64,000 nt of DNA from Antedon mediterranea (lineage: Eukaryota > Animalia > Echinodermata): the NCBI RefSeq assembly GCF_964355755.1, contig NC_092679.1, forward strand, positions 11,453,432 through 11,517,431, written 5' to 3'. The first letter of the stretch is position 1. Each line of letters opens with the position of its first letter. Both the position numbers and the translations under genes were made by a program. Below, piece after piece: positions 1 through 64,000 of this stretch. The notes beneath the pieces are model-generated. The model made no database searches, had not been told where the DNA came from, and was given only the letters and a program-made list of their open reading frames with translations.

Positions 1-552
1 ATAGTTCAATTATTTGTTATAAAATACTTTGATTGTCGTCTACTAGTTAAAATCTGTATTGGAAAAAATATTTCTACTATTTTTGTACAATTATTAATGC
101 TGCTAAATATTTACTACCAATAATGTATTTATGAAATGTGTTAGTATAAGTTAACTAATTATGTAAAAAAAATAGTTTTACATATAAAATCTTCCATATT
201 TTTTGACTAATATATATTTTAACATTCTATAAAATATGCAGTTTCGAATGAAATGAGAAAAACTGCCCAGTGATTTACTGAAATGATTAATTTATTATAA
301 GCAAATTGGCGAAAATGAGTCTGCTAAATATATATATATTTTAAATAATCAGTGCTGAAATGTACCAAACAAATAAATGTCTGTTTTTCAGTGTATTTGT
401 CATTTGTGTACATTATTTTCCATCGAAGAGAAGTCTCGTATATTGAAATAATCGTTCAGTTATGGACGAATAAAGAATCTTTAATCCTAAATTATGGATT
501 ATAACATGGATTATAACATGGATTATAACATAGTATAGTTAGATAGAGGGAC

Positions 553-2751
553 TGTTGAACCCACAAATGTGAAAACGCCCACAAATGTGAAAACAACCAC
601 AAATGTGAAAACGCATCACCCACAAATGTGAAAACAACCACAAATGTGAAAACGCATCACCCACAAATGTGAAAACAACCACAAATGTGAAAACGCATCA
701 ACCACAAATGTGAAAACAGCGCCCACAAATGTGAAAACGATCATCGCCCACAAATGTGATAACGCCCACAAATGTAAAAACAAGAGAGACTTTTTCGCCC
801 ACAAATGTAAAAAAATCAGATCAAATTTAATGCTAGATTCAGACAAACATTATATCATGATTGTATTGAGTTGTTTGTTCACGATACGTCTGTTAGGGTC
901 GTCGTTAACACGTTGGATAATAATCATTTGCTGCTCGTGCGCGCGATATTTGCACGTTAACTCGTTTGTTTAATGAACGTAATAGTTCAAGACGATATTT
1001 GTTATTTGCTGCGCGCGTGCACGATACTACAAGGTCAAGGCCATGTTATATCATTGTTGCTTCTACTGTGTGGTTGTTGGCTTACTATTATGTACGTATA
1101 GTTATAAGTCGATGTTCGATATTTTTTTTTTGCGCGCACACGATACAATAAGGTCAAGGTTAAATTGCTACTTGTATGTAGTGTGTGGTTATTAACTCGT
1201 TGGCTTACTGTTATGTACGTATGTTCCAAGTCGATGCTCGATTCGATGTTTTTGGGCGCGTACACGATACTACAAGGTCATATATCATTGCTGCTTGAAG
1301 TGCAGTTGGGCTTACTATATTTATTAGTATTATGTACGTATTATAGCTCCAAGTCGATGCTCGGTGTACACGATACTACAAGATCAATGCTATACTCGTC
1401 GTTCAGTTATTGCAGTAGTTCCTAATGTTCAATTTTTTTACAAAACTATAACCACAAGATAATAATACAAGAGCTAGAGCAAGAACAACTAATAAAAGAA
1501 TATTTCTTTATTTTAGAGCGATAAACAAATTGTAACATAGAATAATACCGTAACACCAATATCCAACCAAACATAATACACGATACGATAGTATCAAACT
1601 TGTCACGAACATGTATTCTATAAAACATACTATGAAATCTATAACAATTATACTAATGGACAAAACTTCCTACTATAGGCCTACTACTATTTACATTCGT
1701 GGTTTAATCTGATGCTTATTGTTTAATTTGTATATCTATTTTTAGCGGATAATTATAAAGATATACGGAGAATAATATTACCTATTGAATGCATTACAAT
1801 TTAACTGATTTACTATCAAACGTATATTCGACAATTTTTATGTATAATATAATTATAAGTAAATAAGTCAACGTACAAGGTATAACGGTATTGTTAATGA
1901 GGAACAAACTGGCTTCATGAATTACCTAACAAAATATTTAAGGAGGAGTTGCAATGCGATTAAATAATGTTATCTACTAATAGTAGGCTTACACTTGATT
2001 GGAGATGCCTATAACACTAATTGTATGAGCATTAGAAGTCATAACAGTAAGCCAACGAGTTAATAACCACACACTACATACAAGTAGCAATTTAACATTG
2101 ACCTTGTTGTATCGTGTGCGCGCAAAAAAAACATCGAATCGAGCATCGACTTGGAACTATACGTACATTTAACAGTAAGCCAACGAGTTAATAACTATAA
2201 TAACCAGTAGAAGCAACAATGATATAACATGGCCTTGACCTTGAAGTATCGTGCACGCGCGCAGCAAATAACAAATATCGTCTTGAACTATTACGTTCAT
2301 TAAACGAGTTAACGTGCAAATATCGCGCGCATGAGCAGAAAATTATAATAATCCAACGTGTTAACCACGACCCTAACAGACGTATCGTGAACAAACAATT
2401 ATTGAAACAACTCAATACAATCATGATATAATGTAGTACCTCGATCAAAATTGTTTGAGTCTAGCATTAAATTTCATCTGATTTTTTTTTTTTTACATTT
2501 GTGGCCGAAAAATTCTCATTTTTTTTTACATTTGTGGGCGTTATCACATTTGTGGGCGATGATCGTTTTCACATTTGTGGGCGCTGTTTATTACATTTGT
2601 GGTTGATGCGTTTTCACATTTGTGGTTGTTTTCACATTTGTGGGTGATGCGTTTTCACATTTGTGGTTGTTTTCACATTTGTGGGTGATGCGTTTTCACA
2701 TTTGTGGTTGTTTTCACATTTGTGGGCGTTTTTACATTTGTGGGTTCAACA
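553..2751. mobile_element. Non-autonomous foldback DNA transposon with TGT...ACA ends, ~650-700-bp inverted arms and a 5-bp TSD (Ginger/TDD-like)
   Basis: Starts TGTTGAACCCACAAATGT (553) and ends ACATTTGTGGGTTCAACA (2751). GGGAC flanks both sides (548-552, 2752-2756). Arms 553-~1214 and ~2041-2751 are reverse complements and carry tandem CCACAAATGTGAAAAC subterminal repeats. No transposase ORF. Superfamily inferred only from termini and TSD length. Confidence 0.85.
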
Positions 2752-3975
2752 GGGACCACTCTTATTCGGTTCACTATAATATCTATGATTATAATTATTA
2801 ACAGTGATAATTATATAATCTCTCACTATTCGACATTTACCAATCACAATCATTACTAATACTCATGATTATCATGGCAGACAGTTACAGCTTTAGTATA
2901 CTGAGTTTTTGGCACAACGTGTTTGCCGGCCGTGTGTTCATATTTAAAGAGACTTGTAACAATGATGATGACTTCTATCTATAATCAAAACAATTAATCA
3001 GGAATCGTATGACAACTTGTGAATCAATACTCAAGTTCGTGTTTAGTAGCCAACAATATGAACTCTAAAAGACTAATAATATGTAAAAATATGAGTTTGA
3101 TTACGGTAAGTCAATTTTGTTTTATTTCACTGTAGATATGACGTCATGATCAATAAGAGCAATACATCGTTGCACCCGTCACGATTATTTGGTTGGACGT
3201 GTGAAACTGTTATTTTCATCATAATGACAATCCCCTGTTCTAGGGTGAAAACATTTATTTTGTGTTATGTAAGAAAAATGCATCCTTTGTAACTGTATTG
3301 TCTTCGATAAACGTAATCTATTATCTTCACCATATAATAGATATCATAATCGCACCAGTTAATAGACACGTTGTGTAGTTGGGCCTACCTATCCAATAAG
3401 GTCTAAAGTCTGAAACTATAGGCCATTGCGTTCTGTAGTCCTAATGTGTAGACATGGATGTGATTTTATTAGGATAATTATTTAGTCCATATACACAGTG
3501 GGACCTCTCGATCATATGTACCGTACGGTATGTGCAATATTTTATAGAATAACGTCATCTGTGAATTACAGAGTTTGTAAATTTGAAATAACTTAATGAA
3601 ACTTTTATCTACTTGTCGCTTCATTATCTGAAGAATACTATACCAATACACCGGCAGAAGATGACCAGGGGCTATCACTCATTCACTCCGTGATTTTGCT
3701 TACTTCTTCATTACATAGTGGTATCCTCTTTACGCACTGTGATATCGACTTAGATAATCATATATAAATAAAAGTAGTGTCCTATCCGTACGCTATTTTT
3801 TATTTATCAAGCATTTTCTGTCGTTAACAACACGTGTTAATCCAATTCTAAGCTAATCACTGTATGGCTGAATCTGCCAACATAGCATCATGTAGTATAT
3901 CATACATTCGTCTTTTACCACAAAATACAGACTGCAATATGATTTACTGTACTTCCTACTTACTGTTAAGGGTTA

Positions 3976-6900
3976 ATGAAAGCGATGAGTACTGGAACCT
4001 TAAACAAGCCTACATATAGGCCTAGTAGTAAATTTAAAGGAGCTTGCCAACAAATCGTTGCTGGAGGTACAGCTGGTGAGTTTACAATTGTTTTATTTCA
4101 AATTATGTAGTATGTTAGCTGATTTTCCATCATGGCTGTGTCATCAGATGAAGTTGTATTTCATTCATAATAATCCTGGATATAGCGCCTAATGTTGTGA
4201 AACCTCTATGCGCTATACGTTATTACTCCGGTCATTTTTTGAGATTAAACACCTATGGAAACATACTCCCATAATGCAGGTAGTAATCAGCGTAAAAGTG
4301 GTTCCCATTTATACACCTGGGTGGAGAGAGGCAAACATAAGTAAAGTATATTGCCTAAGGATACAAGCAATGCGGCTTGAGTTGGATTCGAACCTCTCGG
4401 TCTCAGTAGTCGAACGTCCAACACATTGCGCCACACGCCCTTGTATTCACTAATTAAAATATTCGGAATCTTCCTTTATGATAGAAACATCCAACAAGAA
4501 AAGTTCAGATTAATCATTTATTATAATTACCTTACGAAAGAGAGAACTATGTTATGACACATATTTAATACACTATTTCCTGTCATCTTTAATAATAGTT
4601 ATTTTGTTGTAGAATTAATTGTTATGTATACATTATGTTACTTTAGGTTTTGTTGAAGTTAGTCTTATGCAACCATTGGATTTGATTAAAACAAGGTACG
4701 TTTCCAACCCGTAACAATAACAAGAACAGGAAAATTGCCAGTAAGCTTGCCAAATAGCTAGCTCAGAGCGAAATGTTTTTAGTATATAGTAATGTACCAT
4801 ATATTTATAACCACTTTTTTGTTGTTTTCACAGATTTCAAATTCAGTCCATTCATACAGAACAGTATTCGTCAATAGTTGATTGTGTAAAGAAAATATAT
4901 CAAACTGAAGGGTGAGCAATAGAAAATCAGTAAAATTCATATCTCATTATAACATTACGTAAAAGTTCGGGCGCTATCAGAAGCCCTATTTCACAATACT
5001 CATCCTGCTTCATCGCTGTCGAAATATAAGTGGGGTTAATATTATAAATGTTGTTGCAAAGGTTTATATTTTAGAGACAATACTCGTGTTTATGTGTATT
5101 TTGATGTATAGGCCTACTCTTTTCAATTTTTTAGTGTTTTATCCTTCTACAAAGGAATTTTACCTCCAATTTTGGCCGATATTCCTAAACGTGCAACAAA
5201 ATTCTTCACATTTGAACAGTATAAACAGTTGTTTTCCTTTGGTGCTCCCTCTCCAACTGCTATTGTAAGTATGATTAAAGGATATTCGATAAATAATTTA
5301 ATTTGCTTTCTACATTGATTTAGAAAATAATAAACGAATCAGAAAGCCACTCACTGTAGTTTGTGTTAATTTTTGTGGACGGCTTATGATGTTGTTTACT
5401 GCCCTCTGTCGTCGCGAACTAATTATACAGGTTTACAAAAACCTGATTGCATTGTTGCATTTTGATTGGTTAATGACGCATAATAGTTCGGTAATAGTTC
5501 TACATACAAGAAAAAGTGATATATAATGTCAATGATAATAATTAATGGGCTCTAATGCACTTCCAGCTTTTTGTAAACGTTTTGATAATTTTTGCCACGC
5601 GATAGGTTGTTAAAAATCAACCTGAAGTGTGCGCACGTCAGTTCTTTTCCGCATCCAAAGTTGGAGCACTGTCTTTTTGGCCTAGCTTTCTGGACTAGCC
5701 TTCATAAATGATTTACGATGAATAACATGCATATACATTTATTTCAGACCAATAGGTAGGCCTAAGTAGTCAAAAAGATGAGAAAAACACTACAAACATA
5801 CTATTTATAATATTAAGTGATCTTTTAAAGATTTGCCAAAAGGAAACTCAAGTAAAGGTTCAGGCCTAGGTTGGTGTCAAGGAGGAAGCATGTTATGCAA
5901 TAATTCATAAATAATACATTTAAAAAAAAAATTCTACTACTATAACATTATTTCTAAAGACAACATATCAATTGTATAGGCCAGAATAGCTTAATTTATT
6001 GAGAGAATGTGTATCTGTCCTATCTTCCTTCTGCCTGTTACTGCAGTTTTTCCACTCATACAAATATAATTTTTAAATTTAAATTTTACTACGGATTTAT
6101 ATTATTTATATGTCATACTGATTCGTGAAATAACTCATTTCTAGCTAGCTGTAACTTGATGATTAACGTGCTTGCCTTCCCACGCCGACGTCCAGGATTC
6201 AATCCTGACTTAACTCACTACCCTTTTACTCCACCTATAAGCCTCACATGTATTTAAGCACGATACAGTATAGTTAACCCGTCCTGTATTTGAATGAGAA
6301 TAATTTAAAAAGAAGTAACGTTAATCAATTAAACTTAATTTTTATAGAGCTTCACGTTAGCTGGTTTAGCAGCAGGTGTTACTGAGGGCTTTCTTACTAA
6401 TCCATTTGAAGTTGTTAAAGTTCGACTTCAAGCAGAAAATCAAGCTTTTTCAAAGGTAAGAAAAAGTGGTTGAGCAGAAAATAATAAATAATAAAAGTTT
6501 CAGTAATTTAATTTAATTACGATTAATTAGTTCTAAGGTAAGAAAGAAAAATTAACATTAATTATTGTTTAGTTTTTAAAATATCTTTGTTCATACTCCA
6601 AAAGAAGCCATTGTGTTAGGGCCTCCTGAAAAATAATTTTTTAAACAATATTTCCTTAAATATGACATACAATAGTAGACTTAAAAACATATCGAACCAA
6701 AAATGACATTATTAAATTATAGATTACCTGAAAAAATCGTAATTTTACGAAAACTGTCTTTAAAATTAACATTTTTATTTTGTGTCTTTGTGAACTGTGT
6801 TCTTTTTTTTCTGCGGAAGTAAATAACTACAAATTTGCAAATTCAAAGTTTTATTTTAAGGCCTATTCATCGTTTACATGTTTTGGTTGACAATACAATG

Positions 6901-9860
6901 TTTAACCTAGAAGTAGGTAAGCCTCTATCTAAGTACTTCCCATCTGTATTTATTATTTCGAAAACCCCACCTAGCTTCCCTTCGAGTGTATATCATGGTC
7001 AAACATCTGGAAAATGATCGTACTTTCTTAAAATGACAAACAAACGTATTTTTAACTCTTTTGTTTTCAAGAGAAAAGTAATTTCTGCTCAAAATTTCTA
7101 TCATTCGTTTGCTCTTAAATATTTTGAGCTGATAAAAACGATTGCACATAGAGACACTTGTTAAAACGGCAGTAATTCAAAACACTTATTGTATTGTACA
7201 AAATGTGATTAACGACCAATTTTTAGTGTTCCGTTTATCACACTTATTATTTCGCATTTATCATTGTATAGTAAATGCTTAGATGACATATTCCACATTC
7301 CACAAACCAGTTGTTGGGATATGATCATACATATTATTTTCATTATTATTTAATATACCATTGAGTTAACCCAAGGTAGAGACTTTTAAAGTTGATAAAA
7401 TAACCAATCGCTTTAATAATTTTCCAATGTCCAAGCACCATGCATGAGATATACACAGTTAACACCCACATCAGTAATAATTGGCCCATAAAACAAAAAC
7501 AAAGCCTGAACAGACCCAAATTACAAGTTTATAGCAGTTGATGTTGAATATCGATCATTTTGAGTCTCGACATTTTTGTGTAGAAATTTCCCATTTTGTA
7601 CTACAGTATTATTTAATAATAATATCTTCATTTAGAAAACGTTCAGATCAAATGTGAAGACTAAGTCACTTAAATTTATTTTAATAAAAATTAATTTTTT
7701 TTGCAAAATAATATTTTTAATGAAAATACACATTTTATACAATGTTGAATATAATATATTTGTGTCGAATTTTTTAAATCAATATATACACCACAACATG
7801 TTAAACTTTATTTGATCAAAATACATTTCAAAACATATCAATTTGTCATACAACTTGTAAATCATGTTTTGTGTAAAAAAACAAGTAAATTAACATCGAA
7901 GTGTAAAACAAGATTTACATGTACCCGGTAACAACATGTAATAATAATATAAATCAAGAGTTGATAAATTATTGGTATTTTTTCACCATTATGTTGATTG
8001 ATATTTACAGACATGTTGCACTTGACCCGTAGCAATAAATTCATTTAAATACTCTACACTTATATATTAATAAATCAAATAAATATTTGTCATTGATAGC
8101 AAATTAGTGCGTGGTCTATGGCAAAAGTCATCGTACATGAAAATGGGTTTGGTCTGTCAGGCTTGAATAAAGGCCTCACGTCAACACTTTGTAGACATGG
8201 TGTCTTCAATATGATTCTCTTTGGTTTTTATCACACTATTAAAGTGTATTCAAAGCCATACCAGGTAAGATATGCTCTTTTTAAAATCTCATAATGTATC
8301 TAAATATTTTAATTAATTACTCAAATAAAATATCACTGCATCTTACATCTGATTGTAGTGTTTCTAGATTTACAATGATAATCTATTTAAAATAACATCT
8401 TGTTTTGTCTTTAAACAAAATATAAGTAGTTAGTCACATTGGCAAACATCCTCCTTTAAACAATATCATGTATTAACAAATAAATGAATAACGTTCTTGT
8501 AATTTCAATTTCTAAGCAAAAACAAAATTTATTCAAAATATTTGTTTAATCATGATGTTCATTTTCTCTCTCTTCCTACCTCTCTCTCTGTACTGTATCA
8601 CCCACTAACGTAACAATCTACCACTAATGTCTATGATTTCTTAACATTTTCTCCTGTTGTTACGTTAGTGGTTAACCTTTGTTACGTTAGTGGTTGATGA
8701 AGTTTGTTACGTCAGTGGTTAAACTGTTGTTACGTTAGTAGTTAATGGATTGTTACATTAGTGGTTGATTTTGGTTACGTTAGTGGTTAATGTTACATTA
8801 GTGGTTGGATTTGTTACGTTAATGATTAATGTTACATTAGTGGTTGATTGTTACGTTAATGATTAATGTTACATTAGTGGTTGATTGTTACGTTAGTGGG
8901 TGATACAGGGGCAACTTTTTGTTTGTTTTCTTTGTTATCCTGATTATGTAGCAGTTTAAAAAAATGTTTATCTTGAAATGACGAGGACGAAATATCTTCA
9001 ATGATGCATATTTCTATTGCCAAATATAATCCTTCCATCAAATCTGATTTTGTCATGCTTTAATAGTTGAAATGCTTATTTTTGTTAGGATAAAAAACTT
9101 GAATTTCTTCGTAAATTCATGATAGGTCTTACTGGTGGAAGTATAGCATCATGTAGTAACATTCCATTTGATGTTGCCAAGAGTCGTATACAAGGACCAC
9201 AACCTACTGCTGGCCACATCAAATATAAAACATGTATACGTACTATACATACTATCTACGTGGAAGAAGGGTATGTTTGAAACACTGTTCAGTTGCCTGT
9301 AATATCTAAATTTAGCAGGTAGCCATTTAAAATTCATCTTATATGGTAGTTTTTTAATTTTTCAAAAAAGTGAATTTCCGGTAAGTATAATGAACTTGTA
9401 AGTTGTAATTAGTAATGGTTTATTTTATTCATTAGGATAAAATAATCAACAGTTATTACTATAATTGCATCATCTTTGATTACCAGTATGGATAGCTAAA
9501 CAGTATGATGACAGATAGTTGCGACGGCTTTATTATTAAGTGTATTACCTGTAAATACAATAATTTGTTTACAAATTGCAACGAGGCATAAGTGAAACAG
9601 ACACGTACGTTTTGTAGACATGTGTAGGTTTTATGTGCACGCTTGTCAATGTCAAGTCACAATCTGTAATAATTATATTCGTCGCACTTATACATATCAC
9701 TGTGATAAAGTTGTCGCATTTTGTAATACCTTATCGCAATTTTTAATAAAGTCGTAATAACAGCTGTTGCATATTGTAATGGCTGCATAGCTGAATTAAC
9801 ACATTTTGTAATAACCCTTCTTTCACTTTAATGCGAGTTCCAAGTTGAAATGAAACATTT

Positions 9861-9905
<45 letters not shown>

Positions 9906-10380
9906 TTTATTATTATTATTATTAGTAGTAGTAGTATTATCACTATCATCATCATCATCATTATTATTATTATTATACTGCATCATACAGCGCGAAAACT
10001 CAATATATTATTACAAATAAACGACGAAAGAAAACGCGACGAACAGACAACTGATTAAAACCTGCTACAGATTAATACAAAGTGCTACGATTACAACACT
10101 TGGTGACGTAACAAACACTTCTGTATACAGTGACCAGTGACCTGTCGCACTATACTTCAGGCCGTTGGCCTACGTATTTAAAGGCAATTAAAATCAATAT
10201 GATAGCCAATCTTTCTTAAAATGTATAAACTGTTGGTGTATTACTGTTATGCTTTAACATTTCAGGATAAAAGCTCTGTATAAAGGTCTTACGCCAAAAA
10301 TCATGCGTCTAGGTCCTGGGGGCGCTATAATGCTGCTTGTTTATGAGTACGCGCTTGATTGGTTGCAGAAAAACACTTAA
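3976..10380 (+). CDS. SLC25A21: Mitochondrial 2-oxodicarboxylate carrier (SLC25A21/ODC), 8 coding exons, ~308 aa
   Basis: Exons 3976-4075, 4647-4695, 4834-4911, 5135-5264, 6348-6455, 8100-8264, 9089-9270, 10266-10380 (927 nt; GT-AG, phases match). Translation includes QQIVAGGTAG, the three carrier signatures PLDLIKTR / PFEVVKVR / PFDVAKSR, FYKGILPPILA, RHGVFNM, IQGPQP and LYKGLTPKIMRLGPGGAIMLLVYE, as in ODC. Alternative in-frame ATG at 3985. Confidence 0.95.
4161..4440 (-). mobile_element. tRNA-derived SINE in SLC25A21 intron 1
   Basis: Minus strand begins GGGCGTGTGGCGCAATG (A box), then GGTTCGAATCC (B box). A central CCTCTCTCCACCCAGGTGTATAAATGGG segment resembles conserved SINE cores, and the tail GCGCTATATCCAGGATTATTATGAATGA is L2-like. 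Confidence 0.75.
8594..8907. mobile_element. Small TIR element (TGT...ACA) with tandem subterminal GTTAC(G/A)TTAGTGGTT repeats, in SLC25A21 intron 6
   Basis: TGTATCACCCACTAACGTAACAATC (8594) is the reverse complement of GATTGTTACGTTAGTGGGTGATACA (ends 8907). About a dozen repeat units lie at 8658-8900. No matching TSD. Confidence 0.65.
9860..9976. repeat. Compound (ATC)n/(ATT)n/(AGT)n microsatellite
   Basis: Directly visible trinucleotide runs; explains the poly-Met ORF 9743..9961. Confidence 0.95.
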
Positions 10381-11743
10381 AAAGATGTATGTTATCAAGG
10401 TAAGAGAAAGTACCAATCTTCGATCAATTGTATATTTATCATGTTTATAACCGATATTCCAATGATCAGTTTCTATGTTTTTACAGGATGTTTGTTTCCA
10501 TGGCTGCTTTATCATTTACTGTATGTTTACTAATCTTTTGTTTGTTAAATACTTACAACGAAGCAGATCATATATCAGGATGATATGTATTTGTGTCACT
10601 AGGTATGTATTGGAAACAATGTGACAAAATAATCAAACATTTCTGAGCAATTTCCGAGTGATATTTCACTCTTCCATGGTTTTAGTTTAATTCGCGTAAA
10701 AAAATAAAGCAGGAAAGAATGAGACTACCGAATCTTCTGACAATAATATGACTATGGTGACTCAAGATTTGCGGTGATTATTATGACGATTATTAATTTA
10801 AGTAACAATTTATTAACAACTAAGTAACACTTATTTATATAAAATATCCACATAATACATAACAAGTTTATATAGATCACATTTATTACGAAATACCTAT
10901 AAGGCTTTGATGAAGGTACGATTTTCGCACAGGTATACACCTGCAAAAAATATCACCTTCAACGATGGTTGCACTTTCAATATCAGAATCATAAATATGG
11001 TCAAATATAGGAAATGCATACTTGTTTCAAAAAGTAATTTGCATAATATAGGCCTAATAATAATATTGTTGAAATAAATAAATGTGTTCAACAGCTATAA
11101 GACCAATGACAAATCACTTGTTGTGTTACGTCCTTGTTTTGCATTTCTGAATCAAGTATTAGGCCAAAGTTGAGCTTATGCAGAAGCCCTGTCCGATCAA
11201 CATGTTTATTAAAAAAAATCGTAATAGATTTTGAATACATCGGTAAAAATTCTTGCCGTATTTTCACAGTAATGGTATCTTCTATATATTGCTTGTTTGC
11301 TTTACTTATACTTATGATACTGTACCGTGACTAGCAATGGAATATTATTCACAGAGTGGGTCTTAAACCAACTTTCATAATAGTTATACTGAATAAATAT
11401 GTTTTAAATAAATAAATACAAGTTTAATGATAATGATGGGCTATTGCTACATATATTTAGTGTAATTTTGTTTAATTTAGTTAGTTATTAACGTTCATCT
11501 AAAGCCGAAAAGAAGCAGTGCATATTTACTATATACTTTAAAATCTGTAGTTAGTAAATATGAATATTTGTAATCGTATAATGATACTTTTTCAATTCAA
11601 TTCAAAAGACATTTATTACTTTCTCCTTCACCTTGTCCATAAATTACGAAATGGCATTAACAACCTCCTTTCGATCGATCAAATGAATACCCTTTCTGTT
11701 TACGACGAAAATCTGTAAAATTTGTATTATTGTTTTTTTTTTA

Positions 11744-14700
11744 TTAAGGCGTGGGTATTAACGCCATTGTGCCATGCGTTTGATGGTTTGATACCTTGGT
11801 CATATCAATGCTTCGACCTGAAAACAAAATGAAAAAACTGTTTAGAGCTTCTAACATCAACATACTTTAACAATTATTTTACCAATTTTCATGTAAATGC
11901 TTTAGAACATGCTACACCGGAAATACTCAAAATGTGTGCAGTTATTGTAAAACAGAATAGAAATAAATGAGATATATAAAAGAAACATTTTAATGTTTTG
12001 TAAGACAGTTCAGTTATTTTCATGTAGGCTTACATTTGTTTTGGTTACAAAAAGAATAATTCTTCAGTAGGCCTACCTTTACATAATGAATTGTCTTTAG
12101 AAATAATAATTTTGTTAACATTTCTTCTATGCCTATTATATAAATAAATATGTAGGAAGTATCACAGATAATCATTTCGTGAAGGTGCGGATCTAGAGTC
12201 CCGATAATCTAAAATTACGGGTTTCTCTCATGAATCCACACCTTGTCGTGTGTATTAGCTCACTTACCAATGTTACACGGAAAAGAAGAATTACTAGTTG
12301 TGATATGTTTGTAGGCCAATGGAGATGGTCTTAATACATTATTATTCTCAATACTACATGATGATTCATTTGAAGACCATATCGCCGGTGTCAAAGTGGT
12401 TGGTATTGCTGGGTTAGTATACGGCGGTACATAAGCTGCACTATGATGGTACGCCGGAATCGTCGGTGAAGATACTACAAAATTACCAACTGAACCAGTT
12501 TGCTCCTTTGAAATTATAAATTGTAAAATTAGTATATATAAACATTTTATTGTCATCATTTCATATTTCGCCATAACTAATACCGTATTAATTGCATATA
12601 TGATCATCACCGCAGTGCACTTTATCGCCTTATGTTGTACGACGTATTTCCGGATATACATACTTTTAATGAGGACATAATAATGTATTATAGCAGCTAG
12701 TTCAATTGTAGGCTTACAAGAGTTATTCTGTATACAATAAGATTTTGATATTAAAATAAGATACAGTAACAGGTAACAATAATATAATAGGCCTATATAT
12801 TAATTCGTTCTGTCTTTTATTTACTCAAAAATATTTTCTAAACTTTAAACAAAACAAAAACCATAATATATCAAAGGAAGGTTTAAGAATAGTCACAACA
12901 TTAAATATTTAAATTGTGTAAAATGATAATAACCATACCTTTATATCCGTTTCGTAGTGACCCACGTTACAATTTATCTGATCTTTAAAATTGTTAGGTT
13001 GCCGCCTATAATCAGTTAGGGAGATGGCGTGTGCGTGTGCAGGTATCGTGTTTTCACCAGATGCTGTATATAGACTAGTTGGAAATGAACCTTTAATGAA
13101 ATAAAATAAAACATAATTATTTTACTGACCATTATTCATTTACAGTATTATATCGGTCCTAAAATTGATTGAACCAATGCATTTTTATTACAGACTTTCA
13201 TTTTCTATACACAATATGACCTAGCCAAAACTACAATATACACTATAGTGAAAATAGATTTAATAAAGTAATAATCAAAATATATTTTGTATAATTAAAA
13301 TGAAAAATAAATCACTTAATTGGTTATGTATTCAGAATATTATAAATAAATAATAATTATATAATTTGTTTAAATTCTTTAATTTTGAACTTACAACATA
13401 TCTACACATTGGCCGTTAACGGACAATAAGCATATTATTATGTATTTTCTGCCAACTACTTTATTTATAATTTTAGATTTGAATTTGAGTTTTATTAAAT
13501 ACTCGATCATATCCGCTCCTCCCTTTTCTTTTTAAATTCGACAAATTAGCAAATAATAAATTGATTTCGTACAAACGAACGGTACTATACCTTACGCTGC
13601 CCTCAATTGTCATTAGGGACTACGAAAGCCATAGGACGGTGCTCATGAATAATTTATGCATGAGCTTTAACAAAGTGGGCGGAGCTTAGCGTGAAATTCC
13701 ATCGTCTTAACTTTTAAGACGATAAAGTTGCCATTTTCCCGTTTACGGAGAACGAATAGAAATAAATTTATATATACCTTTAAATATACAGTTTAAATTA
13801 CACTTAAACGTGGAATATTCAGAACTCAAAATGATATTTGAACTTCTGATTTAATTGTTAATAACATTTTACTGGGTTAAAAGCGACGTTTGAATGCGAG
13901 GCACCTAGTCGGCGGAAGGCTAGGCCTATGCTGTATCACCCAGAGCCAAGCGATTCGCGAAATTCACACATTTTAATTATAGCATTGCTTTTCCCTTTCC
14001 TTGTTCTTTCGGGTAACACTAACTCTTCCTTCTTGGAGTACTCAGATAGGCCTAAAACAATTTAGGATAAATTAACAAATAAATTAACCTTTTATTTGCA
14101 TCTGAATGTCAAAGAAACTAAATTAATTATAACTAAAATCGATTTGGAAATATTTGAAAACCAAATACAATTTATTGCAAATTTACACAATACATTTGAG
14201 AAAAATAATCTATTTATTTCTTGTTTGTGGTATCAGGGAAGTAAAACTTATCACGGTTTATCACCGTACATGCGGTTGCACAATATGAAATTGAAGTACA
14301 GTACTACTACTAATTTTAAAATATAGGCCTAAGTAAAGTACAGTAGCCTACTACCGTATGTCATGTAATTTAAAATATAAATAATGTTAATTGATGATTG
14401 ACAATACATAGATAGCAAGTCAACATAAAATAATGAGGGAAAAGGGAAAAAATCGTTTAACAGAAAATAAAGTTAAGAAAGTACAATCCATATAAACATA
14501 ATGTTTAATATGAAAGGTAGATAATATGTGTGTAGTGATGATATGTTAAAGATGGAAATTATCTGTGTAATACAGACAAAATATGACAATAAAGGTGGCA
14601 TAAGCTAAATAAAGTAAAATAATGTAAGTTGGCCTATATCCTGAATGAATGTTGTGTTACATATCCTGAATGAGGAAAAAAAAAATAATGATAAACCAGG

Positions 14701-17700
14701 GAGGTAAAATAATTATGTAAAATAATAGACATTGTAGAACGGCTGCTGGGATATGAATGCAAAGTAAAACAAATAATAATAGTAAGGCTTATTCAATTGC
14801 AATTCCATAACCTATACGATTAAATTATACTTGTTACCAGAAACATAAATCACATTTTTAAATGATGCATAACAAAAATCGGATGAGCCAACAAAAGATA
14901 AAAATAAATAAATAAAGTTCAAATTAGTGGATAAGTGAAAACATAATAATTATGGGCACATGAAGCACACGGTTGCACTCATCCGGTAAATCGCTTGTGA
15001 AGTTACATTATACTATATATACCAAAAACGCTTGCTGTTGGCAATATCAGTAACATACCATGCACAAGATTGTCTTGTAGGCCTATTTATTTACATACGT
15101 TCACCTTTAGAGTGGCTAAGAGCAATGCTGTTACCAAGTGATCATTTATAACATGTCAGAATTTTGTTAGTTATTCTGTGTGTTGTTTTAAAAAGTAGCA
15201 ATACGGTTAAGGCAGACAAATTGAGGAAACATTACCGGTATTGGTATATAAAATATTAAACATATAGTTACAGATTTGTAGCCGTTTCATCTTGTGCATA
15301 GAAGCAAATATAATAATTGGTAATAGGCCTATCGTATGTAAATCTATAGACTAAGTGTACTTTTATCATTGCTTTATCCTAACTCTATTAAAAAAAACAC
15401 GTTTTTATAATAAGAACAAGTACTAGGCCTAATATAAGTACTTTGCATCACGGATACTGAACATGTTTACAAAAACCAGGCTTTAAACATTCCTTTCAAC
15501 ATAATAAAAGGCAATACATTTGCTGTGTTATGTTGCCACATTTGTATTTTGTATATCAATAGTTTTTCAAAAGTTTTCTATTGTTTTTGTGAGAACGAAG
15601 TGTCTAATGTAACTAACAAACCAATCTAGAAGACTTCTTAAACTTGATCTTGATGATGTAATCTATGATAATTTTCACTAAAGTGGTTAGCTTTCCATTC
15701 TTGCTTTCCTCTTTATCTAATATGCTACTGTGGCACTTTTAAAAGAACCACTGCAATACGATGGTCAATAATTGGAACAGCTAACTACAATTTAAATAAA
15801 CAGAAAATAACGTATAGAACTACACACGTCGATGTTAGAAAAATGAGTACTGTATTTGAGGAACAGTATAGACTGTAAACTGTATGCAAAAAACATAAAA
15901 ATATACTACAGATAGTTTTAGCAACACGCCGTAAATATTGAAAAATGTATAAACGGCTGATCATTCAATAGACTTAACATTGATATAACTAGGCCTATAT
16001 GAAATCATTTTAACTTAATAATACCGGACATTGTATACGAGTTCGTCAATATTCCATTTGCGACCTGATTGTGACATACAGAATGGCCGAGAATGATTGA
16101 GTGCAGCATTCGGTTTAGAAATCGGTGGATACAGGAGAATTAAAGGTACCCCAACTCGGTCGCGCGGTTAGGATGAGATAGAGTATACACATTTCGTGTT
16201 GATTATAATATAGATTAACCGTCAATTTCTTTTGATTTATGTGACAGAAGGTGAAATATGAAAGTATGTGTAAGATAGATGGGAACTTTTGTACCTCATC
16301 GAATGTACCCGATAACAGTTTTACCGACTTAAATAGACGTTAATGTGTGTGAGCAAAATAAAAGTTTTGTGGCATTGTTGTAGGTGTAGATAGATGTATA
16401 AACCCTTCACACGTGGTAAAGACAACCACAAGCTGACCTCATTTTTGGGTGTTTGAACAAAACAATAAAGATGGATTCAGTTTAGATAGATACATCATTA
16501 GCCTATATTTCAAATTTAGCTTAAGTCGAAAGTACAGCAAACTAAACTACGTAGGCCTATGCCTTGATAGAGTATAAATCAACCGAAAACAAACCATCAA
16601 CAATCATTAACAATACTTAAATGACTGGGTCTAAATCACTGAGGCCTATTATTACAGATTTTGCCTATGATCCTGACATTCAATATCATATGTCCAGATA
16701 CAGTACAGAGAATCGAGTGTAATGATTTAATGTGCAAATATCGAGTTTACGAATACAAAAAGAACAAAATTAATATAGACGGAAATCGATAATAGAATAT
16801 GATATTGAATTACCTATATCTATCTTAGACTAATCGTATGATGAACCAAAGGAATTTTCAAGAGCCCTATCAAAGCAAATTATATTTGTGAACGTTTTTA
16901 CAAAACTGTGTCATTAATCATGTTCTAAATGAACTAAGAATGGAATGGTTTCGGTTTTTTTTAGACACGGTTCATTCTGATTAACCATTGTAGGATATAA
17001 CTTATCTTCTAATCAAAACATTGCACTCGTGACAATCGGAAAATAAACAGCAATTTTGTTTTAAAACGAATTAATCTCCTGAAGCTTATTTGTATATGTC
17101 TGGAAGGGACCTATGCTATACTGCCAGAATATGTTTCGTCACCCGGTCACCCACAATGTCGGTCGAATCGACAAGACAAAACTGTATATAGACAAAATTG
17201 TACAGGATGCATCTTCCTCTATCTATTGTTTGATGCTTGTCACTGTCTTCTAAGGATTCACAACACAACATATTGCAGTATTCACAACACAACATATTGC
17301 AGGATTCACAACACAACATATTGCAGTACTTTATTATTATATTTTTATTATATATAATACAATTTGTTTCAATTTATGACGTCATAGTTTAGTGGCGTAC
17401 TTAATAAAGCATAGTCATTGGTAACTGCGGCTATGATATTATATAATTGAAACCGTTAAAACCGTTAACAATATTAAGAAGACGAAAATTAATACTGATA
17501 ATCAATCTGAGCATTTACCAGTTTGTATTAAGCTTTATTTTATGAACTGTTCAATTAAAACATTACATGAATGTTTCTGGTACCAAATAGGCCAAAAACT
17601 GTTTTTTTTTGCTAAAAAGTACAATTAAAAGTACGTTAGTCTTGTTGCTTGGAACAATTTAGTTAACAATGTAATGTAAACTTGATGCTAGGGCCTACTT

Positions 17701-20700
17701 ATTGATATCAAACATGGTAAGAATAATAATAATTATAAGAATATTATAATATAACATCACCAATGTAAAGCGGTAGTACACACAATCATTGGATATTTCG
17801 ACTCCGAAAGCGATTTTGACATTTTAAAATATATAAAAACGCATCAGACAGGCGTATACAATGTGTTTATGAAGACAACACTATTCATATTATATTCGAC
17901 AACGCATTATTGTTACTTTGTTGTTTATTACTGTATACAGTATACGGTATTGCATTGTTGAAGAAGAATTAGGCCTTAGAACTTATTTGATCTTCCTATA
18001 CTAACTACATTATAAACTGCTACAATGTCAATGTTGACTTTGTGTAACTGGAGGCCAAATAAACCATACATTTAAGCAGGTCATATGCCTAAAAGAGAGA
18101 TTTTCTAATTTAAATCTTTTTAATTTGTTACTATTATGCACCACATTTTAAATTTTAGACCTTATGGGAAACGCATAGTAAATTGATATTGAGTTTACTG
18201 GAGTAATTCGGTGGCAATTTCAGTAAACTTATAGTAGTAAACGTGTAAGAAGTCTGTCTACATTAAAGTTGTTCTTTTATTAAAGGAAATTATAATAGAT
18301 GTTGAGCCTTCTTGTGTTTATATGTAATGATGAGCTGGGCCGGCAAGTTCCGTTAACTGTTCTAGATTGTCGTTAGGTCATATTGAAGAAAATGATCTGA
18401 TTCGACCTACAAAACGTGGTTTATACAACACCCATGGTTAAAGCAGAAAATAAGAAAATCGTAAATAGGCCTAAAATTAAAAACATATAGCATTTTCTTG
18501 ACTAACGTAATCAAATTTAATTTGTGCGATTTTTTGCGAGCCCATCGTCTTATAATTCACCCGATTCTGGGTACTACGATCTAGGCTTAGGCTCTTACCT
18601 TTAGTATTAGGCCTATTAGTGGGGAACCTAATTTTCCAAAAATCAGTTCCGTGAGATTTTAATGCTCAAGTTGAGTCCTTGGCAGTTTTGGAATCCTTAG
18701 GACTAGTAGAATTCATTGCAACCGGGGAAGTTATGTAATAAAGTATCATTGTATCGCATAGTACCATTATATTTTTTAAGTTAGTTAGTCAGTTAAAAAT
18801 AATAGAATAGTTTTCATTTAATTATGTATTGTTTATTAGGTTGATACTGCATGCAGCATACCGTGTGTGACTTGGCGGTGCATTGTTCTTCAATATTATA
18901 GAAAAACAATAGAAAATCGGAACACAGCTGAGTGCAATCTATACTGGAATTTGCCATTTACACACGATTTGATTGAATTTCCAATGCCGACAACGTAGTA
19001 AATTTAAAACAATCATTTGATGACAATAACATTTTTTCCGTAAATTTGATATCCTTATTTTCATGAACGTATTAAACAAAAAACTGGAATAATATTGTAC
19101 GGTAATTACAGGCCTTATTTTTGCATTAGGAGAAAAGACCATTATAAAAAAATCTCGGGATACAAATTACAAGAAAAACAAAAAAGACTTTCCTTAAAAT
19201 ACAAACTCTGTTAATGGATAAAAAATAAACAAATTTAAATTAAACAAAAAGTAGGTCGTACTAAAAAAATCTAATTATTAATTAGTACTAAGCCAAATTT
19301 AGAGTCTATGTTCATAGTCAATTTGTAAACATACAGTAGGCCTATAACGATGAAAAAAGTTGTCATGTCGTTTACAATTTAACCACATTTTGTCCATGCA
19401 ATATATATGTTTTTAACCTAAATTGGTCAACAGAATGTGAATTCAATTTATATATACACAATCAAGATGGGAACAAGAAATAGAAAAGTAATAATTTCGA
19501 TCTTTATACTTGATGATCTCTTAACTTACAATAAATACTAAATAGTACCATATTCATTGTACACTAATTTTCCCCGTGTATGGCAAGATATTCCTAAGAC
19601 AACATTCTTTATTTAACACATTTGTGACAGCTCTCCGGTCTTATGTAACTTTTTAATTTATTTTTCTCTTTTAACAATAATTTTTATCTGTAAATAATAT
19701 TTATATTATATATTTATATATTTTTATATATCTTATACTCAATTTTAATTGTTCAATTTGATGCTACGCAATTTTTATATCTTTGTATTTTTATTGTTTA
19801 CTTCTATATGTTGAAGTGCAGTATATGGAGAGCCATCTCGATAGTGCTTTGCACTCATGGCAATCCCCAGGGTGCTGCACCGCTGTCTTGTATGTATTTT
19901 TGTGCCTGGAAATTGAATAAAATAAAAAAAAAATAAAATAAAAATGTACATTTATTTTGTTTGCAAAACAAGCAACACAGAGTGCAATACGATAACTGGT
20001 GTATTGTAAATGTAAAAAAATATCAATCACACATTTTAAAATGTGTAAGGTTTAGTGATTTGTTATTGCAAATAAAACAATATCGTAATAACTTGTAGGC
20101 CTAATTAAAACAGTTAATTGTTTCCATTTCTCAAGCTATCCAATTGTTGGTTATATGCGGTTCAATGTCACATGGGAGCGCAAGACCACCACCATCACAG
20201 TCCAGCCTAGGGCTTTGTATAGAACCAATTTCCCAAATGAACCTTAAAATTAAATTTGCCTGTTGTATGCATTTCTTTCGGCTGTTGAATGATATCGAAA
20301 TGATCGTAAATCAAAGCCTTGTAACCTTCCGAGATTGTTTTAATCGTAATGTAGCTCATGTCGGCTGTTGAACTCACAAAGTCCGACAATCGCACTCCAT
20401 CCAATCGTTTTAAATAGGTAAATGGGTTACAGCTTTCTCAATTATTATTTCAATTTATGTTTCGCGAAAAAAAAATCTGTCTAATAATATTTACTGACTT
20501 TATTATTGTTTAATGTTTCTCGAATTATGACTTATTATAATTATTTTGAGGATGGTTGCATGAAGCAGCCATCGGTGCTACGAGTCATGTTTCTAAAATG
20601 TTAATGAGCTGCTGGAACAAACATATGACATTGTTAAGTTGCCCTACTGACTAATATAACTAATATTTTATTATATTAAATTATATACTTACTTGTAGCT

Positions 20701-23700
20701 TCTTCAAGTCATCAATATTCATGATTTGCATTTTCAAATTCACCGTAATATCAATCATAACTTTGAAAAAAGATTTCCAATTGACGCATGCGCATATTTG
20801 TGATTTAATCTTTGTTAAATGACATAACGTATTACATTGTATTCGTTTAACAATCTATTTATGATTTAAGGCAATGGCGACAAGCTTTAACGGGTGGGAT
20901 TTGTATTATGTATAAAACATCTATAAATCATAAACGAATTGGTTTTTTAAATTTCAAACAGTCAGTGCTCGAGTTACAATGTGAAATGATATCTTACAAC
21001 ATGAATAACAAATTAAAAAAGAGTTTATGAGATACACTGATGACTATTAGCAGTTGTAGGACCTCTCGTCTGCTTAGACGCCGTAAACATTTCGCGTAAT
21101 TCATATTTCCTCGTTCACAAACGAAATATAAAATAACAAAATTCCAACGTTCCCGCCGAGCCCTCGCACGTCAAGTAAACAGCCAGATCAGCTGTCAAAG
21201 GAACTTTTTGTGGGAGGTTTCTGTCGTTATTTAAATAATCATGATTTAATGTTCCCTTATGAATATCCAGAATAGTACTTCTAAACTTTGCAGTTTCAGC
21301 ACATCGTCCCACTTAACGAATATTAGTTTCATTTTTTAAAATTTAAATTGTGCCATCCTTCACCAGAGAAGCATTATTTATTATTACTATTTTTTGTAAT
21401 GTGATCGTGATAATAATCGATAAAAACACCATTCCAATAAAGTATATCAATTGTTAGTGAAAAGGTTAATCTGGATCTCTATATTTATGGTATCATTAAT
21501 CAAATTTTCTTTTTGATGATTCCTAAATAACGATACATCTAATTTTCAGAATTGTGTACCGTATGTATATGAATATAGAATCCGAGCGGCCTAATCAATG
21601 CGATTTTTCGACCATAGGTCTCGAAAAAACCTTGAATCAATACTATCATTAAATGGTGTGGTGGTGCACCAAATGAAATATTTCTAGCGTTGCGCATGAA
21701 GACGTAATAGGCATTGAATATCACGGATATTAAATGATTTTGCGATAATTTGGAACTTTTAATTCTTTTGTATTTCTATTAAAAGAAACACCAGGGAATT
21801 TAACTCTTCCCTGGAAAAACAAACAATGGTTTGACATCAATAGATGCTATAAAATAAATTCATTTCAGCATTAATATCGTTTTCGTTGAAAAAACACAGT
21901 TCCTAAACATAGATTGAGATATGAAAACGAATCACGGATAATTAAAAGTTTATTTTATTTTTTGTTGAGATTATACATTTTGTTGATCTTTAAAACATGA
22001 ATACTAAATAGTTGTTTGAAAGTGGGTTGACTTGATCCGAGTATGTAGTAATTCGGCGTGTTTTCGAGCTCAAGTATCCATGACAAAATAGCTATCTTTT
22101 ATATATATATTATATTATATATATTAAGTCGAAACATAGTATAGAACCTTAATGACTAAGAAGTGGGTGGAAGATTATCAAATCTTAAACGCTTATTAAA
22201 GGGAAATGAAAGAGAACAGGTGGACTCGTGAAGGTCCTTAATTCAGTACAACATAATTTTGTTTGTATGTAAATGGAAAAAAGGCATTAACACTAAAATA
22301 CTAGTTTTGAGATATTGAGCAGGAATCGTGATTTTCGAAGGAATTTTAATAGTGCTTTTTGAAGTTAAAAAATACCAAAACATGGTTCACGACTTCACTT
22401 GGCACAGTTTAACTCTCATCTCATTATAAATTAATTATGCTATTATAACTAGATGAGTTAATTTATACCATAACTTAGTTTTATTTAATCTACAATTGGA
22501 TTTACGTCGAGGACCAATATTAATATGGGAAGACAAGAATCAAAGATAAGAAGAATATCAAAACACTGTATGTTTGGATCACAATTGTTGTGAAGATTGT
22601 TTATTTCCATAGGCCTATAGTATACCATCCTTTTAACGTCGTTTTATTTATGTTTGTTTTGCACTTTATACTTTCCATTACACTCTTTTGCGGTCAATGA
22701 ATCGCTTAAATCGTCAAATTTCATGTGATCGTTAAATTACCAAGATATGAAGCATTTAAGTTATAATTAATCAATTATTATTATTTGCTTCTAGCATTTC
22801 CTTGTTCGTTCAATTATGATGAATAGTGTGTGTTACAGAATCAATATTGACCACGTGCAACCATGTAAATTACATGCATTGCCTGAAATTGAGAATTATA
22901 AGTCAATAATTCTAAGTGACTGATTTCGTTCAACAAAGCCATTTACGGATTGATTCTATAACAGCGAAGTCATGGGTTTAAAGATCCTTATCCTATATAT
23001 GATATTACTTACGTCTTGTCTAAAGTTTTAATCGAGATAGGTCTTTGTAACATTTTCAAAAGTGGATATTGGCTATATACACCTGACATTTTTTTCAATC
23101 AATTTGTGTTTTTTCTTTGTTTTTCTTATTCGCCTGTTTTTTTTCTTTCAGTTTTATGATTTGTGTTTTTTTATATATTTATATGTTTGTTTTATCTGTT
23201 TATTTAAATGACCCTTGATTGTCAGTATTATGCTGATTAGGGTCACAAGGTTAAATAATAAAAGCAACAAATACAAAAATAACTTCGAATGGAAGAAACA
23301 GCGTAAGAATATTTTAAAATATAATGCTAAACAGATAATAAAAGTTTGTATTTGTTGTTGGATTCAGATTAACCATACACATAGAGCTGTAGAACTACGG
23401 AAACTAGTTAACATTGAAATGAAATCTGTGGATATAGGAATAAAGAAAATGTAAAACATTATCTCATAAAATTGGCTACGGGATTATTAAGCTTTATTCG
23501 CATAAAAAATATATTATTTATAAATTATACATCAATTATAATAATACCAATTATTGAATTGATTTAAGTAAATCGTTATTCCTTACCAATTTTCTCCAGT
23601 CATCTTTATCGAATACTAAGCAATGCTAAATGCCAAAAAGCTATTGGTATAACCTGTATTCAGATTGTTACACCGATAATGGATCAGACCAATTTGGAAA

Positions 23701-26700
23701 AATCATAATCTTTTATTAATTATTGCGTTTTAATGTTCCCCAATCATGCTCAAAAATTTCCACAACACAAATCAGACTGAACACATCTTACAAGGCGTCG
23801 CTAAACCTCCGTGGTTAAATAAAGTTGAATTGAATTGAAACAATCTTATAAAGCTGATATTGTCTAAAACGGACATAAAATATCAGGTTAAATATGGAAT
23901 TTTTTCAAAATTCTATTTAAACTTTACTTTACTTTAAAAAAAATTTTTAAATCTACATTCCTAAAGACAATTGTTTCTTCGGCCATTGCATATAGGTAAG
24001 CCTTAACCTCTTGATATTGCAATATTAATGAATGATTATTACTGTATATAGTGCGGCGTATAGTTTCTGTTAATTGCTGTAACTTTTTCCCTTTGTAGAT
24101 CGAAGATCATTTGATTTCTGAAATTGGTATATATTACTTTCATTATCTTAAACCACAACAAACTTTACCTTATTTTACTGTACACAACTCATATTGGCCA
24201 CCATCCATATACTATCTTATTGGCTGTTGTGCAATTTTGCATATAAGCATCACTGTAATTGCATTTGTGCGGTATTACTCGAAACAAACAATATAAAACA
24301 ATATTGTCAATAGAACTTTCTAAATCAAATAGGCATAGGAATTGTCTGATATTAAAAGTTATATATTTTTAACAAGGCCATTATACATGACTAAAAATGT
24401 AGGTATAGTCAGACTATGTGTTGGTATAGCCTTTCAAGAATGTTAATACAATGTTTCTAATGAGTAACGACATACACTGGGCTAGAATTATGCTTAGATG
24501 TTACATCATACGACATACACTGGGCTAGAATTATGCTTAGATGTTAAATTATTTTGTATACAAACGTTTAATTTTAAGTTGAAACATTTTTTGGAGAAAG
24601 GTTTATAAACTACAATATTACATTTTACGTAAAAGAGCAAAATATACAAAAAATAAATTGTATTACCTGTGAATTGTAAGACAATATAATTCAATTTGTT
24701 TAATATACAACCATAACAATTATTGTATCAATTCACAATTTTACTTGTATGTGTCCAATTATCGTGTATTATGATATTGTATACTGAGGCCCTGATGGAT
24801 TTGATTGACCAATTGCACATTTTCAACGGGAAGCGATTAACGTGTTTGATTTAAAGTAGTATGAATTCATAAAAAAAACACCATTTTATATTAATGTGGT
24901 AATTAGAAAAAGAATAATGTTATTTATGAATTTTAATGACGCTTTCTATCAGCAAAATAATATTGCGATAAAAATAAAGGAATATATTATATCTATCAAT
25001 GGGTAGCTGACATTCGGGTCAAATTGTAGGGGGTATATGAGATGAATGATCATGTCAGCTACATGACAGTCCACTTGTCAAAGTACAATGTTTGATTTAC
25101 TTTGAATATACTAACTGTTATTTAAAAATATCAGTATGGAATGGTTTAATAATATCAAAACTATTGCTATAAATAAAAAATATATCTGTAATTCATAGAT
25201 GGATGATCTGCTCTAATTGACATAGAAAGAAATGGTAAACAATGTGATGCATCCATCTGTACGGGGAACTTAATTAAACTTTCGTTTTCTACGGAAAAAC
25301 AACAAAACAGCACAACCGAATATTCAACCTTAATGTGCTTTATTTACTCAAATTAAGTATGTTATAATTACTTTATAGGTATCTTGGCGCAAGAGTCTAG
25401 TCTTAGCCACTACCGTCGATCATAATCACTTTCAAGTTTGTGTTTACTACACTTAAAAAACGATTCCGTTCAAAGGTCAATAAACTTCGTTTAGACAACA
25501 CATTAATAACGATCGGTACAAAATCTGATTTGCCAAATAAGTTTCTAATTATTATAGTGGTAAAAAAATGACAAAACAAAGTTGTAAGATTTTCATGCAA
25601 ACAAAATAATTTACTATCATCTGGCAAGAAAACCATCGTTGATTTGTGGTCACAACACAAAATGACGGTACTACTCTTTATCATTGTTTACACCGTGGTT
25701 GTATAAAATACTTATATCATCTCATGACATTATGGTATTTATAGGCTATTTCGTCTTCTTTTCTGATTGTTTTATTCATTTATTTTGGTATAAAAAAATA
25801 TCAATAATAAAAAGCAACATAAACAAAAAAAATATATATGGGCTGAACACAGCAAACATTTAAACACACCAATACAAATAATAAAATAAATAACATTAAA
25901 AAAAGGAAATTTCAAAATTCGTATACAAAATCCCAATTAAAATTCATACGCTTGTGAGTACCACAGGACGATAACGATGGTCGATAAATACAAGCATTTT
26001 TGTTACATAAAACAAAACAAATCTAAAAAGTATTCATCATATAACTATGGATTACCATCTATGTTGTCTTTGATAACATTTATATTTTCACACGTTCAAT
26101 CAAATGACGTCATGATTAGTAAAAGCATGATATCGTGATCATGACGTCATTTGATTGGATTACAAAAATAATACTTGAATCAGCATTTATGGTTATCCTA
26201 TAGTTTTAGAGTGGACACTTTTCGAATGTATTATGTTTATGTAAGAAAATTGTATGTTTATCCATTCGTCGATCGCCCTATTTCTCGCAGCTTTTTAAGA
26301 CATTGAAAAAACTTTGTAAATTAAAATTGTTATCGCGAAGTTAAATTAAAGGAGATGTTTACCAGATTAGATATTCAATTACAATGGTTATAAAAATTAC
26401 CAGGAAAGTGGTTGTTATCTTCTTCGTAAAAAATGTCTAATCTAATTAAAATCACTTACGCACTGTTATTCCTATTAAGCTACTTTATGTTTAATCATAG
26501 CGTACCTAGTTAGTATGCCTAATAGTGGTAAAATTCATGATGGACTACTCAAGTCATATTGATTAGTTATAGTTGTATCAGATTGTTGTGAGATCACCTT
26601 TTAATAATTTAATTATAATTACTAAAATACTACACCGAGATGATGATAATGACTGACGATGTTGATGTTTTCTGATATCAAAAAAAATATGAATGATATG

Positions 26701-29700
26701 AGAATAAATATTTAGGCCTATTTGTCAATTTAAAAACCTATTTGAATATGATACATTCGTAGGCCTCATCAGATAGGAGCAGGGTGCGGGTCAAACAATT
26801 TGTTAAAGTTTTTGAATATTTTTTTACTCATCCAAATTCAATCCTCTTTAAAATTGTGTAACGGTTCCGAACTGTCGTTGTCCTGATCGGTTATGTATGT
26901 TAGATGTTGTTAAGCCATGTTTCAATCCAATATTTAACAAACGCTCGGAACTGCTTATTTCCTTCTGTTTCACCGCAAACCAACATATTTTACAGCTACT
27001 AATTATCAACAAACCGCTATCGTGTTTTTTAAAAATGGTTAACAGTTCTGGTTCGAATACTTGTAAAGTGTGGGCCCGTAACAAACCGATATAACACAAG
27101 TGTTATCATTATGTCTAGCGACAATAAACAGTAGTGCAGTATCGCATCTTCCGACAGCAACTCCCAGAAACCTTGTTACCATGTGCTATGGTATGGGCCT
27201 GTTGTATACCGCTCGTTTATGTATTCGCGGCTGAAATTTAACCTACAAGAAATGTGTCATGTTTCCAGAAATGTTCAAGCTCCGTTTGTTTATATACATT
27301 CTACTAAAGTACAATAAAGATGGCCTAAATATTGGGAGCACAACATTTTACGGCAATCAAGTGTATTAGAGTTAAGTTCATTATCTTATTTGATAAGTGG
27401 TTATCCACTTACAGTGCTGTCCAATTACCTGCTGATAGATTGAATTACGTAAAAAACGTCTTCATTTGTCATCTTGATAAACACTTTAAATTGATATTAA
27501 GTTGTACAGATGTCACAATGATTTGATTACATTGCACAATTGTATGTTAAAGGAATACCGGTATTTACTTTTAAATACATAACAATATAACTAAATCGTT
27601 ATATGGAGTCAAGATGAAAACTGGGCCCTATTATTTTCATACATAACATAAAAAGTACTCTGGCATATTTTACACTTTCAGTTAAACAAATGTGTCTTTA
27701 CTCGTGCACTTATACGTACTTGTCAAGCATGAAACTACAAGATGATATAGCTAATTATAACAATTAAGTTTCTCTAGTTTACGGTAACCCGACTTTCTTA
27801 TATTATTTTTATCACGTGGTGAAATCTCGACCACTTATTATAAAACGGTCAAGACAGAACAATTGTTACTTGTATTAAAAAAAAACTCTTAGGTCGCTCT
27901 CCAATGAGAGATTGTATTCAGTGTATAAGCCTACTGGACACTAGCCCCACCATACAAGTGTAATCAGATCTGTAATGAATATACAATTACACATTCATAT
28001 TTGATCATTATATAATGTAGCTGTAAATTGTGTGCATTAAGCACACGTTTACCTATAGTAAAAATGATTTCACTTACCTGTAGGGTGATCGGCTGTTGAT
28101 GTGCTATGTCGAAATGCTAGAATGTCATTAACTGTATGAGACGGAGGCCAGTGCCGGAGTGGTGTACAGGGACTTGATGTTGAAACATGCTTAGAATTAG
28201 AAGGTGCTGGACATGGGTATGGATACAGTGGGTTATAAATAGAGCGATGGTGTTCTTTACAGTCAAAACTACTCTGATAATGAGTACTATTCTGTCCAAT
28301 TTTGTTTCTTAATATTCGACTAATCGAACTGACTGATGGTACATTGTATTTATCACATACACCGTCTGCTAATAATTTGTCCCGAATCTCCCAAGCAAAT
28401 ATACCCGGGTCTTTGTGTTTATATTCTCGTATGTGTTTAACAACTTTCGGTGTTGTGACTCTTGGTTTACTGCCTCCGATTGCACCAGGAAGAATTGAAC
28501 CAGTTTCGTTGTATCGAGCCAATATCTTGCTAACACAACCATGAGATACCCTGAGTTGACGACTGATGTCACACGGTCGGATTCCAAGCTGGGCTAGCTC
28601 CACAATTCGAAGACGAATAGCATTTGGTAAAGGACGTCCGTTAACAAATACACCACCTAGCTGATTTACTTCACCAAATGTTTGTTCTGTGGAAAACACA
28701 CCATAAAATGCCATTTTAACTTAGTTGTAAATGTTATTTAAAAATTGAAATAAAACAAAAATTCGTCAGGCAGTGTATCATCACTCTTGTAAAAACCCCA
28801 CAGTCTATTTTGATTCCAACGATGTCTTTATTACTTCATTCTCACATGAATAACTAAGTGCAACAAGTCTTGGCCATAAGTTGGAATGTGAATTTATACT
28901 TGTCAATGGACAAGGGTTAATGCACGGCTGGTTGCTTGTTGTCAGTGTCCATAATTACGTTACAATAGCTTGCGGGAAAGCTCAATCTACAATCCATTTT
29001 TCTACCATTAAGGATCAAATTTGACACCAAAATGTGTTTGATTTTTGTTGGTAGCGTTTCCGATTGCAAGCATAATTTATTTGCGTCAGCCATCGATCGT
29101 CGGTTCGAAGCTGAGAAACTCTATCCAACAAATTGTCTGGACTATTGAATGTAGTTTTCAGTTTTAACTAAGCGAGAAAGTCTTTAATTGTCATGTATCA
29201 AAGTCAAATAAAAACGAGCTTACTTAAGTACTCTTAGACGGATACTTTTCTACCAATCTCAGTGTTGAAACCTACTGTAAACGGAGCGTAACAGCGTGCT
29301 CTTTAGCGTTCCATTTATAGCATTTGGAGTGAAATCTTCAGTCCATTACAACACTCAGTGATCATTTTCAAAAGCAATTAATATCGTTTAATCATGAAAG
29401 TGATACATTCTAAGCACTAGTACTATTTTTTATTAGGCCTACAATGTCTATTATTAGGCCTACTTGTGACGATTTAACAATTTATATGCATTTAAAAGGA
29501 ATGTATAACTACATTCATACTATAAGTTCAGATACTATTATCCCAGTAATTTATAATAGTTTTAATTTAGATATGACAAGACCTACAATTTGGGAAGAAA
29601 AAATTAATCTTCACTATTATAGATTTTTTTTCCATTACATTATATTATTTCATCCACTCCTAAATTATGATATTCTAAGCGAGTATGACCGGCTTAGTAG

Positions 29701-32700
29701 TAAGTTTTTATACTTTTTTGTAAGTTTGTTCGTGAATAACAAGGCGATATACATGGCTGCAGTCGCATGCTCAAGTTATTGTTTACTAACCAACCGACCG
29801 ACCGACCGACCAACCGACCAACATAGTGAGCTGTAGAGTAGCGTTGCACGCGAATAAAAACACCTACATTAGACCATATAACAATAATTAATTGTTTATC
29901 ATCCCCTCCCTACCGATTAGTAAATGTCTTTCTTTTTGTAATAAGAATGCTTTTAAGTTAGGCTAATACAAGTAATAGAATATAGTTGGTTAATGATTTG
30001 TTTCTATCGTGTACAATCCGGGCTGTGACAATACATTTTCACCTCAGTACTGCAGTACATATACCTTAGAAAAAAAAAGGGGGCGGGGAGACAATTGAGG
30101 GAATGAGATTATAAACAAAAATGTGTTATGCATTTCAATTCCATGTTTATGCCATTTTTGTGTTTTGTTTTGTTCTGGTACAGTAATGCTAGAAAAATGC
30201 TAACATCTACAACTTCGTATGCGATAGTCATGTCTCTTTTGTTACCATTCGACAAGAGACAGTATTTTATGAAATAAACCTGTATTTGTTCTATTTTCAT
30301 GTTTTGTAGGCCTATATGTATGTTTATATTTGGTTTTTCCGACTCAATCATCATTCAATCACAATAGATTTGTATATCATAATTATTTAGTACCGGTATG
30401 TTTTCTATATCATAGTATTTGTATTAGATATAAGATATTTCTAAGAGTAACGAAGTTGTAGGATTAATACATAAATAGATAGACCTTTCAGTGCATAACG
30501 AAATGTGATATTATACTCGTAACTTAACATTTAACAGAAAATAAATGTAAATTTAAACGATCGATATTAACTAAACAACGTTTTTCTGAAGAGGGGGTAA
30601 ATCAGCCTTTATCGAATGCAACTCTATAATATGATTTAATAAGATGTATGGGTTTTTATTACACGTGGTTTGATTGGTGACGTAATGGAAGCAATTATAT
30701 ATCGTCACTGTAGTTCATTCACCAAGTTGCTAAAAAATGTTGAATTACAAGAATTGTTTGTGTCTGTTATAATAAAACTTTGCTATGTAGAAAATGCAAT
30801 CAAATAGACAGCAGGAAAACCAAACCGATTTGTATATCCGCCATTTCCCTTGCTGTTTCCACAGGCTAAACTGTGAGATTTAAAAAACTAGGGCTATTTA
30901 GACTCAACATACACGCTTTAAAACATAGACTGAGCAAATTGATAGTGATGGTACTACGCTGATAAAACTCATCACGTGACGTATTAATTTAAGGTTGGTT
31001 GCCATAATGACGCAACGCAAGGACGTAAGCGCCACGCTATCGCTATCGTTGCGTCCCATAGTGGGAATCTCACACTTTTTTTCGTTTCACGCTGCTGTGT
31101 TAGATAATGGAAAAGCATATTTTTATATATAATTAAACGGCGCGCCGTGAAGTATAAAATGTAGCTTTAATGGGTAAAAAGTTTTTTAAAATCCGCTTTA
31201 AAGGTTTTTATTATATATAAATTATAAAATACAATTATTTTGTAATATTCTGGGGTACAAAAATCATCAAATCAAAACATTTCATCCATTGATAGCTAGC
31301 TAATTATATTACATAATATTTTTATCACTTTCAACATTAATATCATTACCATTTTATTACTGATTAATACAATGTGATTGAATAATTGTATTAAACAATG
31401 TTATTTTATGCGTATGTGTAAAATAAAAAGAAATTTTTAATTAATTTAATTAGAGAAATTAATTAAAAGAAAAAAATGATCATAAATATACTCTAAGTAA
31501 TAGTTTTTATTAAATTTATGTACAAAAAATGTTTAAATAAATCAAATAATGTATGTAGGCTACAGATAGTGATATGAATTTTTGTAACTACCGAGTTTAG
31601 TTTTTATACAGGGTACTTATATTACTGTTATGTACACATTTTTAAGACAATAAAAGTGGGAAAAATAACAAAATAAAAAAAAAAAAGGTTTAAAATAAAA
31701 AATACATGGATATTTAACTTAAAAGAGATCTTTAATGAAGAGATAACTAAATTCTGTTGTTGGTGTTTATTATTCATTGACGATTGAATGTTGCTATAGG
31801 AAACTGATGACAATTGACATACTTTAACCATGAAAAGCATTTGTTCGTAACTTAAAAGTTTCTTTTAGACCCGAATAGGTGAGATAGGATTTCTCTGACG
31901 AGACTGAATGAATTCTGTATTAACTAGCTTCTACACAAATAAATTGTTATTATTCGACATATAATTATTCTGATAATAATATTATTGTTCATTTAATTGA
32001 TTTGTTATTAGTTATTTATAGTTTCTGTTGAATTGCCATTTTTTTAACGGGACTAAATAACTATTTTGTTTATATTAATTATTTCAGTATTGTTTTATGT
32101 TATCGTAATTATATCAGTTTATAGACTTGTGTCTGATACAAGACAATGGCGTGTTATGTCTGCCCTGTACAGTGATGTTAGAATACAACAATCTTTGATG
32201 CTGGTGTTGATTCTTTTATCAACTTCATCAGGTCTAGTAGGCATTTCAATAAATTGACAATAAAACGAACATATTGATGATGCTGAAGTAACTTATCGTA
32301 AGACACTTTTTAAACATCATTAATGAAAAATTGATAAAGACAGACCCCACTATAGCTTAGTTGATGCAATGATATTGTACCAAACTTGTCTGATTTTAAT
32401 TATATTTATAACGAATTTTGGCCGTGGAAAAGGTACAGCATACAAATATCAAAGAAGATTATTGAAGAAGATATATTTCTATACCCATGGGGTAAATTTA
32501 TACATGGGTGCTTCATTGCCTTAATGAAATTAATATGTATAATAGTTGTATACAGTTAATGCACATACAGCAAACCAGCTCAATCGCCACATACTACAAA
32601 CAATTAAGTAACTTATATAAGGCCTATTTTATCTTCATTCTCTTTGAGACAGTAATCAAATTATTGTCCTCAACCTTTTAGTGCCATAAAGTAAGTGTGC

Positions 32701-33632
32701 TTATATTCATTCATTTCGACACCAATTGGTATAACATTACATTCAGTTATTACTCCAAAATATGAATAATAATATTCAGTCACCTTTAATCAACTAACGC
32801 AAAACTAAATGATGTGCACACACACGCGGGAACACATCATCAGATAATCTATTCTGATAACTTCCGTTGACCATCTCAAATCCATACCTCAGCATATAAA
32901 ACTCATAATTATATTTCATAATGTCCTAAACAATAATCAAATTAGTGTTACAGTAACTTATTTCAAATTTGTCCCGTATAGATTTTACTTGTACCTAATG
33001 GTACTGGCAGGTTTGAAAATGTATAAAAGTAGGTCGAGGCTAAACCTTCAAGCATATGATAAGAGACTGTAAATATTGAAGCTGTCTGATAGTGGTATTG
33101 TCAATTTTAATTCAGTAATTACATTTTACTAAATTAATTACAGGTAGCACAAACTAAAACCACGGATTCTCATCGAACTTCCGATGTTATTTTGAAATAG
33201 ATTTCTACTATTTGAAGTTCGAATTTTGCTTATTATAATGTAACCTAGTTTAAAAGTGTCCTATTTAAAAAAACAACATTATTACTGTGTACTACAAGTT
33301 TATTTTCAAATCATCTTTAATATAATTATAATAAAACAGTTACAAAGTCTTGTAGGACTCAATATTAACACAACAACATTTGTAGGTTTATAAATATTTA
33401 ATAAATACACCGTTTAGTGGGATCAATGTATAACCAATATCATAATTATAATAGTATAACTATGCATTCTATAGCATAATACTATATTATTGGTTGTTGT
33501 TCTACTTTACTTTAATGTAACTTAGCTAAGCTTTCAAAGAACCTATTATAATACAACAAAAAAACACAATGTACACATAACTACGAAGAGTGTATACATA
33601 AAAACTGTGCACATCTTGTATCTGACAATTTG

Positions 33633-33664
<32 letters not shown>

Positions 33665-33786
33665 GGACTAAAATAAATCATTTACTACCAAATTGTCTTA
33701 CATATACCGGTAGTGGACTAAAACAAAATTCTTATAAATAAGTATGTTACTATATATAGTGAAACTGTAAAAAAAATCTTACCCAT
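11744..33786 (-). CDS. Pax1/9: Paired-box transcription factor Pax1/9, 5 coding exons, ~358 aa
   Basis: Minus-strand exons: 33786-33783 (GCC ATG G|GTAAG), 28686-28078 (paired domain plus octapeptide), 13090-12939, 12505-12268, 11817-11744 (TAA). Total 1077 nt; phases 1,1,0,1 are consistent. The protein starts [13 protein letters not shown]. Exons 3-5 rest on splice sites and open frame only. Confidence 0.88.
17256..17327. repeat. Short tandem repeat, (C/A)ATTCACAACACAACATATTGCA-like unit x3
   Basis: ATTCACAACACAACATATTGCAG occurs three times consecutively. Confidence 0.85.
24467..24546. repeat. 37-bp direct duplication
   Basis: ACGACATACACTGGGCTAGAATTATGCTTAGATGTTA at 24467-24503 and 24510-24546. 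Confidence 0.9.
25965..26285. repeat. Degenerate ~320-bp palindrome (MITE-like) in Pax1/9 intron 2
   Basis: Perfect 20-bp inverted repeat CAATCAAATGACGTCATGAT (26097-26116) / ATCATGACGTCATTTGATTG (26138-26157). Outer arms pair imperfectly (AACTATGGATTACCAT with ATGGTTATCCTATAGTT; TTACATAAA with TTTATGTAA). Confidence 0.65.
28078..28686 (-). CDS. Pax1/9: Pax1/9 exon 2: paired domain and octapeptide
   Basis: [79 protein letters not shown]...[39 protein letters not shown], then [12 protein letters not shown]. No homeodomain, as in the Pax1/9 class. Acceptor TTTTCCACAG, donor GTAAGT. Confidence 0.98.
29738..29860 (-). mobile_element. Small HINE/DINE-1-like non-autonomous Helentron with (GGTC)n microsatellite
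   Basis: Minus strand: T run, 5' hairpin TCGCGTGCAACGCTA, (GGTC)n/(GGTT) repeat, 3' subterminal GCATGCGACT, short stem-loop GCCATGTATATCGCC, then TTGTT. This is the HINE layout. Confidence 0.6.
33634..33663. repeat. (AAT)n microsatellite
   Basis: Directly visible run. Confidence 0.9.
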
Positions 33787-34353
33787 GGCACTACAATATA
33801 ATTCGCTTGTCCAAACAGTAACGAAACTAGATAGATCTGTACCTATTTCTTTCTCCTGTGCAGTGTGGGAGATGAAAAGGTCAGAAAAAAGCACACAAAA
33901 TGAACAAAAGAGGCTTGCAGAATACGACGATGGTGAAGGATTAATGAAGGCTGATGTAAGTGCGTCCAGACCCAAGCAAGCGATGACATAAAGTGTGTTA
34001 AACTTAAACCTCTCAATGTAGCCCTGGTGTACTTTAGCAACGCGGATCCAAACTAATCCTGGCCCACGATTGGTCAATGCTTTACCGCTAGGAAGTCTCT
34101 CGACCCTTTTTTCGTTAAAATATCTTGTTTTGGAAAACAATTTTTATACTTTTATACATAATAAATATAATAATATCGTTTGTTAGAATCCCATTGTTTT
34201 CTATGCACCGTGTTTATATTAGTGTTAATAAATATATTAGGCATATTAGCTTAACCATTGCAAGAAGCTATTTTATATTCCTAAGTATAAAGGTGTGTTG
34301 GTGGGTGTGAGTATGTTGAAGAGGAGGGAGGGGAGTAGCGGGGTGATTTTGAC

Positions 34354-34392
34354 AATTGAATTGAATTGAATTGAATTGAATTCAATTCAATT
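34354..34392. repeat. (TTGAA)n run followed by its inverse (TTCAA)n
   Basis: AATTGAATTGAATTGAATTGAATTGAATTCAATTCAATT. Confidence 0.8.
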
Positions 34393-37300
34393 GGCTTAAC
34401 TATAGTGCATATTATAATTCAAATTCATATTTGTAAACAAATTATTAATTATTGTTAGTACCGCTTTATGATTCCGTTAAAGAAGTGGTAAGCCTATCGG
34501 TGCATTGTAGAGAAACCAGCTCTGCCACTTTTTTTCTGGCTGTTTTACATTATCGTTTTGATTTAGCTTTTTGCTTATTTTATTTTTATTATTTATCTTC
34601 TCGAAAACTCTTTTTACAGATGCAGATAATTATGGTAGCAACTACGAAATAGAAACAATTCCCCTATATCTGATTCACTGTTTGTTTTCCCAATTTGCCG
34701 TCCGCCGCAAACGAACGTGTCACACAACAAAAGGCAAACCATGGATATTATGTTTATCATTATCCGTATCTATAACTGTTCATTGTGATTTGATAAACCC
34801 AGGTCGGTTTATGAAATCCATGGGCTATTGCCGTACTGGCTAATTAATGTATACATGGTTTGTTATGTTTATGGAGTTCAAATCAAAATACCGTATGTAT
34901 ATGTACCCTACATGTTCTGGCTTTGTACAACGTCAAAATCCTATTTTTTTATATTGGTTTATATTTGGCCATTCTGTGTTTCCCAAAAAAAAAATCTTTC
35001 CTTAAAACGTTTATAAACATGAAATAATTATGGTTTTATAAGCCACTTATTTAGATATTCAATTTAAATTATTATTTTTATTTACGTACAAAATATATGT
35101 GCGCCCTGAATATAAACTGCTACAATTATAATCGTTCAATCCGAAAAAAATGACATTTGTAAAAATAATATACTCGATTCTCAGGGCTGTATCTCTACAT
35201 ATTATAGTTATTGCCAATTAATAGAAATCATTTGTTCTCCCTTGTATCACATGTGGTGCCTGTATCATATGAGGTTAGGTTATCTAATACTATTAATGCT
35301 GTATTTCCCGACATTTAAGATATACTAAAGAAATGAAATACAGTGCTAATCTATACACTCAACTCACAAACCTAACTTAACCGACATTCTAAAAACAAAG
35401 TGTATTGTATAATTGTTTATCTTCAATATTGTGTGCGTTAATATTAATAATATCTATGTATAGCATTACAATATTTTGTTTAAAGACATTGATATTAAGG
35501 TTTAAAAATTTAACAATAGGTTGCCAAACAAGAATCCCGTGTGTGATGACACACTCATATCAAGCTATATACTATTTGTTCCTGATTTTATATCTCATAA
35601 TTGTAACAGTTGACGATGCTGGAACATTTGTAAAAATATTTATATGAAAGTATTTTTTATAATTACATTGTTTTTTTCATGTCTTTCAGCATTCTCTAAA
35701 AACTTTATTTCTTATTATTGATGAATTGGAATTGCTTGTATTGATCATCTCTAATCATGCTGTTTGGAAACCAATTTCAGCCTTCGTCTCCATTTAGAAA
35801 TCAAACATCAAAACGGGTTAACCCCAAAATATTCTGGAACCTATTTAATTAGTATAGTCGGTACTTGTTTCGGAACAACGTATCCATACTCACACAAACA
35901 ACCAAACGCACAGTACTTTATGAATCATGATATAGGTATTACATGGATGTATCTAAATTATATTTTAAAAATGATCAGTGAAGTTTTGTTTCAAACGGTA
36001 TATACAAACCCTCCTAACAAAAATAATGACATTTTATGATGTGTTTAATTAAATAATGTATGCCTTTATCACATTGATAAGTTACATTGAACCATGATGG
36101 ATACATATTTGATATATTTACTTTTAAAAAACATTTGCAACTTGTATCAAGTTGTATAATGTACGGTATAGACAAATAACACATTACCGGCATATAATTA
36201 AAAATGTTACCGGTATAGTAAATCATGGTATAACGTACGGTATGTAAACCGTTACATTCCTATAATTTAAAATAAGAAAACTTGTCGTATGATTTTGCAT
36301 TTAGAATGGTGTGTTAAGCTGTCGATTGATCCACAACGTCCTACTTTGAAGGCCGTACACATGTAGGACGGGTGAAATTGTCATGTAAACCCTTTGTGGT
36401 ACAATGCAACGCTGTGTTTATTACAAGTGCAAATTTGTATTTTATGTTTTGTGGACAAATACCTTAATTGGAATGTTTTTATTTAGGTTATTTAAGGAAA
36501 CTTACTGAAAGGTGTTGATAAACAAAACACAATTGTTCTAAGTTTATAGTCGTTTGTCTTATGTGGTTTCAAGCAATGCATTGTCAATAAACTTCTCTAA
36601 GGATGGTGTTATAACATAATCATAATCACTCTGGAATTCATGAGTTTTTAGTGATTTATAAATGTAGATGCAATTATTGATGTTCTATTAATATCTAACT
36701 TACAATACTGACATTGAGAGAAGATATTATTCTGGAACGCATGCACATACGCAAATATACATGCACTATTGCGTCTTCTGAAAGCAAACATCATCCCAAT
36801 TCTCTTGTTCTAAAGCGTACGTTTAAGTCGATCCTGTTGGTTCCAATCAACGTCGTTTTTTTTAAAGCGCGAATTTGTTTTAGAGGGCTAAGAGTTAGGT
36901 TGGAATATTTGTCGTCTATAGACACGATACTGCAGGTTGGTTATAGTCACTAGAACTGATACGGTATAGTGTACGGCAATAAACTCGTTTAGCCTACATG
37001 TATAATTTAACTTTCAATGTTTAGCATAAATCTAGTCTTATACTATTTATATGTATATAACATGGATTCAATTTACTTTGAGTATGTGTCTATAGTGGGT
37101 CTATCAACTTGATTGAGTTTGTCTCATTTGTTTGAGATATCCAGGAAATCAAATCAAATAAAAAAAACAACACTTGTACAAAATGGACAAGATGTTAGTT
37201 TTTCAGTATCCAGTGTTATTTACTTAAACATCTGCTTTTTATTGTAATTAGCAACCAACCAGGAAAGTGTTTGATTAACGAATTACATCTATAATAACTG

Positions 37301-37879
37301 TATTCCGTTAAACAACAGAAAATAGGTTATCGTCTTATTAATATAACCTTTTACACTTAAGTACATTGAATTTGTTTAGATAGTGTAAATAATGTTATGC
37401 CATATTGTACCTTCAGGCTGTGTTTTGACTCAGCTAAGTATTTTTTTTAATGATTACCAAATTTAGTATTATCAGACTCCTCCCTGGTATTACTAAACAG
37501 TGTTTACAATGATTTCAAGAGAATAAATTACTAGGATGATATCTATAGCAATTGTAAGTCAACATTTACAAATTAGGTTTAATCAAGTTTAGCATGGATT
37601 GGTTATCACTTTTTAGTAATAGTTTTATGTATTTTTCGATAATATATTCTTATTGATGTCCTTTCGGTAAACTTCAACAATACCACGTGAGCACTGTTCA
37701 AATTGTTTTCCAACTTTCCAATATGCCAACTAAATTATGCTATTAATCAATACCTGGCGAAATACTATGACTTTGATTTGTTCTACCGACGGTCTATACA
37801 CCGTGCATTTTGCAAGGTCTGACGGCAAGATACAACCTATTAATATACCCACCCCGTACCGTAACAAATTAAAACTAAA

Positions 37880-40800
37880 CTAGATTTGAACTCGTCACTA
37901 CGGACGAGTTAGGTTATCCGCAGCGCAAAGGCCACGTGCACGTCATACGTTAGAATATTGCGCGCAGAAAAACGATTAAGGCATTGAAACAATTTCAGTG
38001 TGCTCTCTATTTTTCGTCACCTCTAAGTATATACGGTATACACTATATACTGTATACGTACTACATACAGTGCAGAATAGGTGAAAATAAGTGACCAAAT
38101 TTTATTGACGCTTTTGAACATGATGACGTCATCACAATTTTAAAAATGGTGAATCTTGCGAAAGATAATTGATTGACCTAGACAACATAAAAAAATGGGG
38201 GGGAAATGGAATACAAATGAGTGGAGATGCGCTATATTAAATGTGACGAGCTACGAGGAAAGAGACAAAAATCCTATATTTTATATTCGAGTGGCCATAC
38301 GATGACGTCAGAATGTCCGGTTAGCCATATTGATGCATTATTTGATATCTGCAACTCATCTACTACCAGAATATGTAATTATAAAAAAGTTCACCACGTA
38401 GTTTAGAATCTATGACTGTTTAAAAAAAGACATAATTTTGACAAATTTTTGAACTTTTTCATCAAAAATGCGCGTAAATTGTTTAATTCTACGTGCTCGT
38501 ATGACGTGATTTTAAGTCGAAATTGTTTGAAAGCTGGTAAATTTTCTAAAAAAGACAGGAAAAACAAAAATCAACCAAAAAAATGATGTTTTTGCGCTAC
38601 GTGCGCACGTGCGCGTAAAAAAATTGCGCACGCGTGGGAATTTTTGAAATGCTCAAAATGACATGAAACGCGTAGAAAGTTGATTAGATATTGATTTTTC
38701 GCATTTTGAAATTTCAAATACGCGTGCGCGCGTAACTTTTTATGAAACATGCCATTTCTAATCCATAAAAAGTTTGGGCTTGATATGACTTAAATGTTCA
38801 CCAAGTTTCAATACAAAATGACTTTCGGTTTTTAATCTATGATCAATCATTTAAATTCATAAAACCGCGCGTAACTTACGCTGCGCAACTCAAAATTCAT
38901 AAAAAAAAGTTTCTTGCACATCTACAGCTACAGGGTAATCTTTTGACAAAGTTATACAATCATATATTTGCCAGAGTTAGAGATACGCTGCGAACAAAAT
39001 TCGTGGAAAAAAAGAAGAACATAGAAAAAAAACTAGATTTGAACTCGTCACTACGGACGAGTTAGGTTATCCGCAGCGCAAAAGCCACGTGCACGTCATA
39101 CGTTAGAATAGTGCGCGCAAAAAAATAAAACGATTATGGCATGCATTGAAAAATGTTAGTGCGCTCTCTATGTTGCGTCGCGTCTAAGTATATACGGTAT
39201 AACACTATATACTGTATACGTACTACATACAGTGCAGAATAGGTGAAAATAAGTGACCAAAGTTATTGACGCATTTGAACATGATGACGTCATCACAATT
39301 TTTAAAATGGTGGATCATGCGAAAGGTAATTGATTGATCTAGACAATATAAAAAAATTGAGTGAAATGGAATAAGGATAAGTAGAGATGCGCTCTATTAA
39401 ATTGACGAGCTATGACGAAAGAGAAAAAAATCCTATATTTTATATTCGGGTGGCCATACGATGACGTCACAATGTCTGGTTAGCCATATCAATGCATGAT
39501 TCGAGAAAAACAACTCATCTACTTCCAGAATCGGAAATTTTAAATATTTTCACCTCTGAGTTTAGAATCTATGACTTTTTAAAAAAAGGCATAATTTTCA
39601 CAAATTTTTGAACTTTTTCATCAAAAACGCGCGCAAATTGTTCAATTCTACGTGCTCGTATGACGTGATTTTAAGTCGAAATTCATTGAAAATTGGTAAA
39701 TGTACTAGAAAAGGCTGAAAAAACAAAAATCAAGCAAAAAAAAGATGTTTTTGCGCTACGTGCGCACGCGCGCCTAAAAAATATGCGCACGCGTGGGAAT
39801 TTTTGAAAAGCTCAAAATGACCTGAAACGCGTAGAAAGTTGATTAGAAATGAATTTTTCGCAACTTGAAATTTTAAACGCGCGTGCGCGCGTAACTTTAT
39901 GTCCAACATGCCATTTTTAATCCATAGAAAGTTTGCCCTTGATATGACTTAAATGTTCACCAAGTGTCATTACAAAATGACTTTTGCTTTTTAGTCTATG
40001 TTAAATACGCGAAATTCATAAAATCGCGCGTAGCTTACGCTGCGCGACTCAAAATTCAAAAAAAAAAGTTTGTTGCACATCTACAGCTACAGAGCAATCT
40101 TTTGACAAAGTTATACAATCATATGTTGGCCAAAATTAGAGATACGCTGCGAACAAAAATCGTGGAAAGAAAGAAGAACATAGAAAAAAAAAAAGAAAAA
40201 AAAAAAGATCCTGACAATAACAAGGGGTTATCCGCCAAGTGCGGATAACCAAAAAACTAGATTTGAACTCGTCACTACGGACGAGTTAGGTTATCCGCAG
40301 TCCTATAGCCACGTGCACGTCATACGTTGGAATATTGCGCGCAGAAAAACGATTATGCCATTGAAAAAATGTGAGTGCGCTCTCTATTTTGTGTCACGTC
40401 AAGTGTATACGGTATACACTATATACCGTATACGTACTACATACAGTTCAGAATAGGTGAAAATAAGTGACCAAAGTTATTGACGCTTTTGCACATGATG
40501 ACGTCATAACAATTTTTAAAATGGTCAATCATGCGAAAGATAATTGATTGATATAGACAATATAAAGAAATTGAGGGCAATGGAATACGGATAAGTGGAG
40601 ATGCGCTCTATTAAATGTGATGAGCTATACGAAAGAGAAAAAAATCCTATATTTTATATTCGAGTGGCCATACGATGACGTCACAATGTCCTGATAGCCA
40701 TATTGATACATGATTCGATATCTACAACTCATCTACTACCAGAATATGTAATTATAAAAAAGTTTACCACGTAGTTTAGAATCTATGACTGTTTAAAAAA

Positions 40801-43800
40801 AGGCATAATTTTGACAAATTTTTGGACTTTTTCATCAAAATTGCGCGCAAATTGTTTAATTCTACGTGCTCGTATGACGAGATTTTAAGGCAAAATTGAT
40901 TGAAAATTGGTAAATATATTATAAAAGACAGAAAAAACAAAAATCAAGCAAAAAAAAGATGTTTTTGCGCTACGTGCGCACGCGCGCGTAAAAAAATTGC
41001 GCAAGCCTGGGAATTTTTGAAATGCTCAAAATGATATGAAACGCGTAGAAAATTGATTAGAAGTTGATTTTTTGCATTTTGAAATTTTAAACGCGCGTGC
41101 GCGCGTAACTTTCTGTGAAACATGCAATTTTTAATCCATAGAAAGTTTGCGCTTGATATGACTTAAATTTTCACAAAGTTTCAATACAAAATAACTTTCG
41201 GTTTTTAATCTATGATCAATCATTTAAATTCATAAAATCGCGCGTAACTTACGCTGCGCAACTCAAAATTCATAAAAAAAAGTTTCTTGCACATCTACAG
41301 CAACAGGGCAATCTTTTGACAAAGTTATACAATCATATGTTGGCCAGAGTTAGAGATACGCTGCGAACAAAATTCGTGGAAAGAAAGAAGAACATAGAAA
41401 AAAAAACTAGATTTGAACTCGTCACTACGGACGAGTTAGGTTATCCGCAGCCCAAAAGCCACGTGCACGTCATACGTTAGAATATTGCACACAGAAAAAC
41501 ATTATTATGACTACTATACTATACTATAGGTCCCTGGACCTATTTGTTTATCACAAATAGCCAATCAGTACTTAGTCTTATTTGGCCTGCTACATTATAG
41601 CAGTAGGTAGGAAACTAGATTTGAACTCGTCACTACGGACGAGTTAGGTTATCCGCAGCGCAAAAGCCACGTGCACGTCGTACGCTAGAATATTGCGCGC
41701 ATAAAAACGATTATGCCATTGAAAAAAAATGTTAGTGCGCTCTCTATTTTGTGTCACGTCTGAGTATATACGGTATACACTATAAACTAACTGTATACGT
41801 ACTACATACAGAGCAGAATAGGTGAAAATAAGGGATCCAAGTTATTGACTTTTTTGGACATGATGACGTCATCACAATATAAAAAATGGTAGATTATGCG
41901 AAAGATAATTGATTGGCCTAGATAATATAACAAAATGGGGAGAAATGGAATACGGATAAGTGGAGATGCGCTCTATTAAATGTGATGAGTTATGCGAAAG
42001 AGACAAAAATCCTATATTTTATATTCGAGTGGCCATACGATGACGTCACAATGTCCGGTTAGCCATATCGATACATGATTTGATATCTACAACTCATTTA
42101 CTTCCAGAATCTGAAATTTTAAAAATGTTCATTACGGAGTTTAGAATTTATGACTTTTTAAAAAAAGGCTCAATTTTCACTAATTTTTGAACTTTTTCAT
42201 CAAAAACGCGTACAAATTGTTCAATTCTACGTGCTCGTATGACGTGATTTTATGTCGAAATTGATTAAAAATTGGTAAAATTACTAGAAAAGGCTGGAAA
42301 AACCAAAATCAAGCAAAAAAAAGATGTTTTTGCGCTAAGTGCGCACGCGCGCGTAAAAAAATTGCGCACGCGTGGGAATTTTTGAAATGCTCAAAATGAC
42401 CTGAAACGCATAGAAAGTTGATCAGAAATTGATTTTACGCATTTTGAAATTTTAAACGCGCGTGCGCGCGTAACTTTCTGTCAAACATGCCATTTTTAAT
42501 CCATAGAAAGTTTGAGCATGTTATGACTTAAATTTTCTCTAAGTTTCAATACAAAATGACTTTTAGTTTTTATTCTATGATCAACCATTGAAATTCATAA
42601 AATTGCGCGTAACTTACGCTGCGCAACTCGGACGTGACCGAAAACCTTATTACGACATCTTCAAATAGAGGTTAATCTTCTGATAAAGTTATAAAATGTT
42701 ATGTTAAGAAGATTTAGAGATACACTAGCAACAAAATTTGTGGAAAGAAAGAAGAAAATAGAAAAAAAAGAAAAATAAAAAAAAAAAAAAAAAAGATCCT
42801 GACAATAACAAGGGGTTATCCGCCAAGTGCGGATAACCAAAAAGATCCTGACAATAACAAGAGGTTATCCGCCAAGTGCGGATAACCAACTAGATTTGAA
42901 CTCGTCACTACGGACGAGTTAGGTTATCCGCAGTCCTATAGCCACGTGCACGTCATACGTTGGAATATTGCGCGCAGAAAAACGATTATGCCATTGAAAA
43001 AATGTGAGTGCGCTCTCTATTTTGTGTCACGTCAAGTGTATACGGTATACACTATATACCGTATACGTACTACATACAGTTCAGAATAGGTGAAAATAAG
43101 TGACCAAAGTTATTGACGCTTTTGCACATGATGACGTCATAACAATTTTTAAAATGGTCAATCATGCGAAAGATAATTGATTGATATAGACAATATAAAG
43201 AAATTGAGGGCAATGGAATACGGATAAGTGGAGATGCGCTCTATTAAATGTGATGAGCTATACGAAAGAGAAAAAAATCCTATATTTTATATTCGAGTGG
43301 CCATACGATGACGTCACAATGTCCTGATAGCCATATTGATACATGATTCGATATCTACAACTCATCTACTACCAGAATATGTAATTATAAAAAAGTTTAC
43401 CACGTAGTTTAGAATCTATGACTGTTTAAAAAAAGGCATAATTTTGACAAATTTTTGGACTTTTTCATCAAAATTGCGCGCAAATTGTTTAATTCTACGT
43501 GCTCGTATGACGAGATTTTAAGGCAAAATTGATTGAAAATTGGTAAATATATTATAAAAGACAGAAAAAACAAAAATCAAGCAAAAAAAAGATGTTTTTG
43601 CGCTACGTGCGCACGCGCGCGTAAAAAAATTGCGCAAGCCTGGGAATTTTTGAAATGCTCAAAATGATATGAAACGCGTAGAAAATTGATTAGAAGTTGA
43701 TTTTTTGCATTTTGAAATTTTAAACGCGCGTGCGCGCGTAACTTTCTGTGAAACATGCAATTTTTAATCCATAGAAAGTTTGCGCTTGATATGACTTAAA

Positions 43801-46800
43801 TTTTCACAAAGTTTCAATACAAAATAACTTTCGGTTTTTAATCTATGATCAATCATTTAAATTCATAAAATCGCGCGTAACTTACGCTGCGCAACTCAAA
43901 ATTCATAAAAAAAAGTTTCTTGCACATCTACAGCAACAGGGCAATCTTTTGACAAAGTTATACAATCATATGTTGGCCAGAGTTAGAGATACGCTGCGAA
44001 CAAAATTCGTGGAAAGAAAGAAGAACATAGAAAAAAAAAAAAAAGAAAAAACTAGATTTGAACTCGTCACTACGGACGAGTTAGGTTATCCGCAGCGCAA
44101 AAGCCACGTGCACGTCGTACGTTAGAATATTGCGCGCAGAAAAACGATTATGCCATTGAAAAAATGTTAGTGAGCCCTCTATTTTGTGTCGCGTCTAAGT
44201 GTGTACGGTATACACTATATACTGTATACGTACTACATACAGTGCAGAATAGGTGAAAATAAGTGACCAAAGTTATTGACGCATTTGAACATGATGACGT
44301 CATCACAATTTAAAAAATGGTAGATTATGCGAAAGATAATTGATTGGCCTAGACAATATAACAAAATGGTGAGAAATGGAATACGGATAAGTGAAGATGC
44401 GCTCTATTAAATGTGATGAGCTATGCGAAAGAGAGAAAAATCCTATATTTTATATTCGAGTGGCCATACGATGACGTCACAATGTCCGGTTAGCCATATC
44501 GATGCATGATTTGTTATCTACAACTCATCTACTTCCGGAATCTGAAATTTTAAAAAAGTTCCCCACGGAGTTTAGAATCTATGACTGTTTTAAAAAAGGC
44601 ATAATTTTGACAAATTTTTGAACTTTTTCATAAAAAACGCGCGCAAATTGTTCAATTCTACGTGCTCGTATGACGTGATTTTAAGTCGAAATTGATTGAA
44701 AATTGGTAAATTTACTAGAAAAGGCTGAAAAAACAAAAATCAAGCAAAAAATTTATGTTTATGCGCTAAGTGCGCACGCGCGCGTAAAAAAATTGCGCAC
44801 GCCTGGGAATTTTTGAAATGTTCAAAATGACCTGAAACGCGTAGAAAGTTGATTAGAAATTAATTTTACGCATTTTGAAATTTTAAACGCGCGTGCGCGC
44901 GTAACTTTATGTGAAACATGCCATTTTTAATCCATAGAAAGTTTGCGCATGATATGACTTAAATTTTCACCGAGTTTCAATACAAAATGACTTTTTGTTT
45001 TTAATCTATGATCAATCATTGAAATTCATATAATTGCGCGTAACTTACGCTGCGCGTCTCGAAATTCGAAAAAAAAAATGTCATGCACATCTACAGATCC
45101 AGGCAAATCTTATAACAAAGTTATAGAATTATATGTTGGCTAGAATTAGAGATACGCTGCGAACAAAATTCGTGGAAAGAAAGAAGAATAAAGAAAAAAA
45201 AAAAACTAGATTTGAACTCGTCACTACGGACGAGTTAGGTTATCCGCAGCGCAAAAGCCACGTGCACGTCATACGTTAGAATATTGCGCGCAAAAAAACG
45301 ATTACGGCATTGAAAAAATGTTAGTGCGCTCTCTATTTTGCGTCACGTCTAAGTATATACGGTATAACACTATATATTGTATACGTACTACATACAGTGC
45401 AGAATAGGTGAAAATAAGTGACCAAAGTTATTGACGCTTTTGGACATGATGACGTCATCACAATTTAAAAAATCGTAGATTATGCGAAAGATAATCGATT
45501 GGCCTAGACAATATAACAAAATGGGAGGAAATGAAACACGGATAAGTGGAGATGCGCTCTATTAAATGTGATGAGCTATGCGAAAGAGACAAAAATCCTA
45601 TATTTTATATTCGAGTGGCCATACTATGACGTCACAATGTCCGGTTAGGCATATCGATAAATGATTTTTTATCTACAACTCATCTACTTCCAGAATCTGA
45701 AATTTTAAAAAAGTTCACCACGGAGTTTAGAATCTATGACTGTTTTAAAAAAGGCATAATTTTGACGAATTTTTGAACTTTTTCATCAAAAACGCGCGCA
45801 AATTGTTCAATTCTACGTGCTCGTATGACGTGATTTTAAGTCGAAATTGATTGAAAATTGGTAAATTTACTAGAAAAGGCTGAAAAAACAAAAATCAAGC
45901 AAAAAAAAGATGTTTTTGCCCTAAGTGCGCACGCGCGCGTAAAAAAATTGCGCATGCGTGGGAATTTTTGAAATGTTTAAAATGACCTGGAACGCGTAGA
46001 AAGTTGATTAGAAATTAATTTTACGCATTTTGAAATTTTAAACGCACGTGCGCGCGTAACTTTATGTGAAACATGCCATTTTTAATCCATAGAAAGTTTG
46101 CGCATGATATGACTTAAATTTTCACCGAGTTTCAATACAAAATGACTTTTAGTTTTTAATCTATGATCAATCATTGAAATTCATAAAATCGCGCGTAACT
46201 TACGCTGCGCGACTCAAAATTCGAAAAAAAAAATGTCCTGCACATCTACAGCTACAGGCCAATCTTATAACAAAGTTATAGAATCATATGTTGGCTAGAA
46301 TTAGAGATACGCTGCGAACAAAATTCGTGGAAAGAAAGAAGAATATCGAAAAAAAAAAAAAAGATCCTGACAATAACAAGGGGTTATCCGCCAAGTGCGG
46401 ATAACCAAAAAAAAAAAAAAAAAAAAAACTAGATTTGAACTCGTCACTACGGACGAGTTAGGTTATCCGCAGCGCAAAAGCCACGTGCACCATACGTTAG
46501 AATATTGCGCGCAGAAAAACGATTAAGGCATTGAAACAATTTCAGTGTGCTCTCTATTTTTCGTCACGTCTAAGTATATACGGTATACGCTATATTCTGT
46601 ATACGTACTACATACAGTGCAGAATAGGTGAAAATAAGGGACCAAAGTTATTGACGCTTTTCGACATGATGACGTCATCACAATTTAGAAAATTGTAGAT
46701 TATGCGAAAGATAATTGATTGGTCTAGACAATATAACAAAATGGGAGGAAATGGAATACGGATAAGTGTAGATGCGCTCTATTAAATGTGATGAGCTATG

Positions 46801-47827
46801 CGAAAGAGACAAAAATCCTATATTTTATATTCAAGTGGCCATACGATGACGTCAGAATGTCCGGTTAGCCATATCGATGCATGACTTGATATCTACAACT
46901 CATCTACTTCCAGAATCTGAAATTTAAAAAAAGTTCACCACGGAGTTTAGAATCTATGACTGTTTTAAAAAAGGCATAATTTTGACGAATTTTTGAACTT
47001 TTTCATCAAAAACGCGCACAAATTGCTCAATTCTACGTGCTCGTATGACGTGATTTTAAATCGAAATTGATTGAAAATTGGTAAATTTACTAGAAAAGGC
47101 TGAAAAAACAAAAATCCATCAAAAAAAAGATGTTTTTGCGCTACCTGCGCACGCGCGCGTAAGAAAAGTGCGCATGCGTGGGAATTTTTGAAATGCTCAA
47201 AATGACATAAAACGCGTAGAAAGTTGATTAGAAATGAATTTTGCGCATTTTGAAATTTTGAACGCGCGTGCGCGCGTAACTTTATGTAGAACATGCCATT
47301 TTTAATCGATAGAAAGTTTGCGCATGATATGACTTAAATTTTCACCAAGTTTCAATACAAAATTACTTTTGGTTTTTAATCTATGATCAATCATTGAAAT
47401 TCATAAAATCGCGCGTAACTTACGCTGCGCAACTCTAAAGTTAAAAAACGAAACGTCCTGCACATCTACAGCTAGAGGTCAATTTTATGACAAAGTTACA
47501 CAATCTTATATTGGCCAGAATTAGAGATACGCTGCGAACAAAATTCCGGGAAAGAAAGAAGAATAAGATAGAAAAAAAAAAAAAAGAAAAAAAAAAAAGA
47601 TCCTGACAATAACAAGAGGTTATCCGCCAAGTGCGGATAACCAAAAAAGATCCTGACAATAACAAGGGGTTATCCGCCAAGTGCGGATAACCAAAAAAAG
47701 AAAAAAAAAAAGATCCTGACAATAACAAGAGGTTATCCGCCAAGTGCGGATAACCAAAAAAAAAAAAAAAAGAAAAAAAAAAAGATCCTGACAATAACAA
47801 GGGGTTATCCGCCAAGTGCGGATAACC
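37880..47827 (-). mobile_element. Nested cluster of eight ~1.2-kb HINE/DINE-1-like non-autonomous Helentrons
   Basis: Element on the minus strand: 5' palindromic subTIR GGTTATCCGCACTTGGCGGATAACC, poly(T) tract, ~1.15-kb body, 3' subTIR TGCGGATAACC, stem-loop AACTCGTC-CGTAGT-GACGAGTT, terminal CTAG, between T residues, no TSD. Plus-strand bodies start at 37880, 39033, 40257, 41615, 42890, 44052, 45206 and 46429, with a ~100-bp 3'-end fragment at 41407. The 44-bp heads start at 40207, 42795, 42844, 46363, 47599, 47649, 47712 and 47784. Confidence 0.88.
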
Positions 47828-50249
47828 AATTATCTGAAAACGTATTTGCAAAACTGAAGCAACACAGATATATCGGTCACTTCTCACTTGCAGCACTGAG
47901 ATAATGTGTCATAAGTAACTAGCAATATTAACAATGTCAATGTTATTGAATGTATATATTATTTAAGTTCAATTGTCCATCTCTCTGGGTTTTCCGCATC
48001 ATTTTGAGTGTATCGATGTGCACCCAATTGAACATTACCGGGTTCATAGAGACAATCAAACTTGACAAATAGAAATCAAAATGTCTAGAAAACTACTCCA
48101 CGGATTCACTGTCCAAGACGATAAAAAGAAGACAATTCAGAAAATCCAGAATTCTGAAATAATTTTAAAATAGACCAACATATACTATACACTACAGTAC
48201 GAGTATGCTAACCTAACCCATATTACAGGAACACATGAACATTAATGGAAATATGTTACTATATTTTCCAAATGTAACATGATAATAATTATATGTACAA
48301 TATAACTACCTCTAACATTTCATTATAATTCATTCCATTTCCGTAATATAAAAACTTATTTTTCATTATTCAGCATTTAATAACATCTCAATTATGTATT
48401 TTTTTTTATCCCTAGAAAAAATATTAGATCTAATAATTGATAATGGAATATTTAAAAGTATATGCCTAAATGAAATGTAACTTATAGATTAATTTTTTTG
48501 TTTAGCTCTGAAGAAGCTTCTTTCAAAATATCGAATATATAATAACAAATATATTGTTGAACCCTCTTTTGGAATACCCCCATTGTATTAAGGGACACAT
48601 TCGCGTGAAAGGAGGGACAAGATATATGTTTGTTTTTCGCCTATTAAGGAGAGTGGCACACTTTTGAATGTGTCAAATAATTGGTTTAATAAAAAAAAAA
48701 GACCAATAATATTCGTTTATATAGTTATTAATTCTAAAATATGGATATCATAAAAATGATGATGCTTTCTTTGGCTTGACAGTTTTCATTGGTGAATCGT
48801 TGGCTGCTAACGTTTCAATTCTTCTCAATTCCTTGTGTCCAGATCAATTAGTGTTCATTTTGGATTTTTTTTTTTTTTTTGCCCGTGAACTCCCTATTAA
48901 AAGGACATATTGAGTTTTTAGTTGTCCCTTGAATAGGAGGATCCGTAATCAGTAGACACCACTATACAAAAAGGGCTATTTTTCTTAAAAGTGTCCTACC
49001 GTATTTGTTTATTATTTGTATATGGAAATTTATTTTCTCTGATCATTTTTTAAATATTATTTTGAGTAGAAACTCTCTGTCTTACATGGTTCTAATTACA
49101 CAGATAGTATCATCGCTGTTGTTATTCTCTAATTTGATTGCTACATTTTCAGGTCAATGAATCGTTCAAAACAGGACGAACAAACTATGTTATTCAGGTA
49201 TCTTCGGATTTCCCTTCCCGGGTTAAAATCAGTCTCATTGCAACAAAACAATCTAACAAAGCTGTTCGATATTAACAAATAACAACCCGATTTAATTGGA
49301 TGCGAAGGAGAGGGGGTTTCTTCGTACCGATCTGAGTAATTGCACTATAAATCTTACGTCAATTCTGTCTATAACCGATGACGGGACCTCCTCTATAGAA
49401 AACATTACGCGCATGATTACTGTACAAAGAATTGGAGTATTTATGACCAATGTAGGGTGTATGTGACGGCTGTTTTATAGTACATGGTATCCTGTATCAT
49501 ATCGAGGGCTTTAATCGAATTTACAGTGGCTTTGGTAACATTTCAAATTCCGTAATCCTTTCGGTATAGCGCTTATGTTTTTGCTCAAGCGTAACACAGC
49601 GTATCGGTTATAAAACGAAACGAAGTTATTATAAAATTAACGAAGCACACAACAATCTAAGACAAAAAAGTAACCATTTTTATTTATTTAAGTTTCAAGA
49701 ATTGTTTTAAAGCATAATTTGATTAATAGATAGCCAGATAAAAATAAAAGTTAATTATAAAAGAATATTAAGATCATTCATTTTAATATTCATTTAATTT
49801 CAAGCAAACGTTTATTCTTCTATAATAAATACAGTAGAAACTACTGAAAGGCAAGCCCACACAGAAAAGACAAAACCACAGCAAAATAAGTTATAAACAG
49901 ATGCTGCAGTACAATAATTAAAAAAGAAGGCTGCTCACAAAAATCAGTACCATATTATAGATAAAATGTAAAAATATTGTTAATTTGAGATTAAAAGGTT
50001 TTTTTTTAGGATTTGACATAAAACTTCTGCTGTCAACGGATGTCAATGCAATTTATTATTGGAATTAAGGTACTTATGGGGTGTTCACACGTATGGCGTA
50101 AGGCTGGCTTACGCCTAACGTAGTTTATGCATTTGTGTGTGAACTAGGCAGTGGCAACTCAATACGCCACGTCCCTGGCGTCATTAACGACAGCTACAAA
50201 CCCCATCTCAATTAACGCAAACGACGCGTGGATAATGTTTATCTAATTT

Positions 50250-50450
50250 CATATCAATCAATTATTTTATAAACTGTCCAAAGATGTCGAGTTTCTAAAA
50301 ATGTAAAGGCAGATTGTTCCAGATTCTAGGTCCTTTTGAAATGTCCAACAGCATTTCCTCACTTCGGGAGCGCTGCAAAACTTTTATCGGAAAATTAAGA
50401 GAAAAATGAAAACGTGATTCCATGGGTAACCAATTCAACAGTGGTGTTAA
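50250..50450 (-). mobile_element. Degenerate CR1/L2-type LINE ORF2 3' remnant
   Basis: Minus-strand translation gives TPLLNWLPMESRF (~50410-50450) and SKGPRIWNNLPLH (50339-50301), motifs typical of the C-terminal part of CR1/L2 ORF2. Interrupted by stops and frameshifts. Confidence 0.5.
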
Positions 50451-52386
50451 ATAGATTCAGCAATTATCAAAATTTAAATAAGCTTAACCTTATACCTTGA
50501 ATATCAGTGATGTCATGATGTCCATTGTAACGACTATGTTATTTCAATGTGAGGAATTATGTTCACACAAAACAAAACTAATTTGGTTACAAAAGCGTTG
50601 TAAATTTTGTTGATATATTAAACTTACATTGTCACCTCACTTGTCTAATAATGATAGCATTTTAAACAGTTTGTAAATGATTCTCGGCACTGTCATTGTT
50701 TAGAACAAAATACCTGTTCAAATCCAACAATGCTCTTCTATTCACAATTTAAATTTAATTATTAGTTTAAAAAAAATTATAATAGGCCTACATTTCTTTT
50801 AAAAAAATAAATAAAATTTACTAAGCAGAATAAGGGCTGGGTTAGATTTATATGTCAATGGTTGGACGAACTCTTCCAATGTGAACATACATTTGGATTC
50901 TGGGAAACAAAATTGTCGATCCCCAATTTGTATTTATATATTATGTAACGGATTCTGCCACAAAAAGAAAGACAATTTAATGCCAGTAGGCCCCTGACTT
51001 GCGTACGATGTTCTGTTTATGTAGACCTACAAAACTAAGCCTACCGTCCACCGAGAGGATGTTCGACGTGAGCTACTTAGGTAATGCATTGTTTTTTTTT
51101 TAAATTAACCATAAAACGTGCATTTAAGACAATTAATGGTTTATTGTTTTAAAATTAAAATAGGCCTATGCTATGCAAAAAAACGTCAACAATTTAAAAA
51201 ATAGAATTAAATAACTGAATATAAACGTAATTCGTAACGTACCAGGGCGTCGGAAAATTATTAAAGAAGGGCTTCTTTTCCGGATGTTCAACTATTGATA
51301 AAGAAATGTTACGATATTCTAACTACACAGGCATGTAAGCGATATAAACGTAGGCTTCTGTGGCAAACGTTGTAAAAATCAAATAATTTTTATTTGTTTG
51401 GTCCTTCATGCTGGAAAATGAGTGAGAGTGAAGCGGGTGGAGAGAATAGAGAATGTCGTATCTATTTTGTGTTTTATTTTATTTTAGTAATGCAAACACA
51501 TTAGGCCTATACAAACATAACAATACAACAAATAGCTAGATTGCGCCAAGGAGTGGCAAAAGAGGCCAACAGCTTCTGTCGCCAATTAGGCGTGCCACTC
51601 CAACAAAAAAGCTAAAACGTACAGAAATCAATATAAATATATAATAAAATTATATGGTTTTACAATGATTTTTTAAAATATCTTTAAAATGTGTCCAAAT
51701 TTTGCATAGAAATGAATTTCTGTGTGTTATTCAAGCTGATTGATTAAGGTTTTAGTAACAATAAAATGAATATACGGAAACTAAACTACACTTTACCATA
51801 GAGGGCGTTATAGAGAAACCTCATGTGTTGACGAGCAAGAAACTTTACGTTTTGATTTTATAATGGACAAATGAACACATGGATACGAATCAGGCTGAAA
51901 TCAAACGTTCTATGTATTTTGCCGACAGAGCGCGGACGACCCACCCCCACCCGCATAGGCGAACGCGAGTGCCGATTAGTGACGTATCTCAATTGCCAAT
52001 CCCAGATCAAGTGTCGGGGTTTGAATTTGATAAGCAAGCTGCCACTGACTTATTTTTAAGTTTAGGTTGTGAAGTGTGATGATTTTGTATTTTTAGCCTT
52101 TGTTTGCAACGTACTAAAACATGATCAGTGCGAAAGTCTGCAGAGTGCAGAATTCGGCAATGAATGACTTCAGATGTTCCCTTTCGACAACTACAACAAT
52201 TCTGTCACTCGCTGGAATCTAACAATTTGAAATAGAAACACTGACATAATTATTTACATGTCATAAGGAATAGGAACATTATTTTTGTTAGGCCCCTATT
52301 TGGTAACATTTATTAAACAAATGGCAATTAAATAATGATGATATCACTTCAATGAACGATATAAAGGTAATGATATACAAATGTTT

Positions 52387-52925
52387 ACTGGGCTGAGGAG
52401 CATGGTTAAAAATATAGCCCGAGGTGATATGGAGACTATACTATATCCCGAGATGAAGTCCATGGATATAGTATGTCTCCAGATCACCGAGGGCTATATA
52501 TTTACCATGCCCCCGATGAAAGCCCAGTCAATATTTATGTTCTATACCACACAATTCGGCTGTAGGCATGTGTAAGTACCATGTAGGCTACTTGGTTGGA
52601 GTAGAGAGTGGACAGACACAGCCCATCGCTGCAAAGTAGGCAAACATCATCAAAAAGCATACATTTTGATAATTCGTCGCTTCCAGATATTCAGTCAGTA
52701 GGAGCTATAAAATTATTATTAATTGTACACCTCCATGTTTAGCTATAATATCTAGCTAAAGGCTAGCTACACAATCTTTGCGTCGCGCGTGTGTATAGAT
52801 CCGGCTGTATAATTGAAGAAACAGACAGTTTAGCCGGTCTATAGTTCGAGGGCATGGCGATAACTATAGACCAGCGGCGATTAACCAATCAGATGCCGTG
52901 AATTGAAAGGTACCGGTATAATAAT
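52387..52925. mobile_element. Interspersed repeat with a long internal hairpin (non-autonomous element, family uncertain)
   Basis: Imperfect ~140-bp hairpin at 52387-52528: ACTGGGCT...CATGG..AAA.ATATAGCCC..GGTGAT.TGGAGAC.ATACTATATCC pairs with GGATATAGTAT.GTCTCCA.ATCACC..GGGCTATAT.TTT.CCATG...AGCCCAGT. The right boundary is approximate. Confidence 0.45.
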
Positions 52926-54074
52926 ATTTTTAATAATACATAAGAATTATGAGAATAAGAATAATATTGCCCATTCCTCACAATACCACTTTTGAAAATT
53001 CAATTAATTTTAAACTTTAAAAATAACATAATTCCAACCATTTACATTTAGAGACATTACGCAGAAATACAGAATTCCCTGTCAGAATTTCATTGAAAAA
53101 AGAGCAACCATGCATCATGTACCTAAGAAAAATTAGATAATAGAGAATCTATACTTATTGACCGAACAAATTAATCAGTTTATGACAAGCAACGCCATTC
53201 AGCAGACAATAGTGACACAGGTTCAAGCTCAATATTATATAATTACCTGTTGCTTTGCCTTTACATTGTTTGTTGCTAAGATACACTGTTTTTTGTTCTT
53301 GTATAGTAGTGCTTGTGTGTCAATTTCTTTAATCTAATATTTAGAAGAATTGAGCAATGCATTCAATGACAACGTAAATGAAAATGATTGTTAGGTAGCA
53401 AACAAGATGATATCCTTGTCGACTAATTATAATATGGTGTGCGTGGCGTTTATTGAGTTGCATCATACACCACATTTATAACAAACGTTATCACTGCTTC
53501 ACTAAACATGTAGGTAGAGCAGACAGGAGAATGACGCTGCGCAATTACCGACTGTATATACAACTAGGATAGGGTAACCTGAGTTTTCTCGATGATATCA
53601 CTTTAATAAAAGGTACGTGGTTTTAAAATTCAATTCTTCCAAATTATTAAAAACGTGGAAAATGGTAGGGCTAATTATATAATAATTTTTTTCTAGGTGG
53701 TCATTTGAAGTACACTATATTGTGCATTATTCATTAAAAGAGTTATAATTAACAAAAAAATTAAACATTTTGAAATGTACTCTTACGTTATATCAAAATT
53801 TATTACTATTCAAATTATGATGTGATAAAAAGCTTTCGCTTCTCGTTCTCTCAGTAAACAATAATGCGATCATTTGAAGAACCTTGTGTGAAGTAGTGTC
53901 AGTACTTGGTAGGTTTTTAAATAGAAAACTTTTTATGGAACAATTTCAAAAAGTGTAAGTAATTTAAATAAAAACGTAATAGTATGTTTTATTTTATTTA
54001 TATTCATTATTTTAATACAGAATCTCTTTTTTAGAGTTTAATTTAAAAATCAGTTGTATTATTTAAAAACGAAA

Positions 54075-57000
54075 ATGTCTGCTGAAAAAGAAAAAACAGT
54101 TACTTTTAAAGAAAATAATAAAGCTGATAAACAAGAAGAGAGACAAGAAGAGGAACAAAAAAAAAATAAAGACAAGGTGAAAATGCATAATGAGTATACA
54201 TCTGAGAAATCATGAACATTTATTACATGTCATCATTAGCATTGATTAGCCAGTAAAAGACGAAAAAGAGATTCTTTATCTAGTTACCATAAATCCAATT
54301 ATCTAGCTATCTATCAAGGAGAGAACGTAGGAAATCATTCGCCTATGAATATTATTCTATATTATTAGTTACCATTCGGCGTAAAAATCAGCCTTTATCT
54401 AATTACTGAAAACACAAAAAAACCATCAACTTTTCAAATTATTAGTTCAGTAACTCTTCTTGATTATTAATATTTAAAAGCTATTATCCATCTATTATTT
54501 GCATATAATATTGAACATATGGGTTCATAGTTCAAAATGTATTTACATTGCAAACATAATTTATGATAATTATGACAATTTAGATATTTAATTATAAATT
54601 AACGAACTGTAATCAAGTACTGTACTAATGTAATTTACTACTACAGGAAGATGGACAGAACGTTGTCACCAGGTTCAAAGTATACATCAATGTAAGTATT
54701 AATAAAGTCATAGAATAATTTCCATCATTTGTCAACAAATAAAGTGAAATGTAGTCACCTAATTAATATTGCTCTTTATTTCAAGGCAAAGATTGAAAAC
54801 CAAGAGTTTTATGTCAATCCTGAAGGTGACGTCATCTTTTTGTGGATGGTAAGATTGATAACAATGTTAAACACACATGTAATTAGTTGACAACACTTAA
54901 TGTGTTGCAACTTAATTAATATCTTATCTTTACGATATTGCGATATTGCAAATTAACCATAGGGTGGCAGAATTTGCTGTCACTTCAAATCTAGTTTGAA
55001 TAATTTGTATTTTAATAACATAACATTGTTGTGGTCTTTCTCAAAGCGACTGGTAACCGTTGCAGTGGTATATAATTTTTGGATGATCATTTTACGAATC
55101 GCATTTAAAGAAATGCGTGAAGAGGTTTGTATATTAATTATACATTTCGTTAATATAATTATATTATTTAATTCCATTTGAGTTTATTCAAAAGAGTATA
55201 CTCTTAGTTTGCTTATATCAAAAAAGTTATTGATATTTGGAATGAGTTAATTATTGATATAATTTAGCCCTAATTAGTTAAAATGTTTAAATTTCATATG
55301 TATCTAACAGCAAAAATACTCGCCAATTACAGGATGAAAATGTAATTCCTGATTCATATTCCTTTCAGTATTAATATAAGATGTAATATTTCATAACATG
55401 ACCGAATATACTGTAAATCAAAGAATGGGTTGCAACAAATACGGTTTTTGTAACCTAATCTAAGAATCGATTTATGTTTAATAATCACGCACAATTTGTT
55501 ATTAAATGAGTTTGTCTATTATTACTATTTTTGTAATAAACTGAAATTATTGACTATAATATGTTGTAATTTACAATTTCAACAACACTACTTTCCTAAT
55601 AGGTTACACATCCATTTCAACAACACTACTTTCCTAATAGGTTACACGTCCATTTCAACAACACTACTTTCCTAATAGGTTACACATCCATTTCAACAAC
55701 ACTACTTTCCTAATAGGTTACACATCCATTTCAACAACACTACTTTCCTAATAGGTTACACATCCATTTCAACAACACTACTTTCCTAATAGGTTACACG
55801 TCCATTTCAACAACACTACTTTCCTAATAGGTTACACATCCATTTCAACAACACTACTTTCCTAATAGGTTACACATCCATTTCAACAACACTACTTTCC
55901 TAATAGGTTACACATCCATTTTAACAACACTACTTTCCTAATAGGTTACACATCCATTTCAACAACACTACTTTCCTAATAGGTTACACATCCATTTCAA
56001 CAACACTACTTTCCTATAGGTTACACATCCATTTCAACAACACTACTTTCCTAATAGGTTACACATCCATTTCAACAACACTACTTTCCTAATAGGTTAC
56101 ACATCCATTTCAACAACACTACTTTCCTAATAGGTTACACATCCATTTCAACAACACTACTTTCCTATAGGTTACACATTCATTTCAACAACACTACTTT
56201 CCTAATAGGTTACACATTCATTTCAACAACACTACTTTCCTAATAGGTTACACATCCATTTCAACAACACTACTTTCCTAATAGGTTACACATCCATTTC
56301 AACAACACTACTTTCCTAATAGGTTACACATCCATTTCAACAACACTACTTTCCTAATAGGTTACACATCAATTTCAACAACACTACTTTCCTAATAGGT
56401 TACACATCCATTTTAACAACACTACTTTCCTAATAGGTTACACATCCATTTCAACAACACTACTTTCCTAATAGGTTACACATCCATTTCAACAACACTA
56501 CTTTCCTAATAGGTTACACATCCATTTCAACAACACTACTTTCCTAATAGGTTACACATCCATTTCAACAACACTACTTTCCTAATAGGTTACACATCCA
56601 TTTCAACAACACTACTTTCCTAATAGGTTACACATCCATTTCAACAACACTACTTTCCTAATAGGTTACACATCCATTTCAACAACACTACTTTTCTAAT
56701 AGGTTACACATCCATTTCAACAACACTACTTTCCTAATAGGTTACACATCCATTTCAACAACACTACTTTCCTAATAGGTTACACATCCATTTCAACAAC
56801 ACTACTTTCCTAATAGGTTACACATCCATTTCAACAACACTACTTTCCTAATAGGTTACACATCCATTTCAACAACACTACTTTCCTAATAGGTTACACA
56901 TCCATTTCAACAACACTACTTTCCTAATAGGTTACACATCCATTTCAACAACACTACTTTCCTAATAGGTTACACATCCATTTCAACAACACTACTTTCC

Positions 57001-60000
57001 TAATAGGTTACACATCCATTTCAACAACACTACTTTCCTAATAGGTTACACATCCATTTCAACAACACTACTTTCCTAATAGGTTACACATCCATTTCAA
57101 CAACACTACTTTCCTAATAGGTTACACATCCATTTCAACAACACTACTTTTCTAATAGGTTACACATCCATTTCAACAACACTACTTTCCTAATAGGTTA
57201 CACATCCATTTCAACAACACTACTTTCCTAATAGGTTACACATCCATTTCAACAACACTACTTTCCTAATAGGTTACACATCCATTTCAACAACACTACT
57301 TTCCTAATAGGTTACACATCCATTTCAACAACACTACTTTCCTAATAGGTTACACATCCATTTCAACAACACTACTTTCCTAATAGGTTACACATCCATT
57401 TCAACAACACTACTTTCCTAATAGGTTACACATCCATTTCAACAACACTACTTTCCTAATAGGTTACACATCCATTTCAACAACACTACTTTCCTAATAG
57501 GTTACACATCCATTTTTAGAGTGCATTTACCACTGTTTATACATTCTATAGCCTAATCATAAACATTTGACGATTTTATTTTTGTGAATGAATTTGCGTA
57601 TATCATTGTATTGTACCATTGCCATTCACAGGAGCTTTTAAATTACACAATTCCGTAAAAATGGTCAAAGAAACATTATTAAAAAAAATATGTAAATTGT
57701 CCTTACTACATTATTATTTTAGTAATCATTTTGTATGTATTGTTGTATAAGTTATATGTTCTTTTTAAGGCTTTCTTTAGACGAATATTCGGAAGTGTAG
57801 ACATATTCTGTGATGCTGTCTGTATTTTTGATATTTTGTTTAGTAATCGAGTTGCCTACCTTGAAGAGGGATTAATTGTAAGTATTCTTTTTGAATGAAT
57901 TTATATTGTATTATCAAGAATAGGCTTTTGCCTTGAGATGAAAGCAAGATTAATTCATTTCTGACGTAAGTTTGAGAATTATGTAAATGATGCTGGAGCA
58001 ACAACAATGCTGATGTTAAGATTTGTCTGTAGGATCACATATTTGACGGAAATTTGTCTGAAACAAATTCGAGTGTTTTTGGTAAAATTTGAGTGTCGCT
58101 GCCATTACTAAAATATCCTAAACCTTTCTAAAATTGTCTAAATAAATATTTATTAATTAATATTTGTATGTTTTTTTTAAAGGAGAATCTTTACACGTTA
58201 TCTTCTCTTCTGGTATCTCCACTGATAACATATCGATACCCACTGAATTGTACTGTATGACTATGAAGTAAAATTTTTCTCAATACTTAATTTGTAGGTT
58301 AAGGATCCTAGAAAACTTTCTGCAAATTATCGTAAAAAGCTAAGCTTCAAATTGGATATTTTGGCAGTTATACCACTTGGAACTATAGCGTTATTCATTG
58401 GAGGTAATTCATAAATTATTTACTGCAGTGTTTTTACATAAAATATTGGTTTATCCTCGTTTTATCCCAAGTTTCAACACAATAATTAAGCACATCGGCT
58501 GATAAATGTTGTTCTACAATCTATAGGGCACTTTTTCACTAATGGCCTATTTATTTTTTTTTCTAATTTCAGATATCAAAATAACAGTATTCACATAGTG
58601 GGCCTATTTAAATTAGTTTCTTGCACCAGAATCAATTCATTAATATGCAGTGTTTATAGTAATTATTATTTGTACTGCTCCATATTTGATAGTCGAAAAT
58701 ATATTTTTCATAGCACACGAACTAATAAAAATCTCCATTTTGTGAGCATTTCAGTGGCTAATTAGTGTTTTAGATCCCATTAACGTTACCAAGACGATAT
58801 ATTATTTTTGTAAACATTCACGTTATTTGCATGGCTTTCAAGAATCGATATTGAAAGGTACGGCTTTACATAAAATGACAGTTATGACAAAGAAATGATG
58901 GTAACAAAAAAACCTGTGGTACTACAATTTGTATCTAAATGACTTCATTAGTTTGTAGTTTAGACAGCAACAATTATCTAGAATATTCAAAGAAATTTTA
59001 GTGAATAATTATTAAAAATAGTCTCTATGCAATACAATAATTCATTCCCGACGCGTTGCTTGACTTTATTAACTTTTGGCTTCTAGATTTTGATAAACTT
59101 TGTACTGAAATTTAGCAATATAGTCATACAAATGAATTAATATCATATAAAGAAAATATATATCTTAAATTATATAAGCATGATAAATATATTTGGATGA
59201 CTTATTAATAGTTATTGTGTCCTGTCATTAAAATGGCTGAATTAAAAAATATTTCTATAATAATGTAGGTATATATTTATTTCCATTTTAAAAAAATAAA
59301 TATATTTGTAATAATAAAGAAATAAATCATCGTGTTTCATTTTAGGAGCATCTGATATAGTACATATCCATTTTGACTTAGATAATGGTAAGTAAAAAAA
59401 CAATGTTGTGGGTTGGTAAAAATCGATCTTAAATGTGAATATGCATAAATTAATATGTAATTTTATTACAGATCACATAATAATTCCGTTGCTGCGTTTA
59501 CCTCGTTTACTCAAACTACATTCAATGATATACTTCTTTGACGTCTGTGACAGGTTAGTGTTAATATTATATATATATTATATAATATAATAATAATGAT
59601 GAAGGGCTAGTGTTTACTTTATCGTTTTGATTTAGCTTTTCGCTTTTTATTTTTGTATCTCCATTGAGATCCAGCCACTGATACCCACAGCATTGTCATT
59701 TTTTCAGTAATTTGCCTTTGGATTTATATAATATAAATATATATTATTCATTTTTTGCTACTGTTCTTTTAAAAATAACTAAGGTAATTCACCTTACCAA
59801 TTTAAACTTATAATAATTTGGGTAAATACAATTTAAAATAGTATATTATATAAATGGACAGCTGAAGAAAGTGATATTCCTCTTTAACTGCATTCGAATC
59901 AAATACATTTCGATTGCCACTTTTTTCATCCATCAAATTTAACTTCAATGTCTAAAATAAGCAAAACCTAGTAAAATTAATTCGTTTTTTGGTCTTTTAT

Positions 60001-63000
60001 ATGCAACAGATGTTGAAAATTCTCAATAACTTAACACTTTAAAGCTTTAAATAGCAAAGAAATTGCTCAAATATGTTATGTTTTTCTGTATAAATAAACA
60101 TTAATTTAAATTTTTTAACGAAATACGTTCTACTAAACTATGTTGATCAATCCAGACATGACCTAAGCCCATTAAGAATATTAACATGTCTTACCAGTGC
60201 TCATCTCTACAGCATGTCTTACCAGTGCTCATCTTTACAGCATGTCTTACCAGTGCTAATCTCTACAGTATTCGAACACCGTAAAAGAATAAACTGTACA
60301 CACATTCCTAGCAAATTATGATTACATAAAAACCCCCAAATGCATTTAGAAAAATAGTAGTGAAATAAATAAATGGTTAGAAATATAAACCAATATTTGT
60401 TTTAATTCATAGTCGAACCAGTAATCCAAATCGTCTACGAGCGTTCAAGCTAATTATGTACCTAGGAATTGTAATTCACTGGATTGGATGTGTATACTAC
60501 ATGATATCAGACGTAGGTGTAAATATTTATGCTATAGGATTAGATTTTTGTGATATATGATGTATAGACGGTATGTTCGAAACGTTCATTTGTGAATAAT
60601 CTCATCAATGGTATTAACAATTAAAAAAATGTGCTCTGTTCAAATAGGCATCAGAAAGTGAGAATATCACAGTAAACATCAACTGACTTCTGACAAAATT
60701 TCCCTCTGTAAATCACTAAATTCAACCATTTGATATACCTCAATATACAATTAAGCTTCTACAAATTAAAATTTATTTACCTTTTCTCGATACAAGCACA
60801 TATTGTATAGTGATCTCATATACTTCATGATAGTATAGGAGAAAATGTTAAAAAACATTTTATTAATTGCATCTTCATTCTGCAAATGAAAAAAAAACGA
60901 TATCAACTAAAGGAAATGACGCATTGTCTGATTTCATTTCAGTATGAAGGATTTGGTACGAATAGCTGGGTATATCCTTTGCACGAAGACTGGCAAAACA
61001 CTAACTTTTTAAGGTAGGAACAACTAAATGTATATTTTTTTGTAAAGTAAAATGTGTAACTATCTATACGTTATTTCTAAAGAGTGATTACTTTCAAAGA
61101 AATTTTACATTAAATTGCACACATTATTGACACTTACCATACTTTACTATAAATATATTTGTGATCTGTTATTAGTTTTGACTAAAAGAAATGGTTTATG
61201 TTTTTAATAAATTCATAAAATCAAGGCGGTTATGGTAAGGGTAAATATAAAGTTTCACTGTATTTCGAAATTTTGTTATGATTCTGAACAACAAATCATA
61301 TTTTTCTAGATACTTTGGGAGTACGGAACCTGAACTTTTGTTATAGTGATTAGGTTCACTTTTAGGTTCCTGCCTATTCCCTTAGTTTCTGTGTTTTGTT
61401 TGTTTGTAACTGGTTTTTGGCAATAAATAATAATAATAATAATACCGTAACCATAACTCAAACAATACGATTCAAATAATTAACACTGTTAAAAGGCCTA
61501 GGTAATTTTCGGTTTATCATTATGAGGCTATTGTCTGGGTGTATCTGCGCATGTTTCTACTACATCCCCATTACCATGTCCCGTAGCATCTAGTTAATTA
61601 TTAATATTAATTTTAACTATTACTATGATTTCTTTGTGGTCTTATTCTCTTCTCTTCTTATTGTAATGACAACCTTAAATACAAACTACTTCGTGTATCA
61701 ACACAATGGCAAAAATTAATTATGATATAATATCAGTACAAAAATTACATAGACATTATGAAAATCTTAAACACCACAATTCTATTTTTCAGAAAGTATA
61801 TCACCTGTGTATACTGGTCAATAATGACCGTCACAACAATAGGAGAAACAGAGTGTCCAGATACTGACATTGTAAGTTGATAAACTACCAACAACTTGGT
61901 ACCTTTTCATTTTATTATTTTTGTATCTCTACAGCAAGTATATTCGATCGATGTTTTGGTCAATTGTTACTCTGACTACTATTGGTGGCACAAATTCTCC
62001 GATAACAAAACTTGTGAGTAATAGTATGGTATATCGCGGGACGCATACTTTATATTTTGGAGAACAAAACATATTACTGTATCGGATTGAGTTTGTAACC
62101 AAGGGATAACGTAACCTTAAACACAAGCTCCCATCAAATTATATTCTTTTTAAATTTTTTTTTTGAAATTTCATTTGAATTTTTATTTTCATTGATTAGG
62201 CGCGCCTACATTAATAAAATATTAATAGGAACAATTATTCATCATTATGGATTAATATAGTAATCAAATAAACGATATACTATATGAATAAAATAAGTTA
62301 ATAATACAGTTGTATACATTAATAGCGAATTTTGGTAGTTTATCTTTTTGAATTTTGAATAATATATTATAATATTATGATCACTAATGATCATTATTTA
62401 TTATTAGGTCTTTGTATGAATCATCCGCGACAATGCAATTTAATTCTGATGTTTAAAATCATGTGTAATTTTACAGGAATATGTGTTTACTGGTGGAACT
62501 TACTTGATTGGTGTGTTCCTCTTTGCTGCTGTTGTTGGAAACGTTGGAGATGTAATCAGCAACATGAATGCCGCCAGACAAGAATTTGTAACCAAGTTAG
62601 TATTTAATTAAATGGTAGACCCATTTTCATATTGGTGTCGATTCCATACCACCATCCCATATCATGATGTCATATACATTTTGGTACTGTCTACGAACGT
62701 TTGTTGTCAAGCTTCTTTCAACTACTGTATTAAGGGTAAATCCCCGATCAATTAAATTTATATCGAAAAAGGAGTTTCGTAAACTCACTAATTGTGTGTT
62801 CTGTTTATAATTAAAAAAAAAGAGATGTCTGACAATGTTGTGATGGCAAACCACACCTACACAGCCTATCGACATTTAAGTTAAGAACGGCGGTGTTTTG
62901 TTTTGCCGACAGATATATCATCAATTACTTTAGTTAGATTTGTTTGTCATTGTCTAATTATTCTGATGAATAACCATCGGGTGTGAATAAATAGAACATT

Positions 63001-63857
63001 GTTTTCAGGATGGATTCGCTAAAATTTTACATGAATCATCGAAAGGTTCCCGAGGATCTACAAAGCCGAGTAAAGAAATGGTCTGAATACGCCTGGACAA
63101 GGTAGGCATAGAATGAGTTCTCATGTTCCCTAGTTTGCTTATTGCCTTTACCAAGAAGGTTCTAAAATCACATCGGCTTATGTGTGCACGGAACGTTAGT
63201 ACACAGTGCAGTGAGTTTAATCTGCAATATGTTTTCTTATTTAGAACTCAGGCCCTGGACGACCAATGCTTCTTAGATATTCTGCCTCCTAGGCTGCGCT
63301 CCGAAATAGCTAAACATGTTCATCTTGAAACATTGAAGAAGGTAATTTTTTCCCCACATAATTTCCAAAAAATAAAAGAAACGAGTGTGTCCACATTTAG
63401 TATAAAAGGTAGAACAAGACTATTTCAGCCCACTAAGACGCAACACAAGCACAACGCAAACGAGTTGATTATTGGCAAGCAAACGATTCCAATAATGTAT
63501 CGATTGTGATTAGAAAAATGGCTTGTGTTCCCATGCATCGTTGCGTTGATTTCTAAGCCTAGTGGGAACCAAAAATTACTGATTGCAAAAAGCATGTTTG
63601 TCTAATATTTGGGAGACACGCCCTTTGATGATTCTTTTTTTATGTTTCATTGAAAAGGAAAATAGTTAATGCAGTACCTGTGATTTACTTTATCCTTAAT
63701 GTTATTAAAGGTAAAAATATTTGAAGATTGTGAGCAGGGTCTACTCTGTGAGCTCGTACTCAAGCTACGCTCTCAAATATACCCACCTAGCGACTACATC
63801 TGTAGGAAGGGAGAAATTGGCCGTGAAATGTATATTATTAATCATGGGCGTGTTTCA
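54075..63857 (+). CDS. CNGA: Cyclic-nucleotide-gated cation channel, CNGA-type (3' end outside the window)
   Basis: Exons 54075-54176, 54647-54691, 54786-54848, 55047-55124, 57770-57877, 58298-58403, (58774-58857), 59346-59387, 59472-59553, 60413-60512, 60943-61013, [61793-61871 or 61935-62013], 62477-62595, 63009-63101, 63245-63341, 63711-63857; phases join. Motifs: [20 protein letters not shown] (S3), LLRLPRLLK (S4), [11 protein letters not shown] (S5), [34 protein letters not shown] (S6), C-linker [28 protein letters not shown], and CNBD start [16 protein letters not shown]. The first two exons are less certain. Confidence 0.92.
55576..57515. repeat. 38-bp minisatellite, ~51 near-identical copies, in a CNG channel intron
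   Basis: Unit CATTTCAACAACACTACTTTCCTAATAGGTTACACATC; period 38 (AGGTT at 55601, 55639, 55677...). Confidence 0.97.
58774..58857 (+). CDS. Candidate 84-nt phase 1-1 exon in the CNG S3-S4 linker
   Basis: CTAATTAGTGTTTTAG acceptor and AAG|GTACGG donor. Open in the required frame: [28 protein letters not shown]. No homology support available by eye. Confidence 0.5.
60185..60269. repeat. 28-bp tandem repeat x3
   Basis: CATGTCTTACCAGTGCT(C/A)ATCT(C/T)TACAG occurs three times. Confidence 0.9.
61793..61871 (+). CDS. CNGA: CNG pore exon A (79 nt; pore helix plus TTIGE filter)
   Basis: TTTTTCAG acceptor, GTAAGT donor; encodes (R)[26 protein letters not shown]. Confidence 0.9.
61935..62013 (+). CDS. 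CNGA: CNG pore exon B (79 nt; pore helix plus TTIGG filter)
   Basis: CTCTACAG acceptor after a long pyrimidine tract, GTGAGT donor; encodes (S)[26 protein letters not shown]. Confidence 0.88.
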
Positions 63858-64000
63858 GTAAGTTTTCTTTAGAGCAGCCTACATTATTAATTAAAAATTA
63901 TTTCAGATGAAAACAAAATGGTACGGTAAGTCACATACATTTACAGATGTATGGTACAATTTTGATAAATTAGTTGCCTAAACATTAAGTTATAATTACC

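Follow-up and report, generated by a model that had tools for sequence, protein, structure and literature searches.

We consider it likely that a CNG channel gene of the crinoid Antedon mediterranea uses splicing to choose one of two 79-nt pore exons, which place either a glutamate (exon A) or a glycine (exon B) in the selectivity filter; the B form is predicted to be lower in Ca2+ flux and divalent block. In the mechanism that we propose, A and B would both be spliced in Antedon, exactly one of them in each productive transcript.

Two pore exons in one channel gene

The gene has 16 coding exons within the window (the whole stretch of DNA that was analysed, 64,000 nt) and runs past the window's end at 64000. 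With exon A, the gene model agrees at every residue (444 of 444) with the Antedon protein XP_071962608.1 of RefSeq (P0066). This protein is the sole Antedon entry in its protein cluster and carries exon A without exon B; exon B appears to be unannotated in the Antedon RefSeq. The features used below are these:

54075..63857, + strand: CNG channel gene, CLZ-less and CNGA-like, likely CNGC (from protein identity, Pfam and trees)
60943..61013, + strand: constitutive exon that precedes the cassette (S5-pore turret), ending in phase 2 (from the gene model and the match to P0066)
61793..61871, + strand: exon A, with the pore helix, the filter TIGE and the outer loop (AG/GT-flanked; the form annotated in the Antedon RefSeq)
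61872..61934, + strand: A-B intron, 63 nt, with a local hairpin that covers the A donor (from folding; putative role in exclusion)
61879..61891, + strand: 13-nt element, perfect complement of 62332-62344, the two bracketing exon B (from a complement search)
61935..62013, + strand: exon B, the homologous pore exon, with the filter TIGG and with Phe where CNGA1 has Y352 (20 of 21 residues shared with Anneissia isoform X1, P0001)
62332..62344, + strand: second arm of the 13-bp complement, within the intron that follows exon B (from a complement search)
62477..62595, + strand: constitutive exon that follows the cassette (S6 and the start of the C-linker; from the gene model, and a contig match of run X1 ends at 62477)

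Both pore exons are flanked by AG and GT(A/G)AGT, run from phase 2 to phase 0 and are free of stops, so that the first-pass annotation was right in describing two homologous tandem 79-nt exons with strong splice sites. It had also held that only transcripts with one of the two are in frame, and this is what we find: the 16-exon model stays open with A alone or with B alone. When both are included, the first bases of exon 62477..62595 complete a TGA, placing a stop at the B/62477 junction (codon 319), and when both are skipped a stop follows 10 codons past the start of the cassette. The pair therefore has the features of mutually exclusive homologous exons: tandem arrangement, equal length, homology and the same phases, with double inclusion and double skipping both unproductive. 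Between A and B, 45 of 79 nucleotides and 14 of 26 residues are the same, and 9 of the 13 degenerate codons common to them differ in nucleotides. As a check on chance, we took all 328 AG..GT windows of 79 nt on both strands of the whole window; 45 of these are open in this frame, and against the 14 of 26 residues that B has in common with A, the next best of the 45 reaches 4 of 26. The exon pair is thus confirmed, and chance is ruled out as its explanation.

Some further features of the window were noted. The longest intron of the channel gene contains a 38-nt unit in tandem at 55576-57515 (51 copies, 98% matches), and a very high-copy interspersed repeat lies in an intron of the gene at 59625-59735, with a contig depth above 100,000 in 4 of 4 runs. 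On the opposite strand, about 25 kb upstream of the gene, an open frame at 28070-28720 (-) encodes a complete paired box (Pfam PAX, E 1.7e-67), presumably of the Pax1/9 type. Related short repeat arrays stand about 2 kb apart in opposite orientation (560-781 and 2523-2744), and another related pair stands about 5 kb apart in the same orientation (42790-42889 and 47593-47829); both pairs are possibly the ends of mobile elements.

Isoform pairs in related species

Isoform pairs that differ solely in the pore exon are found in 5 of the 15 ambulacrarian species with a pore-bearing RefSeq entry: Anneissia japonica, Acanthaster planci, Asterias rubens, A. amurensis and Ptychodera flava. Alternative isoforms in RefSeq generally rest on RNA reads, and the crinoid, sea-star and Ptychodera pairs stand there under automatic names. 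In Anneissia japonica, X1 is the G form and X2 the E form, and the two are identical downstream of the pore exon. The Acanthaster planci pair (X1, E; X2, G), the Asterias rubens pair (X1/X2) and the A. amurensis pair each differ at 12 positions, and the two Ptychodera flava pairs (X1/X2 and X3/X4) at 11 each; all of these differences fall within the exon span. In the full-length pairs, they begin at the Arg/Ser codon that is split by the upstream intron in Antedon, which points to the same exon boundary. From these relatives, known through their proteins alone, we infer the same tandem exon layout.

The remaining 10 of the 15 species have one filter type alone: the E type in Antedon, Patiria, Saccoglossus and Glandiceps, and the G type in Amphiura and five sea urchins. 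Exons of the same type agree across species at 19-24 of 27 residues for A and 17-23 of 27 for B, compared with 14-16 of 27 between A and B within one gene. Since echinoderms and Ptychodera share the pairs, the exon pair is older than the split between echinoderms and hemichordates, which took place more than 500 million years ago. The annotated pairs in five other species thus support two earlier proposals, namely that the exons are used in a mutually exclusive manner and that the duplication is old, with selection on both copies.

RNA from Antedon

RNA from this species was sought in run X1, which consists of contigs only, is taken to be RNA by guess and also contains intron-bearing contigs. 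It includes a spliced joint of the channel gene at 57877>58298. A 195-nt contig matches 62477-62596 and continues for 75 letters beyond the acceptor, the match ending exactly at 62477. The depth of X1 in the bin of exon B equals 75 letters at the depth of this contig, and a similar remainder is left in the bin of exon A once a known contig is subtracted; each bin would fit about 75-79 covered letters, which other contigs could also supply. Some constitutive exons are without cover. As indirect support, the data of this run fit the transcription of both A and B into spliced RNA.

The alternative that exon B is a little-used relic in Antedon, or that it chiefly triggers the decay of A+B transcripts, would agree with the single RefSeq entry, which carries A only, and with the 15 of 36 X1 joints that are listed (all at a repeat), none of which leads into or out of A or B. 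Against this, exon B agrees with Anneissia at 20 of 21 residues and has been kept as well as exon A (14 of 16); it has a consensus donor and acceptor, its bin has cover in run X1, and B isoforms are annotated in five species. We therefore regard a relic or decay-triggering exon as very unlikely and retain the reading of two exons in use.

How one exon might be chosen

We suggest that the 63-nt intron between the exons enforces their exclusion and that nonsense-mediated decay acts as a backstop. Among the 15 introns of the gene that lie in the window, none is shorter than this one (the next are 84 and 94 nt), and its branch-point-like sites lie at +9, +38 and +43 from the A donor. In mammalian systems, as in the case of alpha-tropomyosin, the steric minimum is about 50 nt, a figure that may not be the limit in echinoderms. 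By analogy, it is plausible that splicing from A to B is sterically blocked by the short intron. The intron had been described as 63 nt long and largely pyrimidine tract; the length is correct, and only its 3' half is rich in pyrimidines. As for the backstop, each wrong combination, A with B or neither, gives an early stop with several junctions downstream of it, which is what usually triggers decay.

A second candidate for a role in the choice is the 13-bp complement that brackets exon B, which resembles the downstream docking sites described in insect genes in the part of the literature available to us (PMC6071210). A match of this length arose in 14 of 5000 shuffles, in 21 of 3000 when either flank was allowed and in 1 of 136 real windows, frequencies to be read with the fact that it was chosen post hoc among 54 inverted pairs. 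In the folded 741-nt region the pairing probability of the helix is about zero; forcing it costs 6.3 kcal/mol, and it competes with the local hairpin over the A donor. A search for a counterpart around exon A found none. A helix that loops out exon B is thus a weak lead.

Subfamily of the channel

The protein P0066 has the Pfam domains Ion_trans (68-326) and cNMP_binding (419-505). A six-helix channel domain is followed by a C-linker and a cyclic-nucleotide-binding domain, and the filter has the form TIGx, which by sequence marks the protein as a CNG channel. Its best PDB matches are CNGA1, CNGA3 and CNGA2 (E 1e-128 or lower), with 456 bits to CNGA1 against 280 bits to CNGB1. A CLZ domain (PF16526) was found neither in P0066 nor in five relatives, while the vertebrate control P0172 has one. 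On a tree of 52 hand-picked rows with the exon columns removed, the gene falls outside the vertebrate CNGA1-4 clade (separation supported by an SH-aLRT of 97) and outside the CNGB clade. On a wider FastTree of 114 rows, it belongs to a separate clade of 21 rows (support 100), one of five CNGA-like clades, which contains ctenophores, cnidarians, a sponge, chelicerates, spiralians, a priapulid, amphioxus and ambulacrarians.

From these sequences, the gene encodes a CLZ-less CNGA-like subunit that is neither CNGA nor CNGB and most likely belongs to the CNGC subfamily. CNGC has been described as a CLZ-less CNGA-like clade of ctenophores, cnidarians and some bilaterians that is absent from tunicates and vertebrates (PMC9803222). 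The membership of our clade fits the CNGC of Lagman et al. 2022, as compared by the range they describe; the range is shared, and our clade additionally includes a sponge protein (Corticium). In the main text of that paper (PMC9803222), which contains neither "exon" nor "pore", neither filter variation nor splicing is reported.

With this placement, the framing of the two exons as alpha-type and beta-type needs correction. The filters do read TIGE and TIGG; the gene itself is CLZ-less and likely CNGC, and exon B is not CNGB-like. A filter without glutamate, a mark of CNGB, is found in isoform B only. In vertebrate CNGB, the pore helix carries a basic amino acid (K841 in CNGB1, R403 in CNGB3; PMC10761061, as far as its text was available), and the position four before the filter Thr is Val in B and Met in A. 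The S6 common to both isoforms reads N-V-G-D; the corresponding residues are Q-x-R-D in 7 of 8 CNGB rows and E-I-R-N in the sponge row.

Separate CNGB proteins are present in Ptychodera, Apostichopus and Branchiostoma among the 120 of 683 matches that are listed. The first-pass annotation had stated that CNGB subunits are encoded by separate genes, and in Ptychodera and the sea cucumber this is so; its further statement that CNGB has a glycine filter does not extend to these two, whose filters read TIGN. Judged by sequence, TIGG is not the general CNGB motif. Among invertebrate CNGB proteins we noted filters of TIGN, SIGK or SIGN (P0243, P0247, P0241, P0324, P0250 and P0266).

That exon B replaces a lost CNGB gene or derives from CNGB would account for the filter glycine shared with vertebrate CNGB (PMC10761061, in the part available), and no crinoid or sea-star CNGB is among the 120 of 683 matches listed. 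Ptychodera, however, has the exon pair and a separate CNGB as well, Apostichopus and Branchiostoma also have a CNGB, and exon B lacks the basic pore-helix residue of CNGB and retains an A-like helix. With an S6 that is not CNGB-like in addition, descent of exon B from CNGB was rejected, and we give the whole proposal, replacement included, a very low probability. Since B shares with vertebrate CNGB only the change from Glu to Gly, and separate CNGB genes exist, the "beta-type" character is a case of convergence: the glycine of B resembles that of vertebrate CNGB without common descent.

Age of the duplication

On a tree of the remaining protein (32 rows), the G-bearing genes are scattered and require 4 changes, and forcing them together is rejected (p-AU 2.7e-10). 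The tree of the exon alone separates 13 of 13 G exons from 17 of 17 bilaterian E/D exons (88/86, not starred), and under it a clade of the ambulacrarian gene (p 0.0005) and one of the protostomes (p 0.016) are both rejected; this tree has 26 columns, the E/G column having been dropped, and convergence can mislead at such a length. When scored against the ambulacrarian A and B sets, again without the E/G column, the other bilaterian G exons are B-like in 6 of 6 cases and the E/D/N exons A-like in 11 of 11, the exons being hand-picked from the matches and representing about four lineages each. Non-bilaterians deviate: the G exons of ctenophores are A-like, and the E exons of cnidarians and the sponge are neutral to B-like. 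Overall, this speaks against the other residues being simply coupled to the filter and in favour of a single duplication in the stem of the bilaterians.

A third line concerns genes in which the two types stand apart. Amphioxus has neighbouring genes of each type, Bbelb_396060 (G) and Bbelb_396070 (E); Saccoglossus has one E gene and one G gene, both on a contig of the same length; and Ptychodera has a second, G-only gene with adjacent accessions. The neighbouring pairs of amphioxus and hemichordates are listed as P0013/P0362, P0020/P0363, P0006/P0026 and P0072/P0047. Chelicerate members of the clade were seen to have Asp, Asn or Glu as the filter residue in an A-like exon (P0030, P0031, P0117, P0118, P0120 and P0125), and both ctenophore paralogues that were found combine a glycine filter with a pore that is A-like in other respects (P0052, P0053, P0126 and P0128). 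By its sequence context, the ctenophore glycine filter probably arose separately.

Counting against an older origin, both filter types occur together in 0 of the 20 non-ambulacrarian clusters of this clade among those with members listed (amphioxus, a nemertean, molluscs, chelicerates, cnidarians, ctenophores and the sponge). A motif scan of 130 further representatives likewise found none in this clade with two tandem filters and none with a glycine filter. Weighing these trees and counts, we lean slightly towards a pore-exon duplication that is older than Ambulacraria and goes back to one event in the bilaterian stem. More tentatively, a wider scheme is possible, in which a single duplication preceding the divergence of protostomes and deuterostomes would have given CNGC a built-in alpha/beta system, with the splicing ratio grading Ca2+ entry and block through zero to four glutamates; the ambulacrarians would have kept both exons, amphioxus and hemichordates would have neighbouring E and G genes, and protostome lineages would have kept one type.

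Predicted function

The exon spans the pore helix, the filter and the outer loop, and without gaps Glu284 aligns to E363 of bovine CNGA1 and Tyr273 to Y352; the crinoid B exons have Phe at the Y352 site, and the other B exons Tyr. In the available text of PMC10761061, Ca2+ current and Ca2+ block are both all but lost once the filter glutamate is neutralised, and a change from Gly to Glu in CNGB1 strengthens block. By analogy, the A pore is predicted to be permeable to Ca2+ and blocked by divalents, and the B pore to have little external divalent block and Ca2+ flux. A and B are unlike at 13 of 27 residues, so that the effect of the filter residue may be cancelled or outweighed by that of other changes.

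Gating of the B form may also be altered, as the data on CNGA1 suggest. Homomers of CNGA1 E363G conduct with a lower open probability (PMC2229390, part of the text), and in the portion available of PMC2717697 the same mutation shows outward rectification. We therefore weighed the possibility that the exon pair is in use and has its main effect on gating or assembly, with B providing low-open-probability, outwardly rectifying or dampening subunits and block being secondary. In its favour, E363G cuts the open-state constant K1 of CNGA1 from 0.62 to 0.0063, most E363 mutants are voltage-gated, and E363 interacts with Y352 (all PMC2717697, in the same portion), the site at which crinoid exon B has Phe. 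These gating data come from another subfamily, however, and the G form stands alone in sea urchins, nemerteans and Priapulus and in both ctenophore paralogues, which suggests that a glycine filter can work by itself. A main effect on gating or assembly seems unlikely to us; it is compatible with a filter switch, and both can hold.

Returning to the filter switch, since A and B subunits are identical outside the exon, mixed tetramers are expected on co-expression: where A and B co-occur, they would co-assemble into tetramers with zero to four filter glutamates. According to a postulate of Lagman et al., subunits that lack the CLZ are ill-suited to pairing with CNGB (PMC9803222, in the text available). 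By analogy with CNGB, exon B could serve as a glutamate-free partner that is supplied within the same gene.

Meaning and comparison with known systems

Among the papers listed by our literature searches, which missed most subscription journals, none described a spliced CNG filter, and none was an electrophysiological or functional study on the CNGC subfamily. No CNG case appears in the available parts of PMC7576140, PMC6259924, PMC10120453 or a crab genome preprint. Few residues of CNG channels have been studied as well as the filter glutamate, which vertebrates vary solely by combining subunits that different genes encode. A splice switch that occurs in nature and has long been conserved would offer matched subunits that differ in one 27-residue segment, allowing tests of the number of filter charges against Ca2+ flux and block. 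The same pair would also probe how a glycine filter stays open while CNGA1 is crippled by the same mutation. It would provide a first handle on the CNGC subfamily, and CNG would be a second channel family, after NALCN, with a duplicated pore exon kept in ambulacrarians.

NALCN is the closest precedent. It has alternative pore exons 15a/15b and 31a/31b (Senatore et al. 2013, PMC3557258; here and below, as given in the available part of that paper); in the first of these pairs, a filter Glu is exchanged for Lys. Like the pair in Antedon, 15a/15b are tandem copies of a duplicated pore exon, with the glutamate in the upstream copy; they are mutually exclusive, as the Antedon exons would be, and they too are kept in echinoderms and hemichordates, with one copy lost in many lineages, and a single early origin has been proposed, as here (PMC3557258). 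The difference lies in the architecture: NALCN has four domains, and of its four filter sites a single one changes, from Glu to Lys (PMC3557258), whereas the Antedon channel would be a tetramer of subunits with a change from Glu to Gly, and mixing could give zero to four glutamates. In invertebrate Cav3 channels, splicing near the pore (exons 12a/12b) likewise shifts the preference between Ca2+ and Na+, but there it is the extracellular turret that is swapped and not the filter residue (PMC9694082, in the part available). The vertebrate CNGA and CNGB subunits likewise have either Glu or Gly as the fourth filter residue (TIGE/TIGG), and this position sets Ca2+ block and permeation; they are, however, products of separate genes, their 3:1 ratio is fixed via CLZ, and CNGB differs further in its S6 and in a basic residue of the pore helix (PMC10761061, text available in part). 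The Antedon pair, in contrast, is encoded by one gene, without CLZ, without the other features of CNGB and with no known control of stoichiometry.
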